A stretch of DNA of 63,843 nucleotides, counting the filler, from Fonticula-like sp. SCN 57-25 (taxonomy: Eukaryota), in NCBI GenBank assembly GCA_001724245.1. It is 5 parts of 5 records of this genome, joined end to end, with 100 filler letters (N's around TTAATTAATTAA, not from the genome) between each part and the next. Parts side by side here need not be neighbours in the genome. Positions count along the whole stretch, not along the records: positions 38,846 to 51,472 come from MEDX01000186.1; 4 more parts are not named here. The stretch is one strand, 5' to 3'. Made by a program: the position numbers and the translations under genes. The notes beneath the pieces are model-generated. The model saw only the letters and a program-made list of their open reading frames with translations. It was not told where the DNA came from and searched no databases. Shown here one piece after another: positions 1 to 63,843 of this stretch (position 1 is the stretch's first letter; each line of letters starts with the position of its first letter).

Positions 1-817
1 TGCTGCTTCAGCTCGCGCACGCCGAGCATGGGGCAATGGTTGCGCGCCTCCCCAGGAGGTGTCGCCCCACAGATCCCAAACAGTCCTAAACATCCCTCTG
101 CACTCGCAAACACATAGCCGCTGCCAATATAACAGGTGAGCAAACTTACAGTAACATAACTGCTTCCAATAATAAGGGGGATGTGCCATTTATGTGTTTT
201 GCACCTCGTGCGTGAGCTTTGCAGGGATGCGGATCCATGAAAAAAGGGGGTATGCGCGGCAACGATTTTCTCAAGAGCCCCGGGAGCATCATCCTAAAAA
301 ACAATACCAATGTGTAGCGCAACCACTCTACTGCTAGAAAAACGTAAGATTAACTCTCAGACTCGTGGGGATCGCACAGGGTTCAGGGTCGCGCGAGGCC
401 ACTCAAAAACTCGTCATCGAACGCAAACAAGCTTTACTCCCGCTACAGGAGCCGCACAGACACGAGAAAGGTATCAAAGGCTGCCCCAAAGTGTTAGCTA
501 CCTCAATGAAATATACGTTTTGCCCTTAAAGCCACAATTGCGTACACCATACTGAACGGAAGTTCTGTTGCATCCCGGCGCCAGAGCGCGGGAACGGCCG
601 ACACACCAAAGCAATTTCCAACATGGATTTCGGATAGAAATCGTCTCAATATATGATTGGTATCAATAGTGACTCTCGATTGCGTTACTTTGGATTGGAT
701 TGATGTTGAGACGAAAATGGTATTTTGAGTGGAATCCGACTGTGGTTTCTGCTCGGGCACGCGCTGAAGTCCAAACCGGTTCGAGGAGAGTTGCGACGAA
801 GGAGGGTGGTGTGAAGG

Positions 818-3800
818 ATGGCGACCGTGCTAACGCAGCTGGCCACGGCCCTCTTGGTCGTCTTTGGGTCATATGCCGCGCTTGTGGCGCTCGTCGTGCT
901 CGCTCGTATCATCTACATTTCGATCGAGGCCATCCAAAAGCGGACCAGAATGAGGCGCAACATGTACAATGTACGCGAGAAAGCCGAGAGATCTGCGGCA
1001 CAATTTTGCTTTATTTGTGCTAACATTGTGGTGACTGTAGAAAAAGGCCATTTTGCAGCCCAGCAAGTTCAGGGATGCGCGCATTGACCGCTTCCGCCGC
1101 TTCATGGAGTCTTCAGCGTTTGGTCGCCACTGGGTACGCGCGACCGCCTGATGCCTACTCAATCTAACGCCGGGCATTATCAGCTTATCTTTCAAGCGTT
1201 TTGCACACTCGCCTGGCTTGGATTGTACATTGCTCAGACTTACGTGGAGCCCGAGCCCGGGTTATCGCGGCTTTTAAATCCGGTCGAGGTGGTTTCGCTG
1301 ATCATCTTTTTCATCTTTGTGATCGACTATATATTCGGGCTGCTGATGGCGGAGGACAGGCTGAGCCACGTCGTATCCATCAATAGCTTCCTGGACATTA
1401 TTTCAATTACCCCGGTTATCATTCCCTTTTTCTTGTCGCAGGAGAGCCAAGAGGAAGATCTCGTCCGCATCCTCATGGTCATCCGAGCGCTGCGCATTGT
1501 TCGCTTCCAGCCGCTGCTCTATTTCCTCGACTCTGGTACGAACCCTTGCGCATTGTTAGCTTGGCTCACGCTTTATTGCAGATTTGCAGCGCGCCATCTT
1601 TGTGCTCATCGTCAACTTTGCCGGGCTGATTTTCATTTCTGCCTCGACCGTGAACGCCATCCAGAGGTACTACGTGTACATGGGCGTGCCAGAGCGACCG
1701 GGTAACCTCTTTTACTTTCACGACGCGCTCTACTTTATCATTGTCTCGTTCGCCACGGTGGGCTATGGTGATATCACTCCTACCAACACGCCTGTCCGCC
1801 TCGTGACCATGGTTATGCTTGTCGTGTTCATCATCACGCTGCCGATGCAAACATCAAAAGTCTTGGAAGTACGTCGAGCTATTCTAAGTGGTTTGGTATT
1901 GAACTTTTGCTTGCGCATTGTAGATTATGAAGAACGCTCGGGTAGAGTATGGTGGCTCGTTCTCGCACACGTCGAACAGCAAGAACCGTCACCACTTTAT
2001 CGTGGCCGGCCACTTGAACTTTGCCAGTATAGTCTCGTTTGTACGCGAGCTCTTCAACAACACGCTCGACGAGGATGAGATGCAGGTTGGTATTCTGTGC
2101 CCGGACCTGCCGTCGAACGACCTCCGCCTCCTGCTCAACAACCCCACCTACAAGAGTACGGCTTTGCGCGCTACTTTTGCTCCTTGCTCACGCATTGCCC
2201 TGCAGGTCGCGTTCAGTACATGTGCGGTTCGCCGCTGAGCCACATTGACCTCGACCGCGCCAAGGTCCGCTTCGCGAGCGCCGTCTTTCTCATGTCGCAC
2301 TCCACCGCCACGCCGCACGAGTCGGACACGATGACGGTGCTCTACGCGATGGCCCTGCGCAACGCCCAGCCGGACGCGCCCCTCATCATCCAGACGCGCC
2401 AGTCGCTTTCGGCCGAGCCCGCCCTTTTGGAAGTGTGCGACCGCATCTTTTGCACCAACGAATTCAAGCTGCGCCTTCTCGGCCGCAACTGCATCGCGCC
2501 CGGTGTCATTCCCCTCATGGCCAACCTTATTCGGTCGTACCCGACGCCGTCGCTTCCCCCCAACTCGCCGCTCTGGCGTATGGAATATGGTTCGTAGCAC
2601 CCTTTGACGCGCGCCGCTGCTCACTCTCTCGCGCGCCCTGGTAGCACATGGTTGCAACAACGAGTTCAACTCGTACGAGTTTAGGCGCCGCCACGAGGAC
2701 CGCCGCTTTGTGTCGTTCATCACGACGCTGTACACCGAGTTTGGCATCACGCTCATCGGCGTGCGCCCCAAGATGCACACCTCCTTGATCCTGAACCCGC
2801 CGACGTCGTACCGCGTGGAAGAGGGCGACGTGGGCTTTTACATCGCCACGCCCGACAACAACGCACGGTTCCTCGCTGCCATGCGCGAGAACGACGAGAT
2901 GACCAAGCGCTTCCCGATGGAGGAACTTCATCGCCCGTCGTCCGCCGGCGACCTCCTTGAGCTACGCGAGGTGCGCGGCGACCCGCTCCTTCGCGGCCTC
3001 GACCCGCACCTGCGCAAGGAGACGCCCGTGCCGCCGACGCCCAAGCTGCGCGACATCTCCCCGTCGCCGAGCATGCTGCGTCTCATTGACTATATTGACG
3101 ACGGATGCTACTGGCGCACGCAGCAGCCGCGGACGCAGGAGGAGGCCACGATCGAGGACGCGCTTGACTTTACAGAGCACATCGTCGTCTGCCACGTGCA
3201 AAAGGGTATCGAGTACCTCATCATGCCGCTGCGCTCGAGCGCCATGCGCCACATGGTGCAGGTCGTGCTGCTCACGCCGACGCCCATCCCGGACGATATC
3301 TGGGTGACTCTCTCGAACTTTCCCGAGGTGTTTGTGCTCGTCGCCTCCCCGACGCTGCACGAATCGCTGCGGCTGGCCAACATTGGCGCGTCCGAGCGCG
3401 TCATCATTCTGCAGTTCACAGACGTCGGCGGGCGCATCACGCAGTACCCCGACGCCGAATCCGTCATGCTTTACAAGACCATCTCGCGTCTTGCGCCGGG
3501 TCGCCCCGTCGTGGAGCTTGAGCAGGGCTCGAGCATCGACCTGCTGCGCGCCGACGACTCGGACCGCAACGTGCGCATCGACCTCACGCGCGCGTCCTTC
3601 AACAACCTCGCCCTTTCGCACCACGACCGTATGCAGTTTATCAACCGGCGACAGGCCGAGAAAGAGCTGCTCAAGCAGCTGGAGGAGCGCAAGACCATGC
3701 TCCTCGGTGACAAGGAAGTTGCCAAGCCCGGCTTGCTCAAGCCGTACCCGCTCTACCAGTTTGACGCGACGTTTGCCAGCGGGCAGGTGTACAGTAGTAC

Positions 3801-4174
3801 CCTCTGCGACTCGCTCATTTGCCAGGAGTTCTTCAGGCCGTTCGTCATGAACATCATTACGCTTTTGACGTTCCACGACGGCTCGGGCATGTCTCAGCTC
3901 TTCCTCATCCCCGTCCCGCAGTTCTTCCACGTACGCCTACACTTTTTCCCTCGTAGCTGCCTGCTCACCCTTTGTTTAGCAACAAACGTATGGCGAGCTC
4001 TTTAACTACTTGGTGTCGCGCGGTATGATTCCGCTTGGGCTTTATCGCGCCCCCTTCGTTGCGGCCAACAACATGCCTTACGTCTATACCAACTGCCAAG
4101 CCGAGACGCGGCTGTACGCGGGCGACCGCGTCTACCTCCTGTCTCGCGAGGAGCCCGTCTTTTCCGATATATAA
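818..4174 (+). CDS. Slo/BK-family potassium channel (S0 + 6TM + two RCK domains), multi-exon
   Basis: Pore signature SFATVGYGDITP, S4 IRALRIVR, RCK1 HFIVAGHL, RCK2 HIVVC and FASGQVYSSTLCDSL, C-terminal TYGELF..GMIPLGLYR..YVYTN. Exons are joined by short GT-AG introns (e.g. 971-1040, 1134-1183, 3931-3979). Confidence 0.92.
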
Positions 4175-4429
4175 CATGGGAAAATAACTGTAAGAAAAAC
4201 TGCAACACTGTGTAATTTGAATGCGCCTTACCTGTTAATATATTCTTTTTGTGTGACTGTGTGTTATTTGGAACGGCATCAAGCCTGTGCCCTCGTTGAC
4301 CACTGCGGATTGTTCTGGAAGATTGATTGTAAATAGGAAAAATGCGCTGGCTTCTTCTGATTGGTCGACAGCAATCTCTTTCACTGTTTTCGGCCGACCC
4401 CTCGCCACCCACCAAGCAACAAGCAGAGG

Positions 4430-5733
4430 ATGGCACCGATGCGGGCGCTTGCTGCGGTTGTCCTCGCCGCTCTCTGCGTCGTCCAGGCGGACGCCTTCTA
4501 CGACAAGAACTCGAACGTTGTGTCGCTCACGCCGTCCAACTTTCGCGACAAGGTGGTCTCATCCAACAGCCTCTGGATTGTCGAGTTTTACGCGCCGTGG
4601 TGCGGCCACTGCCAGAGCCTGAAGCCCGAGTATGAAAAGGCCGCCACCAACCTGAAGGGCATCGTGAGCCTGGGTGCTGTGGACTGCGACGATAAGAGCA
4701 ACGGCCCTCTCTGCCAGCAGTATGGCATCCAGGGCTTCCCGACGATCAAGGTCTTTGATGCCGGCAAGTCGAAGCCCACCGGTACGACCGCATCGCCGCT
4801 CTCCTGATCGCTGGGCTAACCCCCGTTGAATAGACTACCCCGGTGCCCGTACCGCGCGCGCTATTGTGGACTTTGCCACCGGCCGCCTCCCCAACAAGGT
4901 TGTCCGCGTGACGGGCAGCTCGTTTGATTCGTTCCTTGCCAACGACGCTGAGAAGGCCCACTTTGCCTTCTTCACCTCCAAGACGTCGACATCGGCCATG
5001 CTCAAGTCGCTCGCTATCAGCTTTGCCGACGTCGCGGTCCTCGGCGAGATCAGGAGCTCGGAGAAGGCCCTTGCTGAGCGCTTTGGCGTTTCGTCGTTCC
5101 CGGCTCTCCTCGGCTTCGCCGCCGGCTCCTCTGAGCCGATCGCCTTTGTCGGCAAGCTCAACCAGGACGAGATCCGCGCATTCATGCAGAAGCACTCGCC
5201 TGCCCGCTCGGGCAGCTCGTCGGCCCCGCCGCCGGAGGAGCCCGAGGAGCCGGAAGAGCCCGAATATGTCGAGCCTGTGTGTACGTAATTCTTTGAAAAG
5301 CGCTCGATCGGTTGCTAACAACGCGATAGTCGACCCGGAGGTTGCAGAGGTTGTGTCGCAGGCCGATTTTAAGGAGGCTTGCCTAGACCGCCCTATCGGT
5401 GTTTGCCTGATCGCCTTCCTGGACCCCCAGCCCGAGGCCGAGAGCGAGCGCGCCGCTTCGATCGAGATCCTCAAGACGCTCAAGCTCAAGGCGTTCGAGA
5501 ACGGCCAGTCGTTCCACTTTATGTGGGTCGACGGAATCAAGCAGGAGTCTCTTCGCCGCGCCTTTGACATTTCGGACCAGCTTCCGGGCGCCGTCCTTAT
5601 CTCGCCCGGAAAGGGCCGCTTCCGCCCGTTCCTCGGCGGCTTCGACGAGGAGGGCCTCGCCTCGTTCCTCCAGGAGACTGTCTCGGGCAAGGGCCGCACC
5701 TTCAAGAACCCTGCCAAGTTTGGCATCGTGTAA
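4430..5733 (+). CDS. Protein disulfide isomerase (PDIA6/P5/MPD1-like, one active thioredoxin domain)
   Basis: Signal peptide, WIVEFYAPWCGHCQSLKPEY, GIQGFPTIK, then two non-catalytic thioredoxin folds. Two introns. Confidence 0.9.
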
Positions 5734-5815
5734 GCTCACCATGACTCAATAAATTGTACTTTACCGCAAATGTTGCGCTACTGTTGCGCCACCAGAGACA
5801 CTTTGCTGACAGGTC

Positions 5816-6672
5816 ATGTCAACAGTCAAGCTCGAGGATCCGCTGCAGGACGAGCGCCCCACTCAGCAGCTGGCGACAGAAGAGCAGCGGGAGCATGCCG
5901 CTGAAGGTAGCCCGACGAAAAAGGCCAAGGTAGAGACCGATGTTGATGATGATGAGTTTGACGATCCCGCGTTTGACTGGGATGCGGCGGCAGCCGAGTT
6001 GGACGGGACACCTGCACCTCATGCCGCACCAGACGTCAAGCTGCCGTCGAGCGGCGTGGATACGAGCAGTCTCCCCGTGTTTGAAATTAACCGCGCGCCC
6101 GTGCTGACGCTGTGGGCAATGCATGTCGCTCTTCGGCAGGGCTTGCCGCGCATGAGCGCTCTTACTCTCGGGCGTGCAGTGACGGCGCGCTACGCGACGG
6201 CGAAAGGCATCGCCATAGGGAAGAAGATGCAGAGCCAGAACCAGAGGCACACCGCGTCAATGCAGCCGTCTGCGAGCGCTCGACAGCGCTTTATTTTTCT
6301 CTTCCAGGAGCAGTACCTGGTCGAGGACACACATGCTGGACCGCGCGCTATCATCGATGTACGCCTGCTCTTTCGCCTTGGACGAGACCTAATTCTACTT
6401 TAAAGGGCCAGCCGGACGCTCCGTCTTCCGGAGAGACATATTTGCGCTCGTCGTTTGGGTCATTTTTATCGGCGACCGAGGCAGGAATGAAGGCGCTTGC
6501 TAACTCAGTCGCTTCCCCTGCCGAGCTAGATCGCGTGGCGTACTCGCTATACTGCGAGTTTCGCCCTAATGGACACGAGCGAATTGGCTGGGGAGAAAAG
6601 ACTGCATTTTCTGTTTCCCAGCTTTACGAAATAGCCGACCGTATTGTGTTGGGCAACGCCGCGCGTCGGTGA
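5816..6672 (+). CDS. Conserved hypothetical protein (INRAPVLTLWA...YCEFRP...GWG motifs)
   Basis: Two ORFs joined by a short intron near 6358-6405. Acidic N-terminus with NLS-like PTKKAK, globular C-terminal domain. Confidence 0.7.
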
Positions 6673-6921
6673 TTAACCTTCGATATGAGCGCCGATGGGG
6701 CGGTTCAATGGGCGGCCCGAAGCGACAAGAGCGCGCTTTGTGCAGTAATTGTTGCTTGCACTATTATGGTATTTATGTTCTGTAGACTACTGTATACTTT
6801 TTATTGGCTTTTGTTGCTACATTTCTGTGTATTAGCTGCTCTGATTCGAGTTTCGATATTGGAAACGATTTGTGTAGACTAAAATTCAATGATACCTACA
6901 AGTTTTATACTATTGTTTGCA

Positions 6922-8129
6922 TTATTCAGACTCAGGCTTGCGGCCGACGAGGAGCAGCATTGGGGTAAAGAGATCGCGCTTGCCTCCCTCGACGAGGCAG
7001 TCGGCCGAGCGGATGAGCATCTGGCTGACGTCGCGCGAGCCCGAGGGCGCCAGGCGCACTGCCTCGAGAACGCGAAGGAATGTGTCGGTACACCAGCGGC
7101 CGACGTGCGTCTGCCTAAAGCCAGAGATGGAGAAACCGCCGGCGAGCGACTGATACCACGGCACCTGCGGCTCGTGCGCGCGGTCAACCGCCGTGATAAG
7201 CTCAAAGCCCGCCTCCTTCATCGCGTCGATGGCCTCCTGCTCCGACACGAGGTTTGCAATGCCAGTGCCCACCTCGATGCCGCGCTTGACGCGCAGGTGG
7301 TCGGGGTCGTTGGGATCAAATTTTGACGTCATCACCCACTCGTAGCAGGCAAAGTACGCGCCGGGCTTGAGCGCCTTGAAAATCTGTCCATACACGCCCG
7401 CCAGCTTGGGGGCGTGGCACGTCGCCTCAATAGCATAGGCGGCATCGAATTCCCCTTCAAACTGCAGGTTCATGAAATCGCTCTGCAAAACGAAATCAAA
7501 ACAGCGTCAGCTGGCCGGCAGCCGAGCCGCGGCGGCAACGTACCTGGACATACGAGCACTGCGCCTGCAGGCCAGCGCGGGCCGTCAAAAGCGACGCGCG
7601 CTGGATCTGGTAGGCGTTGTTGTTGATGCCCACAATGGAGGCGCCCGAGAAGCGGGCCATTTCGCGCAGCGGGCCGCCGATACCGCAGCCAACGTCCTGC
7701 ACAGGGTGAGCAAGCAGCGCGGCAGGAGGGCGGGTCGTACCAGCGCACGCATGCCGGGGCCAAGCTTACACTGAACGGCCAAGTAGTGCTCGTGGCGGGC
7801 AATAGCGCGGTCCTGCGTCTCATTCTTGGCCGCATTCGCAAAGTGGAAGCACTCGCCCCACCCGTACTCGTAAAAGTCGGTCGCGAGGTCATAGTAGGTG
7901 TTTACCAGGTTCATGTAGTTTCCCGTGCGCTTGGTCGTGTTCTGGCGATCTTGGTCGTCGTTCTCGCTCCACTGGCCGCGGTAGCCGTCGACGACAGACC
8001 GCATCTTGCAACGCAGCGTCAATAAAAGAAAATGGCGGGAAACGCGATGCATGACGAGGAACATACCTCGGTCGCGTTCACGACCTGTGAAATGGGGGTG
8101 GTGACAAGGGTATCCGTGTTCGGCGGCAT
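6922..8129 (-). CDS. SMT1/ERG6: Sterol 24-C-methyltransferase
   Basis: YYDLATDFYEYGWGECFHFA, DVGCGIGGP, YAIEATCHAP and YEWVMT motifs. Three short introns. Confidence 0.95.
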
Positions 8130-8388
8130 AGCTGGCTCTTCACGCGCGCGCTCCTGTTCGAGGGAAGGGGGTTCGGTGAACTGCTGCTCATCGTCGCCCT
8201 GCCCTGTACATTTCTTTTGTGGGCTGACATGCAACGTCGCATTCTGATTGGTCGGCCACCATGGACTGACCCTAACAGGCACTGTTTGATTGGTCGCGTG
8301 TCCATAAAAGGAAATTTGGAATGATCATAGTAGGTAGGTTGCATTTTGGTAATATGTAGAGAGGTAGGGTACACGGCCGGCAGGCAGG

Positions 8389-11300
8389 CTAGCAGGCCGC
8401 CTCCTCGAGCCAGAAGGGCAAGCTCACCGAGCCCGGCGGCAGAGCGAGGATGGCGCGAATAGCCACCTCGCGGCCCGCATTGTGCGTCTTGGCCGAATCA
8501 TGCTTGTCGATAAGGTCGCGCAGGATTTGCCACCACTCGTCCGCGGTCAGCCCGCTCTCGTCGGGTGTCCGGCTCAGAGAGAGCTTCAAGCAGCGCTGCA
8601 CAATGGTGCTAAAGAGAGTCTCGTAGCAGCGGCGCCCGCGCGCTGTATCGAGCGTGTCTAGAGAGCGGCGGGCAAGCGAGATGGCAAGGTCCAGCCGGTC
8701 GGAATCGGCAGAGTGCGACTTTACGAGCATCGCAATCGCCTCCTCGGCGGTGTGCTGGTGCTCGGCAACGCGCGGAAAGTCGGGGAGAAGGACTAGGTGT
8801 GCGTAGCTCACGGCAAACTCGGTGCGAATGTTGTCGAGGCTCACCACCTCATTGTCGCGAACGACCGGGTCCTTGCTCCGTAGCGTGTCGGTCCCCGAAC
8901 GGTGACGCTTCTAAAAAATATAATCAGTATGCGGTTCAGCAAGCGTGGCGCGAGAGCTTACCATGTTCTCGCCGGTCGTTTCCTCAGAGGTGACGTTCAC
9001 CCAGCGCGACTCGGGGCGCGCAAAGGAAAGTGTCTGGGCGGCCGCCAGCAAAGCCTAAAATGCCCGATGAGCGCCGTGCGTGCATGAAAGCAATGACATA
9101 CCTTTGTCCTCTCAGCCAGCAACGAAGGTGATAGAGAGCCGACGTCGGCACCGGACATCAGCTTACGCGCATACCGATACATAACGTGTGCGGCTACAAT
9201 AGCGTTAGTGCCAATAATAAGCGCACACAATAGAGGGCCGTACCATCCGTGAAATTGTTGCGGTACGTGTAGTAGGCAAAGAGAATGCTAAAGTAGTTGG
9301 GCTCGGAGAGAAGCGGCGACGACTCTGCCTTGAACAAAAGCAGCGCCTCCAGATCGTGCTGGAGCTCACCAAACGCAAACTCGGTCAGCAAGCCATACTC
9401 CTTCTGCTCGCAGGCCACCGTCACAAACTGGCGCAAGCAGTCCAGGCGCCTGCAAAATACACAGGGTGAGACAAGGAAACCATGACACTGGGATCCGAAC
9501 GTACCATTCGCGGTTCTCCATGCGAAGCATCGCGTTCTGGGCCTGCTCGAAAGAGGACAGGCGGAGAGCGGCCGAAAAGAGTCGCGAGAGGGCCGAGCGA
9601 CGGAACGCGGACAAAAAGTCGTCAAGCGGCGTAGCCTCGTGATCAAGCATCGTCAGCGCAGCCTCTGAAATGCCGGCGAGCGCCTTGGTAGCACGCTCGC
9701 GCTCAAAGACGTCCATCATATGCTCAAAGTACCGCACAACTGTGGTGTCGAGTTAGTTTCCCTGTTCCAAAAAAAGCATTCCCGTACCATTCTCGAGGTC
9801 CTGCTGGTCCGTCGTATCGCTGAGCGCGCCGCTGAGCGCTAGCCGCAATGCGAGCGCCTCCTCTCCACTTTGCGCAGCGGCACGCGCCAGGATGGGGCAC
9901 ATCTTGATCGTCCTCACACTCGTAATCTGGGAAATGCCATAGACCGCCTGGTAAAGGTCCGACTGCCCGAGCGACGCCACGAGGTCCTCCAAGCCCGACT
10001 CGAGATTCCCGATCCGTGACCGCGTCACATTAAACAGCTTGGGCAGATGGAGCGTCTGCTGCAGCTTGGCAATGGCGTCCGATATGCAGGCCGTGAGCGT
10101 TGCGCCGGCCGCGACCTGGACGCCGGCTGCGCGCCAGAGCGTCTGGGCGTACGTGTCGTCCACTTCGGTAGCGACCTCGAGGCGGGTCATGCTCTCGGCA
10201 ATGTCGGGCTGGCGAGTCTGCGCGCCCTTGGAATGTCCCTCGCGAAGCAGGTAGATGGCGATGCGAACCGCCGCGTGGAGGCGGAGAACGCTCGAGAAAG
10301 ACGCACCGATGGCAAGCTCCTGGTCGGGGCGCACGTCCGCGACCGTGAGCCGCAGGGCGGCGATCAAAATTCCGGCGTAGCGGATCAGCGTCTGGCGGGC
10401 AATGATGTCTTGCAAAACAGCGTAAACAGCAGCATTGGTAACAAAGGGGCGGGGGAGCGCAGCGGCACCGAGATCGGCAGCGTGGTTGAACTCGCCCAGG
10501 ACATCGAAAAGCGCGCTGATGAAATTCTATAAATGCAATTAGCCAGGTTCATTATTGCTATCCGCGGTCGTACCTCGCGCTCGAGCAGGAGGTCAAGAAG
10601 CGAGCCAAACTCGGCCTCTAGCGTTACCGCCAAGGACGCGAGGGGCTCGCGCAGAGTCTCGTCTTCGCAGATGCGGTACACAATCTGTGCCACGGTGCTG
10701 TCGCCATCCGTCGCGGCGGCCTCGTCCATCAGCTCGCTGATTCGCCTGTGAATGCTGGCGTCCGAGAAAACAGACGGAAGCAGGTCAAAAAGCTGCAAAA
10801 GAAGCTGTAGGGCGTCCTGGTTGTCGCGCAGGGACGAGTGAAGGCGCGACTCGAGAAGCAAAACGCTCATTGAAATGTCTTGCCGTGCAATGTGGTGCAG
10901 GCACTCGGCGGCCGTCATCTCGCGAGCGACCGAGATGTCGTCGGCACGGAGCACCAGGACAGCGCCCATGTGCGGGTCCGCCACGATGCCGAGGGGGATT
11001 TTCCGCTTGCGGTCCTCCTCAAGGCACAGGTCGACAAACCGGTTCCACTCCACCTCCAAGGCCATCTACGACAGGCGGACACGGGTGAGTGCCGGGTGTG
11101 CAAAAGTGCACCGGGACGCACCTCGTATGGCAAGGCGTTCTGCTGGTGGTCCTGCTGGTACTGACGGCGGCTCGCCGACGCGGCAATGGTGCCAGCAATC
11201 ATTGTGCTCAAATCGGACGCGTACAGGCCGTCCTGTTGGCCGTCAAAGCGAGACAGCGCTGGAAACCATTGTTATTACACAACATCGTGCGTGAGCATCG

Positions 11301-12652
11301 CGTACCTCTGGTCAACGTGCGAACAACAAAGCGGCCCGGGACGAGGAGCGCCCCGAGGAACATTGCGTTAATGTCGGCAACGCGCTTCTCGCGCTCAACA
11401 GGGTCGGTGGCAATGTCCGACACGGACGCCAGGAACGTGCGGATCTCGGGCACAACGTCGTCCTTTTGCATCGAAAAAGGCACGGCGCGCTTCCACCGAT
11501 TTCCGTCAGCTACGCCACTAGTTAGCCGTCAAGTTATATAAAGACCGCGTGCGCACCATCGAGGCGCTCTAGCGGAGCCCAGTGCAGGGCGATGGAGGGC
11601 GCGTGCATCTCGCGGGCGTCCTGCGAGTCCGAGCACAGGAGCCAGACCCGCTCGCCGTCGCAGTCCATGCGGGAAAAGCCGCTGGGCGCCGGGAAGGTGC
11701 TCTCGTCCCATCGGAAGGCATTGCCGCCCGACAGATCAAACCTGAGAACCTTGATGCTGGGAGGCGAATCGGGGACATAAACGATGGCAGAGGCCCCGAC
11801 ATCGTCGAGGCCGTCCTGCTTGTCGAGCACAACGGCCAGGGCATCTTCCGGCGTTGCCTCGCCCGACGAAACGCTCTCTGCCTCGCCGAGCATCTGACGC
11901 TTGTTGATCCCCCAGACACGAAGCTTGCCGTCCAAAGAGATGACAAAGGCGAAAAGCTCCATTGGTGTCTCGATCGTCTTGAGGCAGACGGGCCGCGAAT
12001 CGTCCGTGGTACGCAGACCAAACGCCGTCATGAATCGCGAAAACAGGTTCGCCGCGGAAATTTCCTTTTCATCTAGTGTCGCTCCCCCGGGCGTCAGGTG
12101 CAGCAAGTTGCCGTTCTCGAGGGCGACCACGACCTCGCGAGGCGATGCCGCGTGCATGAGCATTGCGCCGGCAATGTTTGGCGAAGCGACAGGATACGCA
12201 GAATACCGCGTTTTCCCCGCAAGCTCGGAGAAAAACTGCGGCCCTTCAAATTGCACGCGGAAAAGAGTGCCTCCACTCGTCAGCGCCAGGAGAATGATGC
12301 TGTTCATCTCGACGAACGCGACGACGCTCGGAACAAGATGCGACGGAAACAAGAGCTGCACGCCCTCCCTCCGCCCGTCAACATCATGCAACTCCAGGTG
12401 CACTACGTGCCCGTCGGCGCGCCACACAAGATAGCGGTGAAATGCTCCATCCACACGCACCGCCGAACCATGCGGCGGGAAAGGGCGATCACGCTGATGG
12501 AGCACAGAAAGACGACGTTAGCAACCAAAGAAGGGGGCAAGTGGGCGCACCAAAGTCTCTTCCGCATTGCAGCGAAGCTGGTTATCGGGCGCTTGTACAA
12601 CGCAGGGCCCGTACGGAACGCCCACGAGCGTCTCCTTTAGCAGAGGCCGCAT
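8389..12652 (-). CDS. NUP160: Nucleoporin Nup160/Nup120
   Basis: N-terminal beta-propeller (SLDGKLRVW) and a helical stack with CLRQFVTVACE...NYFSILFAYYTYRNNF..AAHVMYRYARKL, ending in LPFWL. Many short introns. Confidence 0.85.
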
Positions 12653-12810
12653 CGAGGAAAGCTGCGCGCCGCGCCCGTTGAACGTCTGCGGTTCACAGAA
12701 ACCGTCTCACTCCTAGATCGTCGAGTAAATCACTAATATGAGCGCCACGAGAGACGATCAAATCACGTGATCTATTGATGAGTCATGGCCACGTGGGTGC
12801 TGTTTTATAT

Positions 12811-12910
12811 NNNNNNNNNNNNNNNNNNNNNNNNNNNNNNNNNNNNNNNNNNNNTTAATTAATTAANNNNNNNNNNNNNNNNNNNNNNNNNNNNNNNNNN
12901 NNNNNNNNNN
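12811..12910. other. Artificial contig linker (N-TTAATTAATTAA-N)
   Basis: The same 100-nt spacer, with stops in all six frames, occurs four times. Confidence 0.97.
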
Positions 12911-14027
12911 TGCTGCCTTCCCACCCCATCGGCCGTCAACGCCGGCGACGCGGTCGACATTGCCGCCGTCCACGACGACTTTTCCATCTGGTTCGCCGCC
13001 GGCGGCGATGAGGCAAGGGCCACCGAGCCGCCGGGATGCACATGCGGGCAGCACCTCACAATGATGCGCGCGAGAATTGCCGCGCTTCACGATCCCGCCG
13101 CGCACTGGGCGCCGACGCTCGCCGCCCTCGCCCCGCTAGGTGCGACTTGTGCCCGTTCTTTTTATCTAAACTGACACCACGCCAGACAAGGGCGCTCGCG
13201 TGCTGCATGTTGATGACGGGATTGCCGCTGCGACGGTTGCCGTTCAGGCGGGCTTTTCGCGCGTCGTGTCCGTTGAAGAAGGCCTTCTGGCCGCCAAGCT
13301 CGCGCGCAGCCAAATCCCGTCTGTCGCCCCCGGCCTTGAAATTGTCGGCGCGCCGCTGAGCGACCTGACGCTGTCGCAGCTTGGCGGCGCACCCGCCGAC
13401 GTGCTGCTGTCCGAGCCGCACTTTAGCGCCTTCCAGCACGACCTTCCATGGCGGCGCTTCCTGCGCCTCTGGTTCCTCTGGCACGACCTGCGCGCGCGCG
13501 GGCTGCTCGCCGAGCGCGCCGTGTGCGTCCCCGCGGGCATTGTCGTCACAGCGCGCCTCGCCCACTTTGACGACCTCTGGCGGAGCCACGCGCCCGTCAG
13601 CCACGCCGCGGGCATCGACGTCGCCGCGTTCAACAAGCTCGGCGGCGTCGACGACCGCGCCACATGGTCCGATCTCTGCTTTCCATTCGACCTCTGCAAC
13701 TATGTCCACACGCTGCTCAGCGAGCCGGTCGACGTGTTTGCCGCGGCGGATTTATCGGCAGAGGCGCCCGCCGCGCGCCAGGCAGAGTGCGTGCTAAAGG
13801 CCGACGGCGGCGAGGGGAGGCGGCCGAATGCCATCGTGCTTTCGGTGGACACGTGGGCTGTGCAGGGCGGGGAGAGGTTTGCTGCGCTGCCGCAGGGCGC
13901 GTGCGCGTCGCTCACCAGGCAGGCGGTGTTGTTCTTGCCAGAGGGCGGCGAGAGCACCGACGTGCGGCTCAAGGTCGACTTTAAGATGGACGCGGGCGAC
14001 CTCGCTGCGACTGCTCGCTGGGAGTGA
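12911..14027 (+). CDS. PRMT7: Protein arginine methyltransferase 7, C-terminal half (5' end lost in gap)
   Basis: HDDFSIWF...CTCGQH...RARIAALHD, LLSEPHF...LPW and DLWRSHAPV...GIDVAAF motifs of the second PRMT7 module. Confidence 0.8.
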
Positions 14028-14149
14028 CCGCGCACATTTATTGTCACGAGTATTTGATAGCCGACTAGATTGTATCGATAAATATATGATTGTAAAGAAA
14101 TGATTTTTTATTCAGGTGCGAAAACACGATAAGAAACCAAAAACATCTG

Positions 14150-15784
14150 TCACATGGCGGTCATTCGTGCATGACAATTGTAAAATACAAACCACGGATC
14201 AGCCAGCAACGCTTCCGCAGTCAAGCGTGTAACGTCGGCGAACCTGTCCGAAAACCGACGACCTAGCTCCGAACCAAGCCATCGCGGGTCAAAGTCGAGC
14301 ATGCGCCCCACAAGAAACAAGTCATGAGACGGATAGCACACATCATTGGCGGGATAATACCGCTGCTTCAACTCATACGAAAATCCTTTCGTCCCAGCCT
14401 TCCATACACACTCACAATCAATGAGGTAGAAACGAGGAGGATTATACACAACATTTCCCCAATGAACATCACTGTGCACCCACCCTTTTTCATGCACACC
14501 CGCCAGCGAAGTCAGCACACAATATATGGCAAGCGCAAGAGTACCCTCATCGCGAACTTGTGGCAGCGCCTCTGCACCAAGGGGACTGAGATAGAGATGG
14601 AAATGGTGCGATGTTATCTCGTATCGGCAAAGAGTCTCGAGATTGGGCACGTCCTTGCAGTCCTTGTAAAATGACTTTAAACGGTCGACCATATCAAAAT
14701 CCAAAGGAAACATCTTTCTTGCACCATCAAAAGTCAACATGACAGACTTGCCGGCAATGCGTTCAATGGTACAGTTAAGGGTATACTTTAGTCGCATCAT
14801 ATTCAACGAATGAACATTGGCCAATACCCAGCGATACCAGCGACCAATATTGATAAAGACAGGAACGAGCGATAGCAGCGCCAGCCCATCACGCGCGTCG
14901 ACATTCAAGGGCTCTGATTGGCTCGGTGCTGAAAAGCGATGGCGTGTCCAGAAGCGCCACTTGCCGCGCGTGATGGCAATGCAGATGACAAAGGGCAACA
15001 TTCCATAGAAGGGCACGTTAATAAAGGCGTCACGCTCAATCTGCTCATAGGCGATATCAATAAGGCTATCATCAGCCTTTTCCTCTATAATGATAAATGG
15101 TGGATATGTGCTCGAAGAGACTGTGACGCCAATCTTGTCATCGGGAAGTGTGGCACTAGAATACTGATTACGTGTCACGTTCACATCGCCAACCAAAGAG
15201 TGTAAAAGCTGCATAAACAAGTCGGTGCGGCCGACAAGATCAAGTTTTCCGCTTCCTGAAACAACGTATTTTACGAGAACTGCAATTATTTCCCAGCCCG
15301 TGTTGACACGGCCATCTTGACTTTCCTGGAAGCCGAGCCAATTGAAATGCGCCCTGACAACGTCGTTTTCATAAATAGTGGCCGGGAAAAGGAAAGGCTC
15401 AAACGGCGCGCTGAACGCAAAAGCTTCACTGGAAAGTAACGAGCCAGCATAAGGAACTGTGCTGAAAGCAGCCGGCACACGAGCAGGCGCCGCGACCGCG
15501 TCAATCTTGACCGTCAGCTCAGCGCCTTCGATAGCGCGCTCGCGATAGTTGACCTCGAAGCCATTCAGCAAAAGCTGCGGCAGACAAAGCGGCGCAAACG
15601 TCAGCCAACAGTGAAAAGTGCGCGCGGGCCGTACGTGGATGTTTTCGGGAGCAGGTTTGGGGTCAGGGCGACGTACGCGAATTTCATTGCGGACGTCTCG
15701 CCACAGCGAGCCCGGAACATACGGCATTCCATCATCGCTATTGGGCACGCCTTCAATTGACCACGACACCTGGGGAACGGCCAT
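14150..15784 (-). CDS. Crinkler-like effector: ubiquitin-like header + PD-(D/E)xK-like domain + protein kinase
   Basis: Kinase motifs WVHSDVHWGNVV, YLIDCE, DLFLVG. Middle domain LPDDKIG..IIIEEK..AYEQI. Ubl-like WRDVRNEIR..PENIH|LLLNG. One in-frame intron near 15575-15634. Visibly lower GC than neighbours. Confidence 0.72.
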   Translation of the reverse strand: MAVPQVSWSIEGVPNSDDGMPYVPGSLWRDVRNEIRVRRPDPKPAPENIHVRPARTFHCWLTFAPLCLPQLLLNGFEVNYRERAIEGAELTVKIDAVAAPARVPAAFSTVPYAGSLLSSEAFAFSAPFEPFLFPATIYENDVVRAHFNWLGFQESQDGRVNTGWEIIAVLVKYVVSGSGKLDLVGRTDLFMQLLHSLVGDVNVTRNQYSSATLPDDKIGVTVSSSTYPPFIIIEEKADDSLIDIAYEQIERDAFINVPFYGMLPFVICIAITRGKWRFWTRHRFSAPSQSEPLNVDARDGLALLSLVPVFINIGRWYRWVLANVHSLNMMRLKYTLNCTIERIAGKSVMLTFDGARKMFPLDFDMVDRLKSFYKDCKDVPNLETLCRYEITSHHFHLYLSPLGAEALPQVRDEGTLALAIYCVLTSLAGVHEKGWVHSDVHWGNVVYNPPRFYLIDCECVWKAGTKGFSYELKQRYYPANDVCYPSHDLFLVGRMLDFDPRWLGSELGRRFSDRFADVTRLTAEALLADPWFVFYNCHARMTAM

Positions 15785-16117
15785 GGTCGACGTGTCAACG
15801 GATGTGGTGAACGTGAAGCCGCATGATGCTGGATTGGTTCCTGAACTGCGCTTTGCTGACACCAGGGTCAGGGCCGGACTCTGCCCCAAACTGGCCTATC
15901 ATCAACCGCCGCTATTCCGTGTTTGACATTGTCCTATTGGCTCCATTGCATTGCTTTGGGCAAGCATGACTAGGCATAGATAAGGACGCGACCGATCGGC
16001 TCCATTCGAATATATTGTGACAATTGTTCAGGAAAGAGTACAGAGAAAAACATAGAACAGTAAACAAAACTTGAGTGGGGCCAGGGTTGGAAACTCTTAA
16101 CACACAAAAAAAAAGAT

Positions 16118-17153
16118 TTACTCGTCAGCGGGCTTCTCCTCCTCGGCGGCGGCGGCAGGCTCCTCCTCGGCAGCCGGGGCCGGCTCCTCAGCCGCGACGG
16201 GCTCCTCAGCGGGCTTCTCCTCCTCAGCGGGCTTCTCCTCCTCAGCGGGCTTCTCCTCCTCAACGGGGGCCGGCTCCTCAGCCGCGACGGGCTCCTCGGC
16301 GGGCTTCTCCTCCTCGGCGGCGGCGGGCTGCTCCTCCTCGGCAGCCGGAGCGGGCTCCTCGGCGGCCTCCTCCTTGGCCTCCTCCTCCTTGGCCTCCTCC
16401 TGAGCGGGAGCCTCACCCTCGGCGGGGGTCTCGCCCTCGGCGGCGGTCTCACCCTCGGCGGGCTCGGCCTCGCTGGCGGCGGCGGCGGCGGCGGCATCAT
16501 CGCCGTTGGCCTCGGCAACGACGAGCTGCTTCTTCGAGCCCTTCTCCTTCTTCTGGGGCTGGGGCTTCAGGGCCTCGTCGTTGTGGGGGAAGCGCTTGCA
16601 CATCTGGATCTCGGCGCGCTCATAGCCGTTCTTCTCGTAAAAGCCAGCGACCTCCTCGTTGCAGTCGAGGATGATCTTGTAGCAGCCAAGGGAATCGCCG
16701 AGACTCTCGAGGGCCTGGATGATGCTGGAAAAAAAAAGAGAAAATAGAGATGAGCACCGGGAATTAAAAAACCGGCATGCGGGCAGCGTACCGGCGGCCG
16801 ACGTGCGCGTTGCGCGAGTTCTTGTCGACGACGACATCCTCAATGTGGCCAACGTGGCCGTTGCCGTGGATGAACTTGGGCTCGATGACGATGGTGCCAG
16901 TGCCGATGATGCGCTTGCTGCGGATATCCTCAAGGACGACCGTGTGGACGGCCTTGGAATTGCGGAGCAGCAGGACGCGGGCGGCAAAGTCCTTGTGGGC
17001 GACCGGCGGCGAAGGGGTGAGCTGCGCAAGGAGCTCGAAATAGCCCTTCTTGTCGTCGTCCTCCTTCAGGAAGCGGAAGACCATGCCATCCTTAAGGGCG
17101 GACGTCACATGTTCCTTCTTGAGCACAACGGGCTTGCTAGCGGAACCTCCCAT
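16118..17153 (-). CDS. GNA1: Glucosamine-6-phosphate N-acetyltransferase with long Glu/Ala/Pro-rich tail
   Basis: EPKFIHGNGHVGHIEDVVV and GCYKIILDC..FYEKNGY. Intron near 16726-16791. Confidence 0.92.
16121..16470 (-). repeat. Coding tandem repeats (EEEKPA, EEPVAAEEPAP, AEGET)
   Basis: 18-nt unit cagcgggcttctcctcct is repeated at about 16208-16261, with higher-order duplication around it. Confidence 0.85.
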
Positions 17154-17424
17154 TCTCGTTGACTAGTCAAAAGACAAGAGGAAAAATGCACTTTCAGGTG
17201 GGCCACAAACACCATTAAAGGGCCGTTCCAGGAAAAGGCGCACGGAGGCGATGCCTGATTGGTGCAAACAAGGCCCGTCCTTCGTTCCGATTGGAGACCC
17301 TTGTCAACATTTCCATAAAAGGGAAGATCTACTTGAACAACGGTGGAATTATCAATTTTGTCAAAACGCAATCATCCACCCCGGAGTCAGAGGTGCTCTA
17401 GTGCTGACTCACCATACTGCCGCC

Positions 17425-18680
17425 ATGCTGCGGCTGCGCGAGACGCTCGTGTTCCGCGTCGATCCGGCGGACGCGCAGACGTATGTGCTCGATGTCGCGC
17501 TCAGCAGCGGGCAGGGCGCTCAGCAGCAGCTCGCCGCGTCCGGCTCGGACAATGCCATCAAGCTGTACTCGTGCACGCCCGACGGCCTGCGTCTCACTGG
17601 CAAGCTGCGTGGTCACGAGGGGGTGATCGGCGCGATCCGCTTCGCAAAGGGGTCGGACGTGCTCTGGTCCGCCGCGGCCGACGGAAATCTTGTTGCGTGG
17701 GACACGCGGACGCACCAGCCCGGTCTCCGCCTCAACTCTCAAGGTACCGCATCGCTGCTCAGCATGGACATTGCCTGCGACAACTCGCTGATCGCCGCCG
17801 GCACCGCCATGCACGGCGATGATGCGCGCGTCGTTTTCTGGGACCCGCGCTCGGGCGGCAGCGTCAAGGAGTTTGTCGAGTGCCACATGGACGACGTGAC
17901 ACAGCTGCGCTTCCACCCTACGCGGCCGGACGTGCTCGCTACCGCCGGCGAGGACTGCCTCGTCAACATCCTCGAGCTGCGCGCCGACTTTGACGAGGAC
18001 GAGTCGCTCGAGTCGGTCATGAACGTTGGCCAGACCGCGTCGCGCATCGGCTTTTTCGGACAGAGCGGCGAGTACGTCTACTGCGCGACAAACGTCGAGA
18101 CCCTTTCGCTGTGGCGCACAATGGAGGCCGACAAGCTGGCCGACTTTGGCGACGTCCGCGTGCGCCTCGCGGCTGCGTCGGTCGACGTTGACTACATTAT
18201 TGACTGCACGTACGACGCCACAAGGGACAAGCTGCTTCTCCTCGCGGGCACATTTGCGGGAGAGGGGCGCGTGCTGGACGTCACAAAGGACGACATCACG
18301 CCGGTTGCAACACTTCCCGCAGCCCACGTCGATCGCATCCGCTGCGCAGACTGGAACATGGCGGTACGAAAAGTGACAATTAGGGAAGAGTTATTTGTGG
18401 GTGTAATGTTTGTTGCACATGTACTAGTCTTATTTGCTTTATTTCCGCCAATTTCTGCTTTCTAACAATTGTTCTTTAGAGTGACAAGCTCATCACCGGC
18501 GGCGAGGACGGTCGCCTGTGCGTTTGGTCCTCTTCTGCACCTTCCCCATCCGCCTCGGACGACCGCGTACGCGTCTCCTCTTCCACCCCCTTTTTCTAAC
18601 CCGCCCGATAGGCCCACATGGTGATGCCGTCTGGCTCGCGCTCGGCCGACCGCAAGTCCTTTTCGCCGTACAGCCGGTAA
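17425..18680 (+). CDS. WDR89: WD40 repeat protein WDR89-like
   Basis: FVECHMDDVTQLRFHP..LATAGEDCLVN, DEDESL, HVDRIRC, LITGGEDGRLCVW and C-terminal FSPY. Two introns. Confidence 0.82.
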
Positions 18681-18756
18681 CACAAAAGCAAGTTGAATTG
18701 GTGTACATTATAAAGTAGTCATAATACAGTGATTGTCGGTTTATGTACAGCGCCCG

Positions 18757-19973
18757 CTACTGCTGCCCCTGCGTGCGCGTTGCGCCGCCGACGGGCCCGA
18801 GCCGCAGCGCCGCGCCGCGCCTGTCCTGCGACGCATGAAACTTGTCAATGAGGTCGCTGAACGACGCGGCGACCTTTGTGAGCGCCGCCAGGTGGGCGAC
18901 GAGGAGCGTGTCGCGCAGCTGCTGCGCGGTGGCGTCGGCCGACGGGCCCTGGCCGCTGTCCACGCGCGGAAGTTGGTAAGCGAGGGCGCTCACGCCGCGA
19001 AGGATGTCATAGTCGGGCGCGAGGGAGCCGCTCTCGACGGCCTTGAGGTACTCGAGGAGGACGGCGACGCGCGACTGCAGCATCGACAGGGCGCGGCGCT
19101 TGGACGACAAATTGCTGATCACTAAAGGAAAGTCGAAATTAGATGAAAAGGAAAAGTGCAAAATTGGATCAAAAAGCGACAAAACACAAGCCACATAGAT
19201 GAAAATTCACCAAAAAATGCCAAAAACACCCCGAAATTGCGCCACTGCCACGTACGGTTGGCGGTGTTGCCGAGCCCAGCGGGAACGACGTGTGTAATGT
19301 GGTCGATCGCGACGCGCTCCGCCTCTCCCGACTCAAGCTGGAACGCCGCCTCGACGAGCACCGCGAGCGGCGCCCCGCCCTGTGACGCGTCGAGTGACGT
19401 CTCGTAGACGCGCACCGGCAGCGTCTTGGCCCCGAGGCCCGCCATGTCCACCGCCATGAACACGAGATTCTCGCCGCCGAGCGACGTCAGCAGGCGGTGC
19501 GCTTCCACGTGGCGCGGCTCGGGTGAAGCCGTCGTGCAGTACCAGCCGACCACGTCGAGGTTGGGAAAGACCTTGACATCTGCTCATGGCCGTCAGCAGG
19601 GGAACAAGGGGATCAGTATCGGTCGGGATCACGCACAGACTTCGAGCTGCTGCTTGACGATCTCCATGTCCTCTTCAAAGCACTTGACGGGCCCCTTGGC
19701 GTGCGGGAGCTCGCACGAGTTGTGAACTTCGATCACGCGGCCGTGCTGCGTGCCCAGCAGGAGACCAAAGGCTGCAGAGGCACACACAGAAAAGGAAACA
19801 CGACGCAGTTAATACGAAAGCGGCAGGCAAACAGCCGCGCGCGCACCTTCCATATGAGGCGCATTCTCAACCAGCTTGAGGCGCGTAAAGTGGTCGCTCA
19901 CATTGATGAGCACGAGCGGGTGCACGAGCGGGCTCGCCCCTCCCGCCGCCACCGACACCGCCGCCGACGCCAT
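18757..19973 (-). CDS. COPS6: COP9 signalosome subunit 6 (MPN domain)
   Basis: VHPLVLINVSDHFTR, LLGTQ..RVIEVHNSCEL, VVGWY, EAERVAIDHI, ALSMLQSRV..LLEYL. Confidence 0.9.
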
Positions 19974-20204
19974 CAGGTCACGTGATGATCGGCCAAGATT
20001 ACCGTATCGATACGGTAAAGAATTCCATTTGCATTGGCCAATCAGAGCGCGTCTCGGCGGACCCTTTGTCGCATTTCGGTGGTACGCGGCTGGCCCGACG
20101 CCCCGGTAAACAGAGCAGACGACCCGCCGCGCGCGCCGCAAGAAAGACCGAGAAAGGCGCACGGCACTGAGATTGCCAGCGCACCTCGATTTGCGTGCGC
20201 TATA

Positions 20205-23200
20205 ATGGCGGACGTTGTTGGGAGAAAGGTGCGCCGTGTTTGTCATGCGATCTGCGGCACGCTAATTGCAGTCTTGCCTAGGCGCGCGTCATCTGGGATT
20301 ACAATGCGCGCCAGAGCGACGAGCTGACGCTAGAGCAAGACGACGTGCTGACAATTGTGAATGCGTCGAATGAAGACTGGTGGGAAGGCGAGCTAAAGGG
20401 CGCGACGGGTCTTTTCCCGCGCGGCTACGTCGAAGTCTTGGAAGGCGATGGCGATCTTGACTCTGAAACGCACAGCATAAACACTGTGTCATCCGAGACG
20501 GACTCTGCGATTGCCCCGCCGCCGTCTCTTACTTCGCAGGACTCTGGCTCGCGCGTGGTCATGATGATCACCAGCGCGCCGATTGCGAAAGCAAAGTGGT
20601 CAGACGACATTGACGGCGCGATCCTGGGCCGCTTGTCGGACAAGGAGAAGCGCCGGCAAGAGGTCATTTTCGAGCTTCTTCAAACGGAGCGCGACTATGT
20701 CCGCGACCTCGAGTTAATTATTAATCTTTACCTGAACCCGATGCGCAAGAAGAAGATTGTTTCGCCCAAGGATCTCGCCGTGCTCTTCTCCAACATTGAG
20801 ATGCTCGTGCCCGTAAACTCGCTGCTGCTCAAGACGCTCTCGGACAGCCGCGAAGTCTACCCCATCATCGAGCGCGTCGGCGACATTTTTCTCAAGGTCG
20901 CCGACTACCTCAAGATGTACAACATGTACTGCGGCAACCACCCGTACGCGCTCTTAAAGTACGAGACCCTAAAGTCCAAGGCATTCCGCAACCTCGAAAA
21001 CGTACGCACTTGGTAACGACCCTCTGAATCATATGTGACTAACCCATAATTCCGATTATAGGACGCCAAGAGCCGCCCCGAGTGCCGCTCTTTGGACCTT
21101 TGCTCGTTCCTTATCAAGCCCGTGCAGCGCATCTGCAAGTACCCGCTGCTCATCCGCGAGATCCAAAAGTTTACGGACGCGTCGCACCCCGACCACGCGG
21201 CCCTCGAAGAGGCGTTCAGAAAGATCGAGACGGTCGTGACGATCGTGAACGAGGCGACGCGCTACGCCGAGTCGGTCAGGAAGATGCTCTCAATGCAGCG
21301 GCGTCTCAACGAGGTACGTTGGAAATGAAGTGTATCATATCTTGTGAGACATATCTCGTGTATCATATCTTGTGTATCATTTGTATGATATATCTTGTGT
21401 ACATTTTCATCATTTTCCGTCCTTTCCCACTCTATATCTTCTTGTCTCTAACCACTTTTCCCAACAGAAAGTGCAGCTGATCTCGCCCTCTCGCCGCCTC
21501 ATCCGCGAGCAAGCCATCGGCCTCGTCCGCAGCGACACCAAAGCCACCGAATTCGACAAGCAGATCGTCCTCTTCAACGACCTCGCGCTCCTCTGCAAGC
21601 CCAAAGGCGAGCGCCTCAAGCTCATCGCCATGATCCCGCTCGACGAGGCCGCCGTCGACGACCCGTCCCCGGACGCAGAGTCTTTCGACCTCTTCCACGG
21701 CGACACGGAAAAGTTTACGCTCGTGTGCAAGTCGGCAGAGCTCAAGGCGCCGCTCGTCGAGGACCTCGCAGACTTTATCTCGGACATGGTCGCGCTCGCA
21801 AAGGAACGCATAGCAGAAGCAGAGAATGAGGAAGAGCAGCAGCAGCAGGAAGAGGCCAAGTCGCCCGCCAAGGCAGCGGCGCCGCCGCCGTCGCCGCAGT
21901 TGGCCGCGAAAAAGGGCTCGCCGGCGCCGCCGCTGCCCGCCTCGCCGTCGCCGTCGTCGGCAAATAAACTTCCCGCGCCTTTGAATTCTTCTTCATCTTC
22001 ATTGGCGAGCAAGCCGCTGCCGTCGGCGCCGTCGTCGGGGTCGGCCAGCAAGCTGATGCCGCCGCCGCCACTCCCCTCTACCTCCTCGTCCTCTTCCTCG
22101 TCGTCGGTGGCAAAGTCGTCTTCTTCCGCGTCGGCGAGCAAGCTGATGCCGCCGCCGCCGCTTCCTTCGACACCCTCAACGCCGTCCAGCAAGAAGCCGC
22201 CGACGCCCGCCACCGCCGCCGCGCCCGCGTGGAGCGGCACAAAGCTCAAGAAAACCGACTCGACGGCGAGCAGCGTCAGCGTCGCCGAAGTGCGCGGCAG
22301 CCGCGCGTCGTCCACGCTCTCCACTGCGTCAAATAGTACTGTCGCCGACGGCAAGCCAGAGGCGTTCCAGGTGCGGCTGCGGCACGTCGAGCTGCCCGAG
22401 GACCGCGAAAAGCGGCAGCGCGAGGAGCAGCAAAAGGAGCGCAGCGAGCGGCTCGGCAAGGCGCAGGCGGAGCGCGCGTCGCTCGGGGCCGTCGCCGAGG
22501 AGGGTGGCAAGGGAAAGAAGGACAAGGAAAAGGAAGAAGTAAAGGAGAAGAAGAAGAAGAAAAAGACGGCGGAAAAGGCGCCAAAGGAGGCGACAAAGAA
22601 GGAAAAGGCGCCAAAGGAAAAGAAGGAAAAGATGGCGAAAGAGTCGCCGCCGATTCCAGCGACAAAGGCGAGGACGACTGCGGCGGCGCCAGTGGCGGAA
22701 GCACCAAAGGAAGGCTTCTTTGCGCGTCTATTCCGTCGCGTACGTCCATGGTTTATTATGTGGGTGTATAGAGTTTTTTCTGTGTGTGTATGGTCATATT
22801 TGTGTGTTTTTTTGGTCCATTTTGTGGTCATTTTCCGATGCTTTTGTGGTCATTTGTCGCTGTTTTCACTCCTTTCTCGTCACTTTTCTGCCACTTTTCC
22901 ACACTTTTCCACACTTTACCCCATTTTCTCACACCTTCGCAGCCTACGGTGAGCCGCGCGACATCGCCCGCGCCCACCTCCTCCCTCACCCCATCCCCCT
23001 CCGCCGACATTTACCGCCAGCGCACCACGCTCGGCAATGGCGGCTCCACCGGCGGCGTCTCCGTCACCGTCTCCTCCTACCGCCGCCTCGACGGCGGCCG
23101 CCTCGAGTACGCGTACCTCCTCAAGGTCACTCGCGAGGACGGCACCTTTTACACCACCGAGCGCACGTACGCCGAGTTCACCTCCTTCCACTACGTGCTC

Positions 23201-23716
23201 GTCGGCCAATTCCCCGACGAAGCCGGCATCATCAACAGCCGCACGCGCGTCATCCCGGACATGCCGATGCAGTCGACGTACCCGACGGACCTGCAGGCGT
23301 CGCAGACGAGACTCGAGCTCATGCGGTACATGCAGCGGCTCATGCGGCTCCCGGAAAAGATTACAAAGTCGCCGCAGGTGGCGGCGTTTATCAAGGATAC
23401 GGGCAAGGCGGCGCCCGCAAAGGCGGAAGTTTCGAGAAAGCCGAGCGAGGCGGTGCGCAGGCCAGGCGACGCGGCGAAAAAGCCGGCGGCTCCGGTGGCG
23501 GCGTCCAGGACCGCCGCGGCGCCGCCCGCGAGGGTGTCGTACAAGCACAAGCCGCTGCCGCCGCCCGTGAAGAGGCCGACGGCGTCGTCGCAGTCGTCGT
23601 ATGCGCAGGCGATTGCGCCGGGGACGGTCAAGGCGCATATCATGAGAGTGCAGAGTCAGTATGGGGAGCCGGTGGGGAGGCAGAGTGTCACGGGGCACCG
23701 TGCGCAGTACAGGTGA
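20205..23716 (+). CDS. RhoGEF with SH3-DH-PH, Pro/Ser-rich linker and C-terminal PX domain
   Basis: SH3 (DYNA..SDELTL..WWEG..GLFPRGYV), DH (RQEVIFELLQTERDYVRDL; FLIKPVQRICKYPLL), PH (LFNDLALL), PX (RTYAEFTSFH..L...FP). Confidence 0.88.
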
Positions 23717-24082
23717 AGAATGGAAAGTGGAGAAGAAGAGTGGAAAGTGGAAATATGGACATTTATCAGATTACTTTGTGGATATCTCGTTGATTTCTCA
23801 TGGATATCTCATGGAATTCTCATGGATTTCAGTCCATCTATCTATCTATCTACCTATCCATCTATCTTTCTGTTTTGTCAATTCAAGTATATATCGATCA
23901 ATTGTGCTTTGTATTGTATTTCTCTCAGTTGCCCCTTTTTCTCTCCCCTTTCGCGTCCATTTTTGCCCCTTTCCTCTCTTTTCTGTACAAGTATGCGATC
24001 CAGTAGAGTATATTTATGAATATAGCGCGTCTCAATCACTTTTTCCTATCCAATTTCCATATTCAGATATTCAATCTCGTCC

Positions 24083-26018
24083 TTACTGCTGGTTCTCCCT
24101 GAGCCACGCAGCAGTCTCCTCACGTGACCGATCGACCCACTTTGCATTGGACCGAATCTTCTCCACCGACTGCTTGATCGACCTATCAATACTGGCGATA
24201 TCCTCGCCCTTGAACTGCGCAAAGAACGCCTCCGCCTCTGCCGCGCGCGCCTCGCTCGCGAAACTGTCGAGCGCCGCTGACACAATCCTGCCAAGCAAAA
24301 AGCTGCCGCTGTAAAACTTTGCATACAGCGTCGCCCAGTTTGCCCTCACAAAGTCCCACAGAGCGTTGCGCGCCTTGTAGTTTGCAGCGAGCGCGGCGAG
24401 CAAAAGCGGCACATCCTGCGAGCGCACATCGTCGCTGAGCGCCAATCCGAGCGCGCGCGCGACAAGATCTTGTTCCTGCACAGCAGCGAGCGCCGCCAGC
24501 GCCTGGTTCTTCTCGTCCGGCAGCGCCGACGCGCGGTACACCTGCAGCACACCTTCAAACGCGTCCTTGCCGCCGTGCGTCACCGCAATGGTAAACATGG
24601 CGCCGCGCAGGTTCGGGTGCACAGCCTTGCCGTCGCCCGCCACAAACCGCGCAAACCTTTCCTTTGCCTCACTCACAACGCGCTCGTCGCCCGCGCGGCC
24701 GGCGGCAGCGACAAGAAGCGAGCGCAGCAGCGCCTCGCCGTGCGCCTCGCCAGCCGCAAATTCCCATCCAAGCGAGTGCGCACGTGGCGCAAACAGCTTC
24801 ACGGCCAGCTTGCGCAGCCCTTCAGTGACGTCAGCGGGCTCCTCGTACCACGCCGACCGCAGCGCGCCGAGCGTGGCGACAATCTCGTCCCACGCGACGC
24901 TGTGCGCCTCATTGGCATAGAACGGCAGCAGGCGCAGGTAGCGCGTGACGGGCGTCAGGCCCGCGTACGACAGCGCAAAGGCGTCGCTGATGATGCCCAC
25001 GCGGTCGGCGGCGCTCACCGATTGGCTGGCGACGGCGGGGCCAATCAGAGCGAGCAGAGCGTCGTCGTAGAGCACGCGGTAAAAGCCGCGCTGGCCGTCG
25101 TTCAGCTTGACAAATTCGCCGCTGGGGACAGTCACGGAAGATGTGCGCTCGGAAAGGGTTTCCATGACGGCGGGCGAGGCGGCAGAAGTGCGCACAGACA
25201 GCGGCACGTACCACGTGGACGTCGACTCGGCCTCGGTCGCATCGCCACTGCTCAAAAAGCGCGTCTGCGACACATCCAGCACAGATTTGCCATCTTTTTG
25301 ACCTTCTTTTTGACCATTTTTGTCGTTTCCATGGGCATGAAGGGCGCAGCGAACAACAGGATAGCCCACCTGGCGCGTCCACGAGGCCATCATGGCGCCA
25401 ACAGGCTTCCCAGATGACTCACTCAGTGCCGTCCAGAGGTCAGCCGTGGTGGCGTTCTTAAACTTGTGGCGTGTGAGGTACGCGCGCACGCCTGACACAA
25501 AGGCGGCGTCGCCGAGAAAGTGGACGAGCATGCGGATGACGCTGGCGCCCTTTGAGTAGGAGATGGCGTCAAAGATCTGGTTGATCTCGCTGGGGCTCTT
25601 GACGTCGACTTCAATCGGGTGAGAGGTGCGCATGCTGTCAAGCTGTGCTGTCAAGCTGGGGCGAAAGTGTGAGTGGCCATGAAGGAAAAGGGTATATGAT
25701 CAAAACTGTATGATACGATACAGTATAATACACAATACCATACAATACCATGTACACTACCATATACACTACCATATACACTACCATACCATACATTACC
25801 ATACCATACCATATACACTACCCATACATCATACCATACATCATACCCTTACCCTTACCCTTACCATACACACTACCATACACACTACCCTTTCCTCTAC
25901 CCATACACCAACCCCATTACCCTCCCATATCCTCCCTTCCCAACTCTTCATTCTCGTACCCTGAGACCCGAGCTCTGCTCGTTAACCAAAAACTGCGTCC
26001 AAATATCCCAATCCGGAA
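24083..26018 (-). CDS. NPEPPS: Puromycin-sensitive (M1) aminopeptidase, C-terminal part (5' end lost in gap)
   Basis: FPDWDIWTQF, SHPIEV..EINQIFDAISYSKGASVIRML, WTRQVGYP, GFYRVLY, ERAP1_C helical region. Confidence 0.92.
25705..25925. repeat. Intronic low-complexity (ACCAT/ACACT)n tract
   Basis: Degenerate taccatatacac repeats inside an aminopeptidase intron. Confidence 0.8.
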
Positions 26019-26118
26019 NNNNNNNNNNNNNNNNNNNNNNNNNNNNNNNNNNNNNNNNNNNNTTAATTAATTAANNNNNNNNNNNNNNNNNNNNNNNNNN
26101 NNNNNNNNNNNNNNNNNN
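26019..26118. other. Artificial contig linker
   Basis: N-TTAATTAATTAA-N spacer. Confidence 0.97.
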
Positions 26119-27693
26119 CGTCATCTCTCCTTCGTACCTTTTGGTGGAGCGTGTCGGTGAGCAGCTCGTGGTCGATGCGCAGGCCGCCGTTGGGTAGCGG
26201 CGTCCACCCGACGGTGCGCTGACCAAGGCGGTAGGGGATTTCCTGGTGGAGGCGGTCGAGGACGCGCTCGCGGATGAGCTCCTCGGCGCGGCGAAGGTCC
26301 GACTGGTCGGTCACTTCGTCGCGGTGGAAAGGCCACGGGGCGGGCTTGGACTTTGACAAAAAGTATTTCTACAAAAAAAATATAAAGTATAAGCAACATA
26401 CAAGGAAGCAAAACATCAATAGAAAAAAAAAACGTCAATAGAAGGTCATGCAAACATAGATGGATTACAAACATTGGACAATTGTACACTATAGATTGAA
26501 AAATGAACGTTCACGCGATACGGCATACGAAAGCAGATGGCCCACATATAATACATGCAAAATCAACACACGAAAATACCCTCATCCACCCATAGACATG
26601 GCACGTACGCGAACGGTTTCCAACCCCTCTGATTTCAGCGCCGAGATCGGGTAAATGTGCTCGAAAGTAGGGTTGATTTCCTTGAACTTTGCAGCTACAT
26701 CAAGCAGCGGGGCCGCGTGGTCAACAAGGTCCGACTTGTTGAGCAGCAGGCACATAGGAATCCTGTACTCTTGGATGCGGCGCACGAGGTCCAGCTCGTG
26801 GTCGTGGCGCGTCTTGACCGCGTCTACCATCACGGCAGCTGCCACGTAATCCGAAATTAGATGGGGGAAGGGAACGTAAGAGTAGCGCACCGACGTCGGC
26901 CTGGTGAAGCGTACGCCACGCGCCAATCACGACGTCGCGGTGGGCGCTGTTCGGGTTCATTTGTTAAAGGTGACCAATTAGAAATCAACGCGCGTACCTG
27001 CTAATGTTTTCGGTGGGAACGATGCCCGCCGTGTCCAGCAGCACCTGGTGATTGCGTCAGCTATAACAATCAGGCGGGCCATGAAACGTACCACTTGTGT
27101 GTTTCCGACCGTAAAGATGCCGAGGACGGACTCGCGCGTCGTGTTGCGCTTCCGCGACACGATCGAAACCTTTTCGCCGACAAGGCGGTTCACCAGCGTC
27201 GACTTGCCGACATTCGGCGCACCCACCACGGCCACGTACACAACACGGGGAGACTCGGGCTGCACGACGCGTTGCTTCCGCGGGGCAATCGTGTCGAATC
27301 CTTCAGCGAGATTAGCATCGTCTACGGCGGCAAGCGGCACGCGTCGTACCTGGAGACTGGATGGGAACATAGGATGCTGGAAATGACACGCAAACAACAG
27401 GCATGGTCAATAAACAAGTAAAACAAAAGGAAACAAAAGCGAAATGAGGACGAACCGGCCTTTGCCTTGTGCCGCTCGCGCCGCTCATTGCGCTGGTGGA
27501 CCAAGAGACGCTTGGCGACGGACTCGAGCGCGCGCTCGAGCGGAAGCGACGCCTTGTAGGTGGGCTGCGCTGGCCCACCACGCCATGGAAAGCGCCTAGA
27601 AGACGTAGAGAGACACGCGCGGGCAGGGGATAGTAGGACCCACGGCCGTAGCAGGGATCCCCGGACCTGCATCGCCGCCGCAAGCACGGCCAT
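26119..27693 (-). CDS. ERAL1: Era-like GTPase, mitochondrial (3' end lost in gap)
   Basis: [50 protein letters not shown]. Arg-rich presequence. Confidence 0.92.
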
Positions 27694-27758
27694 GCTTGAT
27701 GGTCACGTGAGAACTTGAAGGCGAATCACGTGATTTATTGGTTTTGGCGCGCATCATC
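27694..27758. promoter_or_regulatory. 65-bp bidirectional promoter with two TCACGTGA E-boxes and ATTGG
   Basis: TCACGTGA at 27703-27710 and 27726-27733, between divergent ATGs at 27693 and 27759. Confidence 0.6.
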
Positions 27759-28561
27759 ATGAAGGGCCGCCGAGGGATGGGCGACTTTGTGGTGGACGAC
27801 GAGGACGAAGAGTACACCGAGCCCAAGCACAAGAAGGGCAAGAAGGCCGAGAGCGAGGAGGAGGACATGTCTGATGGCTCGGCCAGTGATGCGAGCGACG
27901 CGTCCGAGACCGATTCGGTACGATTCAGCCCAACGCGCCGCCGACCCCTTACCGTGCTGCCGCAGAAGAAGCGCGTAAAGAAGGAGAAGGTGGCAAAGAC
28001 GGCCACAAAGCGCACCGCACCCGCTCCGAAGCCGTCCTCTGTACGTTTGTGTCGTCATACTTGTGTTGCTATCTTTTGCTCGCATCGCATGACGCTAACG
28101 ATCCGTTTTATGGCACTCTCCATGTTGGTGGTCTTCCTTGAATAGGCGCCGTCTAGCGATGTGCGTGGTACCGCCTTTTGTCCGCAGCTCGTGTAAATTT
28201 ATCTGACGTTGCGCTCTTTTGCCAGGCGTCATCAACGCGCAAAGTTGAGGAGGACGGCGTCTCCTTTGAGGTGCGCCGTGGGCCCGTCTCGCCCGCCTAC
28301 TCACCCGTGCCTCCAATAGCTGAGCGGAAGGCGCAAGCTGAGCGTTCGCAAGTACCGCGGAAAAGTCTACGTTGACATCCGCGAATTTTACCTCAATGAC
28401 GCCGGTGCCATCGCGCCCGGGAGGAAAGGTACGCGGCCGACTGCGCCGTATACTTTACAGCTATACTAATTCCCGCCGCAGGGATCTCGCTCGATCTGGA
28501 CCAGTACAACAAGCTCAAGGAGCTGATGCCCGCCGTCGACGCCGAGATCGCGTCCTTGTAG
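27759..28561 (+). CDS. SUB1: Transcriptional coactivator PC4/Sub1
   Basis: LSGRRKLSVRKYRGKVYVDIREFY...PGRKGISL..DQYNKLKE. Lys/acidic N-terminus. Five introns including a 15-nt exon (28146-28160). Confidence 0.9.
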
Positions 28562-28838
28562 TGTGATTGCAATAGAATGTGGGTTTCAAAGAGCAGTGTT
28601 GCATGCCCTTGCCAAGCGTCACTCATTCTAATCTCTTGTAGAAAATATCGCATCACATTATATGCAATACTTGCAATGAACAAGGGCACGAAACACAGGG
28701 TAATAACAATAAAAGAGAATGCAAGATGAACAACATATATTTAAGCTTGCTCAATCGTCCATACACCATTGCTACCGTCATCCACTTAAGGACAAATTGC
28801 GCCTCTGTGCCTGAGCCGTTGATTAATTCGTGTCTTGG

Positions 28839-31800
28839 TTAAGCGTGGTTGCTTCTCGTCGAACTGGACCTACCCTCTCCAGACGACGATGCTCCAGAAT
28901 CCGCTAAGAACGGCTGCACCGGAGAAGAGAAGTATACAGGAGGTTGAGTCTGCGACGCCCACGGACTCACAGCGGGGGCAGCCAGGCCGTTATCTGTTGC
29001 CCACGGTGACGCAACGGGACCTGCGAGCAGCGCCGACGAGCTGGAGCATTCGTCAGTTCCCTTTCGCGATGCCGTCCTCTTTTTCTCGTATGCCAATGGT
29101 TTTTCATTGACACGCTTTTCCCCACCAAGCCTTCCGCCGAGGCCATGTTTACCGGCCACGCTGCTGCTTGCCTGATCGTGCGCAATGGAAAAATATGCGG
29201 GAGGCAGATCCTGCTCTTCCTGCGCCGGTTCACCAGGCACATCAGATGGGCCCCAGAAAGCGTGCGGTGCCAGAGCCGCAGAGGACTGCGACGAGGCGCC
29301 CAGCAGGCCACCAGCATCGCCGCCATCGTTTTCAGATTCAGGGTCGTCGCTTCCGTCGTCCGGCGTGTGCTATTTCCACGACCAATGGTAAGAAAGAGGC
29401 CAGAAAGAGGAGGACGGGGCGCACCAATGCCATCGTGCTCTCTACGTAATCCACCTTGGAGATGTCGGCCACGCGGTTGCGGCGTCGAATATACAGCTTA
29501 AGACCCACTAGCATGAGAATAAGGAAAATTACGCCCAACACAACGCCGACGATTAAGCCTATCGGTGGTACATCTTCCCTAACGCCGCCGTCTAGCAAAC
29601 AATAATAATATGAGCGCTCAAATAGCATGACCGGTATTCACGGTTTTTTCCCAAGCATACCGCCATCACCGACATAATCGGCGGAGGATGTGCTGGCCGT
29701 CAGGCGCACACCCACTTGCTCCGTCTCGCCGTCGCGACCCGCAAGAAGAAGCAGTTCGTACGCCTTTGAAGTTTCAAGACCGGTGACCGTCGCATCGGTC
29801 GACGCTACGCTGGTGTTAACAAAAGACAAAAAACCTCGCAGTTGCGCACCACTTCCGAGCTGGCTGAACAAAGTAAAGCCATCCGACACTGCGCGGGTCG
29901 CCGCGAGCTTGCGGTACCACAGCTCGTAGTACGCACCCTCGGGTGACGCTGTCCAGCTGACGCGCAGCGAGTTGTGCGTCCCAGCCTCTAGTTGAAAGGA
30001 ACTAGCCGCTAGATATGTACAAATCAGCACAACAACGTATACATATTATCGAGAAACGCCGCACGCGGTATGTACGTCTTGGTCTGCAAAACGACGGCGC
30101 CAATGTCCGAATAGCCGTTGTCACTGATGGACACACGGAACTGATACCCGGAATTCGAAATGAGGCCGCCAACAACGACATGCCGTTCAGGAATATTTGA
30201 AGCGGCTATAGATACTGATAAGTTCACTAGGACATATCTATCCATGAAAGCGCGTACCGCCGGAATTGGCTACGACAAACGACCCCGTCAGCGTCGCCAC
30301 TTCAACAAGGAACCTTGTGCTCTCTGTCGCATTTGCCGTGTCCCATGCAAGCGAAACTGAATCTGACGTCTTGCTCGTCCAACGAAAGTTCTCCAGTTGG
30401 CCGCCGACAACGGGAGCTAGAGGGAGCGCGTTAATGAAAGCACCAACCGCGGGAGCAACGTACTAAAGATACAGGGCCGAGCATAGGTGTCCTCCCATGT
30501 GCCGTTCGAATAACAGTAGCGCATTGGGGGGCCTTCAGGTGCAAACTCGTAGCCAGTGGCGCAAATTCCCTCGACACTGGCGCCGGGTGAAGCTGGTGGA
30601 AAGAATGTCATGCCGACAGTGCTGCTTTGGCAGTCATCGTACTTGACCGTACACGGATCGCTAATGACGGTGCTCCAGTTACCGGAGGTGAGACACTGCC
30701 TGCGAGGCGTTCCCTGGTACCCGGAGATGCACAGGCCAACAGTCTCGGCTCCAACTGTCGTGGCAAACCAATCAGCGTTTCCTTTCCGTTCGGCAGAGCA
30801 AAGCCGCGAAGCACACGGATTCGAGATTGCGCCCCAATTTCCGTCGTTTTGACATTGCCGCGATGGCGAACCAAAGTAACCTGTCTCGCATTCGCCATAA
30901 ACGGGCGCCGACAGCGACAGCGTGTTGGGCCACTCTACGTGGCCGTCCATCACGGCCGGACAGACGTTCTGCAAGCACGGGTTCACAATGGGACCCCACA
31001 CCCCAGAGGACGAGCACGCGCGCGCCGGGCTCCCGGAATAGCCGGTCGGGCATGAGCCGCTCGCAGCGCTGTCGGCCGACGTAGCAGGCCAAATGACGTG
31101 TCCATATGACTGGGCAGGACACGACAGCGGGATGCAATTATCGCTGAGGATCGAAGTCCACGTGCCATTAAGGGCGCAATCGCGAACGGGCAACCCGATG
31201 GTGCCCAAGGGGCAGATGCCTCCTACGCTCGTCGTGCCTGCGTTGGTCGGCCCCCATGCGCCCGCTTCACTGTCGAGCGCCGGGCACATAATGCGAAGGC
31301 ACGGGTTCCTCACGGCAGAGTACAAACCACTCGCGCTGCAGTCTCGCAGCGGTGCTCCATACCAGCCCAACGTGCAAGTTCCACGCACGTCATTGGTCAT
31401 AGAGTTTTCCGGCGGCCAAAGGGCGTTTTCAAATGTTTCACTAGGGCAAACAAGACGCTTACAAGTGCCGCTGATCGAGCCCCAGATACCATTCTCAAGA
31501 CACGAGCGGCTGGGTGCTGGGCTGGACGCATAGCCAATAACGCAGTCACCATAGGCAACATTCCCGGCAAGAGTATCGATCCATTGAGCATTGCTCATTG
31601 TCTCGGCGGGGCAAATGACAAAATTACACTTGCCAACAACTGGGCCCCACACACCATCCAAAGAGCAGGAGCGAGTTACCGAGCCCACCGTGCCAGGTAC
31701 GCATGTACCAGTGGATGAAAGACCACTAGGCGTATCCACCCACATACTATCAGAACTCATACCAGACGGGCACTTCAGTTGGGTGCAGGGAGCTGAGACT

Positions 31801-34800
31801 GTCTCCCAGATGCCAGAGGAACTGCATAGGCGCGTTGGGGCACCCCCGTAACCCGCAAGGCAGGCGCCTGAAGCACTATGGCCGGCCTGCGTCTGCGGCC
31901 ACGAGCTGTGCGCGCCGTCATCGCCGATGGCAGCGCAGCGGATCGCCTGGCAGGCAGGCGACGGCGTGCCCCAATCACCCGCAAGCGTGCACACGCGCGC
32001 GGTCGTCCCGGAGAAACCGGCGAGGCAGGTTCCCGAAGCCGACGAACCGGCCTGCACAGACTCGGGCCATTCGGCGTTGAACGGGGAATAGCTGGGCGAC
32101 GTCTTTGTGCAGTAGATCGGCTTGCATGGGTTCGTGATCACCGTGTCCCACTGGCCGTTGTCCTTGCACATGCGCTGCGGCGGCGGCAGCGTCGTATCGT
32201 AGCCGGCCACGCACGTGCCGGTCACAACCTGGTTGACGGTTGAAGGGCTCTCCCAATCAGCGTGGCCGTTGTTGCGCAGGGCCGGGCACGGGTTGGTGCT
32301 GCACGGGTTCCTCGCCTCCGACCACGTCCCGTCGTAGAAGCAGTCGCGCGCAGGGAAGCCAAACGTGTTGTCGTAGCAGGTGCCGTCCACGTTCGAGTCG
32401 CCGGCGTTGGTTTCAGGGAAACGTGCTTGCGCTGAAGCGTCGTTGATGGCAGCGCACTTGATGCGCGTGCAAGGCGACACGATTGAGCCCCACGTCCCCG
32501 AGATGCTGCACTCACGCATCGGCGAGCCGGTCCAGCCGAGGTTACAAACTCCATAAGCGGTCGTGCCGGAAATGGTATCCGACCACTGGGCGCTGCCCTG
32601 ATTGTGGGCACTGCACACGATGGGCCGGCAGGGGTTAATGATTTCACCAAAGATGCCGTCGGGGCCGCAGGTGCGGCTTGGGCTTCCTTGGTAGCCAGTG
32701 AAACATGTCGCAGAAACGGACGTGAGCGAATCCGTAGAAGGCCAGCTGGCAAAGCCCTCGGTCGTTGAGCTACAGCTGTAGCGAGTACACGCGCCAGAAA
32801 CAGCTAGCCACTCGCCGCTCACGCTGCAGTCGCGAGTAGGCGTACCGCTGTAGCCGGCTATGCATTCGCCCGAAACGGTGGAGGTGGGAGCAGCCGAGTG
32901 AGGCCAGATAGCGTCGTTTCGCTGCGCCCACGGGCAGTACAGCCGGACGCAGGGGTTTGCGATAGACGGCGACCACGTGCCATCGGCGCTGCAGGCGCGA
33001 GAAGGGACACCCGAGTAACCAGTAACGCATGTGCCGGTTGCGGTTGTCATTGACAGAGTGTTGCCAGGCCAATTCGCGTTCTCAAAAGTGGTCGCCCAGC
33101 AGGTGTTGCGAACGCACGCGGGCGATACAGACGAAGCCCAAACGCCAGTGATTGAGCACATGCGCACAGGCGCCCCGCTGTACCCAGTCACGCAGGTGCC
33201 ATTGCTGCTCGATCCCGCGTTCGTTGCTGGCCACGCAGCATTTTTAAATGACGATTCGGCGGAGCAGGAAATCGGATGGCAGGTGCCAATGACGGTGGTG
33301 TTCCAGCTTCCGTTTGCCTCGCATGGCCGCTGCGGCGAGCCTTGAAAGCCTGCAACGCACAAACCCACGCCATTTGTCATCGTGATCGTTTTAGGCCACT
33401 GTACGTTGTTTACGGCATCCGCAAACGGCTGGCACTCAATACCTACGGCAAAAGTGAGTAATCTACCATTACCAATCAGTGGGTGGCGAACGGGTACAAG
33501 GCCTTGTGACATTGCCCCATGCACCAGACGCAGAGCAGGTGCTCGCTGGGGTGCCGGAGCTCGTCGCGTACCCAGGGAGACAGGCGCCGGTCCGCGTTAC
33601 GGTGCTGTAGGTTTTGATAAATTCGGCGTTACCCATCGTCACAGCAGGACAGACGAGGCGACTACAAGACTCGATGGCGGTATCGGCCCAAGTACCATAG
33701 GGGGAGCAAAATCTGGTTGCAGTGCCATTGTAACCGGTGATACAAGAACCAACTGCAACTTGGCCGGCGTTTGTGATTGGGTATCCGGCATTCCCAACGC
33801 TACCCGTGATGTCCTCACTGCACGTCAATGCTAACAGGCAGGTCAGTAGACGCAGGGGGCCTAGCAATATACGAACGAATGCAAGGGTCGCGCACGGCTC
33901 CCCATACGGTATTGCTACAGAGCGCTTTCGGATATCCAATGTAGCCTGGGAGGCAGGTGCCCGTTGAAGTGACGCCTGTCAATGTTAAGGTGAAATTGGC
34001 ATTCCCAATGATCGTCGTGTCACACGAACTATCTGAAAAACGGGAAATGTTAGATTAAGAATTATAAAAAGAAAATTGGCGTACAAGTACACTGTGTTCC
34101 TGATCCGGCATAGTGCGTGTTGCAGGTACATTCGCCATTGTAGGAGCAGCCTGCATTCTGGTCACACGTCAAATAGTCGAGGGCAATGTAGGCTCTGAAA
34201 GGAGCAGACCCCTTGTGCGTTTCCCAGCCTATTTGTGTACCATGATCGTACTGCTGGCGGAGCGTCACCTAAGGGCGCCGGGTAAATGGATGGTCGAAAA
34301 TATCGTACAAGATAGGATGCGTACAGTGCTGGCTGAATTGCGCACTACAGTATTGAGGAGGGTGGCGGGGAGGTCAACATAATACCACCACCTAAAGAGG
34401 CGATTAGCAGATATCTCAAAGTGGCGCTAAAACCGCACTCTGATGCCTTTGTGTAGCCCGATTGCGATACGCGGGCGATGTAGGATGAAAGAGCAGGTTG
34501 GTTATTCCAGGTCAAAGCGCCGTAGTTGCTAAACAGCGCGTTAACATTGCTGGTACATTACTATTCTCGTACACGTTGGTAAGCGCATCTGTTGTAACTG
34601 TGGTAGCCATGCTGGGGGTCGCGCTTGTGCTTGACTGGCTCAGGAACAGCTTTGGCGCTCCGGTGGCGCAGAAACGGCTCGAGATGGGCTTTCGAAAGAA
34701 GAGGTGTGAGTCAGTGATAACCAAAGAATACGACTGCGGCATACTGCCAGAGTAGAAAAGTCAAAGACGCCGTATGACACCCAGCGCGGCATCGACCCAG

Positions 34801-35088
34801 TTCCTTGTGTGTACACCAGGTTGTACGTTTTATACTCGTCCGTGCAACCTGGCTCCCCATTGCAAAATTTGATCTGGTAACGAGCGCCAGCCTCATAATT
34901 GCGCCCACCATTCCCAGAGTAGGTAGAAGCGCCATTGTACATGTACACCCGCGTGTTCTGTGAAGCTACACACGCGATATCAGCTGTTAGCAAATCTCTT
35001 GGCTGCAAGATTGGTAGTGAGCGCAGTGCGCACCTGCGGTCGCGATGCTGAAAGCCAACAGCGCGATTCGCGCTAGAAAAGCTCGCAT
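28839..35088 (-). CDS. Large type-I membrane protein: signal peptide, N-terminal domain, EGF-like, about 21 HRM/sushi-like 4-Cys repeats, FN3 domains, TM, PPxY tail
   Basis: Signal MRAFLARIALLAFSIATA. EGF-like CDQNAGCSYNGECTCNTHYAGSGTQC. Repeats C..NA.WP.T..G.C..GY.G.P.R.C...G.W...C. FN3 (LRVSW..YELWY..TVTGLETSKAYEL). TM IGLIVGVVLGVIFLILMLVGL followed by RRR. Confidence 0.85.
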
Positions 35089-35248
35089 TTTCGGCTCCCC
35101 TAATTGCGCTCAGCCTTCCAGCCAGGTAGCCAACTCACTCTGGTAAGACTAGCGCGCGAGCTGCGAGCGAAGACCTAGGGATTCAGGCCGAGACTTGCTG
35201 CAAAGTCGCTGGCTACGGTTTGCAGAAAGTTTGCAACTTCGCAAGTGT

Positions 35249-35263
35249 TCAGTTTGCACTTTG
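35249..35263 (-). promoter_or_regulatory. Candidate cis-element CAAAGTGCAAACTGA upstream of repeat receptor
   Basis: Identical 15-mer upstream of viperin (63790-63804) and a 14-mer upstream of the BAH-PHD gene (51616-51629). Confidence 0.45.
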
Positions 35264-35699
35264 CAACGTCTACGTCATCGTCATGATGTCATCCCTGCTG
35301 TGTCGCCGACGCGCCGTGACGTAGACGTGACGTTTCGGAGATGAGGTCGCCGACTCGCCGTGGGGTCGGAGCTGATCCCGCTCATCAACTTTGTGCAGCC
35401 CGCTATTGCGTCCCTTGATCACTACCTACTGCGCCAGTGTTGCCGTCTGCAGCCAAAGCACCCGCTGCACCCGCAAATCGTCCGATCTCGAGAATAGTAT
35501 TGGACTATTGGTCAGGATTCTTTTGTCCCGCCAATTCCGCCATCCACGACCGCGTCGCCCCGCTTCGCCTTTGCGTCATGAGCATGAGCCAGCGCGACAC
35601 GCAGCAGGGCAAGGGTACCATTAACTTGCTGCTGGCCGAGAACTAGCTTTTCAGGGGCCGCGAGGCCTACCGGGGCATTCGCGGTCCGCCGGGCCCGGT

Positions 35700-36202
35700 T
35701 AGAGGTCCGAACCGGTTCCAATTTTTGGAACCGGAACCGGCCGGTTCCAGACGCTCAAAACCGGAACCGGAACCGGAACCGGAAGTCATATGCGACTACG
35801 CCCTTTTTACCCCTGATTTTAGGAAGGTCCCTTGACGATGGGCATCATGGAGTCGTTGGCCATCTGGCATCAGATGATGAGCTGTGTCCATTGAATGCCA
35901 ATACGACAGATCATTGGATAAACGCCAACGCTCTAAAGGAAGTATACCTTTGCTCGTGATTGACTGTGTTAGATGATGGAGAACTATTATGGGCAGCGCT
36001 GCCTCCTGCCTCCGCTTGCCGCGCCATTTCAAATTTGGCGGGAAATTTGGCGGGAAACGAGGCGTGTCATATTGAGTCATAATAAAAAGTCAGGGCTGGA
36101 ATCAGTGTCCGGTTCCTGCCGGTTCCGGTTCCAGAAATTTGGAACCGGAACCGGTTCGAACCGTCCGGTTCCGGTTCGAACCGGACCCGGGTCGGACCTC
36201 TA
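35700..36202. mobile_element. Non-autonomous hAT-type DNA transposon (MITE), 503 bp
   Basis: TIRs TAGAGGTCCGAACCGG / CCGGGTCGGACCTCTA. Exact 8-bp TSD GGCCCGGT at 35692-35699 and 36203-36210. Subterminal (GGAACC)n arrays at both ends. Confidence 0.92.
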
Positions 36203-36247
36203 GGCCCGGTGTGGCACGCAGGACGCCCAATACGCTGCTATTACTGG

Positions 36248-36479
36248 TTTGAGGTGTTCCGTTGCGCTCTCTCGCCCACATTCTTACCTCGTCCACCAAT
36301 CGCTGAGCGAAATGCGCAAGCGGAGCGTTTGACAGTACCGCGGGAATGTAGGCGTTGCAGCGATGCTGGTAATTCTCGCCGCAGGGATCTCGCTCGATCT
36401 GGACCAGTACAACAAGCTCATATAGCTCAGGAGCTGACGCCCGCCGTCGACGCCGAGATCGCGTCCTTGTCGTGTGATT
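36248..36479 (+). pseudogene. Degenerate copy of the 3' half of PC4/SUB1
   Basis: Aligns to 28265-28568. Acceptor ccaatAG changed to ccaatCG, internal deletion, insertion containing TAG in the last exon, stop TAG changed to TCG. Confidence 0.88.
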
Positions 36480-36701
36480 TTGAGCAATAGGACGTGGTTA
36501 TCGAAGCGCTTGTTTGATTATGTTTTCATGTGTTAATGCCATCCAAGTATATTATAATCATGCATGAATTCCAAAATCGCATTGAATACGGTCTACACGC
36601 GGCACAAATGCCGCGCATGCTCATAGTTACGAATGCCTCGTCTACTTGTGATCATATTATGTCTCCGTGTTATAGTTGTCCAGTATAATTCAACTGACCG
36701 T

Positions 36702-38745
36702 CTAGCTTCTCGAGGCGGTCTCTCCCGATGAGGACGCTTGACCCGCCGGGAGCTGCTGCGCCGCAGACATGTATAGAGGAGGCTGCGCCTGCGACGCCCA
36801 CGGGTCCACGGCGGGTGCAGCCATAAGCGCCGCCGCACTAGAGCACTCGTCTGTTCCACTGCGCGAATCCTCCACCAGTCCCTTTTCATCGACACGCTTG
36901 TCCACGCCGCGGCCTTCCTTGCCGGCATCACTGCCGCCTGCCTGACCGTGAGCAATGGAAAAGTATGCGGGGGGCAGGTCCTGCTCGTCCTGGGCCTGTC
37001 CGCCTGGCATATCGGATGGGCCCCACGCGTAGGGGGAGACATTGGGCGCCGAAGCAGCCGGAGACTTTTTCGAAGCGCCCATAGAGCCACCCGAATTGCT
37101 GTCGTCGTCTCCCGATTCGGGTCCGTCGCTTCCGTCGTCCAACGTTTGCTTTTTCCGCAACACAACGGGTAAGAAAGGGGAAATCATAGAGGAGAAAGCA
37201 GCGCACCAGTGCAATCGCGCTCTCCCTGTATCCCGCCTTAGATACGCCATCCATGCGGTTGCGGCGGCGCAGACACATATATAGCGCGACGATAATTATG
37301 ATGACGAGGAAGAAAACGCCCACAACGATGCCGATAATCAAACCAATCGGCGGTACTTCTTCCTCGCTACCGCCGTCGTCTAGCAAACAATGTGAGCGCC
37401 CAAATTATGTGAGCGATATTCAAGCCGTACCGCCTTCACCATCATCCTCACCGCCTTCATCCTCGTTGTCATCGTCCTCTGCCGAGGCTGTGCGCGCCGT
37501 CAGGCGCACACCCACCTGCTCCGTCTCGCCATCGCGGCCCGCAAGAAGGAGCAGTTCGTACGCCTTTGAAGTTTCAAGTCCGGTTACCGTCGCATCGGTC
37601 AACGCTACGCTGGTGTTAACAAAAGATAAAACCTCGCCGTGCGTACCACTTCCGAGCTGGCTGAACAGAGTAAAGCCATCCGACACTGAGCGGGTCGCCA
37701 CAAGCTTGCGGTACCAGAGCTCGTAGTACGCGCCCTGGGGCGACGCCGCCCAGCTGACGCGCAGCGAATTGTGCGTCCCTTCCTCTAGTTGGAACGAAGC
37801 CGCCGCTGAAAACACAAAAAATGAGCACAAAAGAAAATCATGAAATGCCGTACGGGGAATGTAGGTCTTGGTTTCCAGCAGAAGGGCGGCCGAGTCCGAG
37901 TAGCCGTTGTCACTGATTGACACACGGAACTGATACGCGGTATTGGAATCGAGGCCGACAACAATCACATGCTGCTCAGTGATATTCGAGGCGGCTAAAC
38001 ATGCCGTGAGACACGCCAATAAAGCACAGTTAGCGCGCACCGCCAGAGTTGGCTACAACAAACAACCCCGACACTGTCGCCGCCACTTCTACGAGGAACT
38101 TTGTGCCCTCCGTGGCATTTGCCGTGTCCCATGCGAGCGAAACCGACTCTGACGTCTTGCTTGTCCAACGAAAGTTTTCCAGCACACCACCGACAACAGG
38201 GACTACACAAAGCACGTTAAAAACAGCAAATAAAACAAGAGAGCAGCGCCGCACTAAAGGTACAAGGCCGAGAGTAGGTGGCCTCCCACGTGCCGTTCGT
38301 GTGGCAGTGGCGGATCGGCGGGCCCTCGGGGGCAGCCTCGTAGCCAGTGGCACAGATTCCTTCGACGCTGTCACCGGGTGACGCGGGCGGGAAGAATGTC
38401 GTGCCGACAGTGCTGCTTTGGCAGATACTGTACCTAATCGTGCATGGATCGCGAATGACGGGACTCCAGGCACCCGAGGCGAGACACTGACGACGAGGCG
38501 TTCCGTGGTAGCCGTCCAAGCACAGGCCAATAGTCTCGGCTCCAGCTGTCGTGGCAGTCCATTGAGCGTTTCCCGTATATTCCGCGGGGCAAAGCCGCGG
38601 AGCACAGGGATTCGCGATACCACCCCAGTTGCCATCGTTGGCGCAAGGCCGTGATGGCGAACCAAAGTAGCCTGACCCGCACTGGCCTGTGGCGGTCGAC
38701 ATCGCCGGCGTCGCGGGCCATTGCACATGGCCGTCTACCACGGCC
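36702..38745 (-). CDS. Paralog of the HRM-repeat/FN3 receptor, 3' part (5' end lost in gap)
   Basis: Colinear with 28839-30955: last three repeats, FN3 domains, TM, LPPAYFSI tail. Similar intron positions and open frames. Confidence 0.85.
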
Positions 38746-38845
38746 NNNNNNNNNNNNNNNNNNNNNNNNNNNNNNNNNNNNNNNNNNNNTTAATTAATTA
38801 ANNNNNNNNNNNNNNNNNNNNNNNNNNNNNNNNNNNNNNNNNNNN
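38746..38845. other. Artificial contig linker
   Basis: N-TTAATTAATTAA-N spacer. Confidence 0.97.
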
Positions 38846-38866
38846 GAATGAAACACAGCAGCAAAT

Positions 38867-40192
38867 TTATTGAGAGTCGTGATACATTGGTGGTGTCGGG
38901 ATCCCATTGTCCGATGGCAGCCACAGTGCCTAGATATACGTCAGCAAACCAAATCTGAACACGGGCGATGCGTACCGTTTCCGCCGCGACGGACGCAAAC
39001 AGGCTCAGCCTCGGGTTGAACCTGACCGCCGTGCACGCGTCCTTGTGCCCCGAGTGTGTAACCACGTGGGCGCCCGTCGTGGCATCCCATACGTGCACAT
39101 TGCCGTCCTCTGACCCGCCGACGACAAACTTGCTGTCGGGCGTGAACGATGCCTCGATCGAGCCGCCGCTGTTGACAAAGCCCGTGAGCCTGTGCATGAC
39201 GGTGCCGTGGTACGCTGCGGCGCGCATGGCGTTAGTCATTAAACCTTGAAAAAAGCGGCAAAAATGGTCCAACAAATGGCGCACCATCGAGGATGTAGTG
39301 CACGTCTATGCTCGTGCAGACGAGCATCAGCAGCCCATCGTTTGAAAACTTGATGTGCGTAAAGCGCGTCCCCGGCCTGTGCAGCGGCTCGAGGTCCCTA
39401 AAGAGCGCGAACGGCCCCTTGTCGTACTCGCGCTGATCGTACATGCGCAGCGTCTTGCCGTCCACGCCGACCGCAAACACGACGCCGGTGGGATCGTACG
39501 ACACGCACGGCGAGCGCTGCCCAGACATGCGGCCCTGGCAGGTGGAAGAGCGAATGTCCCACAACCGGACAGAGTCGTCCGACGCGCCGGATAGAAAAAT
39601 GTCCTTGACGGGATTCACCTCGAGCGATGTCACGCTGAGACGGCATCAGCCTCAGCAGACAAGGAAATGGAATGCGATGCGTACCGCGCAGTGTGGCCCT
39701 TGAAATAGCGTACGTAAGAGTTGTCGTGCAGGGAAAGGAAGCGGATTCCGTCTGTAAAGTGGTCAGTGATCGCGGTCAGTGGTCGCAAACAAGCGCACCA
39801 TCGACCTTGGTGGAAGTGTGCAGGACGTGGTTGCCGTGATGAACAAAGCGCGCGAGATCCGCGCCGTATTTCTTGCTCGGACACGTCTGACGGTGCCTAA
39901 AGAGTGGTATGTTTAGCGACATTCAATATGTACATATAAACGCAAGGAAAACGTACCGTCCTGTCTCGCAGTCGTACAGGTTTAGAATGTCATCCTCGCC
40001 GGCCGTGATGCACAGCCGACCCGTATGGTCAAAATCAATTGATGTTACTGTCGAGCGATGCTCGCGAAAAACCTTATCAACAAATAATTAGCATCGCATA
40101 TTGCGCCTCTGGCAGGCCGCGCGCACCTTGGCGACCTTGAACGACTTCATAACATCGCTCGTGAGCGCCACCGGCACCGCCTCGGCCTCCAT
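38867..40192 (-). CDS. WDR82: WDR82/Swd2 (COMPASS subunit)
   Basis: VMKSFKVAK, SKKYG, IRFLSLHDNSYVRYFKGH, DSVRLWDIR, YDKGPF, IKFSNDG, EASFTPDSKFVVGGSEDG. Confidence 0.93.
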
Positions 40193-40278
40193 CGCGGCAG
40201 CGTCAATCACCAACACGCCTGTCACAAGCCTGTGGACCAATAGGATTGTTTGGCGGCAACCGCAGCGGCGCAACGGGC

Positions 40279-41544
40279 ATGTCGGTGATTAGCACGTCGA
40301 AAGAGTTCCTGGCCTTTCGCCGGAACGTCTCTTTGCAGCGCGTACGCCATATTCGTTTGTCTATTGTTGCTTATATTATGTGGAATTAAGCGCACGGTGG
40401 ACAATGGCGAAGGAAATCGCGTGTGGCGCTTTTACGACTATGGACCCAAGACGATCAAGTGCCCCATTGTAATGTTCCCGCAGGTGGGCGGCACCGCCGA
40501 GACGTTCTTCCGCCAGATCATGGGCCTTGGCGCCCTTGGCTACCGCGTCATTGCTGTACGTCGGTGTTTACTCGCCGCTTGCCCTACTGATGCTAGCGTA
40601 GGTCGACTATGCGCCGTATGCCACGTACAAGGGATTCGTTGACGGCTTCACCAAGCTGCTCGACACGCTCGGCCTCGACAAGGTACAAAACTCTTTTCTA
40701 TATCATTTTTAATTATATTATTATTAATTTTTGTTCATTTCCGCCTTTCAGGTTCACATTTTCGGCACCGCTTTCGGCGGATTCCTCGCACAGATGTACG
40801 CCAAGAATCGCCCCCGCCGCGTCGAGTCCTTGATCCTCTGCAACAGCTACTGCGACTCTACCTCATTCAGCGTCAACGTCCCTCTCTTTGGAATGTACGC
40901 CATATATATTTGTCTATTTAACTGCCTTTCTTTGCGCATCTGACGGTACACAATCGCCAGGTTTAATATGGCGCCCGAGTTCATGCTCAAGCGGATCCTC
41001 CTGAGCAACTTTCCCCAGGGCGATCTCCCGCCGCACATCGCCGACTCTGTCGACTTTGTCGTCGAGCAGCTCGAGACTATGGACCACGCGTCGCTGTCGT
41101 CGCGGCTGACGCTGAACGCACAGGGCGCGGCGATCACGGCGCCCGCGATCGAGGGGCCCAACCGCGTCACCATCATCGAGGTACGGCATCTCGACCTTTT
41201 GTGTTATATATGGCGTAATATGGCGCTCACGTGACTGTGTAGACGAATGACGAGTGCGCCATTTCGCCGGCGCTGCGGGACTCGCTGCGGGAGACGTACA
41301 AGGAGGCGCGCGTGGTGGAGCTCAAGACGGGCGGAAACTTTCCGCACTTGGCGGTGAGCGATGAAATCAACATGTATATCAAGGTACGTACATTAATTTG
41401 ATTATATTTTGTTATGTTTTATATTTGATATTGTGTTTTGGTGGCTGACATTGGATGTAGCTGCACTGCAGGCCGTTTTTGGATACGCCGTCGTCGCCGC
41501 AATATGTAGAGTCGGCGACTGGGGAGGCGACCGCGTCGGCATAG
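40279..41544 (+). CDS. SPG21: Maspardin (alpha/beta-hydrolase fold)
   Basis: WRFYDYGPKTIKCP, VGGTAETFFRQ, VHIFGTAFGGFLAQ, SLILCNS, LSSRLTLN, LKTGGNFPHL..SDEINMYI. Confidence 0.92.
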
Positions 41545-42079
41545 AAGAGTGTGGAGGTATAGAAAAGTGTCTGTTTTTTTATTAATTTTGATTTGTTGTT
41601 GTCAATTATTCATTATAAAATTGAAGTTCTGTTTCTCATGGGAATACCCGGTATACGTACATGGACGATGCTCGAGTGATGTTAAGTGTAGATGAGGCGA
41701 TCTGTACGTCAGCATACATTAGCGCATGCCGAATGCACACATTATGTTCCTGGCCACGTTCAAGACTTTGCTGTTAGCAGGGGCATTGTATTCCACATGT
41801 TGGCATGCCCATCAGACCCCAACCGAATCAGCAAGGCAGATAGATGAGATCGAATGAGCTTGGATGCGCCACAAAGTGTATCAAAAGAAAGAGAAAACGT
41901 CAACAAGCGTAAATGTTTCCGTTTTACTTCAAAAACTGAATGCCCCCGCACGTATCGGCGCCACTGCCACTGCGTTCCCGCCGCCGTGTCTGCCACTGTC
42001 ATCGCCAATCCTGGACCAATCAAAAGCGCCCGTGACTTTGCACGGCGGGTTGGCAATTCAATTGCGGCAGACAACAACA

Positions 42080-43821
42080 ATGTCGAGCGCTGTGCCGGTG
42101 AGTGCTCTGCCGCCTGCGGTGCGGCCTCGCGGACGCCCGCCAGCGATGCCTGCGGCGAACAATGTTCAGCCGCCGTATGCTCATCGTACGCGATCGCGCG
42201 ATTGTTTGTGTGCGATCTCTAATGTCGGCATGCAGTGGTGCAGGTGCCGATGGCGCCGGTGGTTCAGCAACCAAAGTTCACGATCGCGCGGAGGCCGCGC
42301 CCGCAGCAGCCGCAGCAGGCCCGTGCGCCGGCCGCTGCACCGCCTGCCTCGATGTCGGCTGCTGAAATGGACGCGTACTTGTCGAGCATCGTTGAAAAGT
42401 CGCTCCCGACATCGCCGATCGCCGATGAGCAGCGGGAGGCGACCGTGGCGCGCATCCGCGCCGCCGCCGCTCATATATGGCCAGAGTCGGAGGTGCACGT
42501 CTATGGCTCAATGTCGAACGGTCTGCAGCTCCGGCAGGCGGACGTTGACGTGTGCCTGCTCACGCACCCGAGTCGCATCGCGATGCCGCGGGATCGCGAG
42601 CTGGCCGCCGATGCCGTCAAGCGCCTCGCCGAACAAATGAGAAATGGTGCGCATATTTGTCTTATTTAAGGTTTTAAGCTAAACTGCGAATGTAGACGGC
42701 GGGCCGCCGCTCAACCTGGAGGCGGTCACGCAGACGCGCGTACCCGTCCTCAAGTTTACCGACCCCTCATCGTGCGCAGTACCTCGATCTGCACCTGCCT
42801 ACTGACACTGCTGTGCAGCGGCGTCTCGTATGACGTGACAATTGACAACATGCTCGGCGTCTACAATTCAAAGCTTTTGCATGCGTACTGCGCGCTGGAC
42901 CCGCGCGTTCGGCCGCTGATCGTCCTCGTGAAGCGGTGGGCAAAGCTGCGCAATCTAAACAATACACGCACTTTTACGCTTTCAAGGTGCGTATTTTCTA
43001 TTTAAACGATTAAATGTCTAATATTATTACTTGTGTAGCTACGCGTGGGTGCTCATGGTTATCTTTTTCCTTCAGCGGCGCGGGTTCCTCCCGAACCTTC
43101 AGCAGATGCACGCCGAGGGTAAAGAGTGCACGCCGCGCATGACCCACGGCTTTAATACATACTTTTTCGAGGGCGACGTAAAGAGCTTGTACGCGCAACT
43201 CCTCTTTTTATATTGCTTTTTATCGCTTTTTTCGTTGCTAAGTGACTTTTTTTGACGTATTTTATCTGCACAGACCGCCAGAGCTCATTGTGAACAATGG
43301 GCACATTGTCGAACTGGGCGCCAACCCGGCCAGTCTTTCGGCGCTTTTCGCCGGTTTTATGGAATACTACGCCGACAACTTTGACTATGAACACTATAGC
43401 GTGTGCCCTCGCTTGGGCGTGCCGCTCTCGCGCCTTGCCAACGGGTGGGACGAGCAGGTGCGCCTCGCTATTTTTCCCGCCAATTTTTGCTGATCAAAAT
43501 TCTAGTCGGCAAAGCGGCACGGCGCCGAGACGCGCCGGTTGATAGCAGAGCGCAAGGAGGCGCGGGAATACGGCGCTTTTGAGGGCGCTGAAGAGCTGCC
43601 GTTCATCGATGGCGGCCGTTTCTTCTTCTGCATCGAGGATCCGTTTGACGTGACGCACAATGTGGGACGTCCGATCTCGACGAGAACGTACGTTTAGAAG
43701 ACCTCTTTTTCGGTCGCTTTTTGTGCTAAATTGGTGTTGTAGGTTGAGCCGCATCATGAATGAACTGGGCGCTGCCTCGCGCAAAATGAAGATGGGGCTT
43801 CCCGACACGATCTTTCGCTGA
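42080..43821 (+). CDS. Cid1/TUT-type terminal uridylyltransferase
   Basis: VYGSMSNG..ADVDVC, TRVPVLKF, YDVTIDN..GVYNSKLL, VKRWAK, IEDPFDVTHNVGR. Confidence 0.88.
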
Positions 43822-43848
43822 ACCCACACTATCCCTTTTGAAACAATA

Positions 43849-43885
43849 AATCAGAGAAAATCAGAACAAATCAGAACAAATCAGA
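43849..43885. repeat. Short tandem repeat (AAATCAGAAC)x3-4 in TUTase-LSM7 spacer
   Basis: aaatcagagaaaatcagaacaaatcagaacaaatcagac. Confidence 0.75.
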
Positions 43886-43902
43886 CGTGGTGTGCAGTTG
43901 AG

Positions 43903-44502
43903 ATGGTGCGCGCCGAAAGCATGAGCACGATGAGAGGAAAGGGTTGGCTGACACGGCGCTCGCTTTGTAGGGGGACAGGTCGAACCAGGGGCCCCGCAAA
44001 GGGCAGGGCGAGCAGCAGGAGGGCCAGCGTGAGCGCAAGGCGCCCATCATGGACTTTACCCAGTTCCTCGACAAGCGCGTCCGCATCAAGTTTACCGGCG
44101 GCCGCGAAGGTTCGTCTGCCCTTTCTCTGCCCTTTTTTGCGCTTTTAAAGTGTTCCGTTTTTACCGCGTGGCCCTAAAGTCTACTTTTGCCTATACTAAC
44201 GCCTTGGTTTTCCCTTTCCAGTGTCTGGCACGTTGAAAGGCGCCGATCAGCTCATGAACTTTGTCATTGACGATGCGGTGGAATATCTTCGCGGTACGCT
44301 CGCGCATCCCCTCTTTTCTGTTATGAAGCGCATTGACTGACGCCGCGGCGCCTCCTCTACAGACCCCAAGGACAGCAGCGTCGTCACGGACCAGACGCGG
44401 AATCTCGGCCTCGTCATCACCCGCGGAACTGCGCTCGCGCTCATCTGCCCCGAGGTCGGCATGGAGGAGCTCGCGCACAACCCTTACGAGCAGCAGAGCT
44501 AA
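43903..44502 (+). CDS. LSM7: U6 snRNA-associated Sm-like protein LSm7
   Basis: ATG|intron|...IMDFTQFLDKRVRIKFTGGRE|VSGTLKGADQLMNFVIDDAVEYLR|..TRNLGLVITRG..LICP..GMEELAHNPY. Confidence 0.92.
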
Positions 44503-44962
44503 GTGTATAATTTGCATTTTGAAATTGAATGGAAGCCGACTTGTATTTGCAGCGAGCAGGGGGTGGTTTGCACGCGGGGGGGGGATGGAAGATCGGGCTC
44601 ATGCGTGTAAGGGGAGCGCAGCTCACTTTGAAGGGAATGGCGCAGTATATTTGATTTGCTTTTTTGAATATGTTGTTAGGTGGATAGAACAGAAAACAGC
44701 TGTAAAAGCTAGCTATTCACACACACACCGTTGGCAAACTGTCGGCCAAATCCCTTGTGCTCTCTACTGGCAAAGAGACCAAAGGTCCATTCTCTTCTAT
44801 ACAGCACCACATACTTATTTTTGTATTATATATCATTATCTGTGCTTAAATGCAATGTGCAGTGCTTGTGCAGCGGCGTAGAACGCATTTTATTGTTCTG
44901 TTGTGGGGCCAATCCGGGGCTAGTCTGGGGTGAACATTGGTGAACATCAAAACCTTCAAAAC

Positions 44963-45029
44963 TCGCATGCGATTTAGATGGGATTTCAAGAAACCCGCAT
45001 GCGATTCCACCAAAATCGCATGTGATTTT
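44963..45029. promoter_or_regulatory. Three copies of palindromic (AAAA)TCGCATGCGA(TTTT) motif upstream of ACADVL
   Basis: Copies at 44963, 44995 and 45012. A perfect 18-bp version lies at 51732-51749. Confidence 0.5.
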
Positions 45030-45100
45030 CACCAACAACGTGAAACTTGAAGCCCGCTTTTGACTCGTGTTCCGAACACTTTTTTGCCTCGACTGAAGTC

Positions 45101-48100
45101 ATGCTGCGTTCGGCTGCTTCGCGTGTGCTCCGCCAGGGCGCCACTGCGCGCCATGTCACTGCTTCCCGCATGTTCACCGTCACGGCCCCCCGTGCGATGG
45201 CTGCCGCCTCCTCCGAGTGCGCACCCATTCCCTCATGGTCGATTTCCCTTGATGACTAACCCTCTTGCTCGCGTGTCTTTTTCCTTCCTCAGGATGGCCA
45301 GCAGCAACTCGTTCATGCGCGGCCTGTACGCCGGCCAGATGAACCCCGAGCAGATCTTCCCCTACCCCGATGTCCTCTCGAAGGACTCGAAGGAGGAGCT
45401 CTCTGCCATGGTCGACCCGATCCAGCAGTTCCTCACTGACGTGAACAACCCCGCCAAGAACGACGAGACCTCCTCTGTCCCCCAGGAAGTCACCGACGGC
45501 CTGCGCACGCTCGGCCTCTTTGGCCTGCAGGTCCCGCAGGAGCTCGAAGGCCTCGGCCTCACCAACACCGGCTACGCCCGCCTCGTCGAGCTTGTCGGCG
45601 AGGAGGATCTCGGCCTCGGCATCTACCTCGGCGCGCATCAGTCGATCGGCTTCAAGGGCATCCTGCTCGTCGGCACCGAGGAGCAGCGCACCAAGTACCT
45701 CCCCCGCCTTGCCTCTGGCGAGGACATCGCCGCCTTTTGCCTCACCGAGCCCAGCTCTGGCTCTGATGCCAACTCGATCAAGACGCGCGCCACGCTGAGC
45801 GCCGACGGCAAGCACTTTATCCTCAACGGCAGCAAGATCTGGATCTCGAACGGCGGCATCGCCCGCATCTTCACCGTCTTTGCGCAGACCGAGGTGATCG
45901 ACCCCAAGACGGGCGAGAAGAAGGACAAGGTCACCGCCTTTGTCGTCGAGCGCGACTTTGGCGGCATCACCAGCGGCGCGCCCGAAAAAAAGATGGGCAT
46001 TCGCTGCTCCAACACGACCACGCTCTCGTTCGACAACACAAAGGTGCCCGTCGAGAACGTGCTCGGGACGGTCGGCGGCGGGTTCAAGGTGGCGATGGCG
46101 ATCTTGAACAATGGCCGCTTTGGTATGGGTGCGGCGCTGACGGGTACCATGAAGAAGGTCATGGCGCTCGCGTCCGAGCACGCCAACTCGTACGTAGTGG
46201 AAATTTGGAAATTGGGAATATGATGGAAATGGGATGAAATGGGTGGTAATTGTGTCGTTTTTTATGCTTTTGGATGCTTTTGGATGCAATTTAGTGCATT
46301 TTTGTGCATTTTTGTTGATTTTAGAGTTAATTTTTAGAGTGTGTTTTGTGACACTTTGTGTTACTTTTCGCCTCTTTTTTGCCTCTTTTTTGTCACTTTT
46401 TGCCACTTTAACTCTTCTTTTCCACCCTTATCCATTTCTTGCTGACCCTTTCCCTTTCCCTTTCTCTTCCTCCAGGCGCGTTCAGTTTGGCAGCAAGATC
46501 AAGGACTATGGCCTCATCCAGGAAAAGTTTGCCCGCATGGCCATCAAGTGCTACGCCGCCGAGTCGATGGCGTACCTCGTGAGCTCCAACATGGACCGCG
46601 GCGCCCCCGAGTTCCAGATCGAGGCCGCCATCTCCAAGGTGTTTGCGTCCGAGGCCGCGTGGTGGGTGACGGATGAGTGCATCCAGGTGATGGGTGGTCT
46701 CGGTTTCATGAAGGGTACGTTGATGAGTATTGGATTGGATGGGTGAAAGGGAAATATGGGTTAAAGTGGATTAATGTGTGTTAATGTGGGTTAATGTATA
46801 TAAGTGTGTGGTAATGTGTGTGTTAATGTGTACTTGTTTATGATGTGTTCATGTGTTTAATGTGTGTACATGAGTGTTAATGTCAACTTTTTTATGTGTT
46901 GTTTGGATGTCAAAAGTGGTCATTTGGCACCTAAAAGTACACTTGTAATGTCTTTTTGTGCACTTTTCATGTCTTATTCTATACTTTTGGTACCTTCTCC
47001 TTCTCTTTCCACCCTCCTCTTTCCACCCACTTCCTAACTCTTCTTCTTAGACCTCCCCTTTGAGCGCTTCCTCCGCGACCTGCGCATCTTCCGCATCTTT
47101 GAAGGCACCAACGACATTCTCCGCATCTTCATCGCCCTCGAAGGCATCCGCGGCGCCTCCGCCAACCTCCAGTCCCTCCAGCAGGCCCTGAAAGCCCCCC
47201 TCAACCACGTGGACAGCCTGCTTGACTTTGGCGTTCGCCGCACGCGCAACGTGCTCGGCATCCGCCCCGGCTCGTCCGGCGACCTCGACACCTTTGTCCA
47301 TCCTGACTTGAAGCCCGCCGCGCGCGCCATTGAAGCGTCGGCGGCCGACTTTGGCGAGGCCGTTGAGGCTGTTTTGCTGACTCACGGTAAGGGCATTATC
47401 AACAATCAGCTGGTGCTGAAGCGGATTGCCGAGAGTGCGATGAACATTTTCGCGATGGCGGCGGTGACGTCGAGGGCGACGAGGGCGCTGGAGGGGAAGA
47501 GTGAGACGGCGCAGCACGAGTTGCTGTTGGCGTCGGGTACGCGAGAGGAAGGGGAGGGAAGGGGAAGAGAGTGGGAATGGGGGTGGAAATGGGGGTTTTG
47601 GGGGGGTGTTTCTTGGTTTTAGTGTGATTTTGGTATGATTTTAGTGTGATTTTAGTGTGATATTTGTGTGGTTTAGTGTCACTTTACTATGATTTTAGTA
47701 TGGTTTAGTGTCACTTTAGTGTGATTTTAGTGTCACTTTAGTGTCACTGTAGTGTGACATTTTTATGGTTGAGTGTCACTTTAGTGTGATTTTGGTATGG
47801 TTTATGTGTCACTTTAGTGTGATTTTGGTATGGTTTAGTGTCACTTTAGTGTCACTCTAGTGTGATTTTGATGTTTACCATGATGTTTCTTCTGGTTTTT
47901 TCCTCACTTTCCTCACTCTCCCATCTTCTTAACTAACACTATTCCTTTCCAGCCTTCTGCCAGGAGGCCAGCGAGGACGTCAAGCGCCAGCTCGCCGAGG
48001 CCCGCGCCCCCCGCTCGACCATCGACAGCAAGCTCGGCCAGATCGCCGCGGGTGTCTTTGAGAAGCAGGGCTACGTGGCCACTCACCCGCTCGGCTTTTA

Positions 48101-48101
48101 A
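45101..48101 (+). CDS. ACADVL: Very-long-chain acyl-CoA dehydrogenase (VLCAD/ACAD9 family), mitochondrial
   Basis: [74 protein letters not shown]-terminal HPLGF. Confidence 0.93.
47615..47875. repeat. Intronic minisatellite (TTTAGTGTCAC / TTTAGTGTGAT units)
   Basis: Many 11-12-nt degenerate units in the last ACADVL intron. Confidence 0.85.
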
Positions 48102-48377
48102 GCTAGTGATCAATTGAATAAAAATGAACCATGAAAATGCCTTTTTAATAAGGAAAGTGGGCATATAGAGTACATACAGTACATCATGCCATATGGAATA
48201 TGTCATGAAAAACAGTATAGATTCATGATATGAATCAAGTCATATTCACAATTTGTTACACTTTTCAATGATATTGTCATGACAATAAGTGTGATGAAAT
48301 GCCATGAAAATTCACCTTTTATGCACCATTTTGCTTGTTTTATTCATACAAAAATTCTATACACTTTTCACTCTTCT

Positions 48378-50199
48378 TCACACATCCGCATCATCATCCT
48401 CATGCGGAAAATTCTCTGCAAACTCTCTCAACTCTTTCGCCGTCCCCACCGACCTATTGCCAATACATTAGCATTAGCCACACTATAAACCCCTTTTTCT
48501 GTCTCGTACTGAGCCGGTATCTGCGGAAATGTCTGCCTGGCCAACCCACTCAGCACCCCCCCCGGCCCCATCTCTACAAACCTCCCCGCCTTATGCAGCT
48601 GCACCATCCTACTCCCCACCATCACCCACCCCACCGTCCCCGCCGTCTGCCTCGCCACACCCTCCCTAACCCCCCTCGTCCCGCCCATCACTTCGCCAGT
48701 GAGCCCAGAAAGCACCGCCAGCGACGGCGGCCGAACATGTATCTTTGCCATCACTGCTTCCAGCTCGGCCACGACGGGGGCCATGAGGGCGCTGTGAAAG
48801 GGCGCGCTGACGCGGAGGGGAATTGCGCGGGAAATGAGGCGGAGGGAGCGCGCTGATTGGATGGTGGCGGTGACGGCGGGAGTGGTGCCGGAGAGGGTGA
48901 GCTGGGTGGGGGTGTTGATGTTGGCGAGGGAGCAGGTGTGGGGGGGGCCGAGAGAGGTGGAGATGCGATGGCTGAGTTGGCCTGAATGGGGGTTAGGAAG
49001 GGGGGGGGTAAGAGAAGGGGAAGAGAAAGTGGATGTATATGGATGTATATGGGAAAAATACATGAGTATATGAGATACATACATGGAGATACATACAAGA
49101 GTACACATGAGTACATGGGAAATAGATATGAGAATGTACATGAGAAAGATAAAGATAGGTGGATATGAACAGAAAGTGTGGATAAAATTACATATACACA
49201 CATAATCAATAGACATGTACATGCACAATATAGTATAACTATACCCATGTACGACCATGACATAAAATGACCCTCATCACCTATATCTTTATGCCATATC
49301 CCTATTCCTATTTCATTCCCATTCCTGCCCATATTCCTCTACGTACGAAGCTCCTCGACCGACTCTACCCAATTGGACCCCGCCGGCAGAAACACCGCGG
49401 CCATTGATGTCGGCACTCCGACCGCATCCGCCGCACGCTGCATCGCCAGGCCCCGTTTGCGCTAAGTGACATTAGGATCACTATTCACTTGGATCCAATG
49501 ACTGCGCACGACAAGATAAACAGCGTCCGAGAATCGCAGCGATTGCGCGCAGACGAGCGCGGAAAACTCGCCGAGCGAGTGGCCGGCCGACACGCACGTG
49601 TACTTGGAGAGGTCGACGCCGAGATCGAGCTTAAGGGAGCGGTAGAGGGCGACAGAGTGGAGGAGGATGGCGGGCTGGCAGTTTTCGGTTTTGGTCAGTT
49701 CTTCCTGGAGATGGGGTCAGTACAGGGGAAAGCGAAGGAATATAAACAAATATAGAGTCAATAGTCACGTTAATAACGACAAGTGTACAGTATTGTATTC
49801 ACACGCACATACATTGAATATACATACTATACTGATCACACGTTCAATAGATTCCCAGTGATGACCACGGCCATGGACAAGTTACCTCGCACTTTCATGT
49901 CAAACATCAACATAAAAGCAAACATAAGGTGCTCTAACACACTAACATGCGCCACACTCACTTCCAATGCCTCACATGCCGCGTACCATGGGACCCTCCT
50001 CCATCATCTTTGAGAGGTTGATGCCGAGGATCTCGTCGACCTCCTTTGCCATGTTGCGCGCCGTAGGAAACTCGCGGAACAGGTCCTTTGCCATGCCAAC
50101 ATACTGAGAGCCCTGGCCTGGGAACACGAGCGCGATCGAGTCATTCGCGATGCCCTTGGACGCCGACGCGACCGCCGCCGCCGCCAAGCGACTCGTCAT
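48378..50199 (-). CDS. MCAT: Malonyl-CoA:ACP transacylase (FabD), mitochondrial
   Basis: VFPGQGSQYVGM, LTKTENCQPAIL, GHSLGEFSAL, ANINTPTQLTLSG, LRVSAPFHSALM, VEMGPGGVL. Confidence 0.92.
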
Positions 50200-50435
50200 C
50201 GTCACGTGACTTTTGAGTTACGATGACACACCGTTTGTCACGTGATGGTCGCCACGCGGCCTTTTTCCGCCATTTTTCCCTCTTTTTTTTCATTCTCTTT
50301 CTTTCCCTTTCCCGACCCTCGTGCGCCGGAAAAGGACGAAAGAAAAGAAGGATGGCGATCGCAAGCTAACTGGTACGTCCCTGTGGCCTGGCTGGGTGAA
50401 AGAAGGGGAGTGTGTGTGCTGCTGTTGGTGGGCGT

Positions 50436-50527
50436 GGGTCGCTGAAGGGATGACAACTTCGAAAATCCAACTCTAAAGCAAATCCATGTTGATACCCCGA
50501 TGAGCTTTTTTTTGTCTGATCGAACCC
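50436..50527 (+). ncRNA. Box C/D snoRNA, SNORD19-like (18S Gm683 human numbering)
   Basis: C-like GGGATGA, D CTGA at 50516, terminal stem GGGTCG/CGAACCC. Guide AAATCCAACT before D'-like CTAA is antisense to 18S AGUUGGAUUU. Extra GAGCTTTTT is antisense to the adjacent AAAAAGCUC. Confidence 0.62.
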
Positions 50528-50704
50528 ACTATCACTATCATTTCCTCTTTATTATCTAGTTATGTCTGGCCATCTTTACTAACTCGCTTGTAGTCTCCTA
50601 TTATACAAGTCAATGAACAAGACAATGATCCTTGCTTGATCTTGCCGCCAAGAATGTCTCCTTGATGGTGCGTAAAATGTGTGCCATGCGTGCTGCTTGA
50701 TGTG

Positions 50705-50790
50705 GAAAAGTGTCTATGAAGATAACCCTTTTTGTGACTGCCGATGCCCATGAGGCCGTCCATGTTTCAGCCTTGTCGGAGACTCTTTTC
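50705..50790 (+). ncRNA. Box C/D snoRNA, snR41-like (18S Gm1126 yeast numbering)
   Basis: Stem GAAAAGTGTC/GACTCTTTTC, C-like ATGAAGA, guide GTTTCAGCCTTG antisense to 18S CAAGGCUGAAAC, D-like CGGA. The fifth nucleotide upstream of D pairs with the first G of CAAGG. Confidence 0.8.
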
Positions 50791-50949
50791 TCTATCTTTT
50801 CTTTCTATCCTGCTTGATCTCGTTCGACATTGACTAACCATCCATGATGATAGATATTGAACAAGCACCTCTATACACACATATATATGAGACTATTTCT
50901 TCAATATGGTGCGTATTATTACTATATTGTGTGCTTTTGTACTTGCTTT

Positions 50950-51040
50950 GTAAGGATATGAAACCGAGACGGGCGGACTGAAAGGGGTGTTTCATTACTG
51001 GAACGCCTATTGGTGTTGAATGTCTCTTTTTATGAACTTT
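50950..51040 (+). ncRNA. Box C/D snoRNA, snR70/U43-like (18S Cm1639/Cm1703); ends approximate
   Basis: Guide GACGGGCGG (50968-50976) + A + CTGA is antisense to decoding-site CCGCCCGUC. The D+5 rule selects the C equivalent to E. coli C1402. Confidence 0.75.
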
Positions 51041-51149
51041 TTTATCGTATTTTGTTATGGCTTTGGCCCTTTTCGTATATGGAAACTAACCCGCTGTGCT
51101 CTTAGGTACGTCAATATGACTGAATATGACGATATATGGCTTTATATTT

Positions 51150-51226
51150 GAGAATGATTACAAACACTTGTCGCAATTTTTCCTATTTAATGTGAGGATT
51201 GTCAAGTTCGGTTCATCGATGAACTC
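51150..51226 (+). ncRNA. Box C/D snoRNA guiding LSU GAU[G]AACCGAAC
   Basis: C-like ATGATTA, C'-like GTGAGGA, D-like ATGA, short GAG/CTC stem. 12-nt guide GTTCGGTTCATC is antisense to LSU GAUGAACCGAAC. Confidence 0.68.
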
Positions 51227-51409
51227 TACATACTTGCTATATATTTTACATACTTGCTATATATTTTTGTTATATATTTGTGTGTTGTTGTGGTACTTAT
51301 TATCTCTTGATAGGACTCTTGAGCTGCTGATCATATACAAGACTCTACTTTGGCCCTTATTGGTACGTACTTTACTATTGAATTGAATATGAAGATATGG
51401 TCGAGATAT

Positions 51410-51472
51410 GCGCGTGATGTTTGTATGCAATGCTATGCCTGAAGACAGTCAAATAACCCTGATGTCACCTTT
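51410..51472 (+). ncRNA. Box C/D snoRNA (truncated by gap) guiding LSU CAU[A]GCAUUGC
   Basis: C-like GTGATGT, guide GCAATGCTATG + C + CTGA (D'), C'-like CTGATGT. Confidence 0.65.
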
Positions 51473-51572
51473 NNNNNNNNNNNNNNNNNNNNNNNNNNNN
51501 NNNNNNNNNNNNNNNNTTAATTAATTAANNNNNNNNNNNNNNNNNNNNNNNNNNNNNNNNNNNNNNNNNNNN
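51473..51572. other. Artificial contig linker
   Basis: N-TTAATTAATTAA-N spacer. Confidence 0.97.
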
Positions 51573-51832
51573 CATTTTCGGAAAGAGCTCGCGAAACCGC
51601 GTCGAGCGTCAGCAAAAAGTGCAAACTGACCAGCAAGTTTGCATCCGTCTTTTAACTTGAGGCCTCCCCATATTTGTATCCATACGCATTGCTTCATGGG
51701 ATGACAAAAATTGACAAAAATCGCGATGACAAAAATCGCATGCGATTTTCGTTTTTGGCGGGATTTGTCAATTGGATTTGTCGTGCGAAATATTCCGTTG
51801 TGTAGTTCGAGGACCCTGCCAGTTGGATCGAG

Positions 51833-52801
51833 ATGGCGCGTAGCGGTAGCTCAGCGGCCAAGCCGGCTGCTGCCAAGGGCAAGGCTGCTGTAACAAAGGC
51901 AAAGGGCAAGGCCCCATCTGCTGCGGCGAAGGGGAAGGGCAACGCTGCGCCTGCTGCCTCAAAGAGGAAGAAGGGAAGCGCGTCCGCCAGTGCTTCGCCT
52001 TTGAAAACCGACGCTGCCGCCAGCCCGAGCAAGGAGGGCAGGCGCGACTACTCTGCGTTTGTGCTTAACAAGCACCGCTACAATGTTGGCGACGGCGTGC
52101 TCGTACAGTCCTCGGGGTCGGGCGCCGACTATATCGGCGCCATCGTCAAGATTCAGGCGTCTCCCTCGGACCACAAGAATGTTCTCCTTACGGTGAACTG
52201 GTTCTACCGCCCCGAGGTGCGCATCCCGGCTCTCTTCGCTCTTGCTTATTGTTTTTGTATAGGACATTAATGGAGGCCGCCGGCCCTACCACGGCCGTGC
52301 CGAGCTGCTTCAATCGGAGCATCGCGATACGGTGCACGTCGGCACCGTCAACGGCCCCTGCAAGATCTTCAAATTCGAAGAGTACCAGGCGACGGAAGAC
52401 AAGATTTTGGAGGAGGCGGAGGACGAGGACAATGTTTTCTATTACCGCGAGCAGTACGACTACAAAAAGGGCGTCATTAAGGTACGACGGTCGTTTTTTT
52501 CCTCGCTTTCCTCCCTGAGGAAAATTGCCGTGTAATATGTGGTGCTGATGCGCCGCTGCTTTTTTTCGAAGACCAAGCTGCATTTGTACTGCATTTGCCG
52601 CAAGCCGCAGAACCCTGACGACCTCATGATTCAGTGCGACGCCTGCGAGGACTGGTTCCACTGTACGACCTTGCTCTTTTGAGGGCTACATTTCCTAACA
52701 TTCGTTTTACAGCTGAATGCATCGAGCTCAGCTCCAATGACGAGAAGAGCCAGTCGTGGGTGTGCCCAAACTGCATGAAGAAGGGCATCAAGCTAGCATA
52801 G
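51833..52801 (+). CDS. BAH-PHD chromatin reader (EBS/SHL/EPR-1-like)
   Basis: [84 protein letters not shown]. Lys/Ala-rich N-terminal tail. Confidence 0.9.
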
Positions 52802-53344
52802 CAACTATTAGCATAGACTAGGTCCTTGCTCCGCGTTCTCCTCCCCCGCGCCGGCCAATACACGCGGCCGACGTACGTGCAACCAATTTTTATGTATGTT
52901 TCAATGATCATCTTTTGTCTATGGATCAATTTTACATCACCTTGTACTGCATATCCATTGATCATGGGCATTTGTTGCCCCGCCCAGATCAGCCAGAGTT
53001 AACGGCCGCCGCGGTGCCGCGGCCTTCCCATCAACCCCAGATCCCACCCCGGACTGACCCTGTCCGTGTGATCAATACGAATCGGCCTCTGATTGGCTCA
53101 AACGCAAAACGTCTTCCTAAAAGGGAAATCGTGACCACACATCACATGCCCCGACGGCGCGTCAACCTGGCACGGGATATATTCGCCTCCCTCCTGCTCC
53201 CTCGCCCCACATTGTACCGCACCCCCGCGACTACGTCAAGTGAGCGTCACAGCGCCCCCTTTGCATTACTGCTCTCTCGAGAAAGGGAGCCACTCTGAAA
53301 CAGCGGCTTTTGTTGTTGCCCTGAAACAACTCTACTCTGCTGCA

Positions 53345-54049
53345 ATGGCGGATGCTGGCGATCTGTTCGAGTTCCTCGGCCCGATGGACGGCATCCCGAC
53401 CGCTCGCCGCCCGGCGGGCATCCTGTACATCTCGGACAGCGACGGCGAGGACGACTATCCTTCTGTACCCGGCTGCGCTCCGCCGGCGGCCCTCGCATCG
53501 GGCAGCGGCCGATTCTCCCCGCGCCGACCGCTCGCGTCGCCAGGGCGCGATCGCCGCGCGCAGACGAGCGCCCTCCCCGCAGTGAGCGCCGCGCCGCCGT
53601 CAAAGAGCAGCGGCCGCACGGTGGACTCTGGTTTTGGCGGGAGCGGCGGGATGCTCGCGACGTCGCTCCCCAAGGTGCTCGATGACGGCGACTGCCAAGA
53701 TGAGTGGGACGATGCCGACTGGGACGATGATGCGCGGGTCACGCTCGCGCCGCTCGTCGATCTCCGCGAGGCCGACGAGCTGAGCACGCTGGTGTCGCAC
53801 GCAGCCATGACCGCCGCGGTGGGCTCGGTGGCCGCGCCGGTTCTCAAGCCGCTCATCGAGTTTAAGCGCGAGGCCGTGCACCCGCCGCTCGACGAGCCGC
53901 GCTCCATGCTCGGCCTCCTCTTTGAGCGCGAGCACCAGCTGTACGCCGTCGTCGCCGAAAGGGCGTCACAAAGGAGAGAGCGGTTGAATATGCCGCCGAG
54001 AATCTACGCGCACGACCGCCAGTCGGCGTTTGCCCAAGTGGTGGCCTAA
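53345..54049 (+). CDS. Hypothetical protein, mostly disordered with a helical C-terminus
   Basis: Single ORF with coding-like GC3 bias, good ATG context and AT-rich 3' flank. No family recognised. Confidence 0.65.
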   Translation: MADAGDLFEFLGPMDGIPTARRPAGILYISDSDGEDDYPSVPGCAPPAALASGSGRFSPRRPLASPGRDRRAQTSALPAVSAAPPSKSSGRTVDSGFGGSGGMLATSLPKVLDDGDCQDEWDDADWDDDARVTLAPLVDLREADELSTLVSHAAMTAAVGSVAAPVLKPLIEFKREAVHPPLDEPRSMLGLLFEREHQLYAVVAERASQRRERLNMPPRIYAHDRQSAFAQVVA

Positions 54050-54304
54050 GCTGCCGATTGCTTCCCTTTCCGTGTACATACTGTCGTCCTCCTCGTTGTT
54101 TTGGCATTGCATAAGTATTCCCCTATAGACGCACACATTTATTGTGCTCCCGTGTATGATAAAGTATAATATATTGTTTTTGATATAAACTCTTTTGGCA
54201 CAATTCACTTTTCAATAGAGCACAGTTTATTGCGCTCGCGCGTATGATACAGTTAAATAAGATATTTCGCCGACACCCCTAAGCGTATCGCCTCTATTAC
54301 CCCC

Positions 54305-56116
54305 TCAGAACACGAGCGAGTTTAGAATAAAGAGCGACTGCTCCTCCTTCTTGATCCACCTGAGCAGCAGATTGAGCGCGCTGATGGCCGTCTCCTTTGC
54401 CACGAGCGGCGCAAACGTCGCGTACAGCTCGAACGAGCCCGTGTTCCACGCCATGACAACCTCGTGCGTTCCCGCCAAAAAGTACACCTTGCGCGGTCGC
54501 GCCCGCACCGCCGCGCGCGAATGCGCGTGCTGGTAGAGCCGGAAGAGGCGCCGCTGCTCCTTGCTCGTCGTGTACGGCGCCTCCCACTGCGGCGTCGTGA
54601 ACTGCACCGTCGTCTTGGACACGTACAAAAAGTGCCGCAGCGAGGGGATGCCAATCTCGCTCACAGAGTAGGAGGGGTTGGAGGTGGCCTGGCGAAGGTC
54701 CTCGTACACGCCGCCTTCCTCAAACGCGGCAAGAATGCGCTGGCGAACCTCGGACAGCAAAAAGAACGCCTCGCGGTTAACAGACATCATCAGCATGCAC
54801 ACGTCCTCCTGCAAGGGAGAGTTTGTTAGAAACAGAAAACCAAAAGTCAGAGTGCAAACTAGACAGTTTTTGCAACACAGCACTTTCCCAATTGGTGAAA
54901 CTGGGCGCAGTTGTAACATAAAACCACACTTTCCCCCCCTCCCTTTTTCGTACCGCTTTGTCGAGGAATGATACGTGAGCGTAGAGAAAGCCCTTTGGGT
55001 TAAACTTTGGAAGGCAAATTGGCGCCCACGACTCTGGCGCGCTCCTAAACGTCGTCGACGACTCCATCATGTTGAAGATGAGGTGGAGATCTGGCGGGTG
55101 CAGCGACTGCTTCTGCGGCCGCACGAGCGTGATGAGGCGGTGCTTGTAGATGAGCATGGCGTAAAGGACGTCGGGGTTGCGGGCCATCTGCAGCGCCTGG
55201 CCGATCACGCTGCGCGTCGACGGCTGCAGGCGTAGGCACTGGATCGCGCTCAGCATGTACGACGGATCGCGATCCATGGTGCGCGTCAAGCTGTCCATCA
55301 GCGTGTTGTCAGAGTTGGAGAGGAGATTCCTAAGGTCGTAATTGATGCGCTGCTGAAAGATCTTGGTGATCTGATGCTGCGTAAGAACAGACACAATGTG
55401 GCGGTAAAGGTATTGAAGCTGATCCCGCAGCTGCGACTCGGACTCGCCTAGAAATGGACGTGAGCGTGACGTTCACGAAAAAAACTAAAGCGGACCTGTG
55501 CGGGCAACAGCAACAAGGTAGATGGGGCCCTTCATCAGAAAGACAATGCGATGATCACCGGCAACCATGCAGCGCAGCTGATCATTGTCGTTCTGCACAA
55601 ACGAAATCATTGCCTGCACAATGCCCTAAAGTCGCAGACGCTAAGCACAAAATAGCAATAAAAGAGTCAAAGGGACAAACCATAAATGTGGAAAGGCGGT
55701 TTTCATTGCCGTATTTGGTGTAGATCGGCTTGCCGGACGAGGAGAGGACGAAAAAGTGCTTCTTGTGAGAGGCCCACTCGGGCGACGACGGATCCTCGTC
55801 GCCATACTTGCGAGGGCGGCCGGCCTGCTGGTACTCTTCCTCAATATCGGCAGGGAACTAGCGGTGACGTTAGAACAACAAAATGGTGGCTGGACGGCCG
55901 AGTGGAAAGCAAATTACGTACAGCCGCTTCGTCAATCTCGGGACTGGTGGCCTGGAATCCCTCCTAAAACATCGACAGTGTTACTATGGTTTAGCCCTTC
56001 ATTCCACGTACGTCCAACTCGTCGCTATCGACAGAGTCTTGGGCAAGCAAAGGCTCGCTGCCCGTCGTCGTGGGCGCCATGTCGTCCAATAGATCCGTGC
56101 TCCGTTTCGACGCCAT
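54305..56116 (-). CDS. MON1: Vacuolar fusion protein Mon1 (Rab7 GEF subunit)
   Basis: KHFFVLSSSGKPIYTKYG, ESESQLRDQLQYLY, INYDLRNLL, LHPPDLHLIFN, ESWAPICLPKFNPKGFLYAHVS, LLRWIKKEEQSLFI. Confidence 0.95.
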
Positions 56117-56278
56117 CGTCGCTACCGCCGCCGCTCTTGACACAATCGCAAAAATCAGACACGAATCAGGCACAATCAGTCATGCAATGGAGATGTAGTT
56201 TGCAGTTTGCATTCAATCCCAAACTGTAAACAAAACCGTGGCAAGCATCGTCAGCGCGGGTTATTTTGAGCACCGGCG

Positions 56279-58465
56279 ATGGAGGGCGTCGTGCGGACGC
56301 CGTGCGAGAACGTCGTCAAGCTGAACGTCGGCGGGACGCGTTTCTGGACGACGCGCGAGACGCTCCTCTCCAGTGATTCATCGTACTTTTCATCGCTGCT
56401 CGGTGGCGCCTACAGCAATGTCGTAGACGATGAGGGTTCGGTGCGCTTTGTTGCCTTGTGTGCATCTCGTGCTAACTCTAAGCGGCAGGTGTTTATCGAC
56501 CGTGACCCTCTTGCGTTCCGCGTCGTTCTCAACTACTTGCGTACGGGCCGCGTTGCCCTTGGGGATGTCTGTGCCGAGACGATCTTTGATGAAGCAACCT
56601 TTTTTGGCATCGCCTCGCTCGGTACGTGCCTATCTCTCTGCGGCCGCGTTGACTTGCCTTTTCACACGCGCATCCCTTTAGCCGAGCGCGTTGAGCCACT
56701 GCTCCCCGCCGATCACGGCACGGGCGGCCTCTTTTACTCTGGATCCATCACCCCTCGTGCGCCCCCTTGTTCTTGTGGATCATACTGTTCTTTGTTTCAG
56801 TTGTGCTGCGTGTTACTTTCCTGTGTATTATTTGCTTATGTGGCTACTGCTTTATTTGATATCAATTCATTGTATCTACTTTTTGTTTGTTACTTACCAT
56901 GTTTTACTTTAGTTGAAATTGAGCCATCGGCACCAGACAGCCCCTCTGCCTTCCAGCTCCTCTCCGGCTCGCGCTCTTCTTCCCCGCCTCCCCTCTCCCC
57001 CCCCTCGCCCGCGCACTTTTCCCGCGCGCAGCCTATCCCCGAACAGCGCGCGCGCCTCCTCGTGAGCGACCACAACTGGCTCGTCGTCGCGTACGAGCGC
57101 CGTTTCTACTGTTTCAGCCACGCCGACAGCAACGGGTGGTCCGTGCGGTTCGCCAGCCCGGCCCTTGCCACCCGCATTGATCACGTGGCAATTGCTGGCC
57201 GTGGCGGCGCCAAGATTGTTGTTGTGGCGGCGGGGAGCGTCGTGCGGCTGTGGTCATGCGGCGACGGCGTTGCTCATCCGCGCTGGCACTCGGGATTCGA
57301 TTTGGGGCGGCGCGTCGACAAGGTGTTTTTTATTGGGTCGTGCGTTGCGGCGCTCAGTTACGAAGGAAGGGTCGGCGTGTGGAACAGCATGAGCAGCAAG
57401 AACTGGCAGGTGCAGGACGTGCAGCCCATTTCGTCACACGTGTGTGCCGGATCGCTCCTGTTTCTCGGGTTTGCAAGCGGGCGCATTTCATACATCGGTA
57501 CGTGGTGACAATGTTTTCTAGATATTTCTGCGTGTGCATTTTTGGGTCTTTTGAGTCATTTTACATCATTTTATACACCTTTTTAACCTTTTCCTTGCAC
57601 AGATATGGACAAGTTCCCGCTGCGCCTCAAGGACGACTCTCTTCTTGTGAATGACTTTTACGACGACCCTCACGGTGACCAGATCACTTCCCTTTCCGTC
57701 TTCCTGACGTCGGCGTCTCCCGGCGCATCGATGCCCGACAACTGCATCGAGCTCGCGTACGGCACGGCCGGCGGCCTCGTCCGCGTTGTCCTCCTTCACC
57801 CCGACACGCTCGGCCAGCGCCCGCAGCTCTTCCAGACCTTTTCCGTTCACGCCGCGCCCGTCGCCGCCGTCCAGCTCACCGAGCACGCGCTCATTTCCGT
57901 GTCGCTCGCCGGCGCGCACCACCACGCGCGCACGTGGCGCGTCACGCGGTTCAGAGGGCGCATTTCGACGCAGCCGGGCGCCATCCCAATTGGGTCATTC
58001 AGGCTGCTCCCATGGGCGCCTCCGCCAACGACAGACGCGGGACATTTTCACCCGCCAGTCACAGACCACCAAATTGCCCCTTCCCGCGCTCTGCCAATGT
58101 CCGAGTACCCTGTAGGTCCATTTGGCGACAAGAACGACCGCCAACTACTTCTGCAGCGCGTCCCTCATGAGGCCGCGCGCCTGCAGGTGCTTGACGCGAC
58201 GAGCGGGCGGCAAGTGTGCGCCGTGGCGACCGTCGGCGAAAAAGTCATCACGGCGGCGGCCGTGTGCGACCTCGACTACCCAAAGCGGCTTGGGTCGAGG
58301 GGAAAGTGCGTGCTTGCGACGGGGCTCGAGGACGGGACGGTGCAGATGTGGGACCTCACGACGGCGCTCGAGATGTTTGAGGCAAAGGGGGCGGCGCGTG
58401 CAGACACATTAAGGGTGTCGAGAAGGGCGACGCACGACGTTGAGATTTCAGATATTGTCATGTAA
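56279..58465 (+). CDS. BTB + WD40 protein, KCTD3/SHKBP1 family
   Basis: VKLNVGGTRF..SYFSSLL, FIDRDP..F..VLNYLR, WQVQDVQPISS, DMDKFPLRLKD, IELAYGT..G.VRV, HARTWRVTRFRGRISTQPG, GTVQMWDLTTA. Confidence 0.9.
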
Positions 58466-58670
58466 ATGCTGCAAGTAAATTTGTTGTTTTTTGTGTAAAT
58501 ATATTTGTGTAATATTGGCATGTGGAGGATCAGCTACAGAGACCCTGGGTGTAGCATGAACAAAGGACTGTTTTCATGTGATACGTTTGTGTGTGTGGAA
58601 TGATACATTATCATCTCAGTTTCAGCTCAATTACCCATAGAAATATCAAAGCAAATATATTAAACACATC

Positions 58671-59596
58671 CTATTTCGTGTACTTCCACCTGAGCGAGAG
58701 CCCAGCCACAGACGACACCGACCCCGCCACGGCCACCGCGATCGGCGGCACCGGGCTGCTCTTGAGCGACCAGTGCACCGCCATGAGCAGGTCGCACGCG
58801 TTCGTCACGTACTTTAGCGCGACGTCGCTGATCTGCCCGCTGATCGCCTCCCTCTCGCGCGCCCGCTGCTCGTCCGTCATGCTGAGCGGCTGCGAATACT
58901 TGCTGCGCTCGATCGCCGCCTTCCGCCGCAGAATATCGCGCATCTTGAGAGAGTCCATGATCATGTCGGCCACAATGTACGCCAGCCAGGCAATGCAAGA
59001 GTACCGCGAGCTCTCATCCCGCGCGTGATCCGACATTTTGATCACCTTGTGAAGGGCAAGCCAGTAAACATTGTCCAGGGGGTAGTAGACCACCATGCTC
59101 CATGCCTGCACAAAGCCAAGAATATTCACAAGGCGGCCCTCGGGCGTCGTCGCGGGGGTGAGCGTGCGGTGATAGTCGAGCACGCCATCGGCGGTCGCCA
59201 GCATGCCGGTAAGGCGGAGCACCATACGCGCATCGAGCAGGGGGGCGACGAGGCGGCCGAGGCGGACAGAAAGCTCATTGTCGCCGAAACGGCGCTTCAA
59301 GTACCAGTCAAGCACGCGCACAGTGTACACGACCGTGCGAAAGATCTAGGGATCCCGGGTGAGAAGGGCGACACAGGGTCGGTGACAGGGCGATGCCGTA
59401 CCTTGTCGGATCCGCCGACGCTCGACGCAAACTTGACGAGGCGCGAGAGAACGGGGGCATCGGGCACTTCGGATGAAACCATCGTGCGCTCAGTCCGGCG
59501 GCGCGTCTTTGTGCTGCGCGCGCCCGAAGAAGCAGAGGAGGATGTCCGCGGGGTCGACGGCGTCAAGGGGGGATCAGCCGATGCGGCCGTGCTCAT
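58671..59596 (-). CDS. PEX11: Peroxisomal membrane protein PEX11 family
   Basis: LVKFASSVGGSDK, ARMVLRL.G, YYPLDNVYWL, NACDLLMAVHW, GSVSSVAGL...W. One intron. Confidence 0.85.
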
Positions 59597-59869
59597 CACG
59601 CTCGCAAAACTGTTTTCACCAGGTTTTCACGACGTGCTAGTCACGTGACTATATTGCAATGCAAACTGACCACATTTACTGGAGGGGCAGCGTGGTCATG
59701 GGGCCGGATTCCACCCTTAACTGTCGTGACAACAACGCCGTCGGTGCGGCAGCAAAGCGTCGCGGACGTCCATCACCTGCAGCAAGGCGGGATCTAGGGG
59801 AGCCCCGGCAGGAATACCAAGGAAAAGCGCGAGCGCACAGTTGTTGACGGCTGGTGCTGAGCTTGAGCA

Positions 59870-60997
59870 ATGTCGCAGGCGAGTGAGTATCTGTTCAAGA
59901 CGCTCGTGATTGGCGATCCCGGCTGTGGTATGCGTGATCGGAATCAGTGCTCTTTCGCCGACGATGCTAACCGCGTGGGGATGCGCCATAGGCAAGTCGT
60001 CTATTATCCGCCAGTATGTAAGCGGCGACTTTAAGGCCGGCTACCTCTTCACCATTGGCGGTACGCATGATGCCTGGTGGCCTTCATCGGTCTCTCACCC
60101 GTCTGTGATCCCAGTCGACTTTGCGCTCAAGGTCATCGACATGGGCAAGAACCAGGAGGTAAAACTTCAAGTACGCACAACACTTTTTAACGGTCTTTTG
60201 TATTAACACGCTCTCTAGTTGTGGGATGTTGCCGGTACGATCATTTTTCACTATCCCGATCCCGATCTCGATCTCTCTTGTGCCTCGCTCACCATGTCCC
60301 TGCAGGGCAAGAGCGTTTTAACCAGATGACGCGCGTCTACTACAAGGAAGCGAACGCATGTATTATTGTTTTTGACATTACCCAGAGGCGGACGTTCCAG
60401 AACGTGACGAAATGGAAGAATGATCTCGACTCCAAGGTGCACTTGCCAAACGGCAAGACCGTCCCGTGCATTCTCCTCGCCAACAAGGTACGCTCATAAA
60501 CAGTGAAAGTGAAGGAAATGAGGGAAAGTGAAGGAAAGTGAAGGAAAGGGGAAAGTACACGTATTTTTATTGATTGTCATGCGCGAGTTGCTGTTGCCGT
60601 GACGGCAAGTCAATGTCAATGTCACACAATTCTGTGACATACTTATGTGTTTTTTGTCTTTTAGTGCAAACTGAATCCATTTTGCACACACACCTCTTTC
60701 AATTTTCGTTTCCTTTCTAACTTTTCCTGCCAGTGCGATCTCAAGACGCGGCCTGTGCCCGACTCTGAGATCGATCAGCTCGTGCAGGATCTCGGCTTTG
60801 TTGCGTGGTTCCCGACGTCTGCCAAGGACAATATCAACATTGACAAAGCGGTGCGGACGCTCGTCACGCGCGTGCTGGAGGAGGGCAGCTTCACGTCGCC
60901 GTCGACGCCGTCGCGGAGTGGCGTCGTAAAGGTCATCGACGACAACAAGGCGCCGATCGCGCAGCCAGAGGACTCGTCGTGCTTTTCGTGCAAATAG
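59870..60997 (+). CDS. Rab32/Rab38/Rab29-family GTPase
   Basis: YLFKTLVIGDPAVGKSS, TIGVDFALK, LWDVAGQERF..MTRVYYKEA, WKNDLDSKVHLPNG..VPCILLANKCD, WFPTSAKDNINI, C-terminal cysteines. Five introns including a 16-nt exon (60219-60234). Confidence 0.9.
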
Positions 60998-61394
60998 GGG
61001 AGACGGGCGGCGCTTTTCTGTCTGATTTATTGTCGTTTTGTATCTATTGAGCCGAATTGTATGCTTCAACTGTACATGCTGAGCGGTGATGGCCACTGGT
61101 GTGGGAGAGTGGGAGGAAAAGAGCCATAAAAAAACAGTAAAAGAATCGGAAATTTAATAGTAGTATTGCTTTTTATGTAGTACATGTTGTGTTGTTTATA
61201 CATTTAATAGTACGAATACTCTTTCCTTAGCTCATGGTACCTGTCCTGCAAGATGGTCCATTTTATGGCAGACATTCCCATGATTCTCACAAAGAAGTGT
61301 TGTGATTGGCTGCTTTCGTCATTGTAGCCAATCAGCTGTTAGATGATGACTGTGCATCTTGCAAACCCCGCGTACGCATTTGCCAACTCTAGGG

Positions 61395-62186
61395 ATGCGG
61401 CGGGCGGTCCTGGAGCTTGAGCGGCGTTTCCGCGTGCTGGACTCGAGCCTTTCGCGCTTATTGCGCCATGAGCCTGTTGCACCCCCCGCCTCCTTTCTCG
61501 ACATCTACTATGACCAGCGCGACACATTCCCGTTGACGCGCAAGAATGTCTGGCTCCGCACACGACATGCGCGCGATGCGCCACCCGAACTCGTATGCAA
61601 GATCCCGCTACAGGGCAGCAGTGCACCCCACTCTGGCGGCATTTCTGTCGAGCTTGAAGATGAGCAGTCGGTGGCTGCGTACTGCCGCCGCGAGCATCTC
61701 TCTGGCGTCGGCCCTGCTTCGACGGCCCGCCTGCCGTCCGTCATCGAGCGGCTCCGGACGGGCATCCCGATGCCGCGGCTCGATGCGTTCTCGGTAATCC
61801 GCACGGAGCGCACGACCTACCACGTTGACGGGACGCACGTTGTTGTAGACAAGGCGACGTTTCACGATGCGCGCGCGTGCTCGCTCGATGGCGGCATCGC
61901 AGCGCTGGTCGAGGCGCCGCTCGATCCCCTGGGGTCGTACTCGATCGGCGAGATTGAGGTGGCGGCCGAGGCCGACGCAAACAAGGAAGCGGACGCCGAC
62001 GTGCAGGCGGGACTGTCGAGGATAGCGCGGGCAGCGGCGGCGCTTGACATTGAGCTTGTCGACGATCTCCCGCCAAAGATCGTCCAGTACCTCTGGCAGA
62101 TCGACCGCAGACACTACGAGACGCTCAGGGAGTGCGACGTCATTAGCCAGACGGCGCATTTGCTTCTTTCGCGCCAGCAAAAATAG
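61395..62186 (+). CDS. THTPA: CYTH-family triphosphatase, thiamine-triphosphatase-like
   Basis: ELERRF (ExExK-like), FLDIYYD..LT..NVWLRTR, TERTTY, VVVD, IGEIEV, KIVQYL....HY..L. Apparently intronless. Confidence 0.8.
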   Translation: MRRAVLELERRFRVLDSSLSRLLRHEPVAPPASFLDIYYDQRDTFPLTRKNVWLRTRHARDAPPELVCKIPLQGSSAPHSGGISVELEDEQSVAAYCRREHLSGVGPASTARLPSVIERLRTGIPMPRLDAFSVIRTERTTYHVDGTHVVVDKATFHDARACSLDGGIAALVEAPLDPLGSYSIGEIEVAAEADANKEADADVQAGLSRIARAAAALDIELVDDLPPKIVQYLWQIDRRHYETLRECDVISQTAHLLLSRQQK

Positions 62187-62421
62187 CAGCTATATACGTT
62201 TTTTGCTGTACATATTATGATCGTTCTGCTCAATACAATTTCGTGTTCTGTTCATCATCAGGCTACTCAAGTGTGATCATATTCAAGTGATATGTAAATG
62301 AATATGGCCATGCTTTTACCTTTTTCTTTATCATAATTTGGTTACTACCTATATTGACACAAACACTTCAACACAATACAAACAATATAATAAACACACA
62401 CACAGGCATTTCCCGCCATTC

Positions 62422-63540
62422 TCAGACGTTGACGCGCTGCCTTCCCGCGAACGCCCTTCCCAAATCCTCAATGTCGGTCGGCGCGCTGGCGCACCCACCG
62501 CTCTCCCTCGTCCAGGTCTCCGGGTAAAACCCGTCCCTCTGAATGAACCCCTCCTCGTCAAAGCCCGCGTCGTCGAGCGCCGCCTGCACGCCAACGTCCA
62601 GAATGGACTGCGTCGGCCGCTTGCTGCTGTCCCTGTTGTCCAGGAAGCGCATCTTTTCGTCGAGGATCAGGTACGAGTTGCGCATAACAGCATTGTCCTC
62701 GGGCTTGATAATGCTTTTAATAAAGACGTCGGCGCGGTGGCGGGCAATGTAGGCGGCAAACTCGTCGTCCGAGATGAGGAAATTCTCGACGTCGCGGCGC
62801 GTGTCGCCGTCCACGTTCTCGCCCTCGACGGACAGGCACTGGAACACCTTCCAGCGCATAAGGCCGGGCAGGCGGCGCAGGTACGGCGTCATGTCCTCGT
62901 TCTTGTTGAAGCTCGTCACGACAGTGTTGAGCTTGAACTGCACGCCGTGGCGCTTGCACGACTCGGCAACGCGCAAGGCAATTTCAAACTGCGTCTCACG
63001 AGGAGATGATGAGCTCAGGCGGGACTTGGAAAAGCGGCCAATGTTCTTGTTTGTGTCGTCGTCGAAAGAGTCGCATGAGATGGCGATAATGTCGACGTAC
63101 TTTCCGTACTGCGCGAGCCACGCGTCCTGGATCATGGAGCCGTTCGAGACGATTGAGACAGACTCGAGGCGGAGATCATCCTTGCAGTACGCGCAGAGGC
63201 TGCCGAGGAAGCGGCGCGAAGAGTCGGAGAGGAAGGGCTCGCCGCCGGAAAAGTTGATCTTGCGCATGCCGGCGAGCTTGAGGTGAAGCAGGCCGCGCTT
63301 GGCATCCTCAAGAGGAAGCATGGAGGTTTTCTTGCCGCTGCCGTCATCGGCAAACTTGTCCGTGTGGAAGCAAAAGCCGCAGCCGTAGTTGCACTGGCGC
63401 AGAAAGTGGTAGTTGACAGACACGGGGCGGCCGCGCTCGAGAGGCAATGCGGATGGGCGGCGGCGGCGGAGGCGGATGGCGATCAGGGCAACAGCAGCAA
63501 GGCACGACAGGCCCGCGATGAGCGAAATAGCGATGAACAT
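62422..63540 (-). CDS. RSAD2: Viperin (radical SAM ddhNTP synthase)
   Basis: SVNYHFLRQCNYGCGFCFHT, KINFSGGEPF, SIVSNG, AISCDSF, FKLNTVV, RWKVFQCL, MRNSYLILDEKMRFL, RDGFY. N-terminal hydrophobic anchor. Intronless. Confidence 0.96.
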   Translation of the reverse strand: MFIAISLIAGLSCLAAVALIAIRLRRRRPSALPLERGRPVSVNYHFLRQCNYGCGFCFHTDKFADDGSGKKTSMLPLEDAKRGLLHLKLAGMRKINFSGGEPFLSDSSRRFLGSLCAYCKDDLRLESVSIVSNGSMIQDAWLAQYGKYVDIIAISCDSFDDDTNKNIGRFSKSRLSSSSPRETQFEIALRVAESCKRHGVQFKLNTVVTSFNKNEDMTPYLRRLPGLMRWKVFQCLSVEGENVDGDTRRDVENFLISDDEFAAYIARHRADVFIKSIIKPEDNAVMRNSYLILDEKMRFLDNRDSSKRPTQSILDVGVQAALDDAGFDEEGFIQRDGFYPETWTRESGGCASAPTDIEDLGRAFAGRQRVNV

Positions 63541-63717
63541 GGGCGTTGATCCAGAGAGAGATGTGCGAAAAGTGCGTAATGGCCCGTAGAGAGAAAGCTT
63601 TTTTCTGCGCCTTTAAATAGTGGCAGACCCATAATTCCTAGTTGGCAGACAGCATCGTTGGGTTGGCAAAATGGCTGCAAAATCGCGTTGCGCAGCCCCT
63701 TTCGATTCTCGAACAGT

Positions 63718-63804
63718 GATTGGCTGCAGATTGGCTGCAACACCAAATGTGAGTGACGGCAATAGAAATGGAAGAACTGGCACACCCTGTCAGTTTGCAC
63801 TTTG
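63718..63804 (-). promoter_or_regulatory. Viperin upstream region: tandem CCAAT boxes and shared 15-mer
   Basis: GATTGGCTGCA x2 at about 63718-63739, and TCAGTTTGCACTTTG at 63790-63804. Confidence 0.45.
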
Positions 63805-63843
63805 TCCACGTGGTCGATGCGCCTTCGTTTCCTCTACACGCTG

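Follow-up and report, generated by a model that had tools for sequence, protein, structure and literature searches.

A putative non-coding host gene for at least five intronic box C/D snoRNAs in a probably non-fungal opisthokont

Results

A locus with splice signals, divergent from an MCAT-like gene

The window, by which we mean the whole 63,843-nucleotide stretch of Fonticula-like sp. SCN 57-25 DNA analysed here, consists of several contigs joined by N linkers and comes from an assembly of 9.5 Mb in 749 contigs. The locus described here is the final 1.1 kb of contig C186; because this contig stops at 51472, the gene found there may continue past that position. Its head-to-head neighbour is an MCAT-like gene (malonyl-CoA:ACP transacylase), two exons of which matched Pfam Acyl_transf_1 (E 2.6e-5 and 3.2e-6, under the curated cut-off). 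Between the two genes are two palindromic copies of an 8-mer, TCACGTGA, of which the window has 9 copies where 0.9 would be expected and which we take to be a possible E-box or Cbf1-type promoter element. A bacterial promoter scan has no bearing on this gene. The predicted features, in window coordinates, are as follows.

48430..50199 (low end approximate), minus strand: MCAT-like gene, the divergent neighbour, with its ATG at 50199; from ORFs and Pfam
50200..50330, no strand: putative promoter region serving both divergent genes; contains a pyrimidine tract and, twice, the TCACGTGA palindrome (50202-50209 and 50238-50245)
50330..50372 (5' end not fixed), plus strand: exon 1, lying before the first donor
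50373..50593, plus strand: intron 1, 221 nt; donor GTACGT, branch site ACTAAC at 50578, TAG acceptor
50594..50667, plus strand: exon 2, 74 nt, from splice signals
50668..50853, plus strand: intron 2, 186 nt; donor GTGCGT, branch site ACTAAC at 50833, TAG acceptor
50854..50908, plus strand: exon 3, 55 nt, from splice signals
50909..51105, plus strand: intron 3, 197 nt; donor GTGCGT, branch site ACTAAC at 51085, TAG acceptor
51104..51111, plus strand: zero-length exon (predicted recursive splice site), where an acceptor AG adjoins a donor GTACGT
51106..51313 (alternative acceptor 51341), plus strand: intron 4, 208 nt; weak branch site
51314..51362, plus strand: exon 5, 49 nt (21 nt if intron 4 ends at 51341), from splice signals
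51363..51472, plus strand: intron 5, incomplete; donor present, no acceptor before the contig end

The earlier note had described five 5' splice sites here, with matching branch-point and AG acceptors and short non-coding exons. We located all five donors, GTACGT or GTGCGT (50373, 50668, 50909, 51106 and 51363), which open five introns within 50373-51472, the fifth cut by the contig end. The acceptors agree with the description for introns 1-3, which carry full splice signals and close with ACTAAC, a pyrimidine stretch and TAG at 50593, 50853 and 51105; but in intron 4 the branch site is weak and either of two acceptors could serve (probably 51313, otherwise 51341), and intron 5 has no acceptor in the window. 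Neighbouring protein genes, whose intron borders were set by reading frame (for VLCAD, by tblastn), likewise have GTRCG donors and CTRAC branch sites.

The internal exons measure 74, 55, 0 and 49 nt, so that the exons are indeed short, although one of them has no length at all. Joined, the on-contig exons have stops in most frames and a longest ATG frame of about 30 codons, and none of the six unspliced ORFs of the locus matched Pfam, so these exons do not form a conserved protein ORF. Two smaller observations concern this part of the gene. Exon 2 contains, at 50614-50639, a 7-mer resembling box C and an element of 10-11 nt that could pair with the 18S 3' end, in poor register and probably there by chance. 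In the tail of intron 4, a tandem duplication of about 19 nt (51229-51267) stretches the distance from box D to the acceptor.

A candidate C/D snoRNA in every intron

Model searches of the assembly for SSU, LSU and 5.8S rRNA, together with a guide-pattern search, found none of the organism's own rRNA. The proxies were 8 eukaryotic-rDNA contigs (from 51 loci), from which 7 SSU, 4 LSU pieces and 5 5.8S were used. Three plant-like SSUs were registered to the Arabidopsis methyl map and then to yeast and human through published equivalences; parts of PMC8053127, PMC8817022 and PMC5199042 were also used. The guide motifs of the locus were not found in the first part of the PMC8053127 supplement. As an observation on the databases themselves, a eukaryotic 18S start is present in at least 51 stretches (L004-L054) of GTDB prokaryote records, and the 8 that were checked are eukaryotic rDNA and hence contamination.

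The candidate snoRNAs and their elements are as follows.

50450..50519, plus strand: snoRNA 1, SNORD19/SNORD69-like; box C ATGACAA at 50450, guide 50464-50472, D' CTAA at 50473, C' ATGTTGA at 50486, D CTGA at 50516
50502-50510, plus strand: accessory antisense element of snoRNA 1, 9 nt, pairing with 18S just upstream of the main duplex
50705..50790, plus strand: snoRNA 2, snR41-like; box C ATGAAGA at 50716, C' candidate at 50750, guide 50764-50776, variant D CGGA at 50777
50958..51035, plus strand: snoRNA 3, snR70-like; box C ATGAAAC at 50958, guide 50968-50976, D' CTGA at 50978, hairpin, C' GTGTTGA at 51013, D ATGA at 51032
51154..51222, plus strand: snoRNA 4; box C ATGATTA at 51154, C' candidate GTGAGGA at 51192, guide 51206-51217, D ATGA at 51219
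within intron 5, plus strand: snoRNA 5; box C GTGATGT at 51414, guide 51427-51437, D' CTGA at 51439, C' candidate CTGATGT at 51459

Each intron had been said to hold C/D boxes and an antisense element. The antisense part of that description stands: a stretch of 9-13 nt beside D or D' pairs with the rRNA of other eukaryotes in all five introns. The boxes, on the other hand, are degenerate, lying 1-2 mismatches from consensus; canonical box C (RUGAUGA) occurs in none of the five, terminal CUGA only in snoRNA 1, and the C5-D2 and C6-D1 pairs are imperfect in snoRNAs 1-3. The sheared GA/AG kink-turn pair is kept in all four complete snoRNAs, including snoRNA 3 with its revised D. The proposed Rfam check failed: no covariance model, those of snR41, snR70 and SNORD19 included, reached its gathering threshold on any of the five, and the snR70 model had no match in the genome at E 10. 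Judged from their sequences, the snoRNAs would thus work like the snR41, snR70 and SNORD19 families while failing the model test of membership. Fold stability set snoRNA 3 apart (z -2.76, with 1 of 200 shuffles equally stable); the other four were no more stable than their shuffles.

The guide of snoRNA 1 pairs over 9 bp with 18S, and its D+5 base corresponds to human G683, a register that assumes no human indel between 668 and 683. Among the 7 SSU sequences this pairing reaches 9 bp in one and 8 bp in one. The accessory element was equalled by 79 of 20000 shuffles and by 5 of 1572 AT-rich 39-mers. The same guide also pairs over 8-9 bp with 25S, with D+5 at Arabidopsis G2918, equivalent to human G4464. 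A possible external stem round snoRNA 1 (50434-50441 with 50521-50529) was seen by eye and is absent from the minimum-energy fold.

SnoRNA 2 pairs over 13 bp (12 Watson-Crick and one G-U) with D+5 at yeast 18S G1126, the snR41 site; a terminal stem of 10 pairs with one U-U closes the molecule. For snoRNA 3, 9 bp form in all 7 SSUs and D+5 is yeast 18S C1639, the snR70 site. Register against published tables thus confirmed the three known sites (G683, G1126 and C1639) that had been claimed, and three of the five retained guides select D+5 positions known to be 2'-O-methylated in other species. Just ahead of the branch site of intron 2, outside snoRNA 2, 11 nt (50816-50826) are antisense to conserved 18S near the plant Am1330 site; this match lacks a usable D box and is probably due to chance. 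We downgraded a second guide in snoRNA 3 (51006-51015, 10 bp to 25S), whose D+5, A2934, is one off Arabidopsis site A2935, because by alignment with a metagenome homologue its "D box" belongs to the C' box.

The predicted target of snoRNA 4 is the 25S G in GAUG*AACCG (L025 LSU 1165), within a conserved stretch, with 11-12 bp in all three LSU sequences that cover the site. That of snoRNA 5 is the 25S A in CAUA*GCAUUGC (L029 LSU 3131), with 12 bp in one LSU sequence only. Neither target is among the yeast, Arabidopsis or Neurospora sites, nor in the portion of the Dictyostelium list compared. SnoRNA 5 is probably cut by the contig end, with its terminal D off-contig; since the contig ends inside the fifth intron, the earlier count of "at least five" snoRNAs was well chosen. 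Several candidates were set aside in these two introns. A weak Rfam Afu_264 match on snoRNA 4 (E 0.61) was treated as chance, and a snoRNA 4 guide at 51182-51190 was downgraded, as the GTGA that follows it starts the best C' box. For snoRNA 5, a box C at 51389 was rejected because it lies just 26 nt past the donor, and an assignment to yeast m1A2142 was dropped, the register estimate being near 2149-2150. We also note that 51147-51155, which overlaps box C of snoRNA 4, and 51182-51190, which precedes its C' candidate, pair (9 nt each) with adjacent 25S stretches beside the plant Um1067 site.

Chance expectation

Splice signals, boxes, spacing, complementarity and the register on known sites are all read in the sequence, and we asked how often such features arise by chance. 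When a guide plus D box was matched against any rRNA 9-mer, strict settings gave 2 matches (reached by 618 of 2000 shuffles) and relaxed settings gave 12 (523 of 2000), so these loose counts do not exceed chance. With 9-mers common to at least two organisms there were 5, a number reached by 37 of 2000 shuffles and by none of 200 other windows; two of these five matches were later judged chance. The full layout of donor, box C, guide and D was found 5 times, against a shuffle maximum of 3 (n = 2000) and a maximum of 4 in other windows (3 of 200). These last two counts lie above chance, the first of them subject to the two matches just discounted.

Spacing was also regular. In introns 2-5, box C lies at +48, +49, +48 and +51 from the donor, and a spacing of 48-51 nt is found in four of the five introns; of the 96 donor-like hexamers in the rest of the window, 5 show it (binomial 3.5e-5, calculated post hoc). 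This is close to the 41-60 nt given for Neurospora in the part of the literature covered. Distances from box D to the acceptor are 74, 73, 70 and 91 nt. Three of the seven initial predictions fell on known sites, which has a probability of 0.002-0.04 under assumed backgrounds of 4-12%, and the two-guide pattern was absent from 100 shuffles of the window.

Related loci in the genome and in metagenomes

The strongest check against chance is recovery of snoRNAs from held-out sequence. We ran the donor-spacing-box pattern over the organism's whole assembly and obtained 8 hits vs 1 in the control; three of the eight are credible snoRNAs and five look like chance. An snR60/U80 snoRNA stands at the Rfam gathering score (41 bits, E 6.9e-4; L069:1489-1573, minus strand, contig C306), in an intron of a gene that, from its translated flanks, we take to be RPL5-like. 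Another locus that appears to be a non-coding host lies on contig C14 (about 15520-15940; L064:1501-1918), in head-to-head orientation to an SDHB-like gene; it carries two C/D snoRNAs in introns, with box C 46-47 nt past each donor. Its first snoRNA has an snR51-type 25S guide, matched to Neurospora CD6 by eye, and a SNORD96-type 5.8S guide (Rfam E 0.032); its second has a U95/Neurospora CD28-type guide. By eye, this host reaches its end with no obvious ORF, and the gene that follows is convergent.

A two-guide scan of metagenomes, which allowed spacings of 142-202 nt only and which most fungal clusters could therefore escape, gave two hits. One, on a GC-rich contig (L063), has snR41 in the first intron and then snR70, in separate introns, with a common box C and C' context. 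The other (L062) is a chance match in bacterial-type coding sequence. All four hits of an snR41 guide scan of viral contigs were likewise chance.

Phylogenetic affinity of the organism

EF-1alpha from the assembly carries an insertion of about 12 residues, which marks opisthokonts. Its nearest named relatives are chytrid-grade fungi (84-85%), and in a tree of 109 rows (6 of 115 candidate rows were dropped as long or duplicated) it fell in neither the fungal nor the animal/Pigoraptor clade. VLCAD, encoded on the same contig, has as its closest named full-length proteins those of Capsaspora (70%) and Pigoraptor (69%); a tree of 37 chosen rows, built by a quick method, had no placement value, because non-opisthokonts also carry the gene. 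Chitin synthase and integrin beta were not found in the assembly, which is incomplete, and among the best six kinase loci a catalytic loop was present in three, none of the tyrosine-kinase type. The organism is an opisthokont and probably not a fungus, and we lean towards a non-fungal unicellular opisthokont, perhaps a nucleariid-like one.

Discussion

Proposed mechanism and its alternatives

We conclude that the locus is very probably a non-coding host gene that releases one C/D snoRNA per intron, a gene type already known in fungi and animals. The features noted earlier are confirmed, and the host reading is supported by splice signals like those of the neighbouring genes, fixed spacing, guides on known sites, and the absence of a protein frame or Pfam match. 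By analogy with known systems, transcription, splicing order, processing, methylation and exon decay might proceed as follows. RNA polymerase II would transcribe a non-coding gene, head to head with MCAT, whose introns are the products; after splicing and debranching, each intron would be cut back to a box C/D snoRNA some 65-80 nt long. Each snoRNA would load the methyltransferase complex and direct 2'-O-methylation of the rRNA base paired five before D or D'. SnoRNA 1 would act on 18S G683, aided by its second antisense element, and probably also on 25S G2918/G4464; snoRNA 2 on G1126; snoRNA 3 on C1639; and snoRNAs 4 and 5 probably on two 25S sites. Once joined, the exons, which come to about 250 nt on this contig, would code for nothing and would probably be degraded.

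The junction at 51105/51106 allows two readings. The intron 3 acceptor AG (51104-51105) is the sole AG between 51020 and 51110, lies 16 nt past a perfect branch site, and directly abuts the intron 4 donor. We think it likely, from this arrangement, that the junction is used recursively: removal of intron 3 would set exon 3 against the donor at 51106, after which intron 4 could be removed, so that two introns with no exon between them would leave in two steps. Alternatively, the snoRNAs are real and the junction is not recursive, in which case introns 3 and 4 would leave as a single intron holding two snoRNAs, or 51106 would open an ordinary exon carrying snoRNA 4. Splice sites often have an AG|GT context, the branch site of intron 4 itself is weak, and snoRNAs within exons occur in fungal clusters (PMC2780460 and PMC5033589, in part). 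Moreover, a branch site and YAG followed directly by a donor, as at 51085-51111, occurs twice in the 9.5 Mb assembly vs once in a reversed control, the other instance being a coding exon that happens to begin GTACGT; since this count about equals the control, the argument for recursion rests on position. There, a perfect donor follows immediately on the perfect branch site, pyrimidine tract and TAG and stands 48 nt ahead of the snoRNA 4 box C, a spacing like that of the other introns; of the six AG|donor hexamers in the window, the other five lack a branch site. Further snoRNA hosts with zero-length exons are described in the available parts of reports on D. hansenii and Candida (PMC5033589) and on Euascomycetes (PMC3596301), the latter also giving a 5'-to-3' splicing order for fungal clusters. 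A preprint, likewise covered in part, reports a recursive splice site demonstrated experimentally in S. pombe SPNCRNA.445, the snoRNA61 host (bioRxiv 10.1101/226894); as here, an acceptor lies directly beside a donor within a snoRNA host, but the snoRNAs differ, and recursion is experimental there and predicted here. On balance, a non-recursive junction seems to us unlikely, though a serious contender.

The exons might instead be the 5' untranslated leader of a protein gene beyond the contig end at 51472, with the snoRNAs in leader introns. UTR introns of Candida protein genes are known to carry snoRNAs, in the part of the literature covered, and this genome also uses the RPL5 protein gene as a host. 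As many as five introns in a leader, together with several upstream ATGs followed by stops, would be out of the ordinary, however; the contig C14 host reaches a convergent gene without an evident ORF, and fungal cluster III hosts are non-coding. We consider a leader improbable. Still less credible, and in our view very improbable, is that the locus is a decayed relic or that its motifs arose by chance in AT-rich intergenic DNA. The degenerate boxes, the lack of an Rfam match and the loose 9-mer counts within chance would fit, but chance does not readily account for the fixed spacing, the known target sites, the failure of window shuffles to yield the two-guide pattern, the aligned L063 homologue or the held-out snoRNAs.

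Comparison with known hosts

The locus had been likened to vertebrate GAS5/UHG. A spliced non-coding host is supported, but the closer comparison is with fungal polycistronic hosts, especially cluster III (snR41-snR70-snR51). Vertebrate GAS5/UHG (SNHG) genes likewise have non-coding exons and multiple intronic C/D snoRNAs, with box D about 70-90 nt ahead of the acceptor, like here; unlike them, the whole gene here is about 1.1 kb, with another snoRNA set and a zero-length exon. Cluster III shares with our locus a spliced non-coding host with one C/D snoRNA per intron, internal exons that are tiny or absent, snR70 directly after snR41, and an snR41 guide whose 13 nt before box D are letter-identical to Neurospora CD9. 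In contrast to cluster III, intron 4 carries another guide in place of snR51, an snR51-type guide being found on contig C14. The host thus works like cluster III and has part of its order, while one defining feature, snR51 next, fails. This order and the zero-length exon are new beyond the earlier note.

Further comparisons rest on partial texts. SnoRNA 1 has the same 25S target and D' position as Neurospora CD17 of cluster III (PMC2780460), but it lacks the U45-type guide and pairs over 8-9 bp with 25S rather than 12. SnoRNAs 4 and 5 have no counterpart in the portion of the Neurospora list compared, and in D. hansenii the empty exon precedes snR70, whereas here it follows. Euascomycete cluster III is described as also having U45/CD17 (at one end) and U55 introns, and CD17 appears to lie at the 5' end in Neurospora, judging from the label "intron A" in the portion covered. 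Luo et al. treat the U45/CD17 intron as a Euascomycete gain, in the text available; here, a guide for the 25S site of CD17 stands ahead of snR41, which would suggest that U45/CD17 was retained and not gained, a reading weakened by the short pairing, the label-based 5' place of CD17 and a next member other than snR51. In vertebrates, SNORD19 has a verified dual target, 18S G683 and 28S G4464 (PMC6984369, in part). As in SNORD19/SNORD69, which lie in vertebrate GNL3 introns, one antisense element of snoRNA 1 fits both sites, but here there is no Rfam match, the host is non-coding and dual use is predicted only. A literature search for this cluster, or for such hosts in non-fungal unicellular opisthokonts, found none among the sources covered, most subscription journals lying outside them.

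The find is mainly an annotation missed by Rfam and by protein gene finders, and its value is evolutionary. We raise, as a tentative and rather doubtful proposition, that the block "G4464/G683 guide - snR41 - snR70" was inherited from a host older than the split between fungi and a non-fungal opisthokont; in a survey of 44 genomes, as far as the available part goes, snoRNA positions were not stable across eukaryote supergroups (PMC3511168). If the block were ancestral, cluster III would predate fungi, the U45/CD17 intron would have been present ancestrally and lost elsewhere, the SNORD19 element with its two targets would long predate vertebrates, and exon-less recursive splicing of snoRNA hosts would have arisen outside fungi too. 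If the order of two or three guides proves conserved between ascomycetes and a deep-branching opisthokont, it would give the fungal cluster a date and allow gain to be tested against loss for one of its introns. The locus also offers a compact case of a predicted zero-length exon together with two predicted rRNA methyl sites.

Other features of the window

Elsewhere in the window, 30417-38734 encodes large repeat proteins rich in cysteine, in which FN3-like segments and a transmembrane stretch occur, and a partly duplicated copy of these is found at about 28800-30050 and 36600-38050.

Follow-up and report, generated by a model that had tools for sequence, protein, structure and literature searches.

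The window, i.e. the whole stretch of 63,843 nucleotides analysed from the assembly of Fonticula-like sp. SCN 57-25, consists of contigs of about 12.7 kb joined by linkers of the form N44-TTAATTAATTAA-N44 at positions 12811-12910, 26019-26118, 38746-38845 and 51473-51572; because of these joins, the gene neighbourhood of the locus described here is meaningful only within 38846-51472. A non-coding, multi-intron snoRNA host gene is located on the plus strand of this contig, from about 50300 to the contig end at 51472. Since the contig ends there and the N linker starts at 51473, the 3' part of the gene is missing. The host stretch is AT-rich, with a GC content of 0.44 (50001-52000) versus about 0.55-0.62 elsewhere. 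The gene stands head-to-head with a malonyl-CoA:ACP transacylase-like gene on the minus strand (ATG at 50199), the two sharing the region 50200-50372. Short pyrimidine-rich repeats are found in this shared upstream region at 50260-50311, and we take them to resemble the 5'TOP starts of animal snoRNA host genes.

The units of the host gene repeat one form: donor, small RNA, branch point, AG. All features given below for this gene lie on the plus strand. The presumed exon 1 (50300-50372) begins in the pyrimidine-rich region and its 5' end is a guess. Intron 1 (50373-50593, 221 nt) has the donor GTACGT, the branch point TACTAAC at 50577-50583 and a terminal TAG, and contains a box C/D candidate recognized by its box motifs (C box GGGATGA at 50447-50453, D box CTGA at 50516-50519). 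Exon 2 (50594-50667, 74 nt, non-coding) is bounded by splice signals at both ends. Intron 2 (50668-50853, 186 nt) has the donor GTGCGT, the branch point GACTAAC at 50832-50838 and TAG. Exon 3 (50854-50908, 55 nt, non-coding) ends in AATATG. Intron 3 (50909-51105, 197 nt) starts with GTGCGT, has the branch point AACTAAC at 51084-51090 and finishes with a TAG ending at 51105. Intron 4 (51106-51313, 208 nt, GC 0.30) starts with GTACGT and finishes with a TAG ending at 51313, preceded by a weaker branch point, TACTTAT, at 51294-51300. The next exon (51314-51362, 49 nt) is non-coding and is followed by intron 5, which starts with GTACGT at 51363 and is truncated by the contig end at 51472; it contains a C/D candidate with the C box ATGAAGA at 51389-51395 and CTGA at 51439-51442 and 51459-51462. 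The exons between introns 1-5 are thus 74, 55, 0 and 49 nt long, without coding potential. C/D-like boxes occur in all five host introns and guides checked against rRNA in two of them (introns 2 and 3), intron 4 being doubtful. The distance from donor to C box in introns 2, 3 and 4 is 48, 49 and 48 nt (in intron 4 with ATGATTA) and that from the D-like box to the acceptor in introns 1-4 is 74, 73, 70 and 91 nt, the last being 71 nt when a 20-nt duplication is subtracted; as the D boxes of introns 3 and 4 and the C box of intron 4 were picked after the pattern had been seen, this match in layout is suggestive only.

At the border between introns 3 and 4, the AG at 51104-51105 lies directly against GTACGT at 51106-51111, as found by sequence reading and by motif scan. 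The acceptor parts are complete at 51105: the branch point ACTAAC (51085-51090, within AACTAAC at 51084-51090) is followed by a pyrimidine-rich stretch and by the first AG, in CTCTTAG ending at 51105, and the consensus donor adjoins with no base between. The initial annotation had placed the ACTAAC, the CTTAG acceptor and the GTACGT donor at these same coordinates, with no exon between, and its positions are exact. The 405 bases between the end of exon 3 (50908) and the start of the next exon (51314) are accounted for by the two juxtaposed introns of 197 and 208 nt, each with its own donor, branch point and acceptor. Exon 3 ends in ATG and the predicted product of a first ligation is ATG|GTACGT; the other host exons end in CTG, ATG and TTG before GTRCGT.

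The signals at the junction agree with those of the genome's own protein-gene introns. Eight such introns of the window were used for comparison: three of the malonyl-CoA:ACP transacylase-like gene, three of the VLCAD gene and two of a BAH-domain gene. The transacylase-like introns were delimited by visual inspection, using the peptide to judge whether the exons are continuous, and the VLCAD exon limits were taken from tblastn. The donor is GTRCGY in seven of the eight and GTACGA in the remaining one, and GTAAGT does not occur on the plus strand of the window. The branch points are TACTGAC, TCCTAAT, TCCTAAC, TGCTGAC, TCCTAAC, AACTAAC, TGCTTAT and TGCTGAT, so that a CTRAY-type or CTTAT branch point stands 10-30 nt ahead of YAG in all eight. 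The AACTAAC inside the 405 bases fits the consensus better than the terminal TACTTAT, which departs from CTRAC. The latter is judged usable because CTTAT is the sole branch-point candidate in the 46-nt intron 52219-52264.

The composite site is rare. On both strands of the 63.8-kb window there are 24 AGGTRCGY sites, and a CTRAY motif 5-30 nt upstream is found at one of them, that at 51104. Dinucleotide-preserving shuffles of the interior (50915-51290, 376 bases) contained at least one composite site in 17 of 20000 cases, and shuffles of the whole host gene (50373-51472) in 50 of 20000; AGGTRCGY alone was present in 128 of 20000 shuffled versions of this interior. All GTRCGY hexamers in the host gene (5/5) are at places where a donor is expected. 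No composite acceptor-donor site was found in the three VLCAD-gene introns of 285-415 nt. The screen that flagged the junction spanned very many windows, and the rarity in shuffles does not by itself rule out chance; further weight against it comes from the fact that the site stands precisely at the border of two small-RNA units in a gene that consists of such units.

For the identification of the small RNAs, two SSU, two LSU and two 5.8S rRNA references were taken from eukaryotic rDNA in bacterial MAG contigs, which comes from eukaryotes other than this organism. This rDNA was located in genome contigs by a standard 18S primer (23 loci), and SSU, LSU and 5.8S were placed by Rfam. The core of the same primer was also present at eight loci in viral contigs, and an Rfam scan of five of these yielded no rRNAs. 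Intron 2 contains a snR41-type snoRNA, with the C box ATGAAGA at 50716-50722, the guide GTTTCAGCCTTG at 50764-50775 and a D-like CGGA at 50777-50780. The 12-nt guide is perfectly complementary to CAAGGCTGAAAC of the SSU rRNA in both SSU references and in 9 of the 23 rDNA loci, and is followed by T and then, in place of the expected D box CUGA, by the non-canonical CGGA. Its predicted target is G 1119 of the 1794-nt SSU reference, close to yeast Gm1126.

Intron 3 contains a snR70/U43-type snoRNA at about 50952-51039, identified by guide complementarity and fold. Its boxes are a C-like ATGAAAC (50958-50964), a D' box CTGA (50978-50981) and a D-like ATGA (51032-51035). The guide GACGGGCGG (50968-50976), followed by A and CTGA, is complementary to CCGCCCGTC in both eukaryotic SSU rRNAs and in E. 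coli 16S rRNA (1399-1407). The base five nucleotides upstream of the D' box pairs with the equivalent of C1402, and the D' guide is predicted to direct methylation of this decoding-site C, at position 1636 of the 1794-nt SSU reference. The label 'snR70-like' given at the outset is borne out by this guide and its D' box against the C1402 equivalent. In yeast, 18S Gm1126 is assigned to snR41 and Cm1639 to snR70 in the table of PMC5699541, and positions 1119 and 1636 are probably equivalent to these two. snR70 is reported to work through its D' guide (PMC5824354), and snR70, human U43 and plant U43 are described as one ancient clan acting on yeast Cm1638 and human Cm1705 (PMC3511168). The fold of 50950-51042 has a free energy of -28.8 kcal/mol (z -3.70; none of 200 shuffles equally stable). 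The hairpin of this RNA is long and pairs part of its own guide, which makes it unusually structured for a box C/D snoRNA.

No match of the intron 3 RNA to the SNORD43 or snR70 covariance models (Rfam clan CL00059) was found at E values up to 10, and Rfam at gathering thresholds gave no matches in the whole window. Complementarity of the host gene to rRNA in 9- to 11-mers is not above antisense or shuffled controls, and the 27 window-wide 11-mer matches to rRNA are about the calculated chance rate; both guide assignments therefore rest on the adjoining box motifs. Antisense matches elsewhere in the window, at 59028-59041 (14 nt) and 1289-1299, fall within GC-rich sequence of coding-like character and were attributed to chance.

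The box C/D-like element of intron 4, at about 51119-51241, is recognized by box-like motifs and is doubtful. The candidates are ATGACGA (51126-51132) and ATGATTA (51154-51160) for the C box, each with one mismatch to RUGAUGA, and GTGA (51192-51195) and ATGA (51219-51222) in D position, where no canonical CTGA is present; the terminal stems are of 3 bp. ATGA is reported to be accepted as a D box in the fungal clusters of Luo et al. 2013 (PMC3596301). The GC content of the intron is 0.30 versus 0.40-0.47 in introns 1-3, and its fold is no better than those of shuffles (z between +0.47 and -1.02). A search of intron 4 for 12-mer guides shared by both rRNA references, with at most one mismatch and one G-U pair allowed, gave none, and 51120-51250 yielded no guide of at least 10 nt ending beside a D or D' box when compared with the two SSU, two LSU and two 5.8S references, which are foreign to the organism; given this, the target of the element may be lineage-specific. 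The sole Rfam match of intron 4 in a permissive search is to Afu_264, at 21.3 bits versus a gathering threshold of 40 (E 0.06, for 405 nt). Afu-264 is assigned to 26S Gm2770 and Gm2773 (PMC2377427), which correspond to snR48 sites in the yeast table of PMC5699541. Identification of this match as a snR51 unit was rejected, as the Afu-264 targets are snR48 sites and the aligned guide regions differ; no fitting snR51-type guide (18S Am100 / 25S Um2729) was found in introns 4 and 5. Several other candidates were also discarded. An 11-nt LSU match at 51066-51076 was an artefact of merged separate 9-mers and was gone in the 12-mer guide search. RNAduplex matches for intron 4 were G-U-rich and held for one reference only, and the pairing of TTTAATG (about 51185) with the A100 region of 18S rRNA is of 7 bp only and in the wrong register for Am100.

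A perfect tandem duplication of 20 nt (two copies of TACATACTTGCTATATATTT) is located in intron 4 at 51227-51267 and is either recent or an assembly artefact. A 15-nt block around the C-like box, TGAATATGA(C/A)GATAT, is common to introns 4 (51121-51135) and 5 (51384-51398), and of the 10 intron pairs only this one scored above all 200 shuffles; the units of introns 4 and 5 may thus be duplicates or paralogous. Whether intron 4 yields a working snoRNA stands at about even odds. The junction had initially been described as separating the snR70-like snoRNA from the next one: the upstream partner is indeed of snR70 type, and the downstream partner is doubtful, having no canonical D box, no guide detected against the references used and a sub-threshold Rfam match.

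The reading favoured here, held with moderate confidence, is that the junction probably represents a genuine zero-length exon of a polycistronic, non-coding snoRNA host, with two introns standing end to end and removed in two steps. It builds on the observed motifs, their fit to the genome's own signals, their rarity in shuffles and the identity of the upstream guide, and it predicts from these that both sites are used, in which order the reactions take place and that two RNAs are released. AACTAAC, a strong branch point, would be transcribed first, and the first AG after it is that ending at 51105, to which exon 3 would be spliced so as to be ligated to 51106. This ligation would rebuild a consensus donor, ATG|GTACGT. 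In the second reaction, the branch point TACTTAT and the AG at 51313 would serve to remove the remaining 51106-51313. Since AACTAAC is stronger and earlier, the AG at 51105 comes first and the donor is regenerated, two successive reactions are what the signals lead one to expect; the alternative order, with the downstream intron removed first, would be possible in principle. Two lariats of about 200 nt each would result. The first would give the snR70/U43-type box C/D snoRNA after debranching and exonucleolytic trimming, and the second would carry the C/D-like element. The initial annotation had proposed recursive splicing with a lariat of its own for each snoRNA; the anatomy is consistent with this, as both halves match the other introns in size and layout, and the downstream snoRNA is the part that stays doubtful. 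Most likely, a deletion removed the exon, or else the downstream intron unit arose by insertion or duplication. Since the spliced host RNA is non-coding, both kinds of event would be tolerated.

Other readings are weaker. Under each of them, a perfect consensus site would have to go unused or be fortuitous. It is unlikely that the acceptor at 51105 is used and the GTACGT at 51106 ignored, so that 51106-51362 forms a 257-nt non-coding exon with a decayed or exonic C/D-like element. Such an exon would suit the degenerate look of the element in 51106-51313, the weaker branch point TACTTAT and the non-coding nature of the host, in which there is no pressure for removing 51106-51313. However, a perfect donor straight after an acceptor is rare by chance (the 128 of 20000 shuffles with AGGTRCGY), the donor at 51106 would after ligation stand in a normal exon|GTACGT context, and the five GTRCGY hexamers of the host are all where donors are expected. 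Somewhat less likely still is one intron of 405 nt (50909-51313) removed in a single step, with the internal signals as relics and the snoRNA or snoRNAs cut from the lariat by exo- or endonucleases. The genome does have ordinary introns of 285-415 nt, yet the internal AACTAAC is better than TACTTAT and is transcribed earlier, and the snR70-type RNA would then be about 278 nt from its acceptor, as against 70-74 nt in the neighbouring units; the fungal cases reported as tested splice stepwise (PMC3596301).

That the two sites adjoin by chance or through an assembly error, such as an exon collapsed in a fragmented draft, is considered highly improbable. The junction is exactly between two C/D-like units with matching layout distances and is the sole such site in the window, which speaks against an accident, even though the assembly is fragmented (contigs of about 12.7 kb), the junction has a 20-nt duplication with 100% identical copies at a distance of 120 nt, and a rate near 1/1000 per gene leaves room for chance when very many windows are scanned.

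Recursive splicing in snoRNA introns of about 200 nt had been expected to be unusual at first annotation; this expectation does not hold, as precedents exist in fungal snoRNA clusters and in S. pombe. Luo et al. 2013 (PLoS One 8:e58547, PMC3596301) reported at least 61 exon losses in fungal snoRNA clusters, giving 'complex introns' in clusters I-III, and the stepwise or recursive splicing of such exon-less introns is reported there as confirmed by EST and RT-PCR. As in those clusters, where each intron carries one C/D snoRNA, the host described here is non-coding and polycistronic, its units have a complete set of donor, branch point and acceptor each, and the exons inside the gene are very short or missing; its five introns all have C/D-like boxes, with guides checked in two of them and a doubtful element in intron 4. 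Fungal cluster III is given as snR41-snR70-snR51 (PMC3596301), and by guide complementarity the order of the snR41-type and snR70-type units is the same here. In cluster III of Debaryomyces hansenii, a zero-size exon is found between snR41 and snR70 (cited in Donovan et al. 2016, PMC5033589), so that the missing exon precedes snR70, whereas here it follows the snR70-type unit. The locus further differs from cluster III in that its third unit is not recognizably snR51 and in that at least one further snoRNA unit stands ahead of the snR41-type unit; it differs from the fungal clusters in general in that the host looks like a holozoan protist and the case is predicted from sequence.

With RNA-seq data, Donovan et al. 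2016 (PMC5033589) described nested and recursive splicing for Candida clusters. Between the snoRNA introns of the snR57-snR55-snR61 cluster in Candida parapsilosis and its relatives there are likewise exons of 0 or 1 nt, and splice sites are regenerated; there the sites are reported to overlap with a common G and to allow alternative orders, while here two complete, non-overlapping sites are present (PMC5033589). In S. pombe, Chen et al. (bioRxiv 10.1101/226894) reported a zero-length exon in a 336-nt intron of SPNCRNA.445, the snoRNA61 host, and described it as conserved within the genus. That intron is also a short snoRNA-host intron split by an acceptor abutting a donor, and it was established by spliceosome profiling (mapping of 5'-P and 3'-OH ends) and RT-PCR, whereas the present one is predicted from sequence. 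Recursive splicing of a 375-nt intron was reported by Burke et al. (bioRxiv 10.1101/224170) for BOT1 of Cryptococcus neoformans. This is again a microbial eukaryote, and its short intron is divided into parts of 210 and 165 nt by an exon of zero nucleotides; BOT1 is protein-coding and has no snoRNA there, in contrast to the non-coding snoRNA gene described here. No description of snoRNA host genes of such an exon-less kind outside fungi was found in the literature searched.

The junction also resembles the ratchet points of Drosophila and vertebrates, in which acceptor and donor are likewise juxtaposed and the donor is regenerated by the first ligation. These recursive splice sites are reportedly known for long introns from work by Duff in 2015 and Sibley in 2015. 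Introns with ratchet points are tens to hundreds of kilobases long, a length that stepwise removal may help to handle. The halves of the present pair are, by contrast, of about 200 nt, each with its own small RNA or small-RNA-like element.

Among the 120 proteins listed as relatives of the VLCAD gene, which shares the contig of the host gene, the best named ones are from Capsaspora (70% identity), the EukProt entry 'Opistho-2' (69%), Nk52 (67%) and animals. An ORF of 1031 aa on a neighbouring contig of the window (minus strand, 30417-33512) encodes HYR and Sushi domains. Its closest relatives (62-70% identity, in ENA assemblies) include tyrosine-kinase fusions of about 1550 aa, which are like the receptor kinases of unicellular relatives of animals. 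These two genes point to a unicellular holozoan rather than a fungus. In a search of metagenomes for a related locus with the last exon of the neighbouring transacylase gene, 14 loci of 28-35% identity were retrieved, none of them close.

With this locus, a pair of short introns joins the likely examples of recursive, exon-less splicing. The locus also supports the view that a non-coding snoRNA host gene has its introns as product, its exons being expendable spacers whose length may fall to zero. An exon-less snoRNA host in an apparent unicellular relative of animals may be new, the phenomenon itself being known in fungi. If the organism is such a relative, the fungal phenomenon would be extended to the other side of the opisthokont tree, with a hint that the snR41-snR70 linkage is very old. 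A holozoan identity would also mean that the snR41-snR70 host gene and the tendency to internal exon loss predate the split between fungi and animals, or else that there were two origins. It is a tentative and rather doubtful possibility that a snR41-type-snR70-type host with loss of an exon to zero is older than that split or arose twice, the downstream unit having come by duplication or insertion. Had this unit come by whole-intron duplication or insertion, it would be a non-fungal example of the 'excise and insert' mode of intron mobility proposed by Luo et al. (PMC3596301). As to annotation, gene finders would call one 405-nt intron here and miss the second splicing event.

Some further features of the material were observed. 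The VLCAD introns 46190-46475, 46716-47050 and 47537-47951 (about 285-415 nt) are full of short AT-rich tandem motifs (TTTAGTGTGA-like units), and the exons of this gene are GC-rich. The occurrence of eukaryotic rDNA in contigs filed under bacterial MAGs (L023, L025, L027, L032, L036, L037, L039, L042, L043) is bin contamination. L025 carries a full SSU and L027 both SSU and LSU in full, while the full LSU of L039 is accompanied by an SSU match that is full-span but shortened (954 nt). One 'Hyphomicrobiales' MAG holds 7 of the 23 primer-positive contigs.
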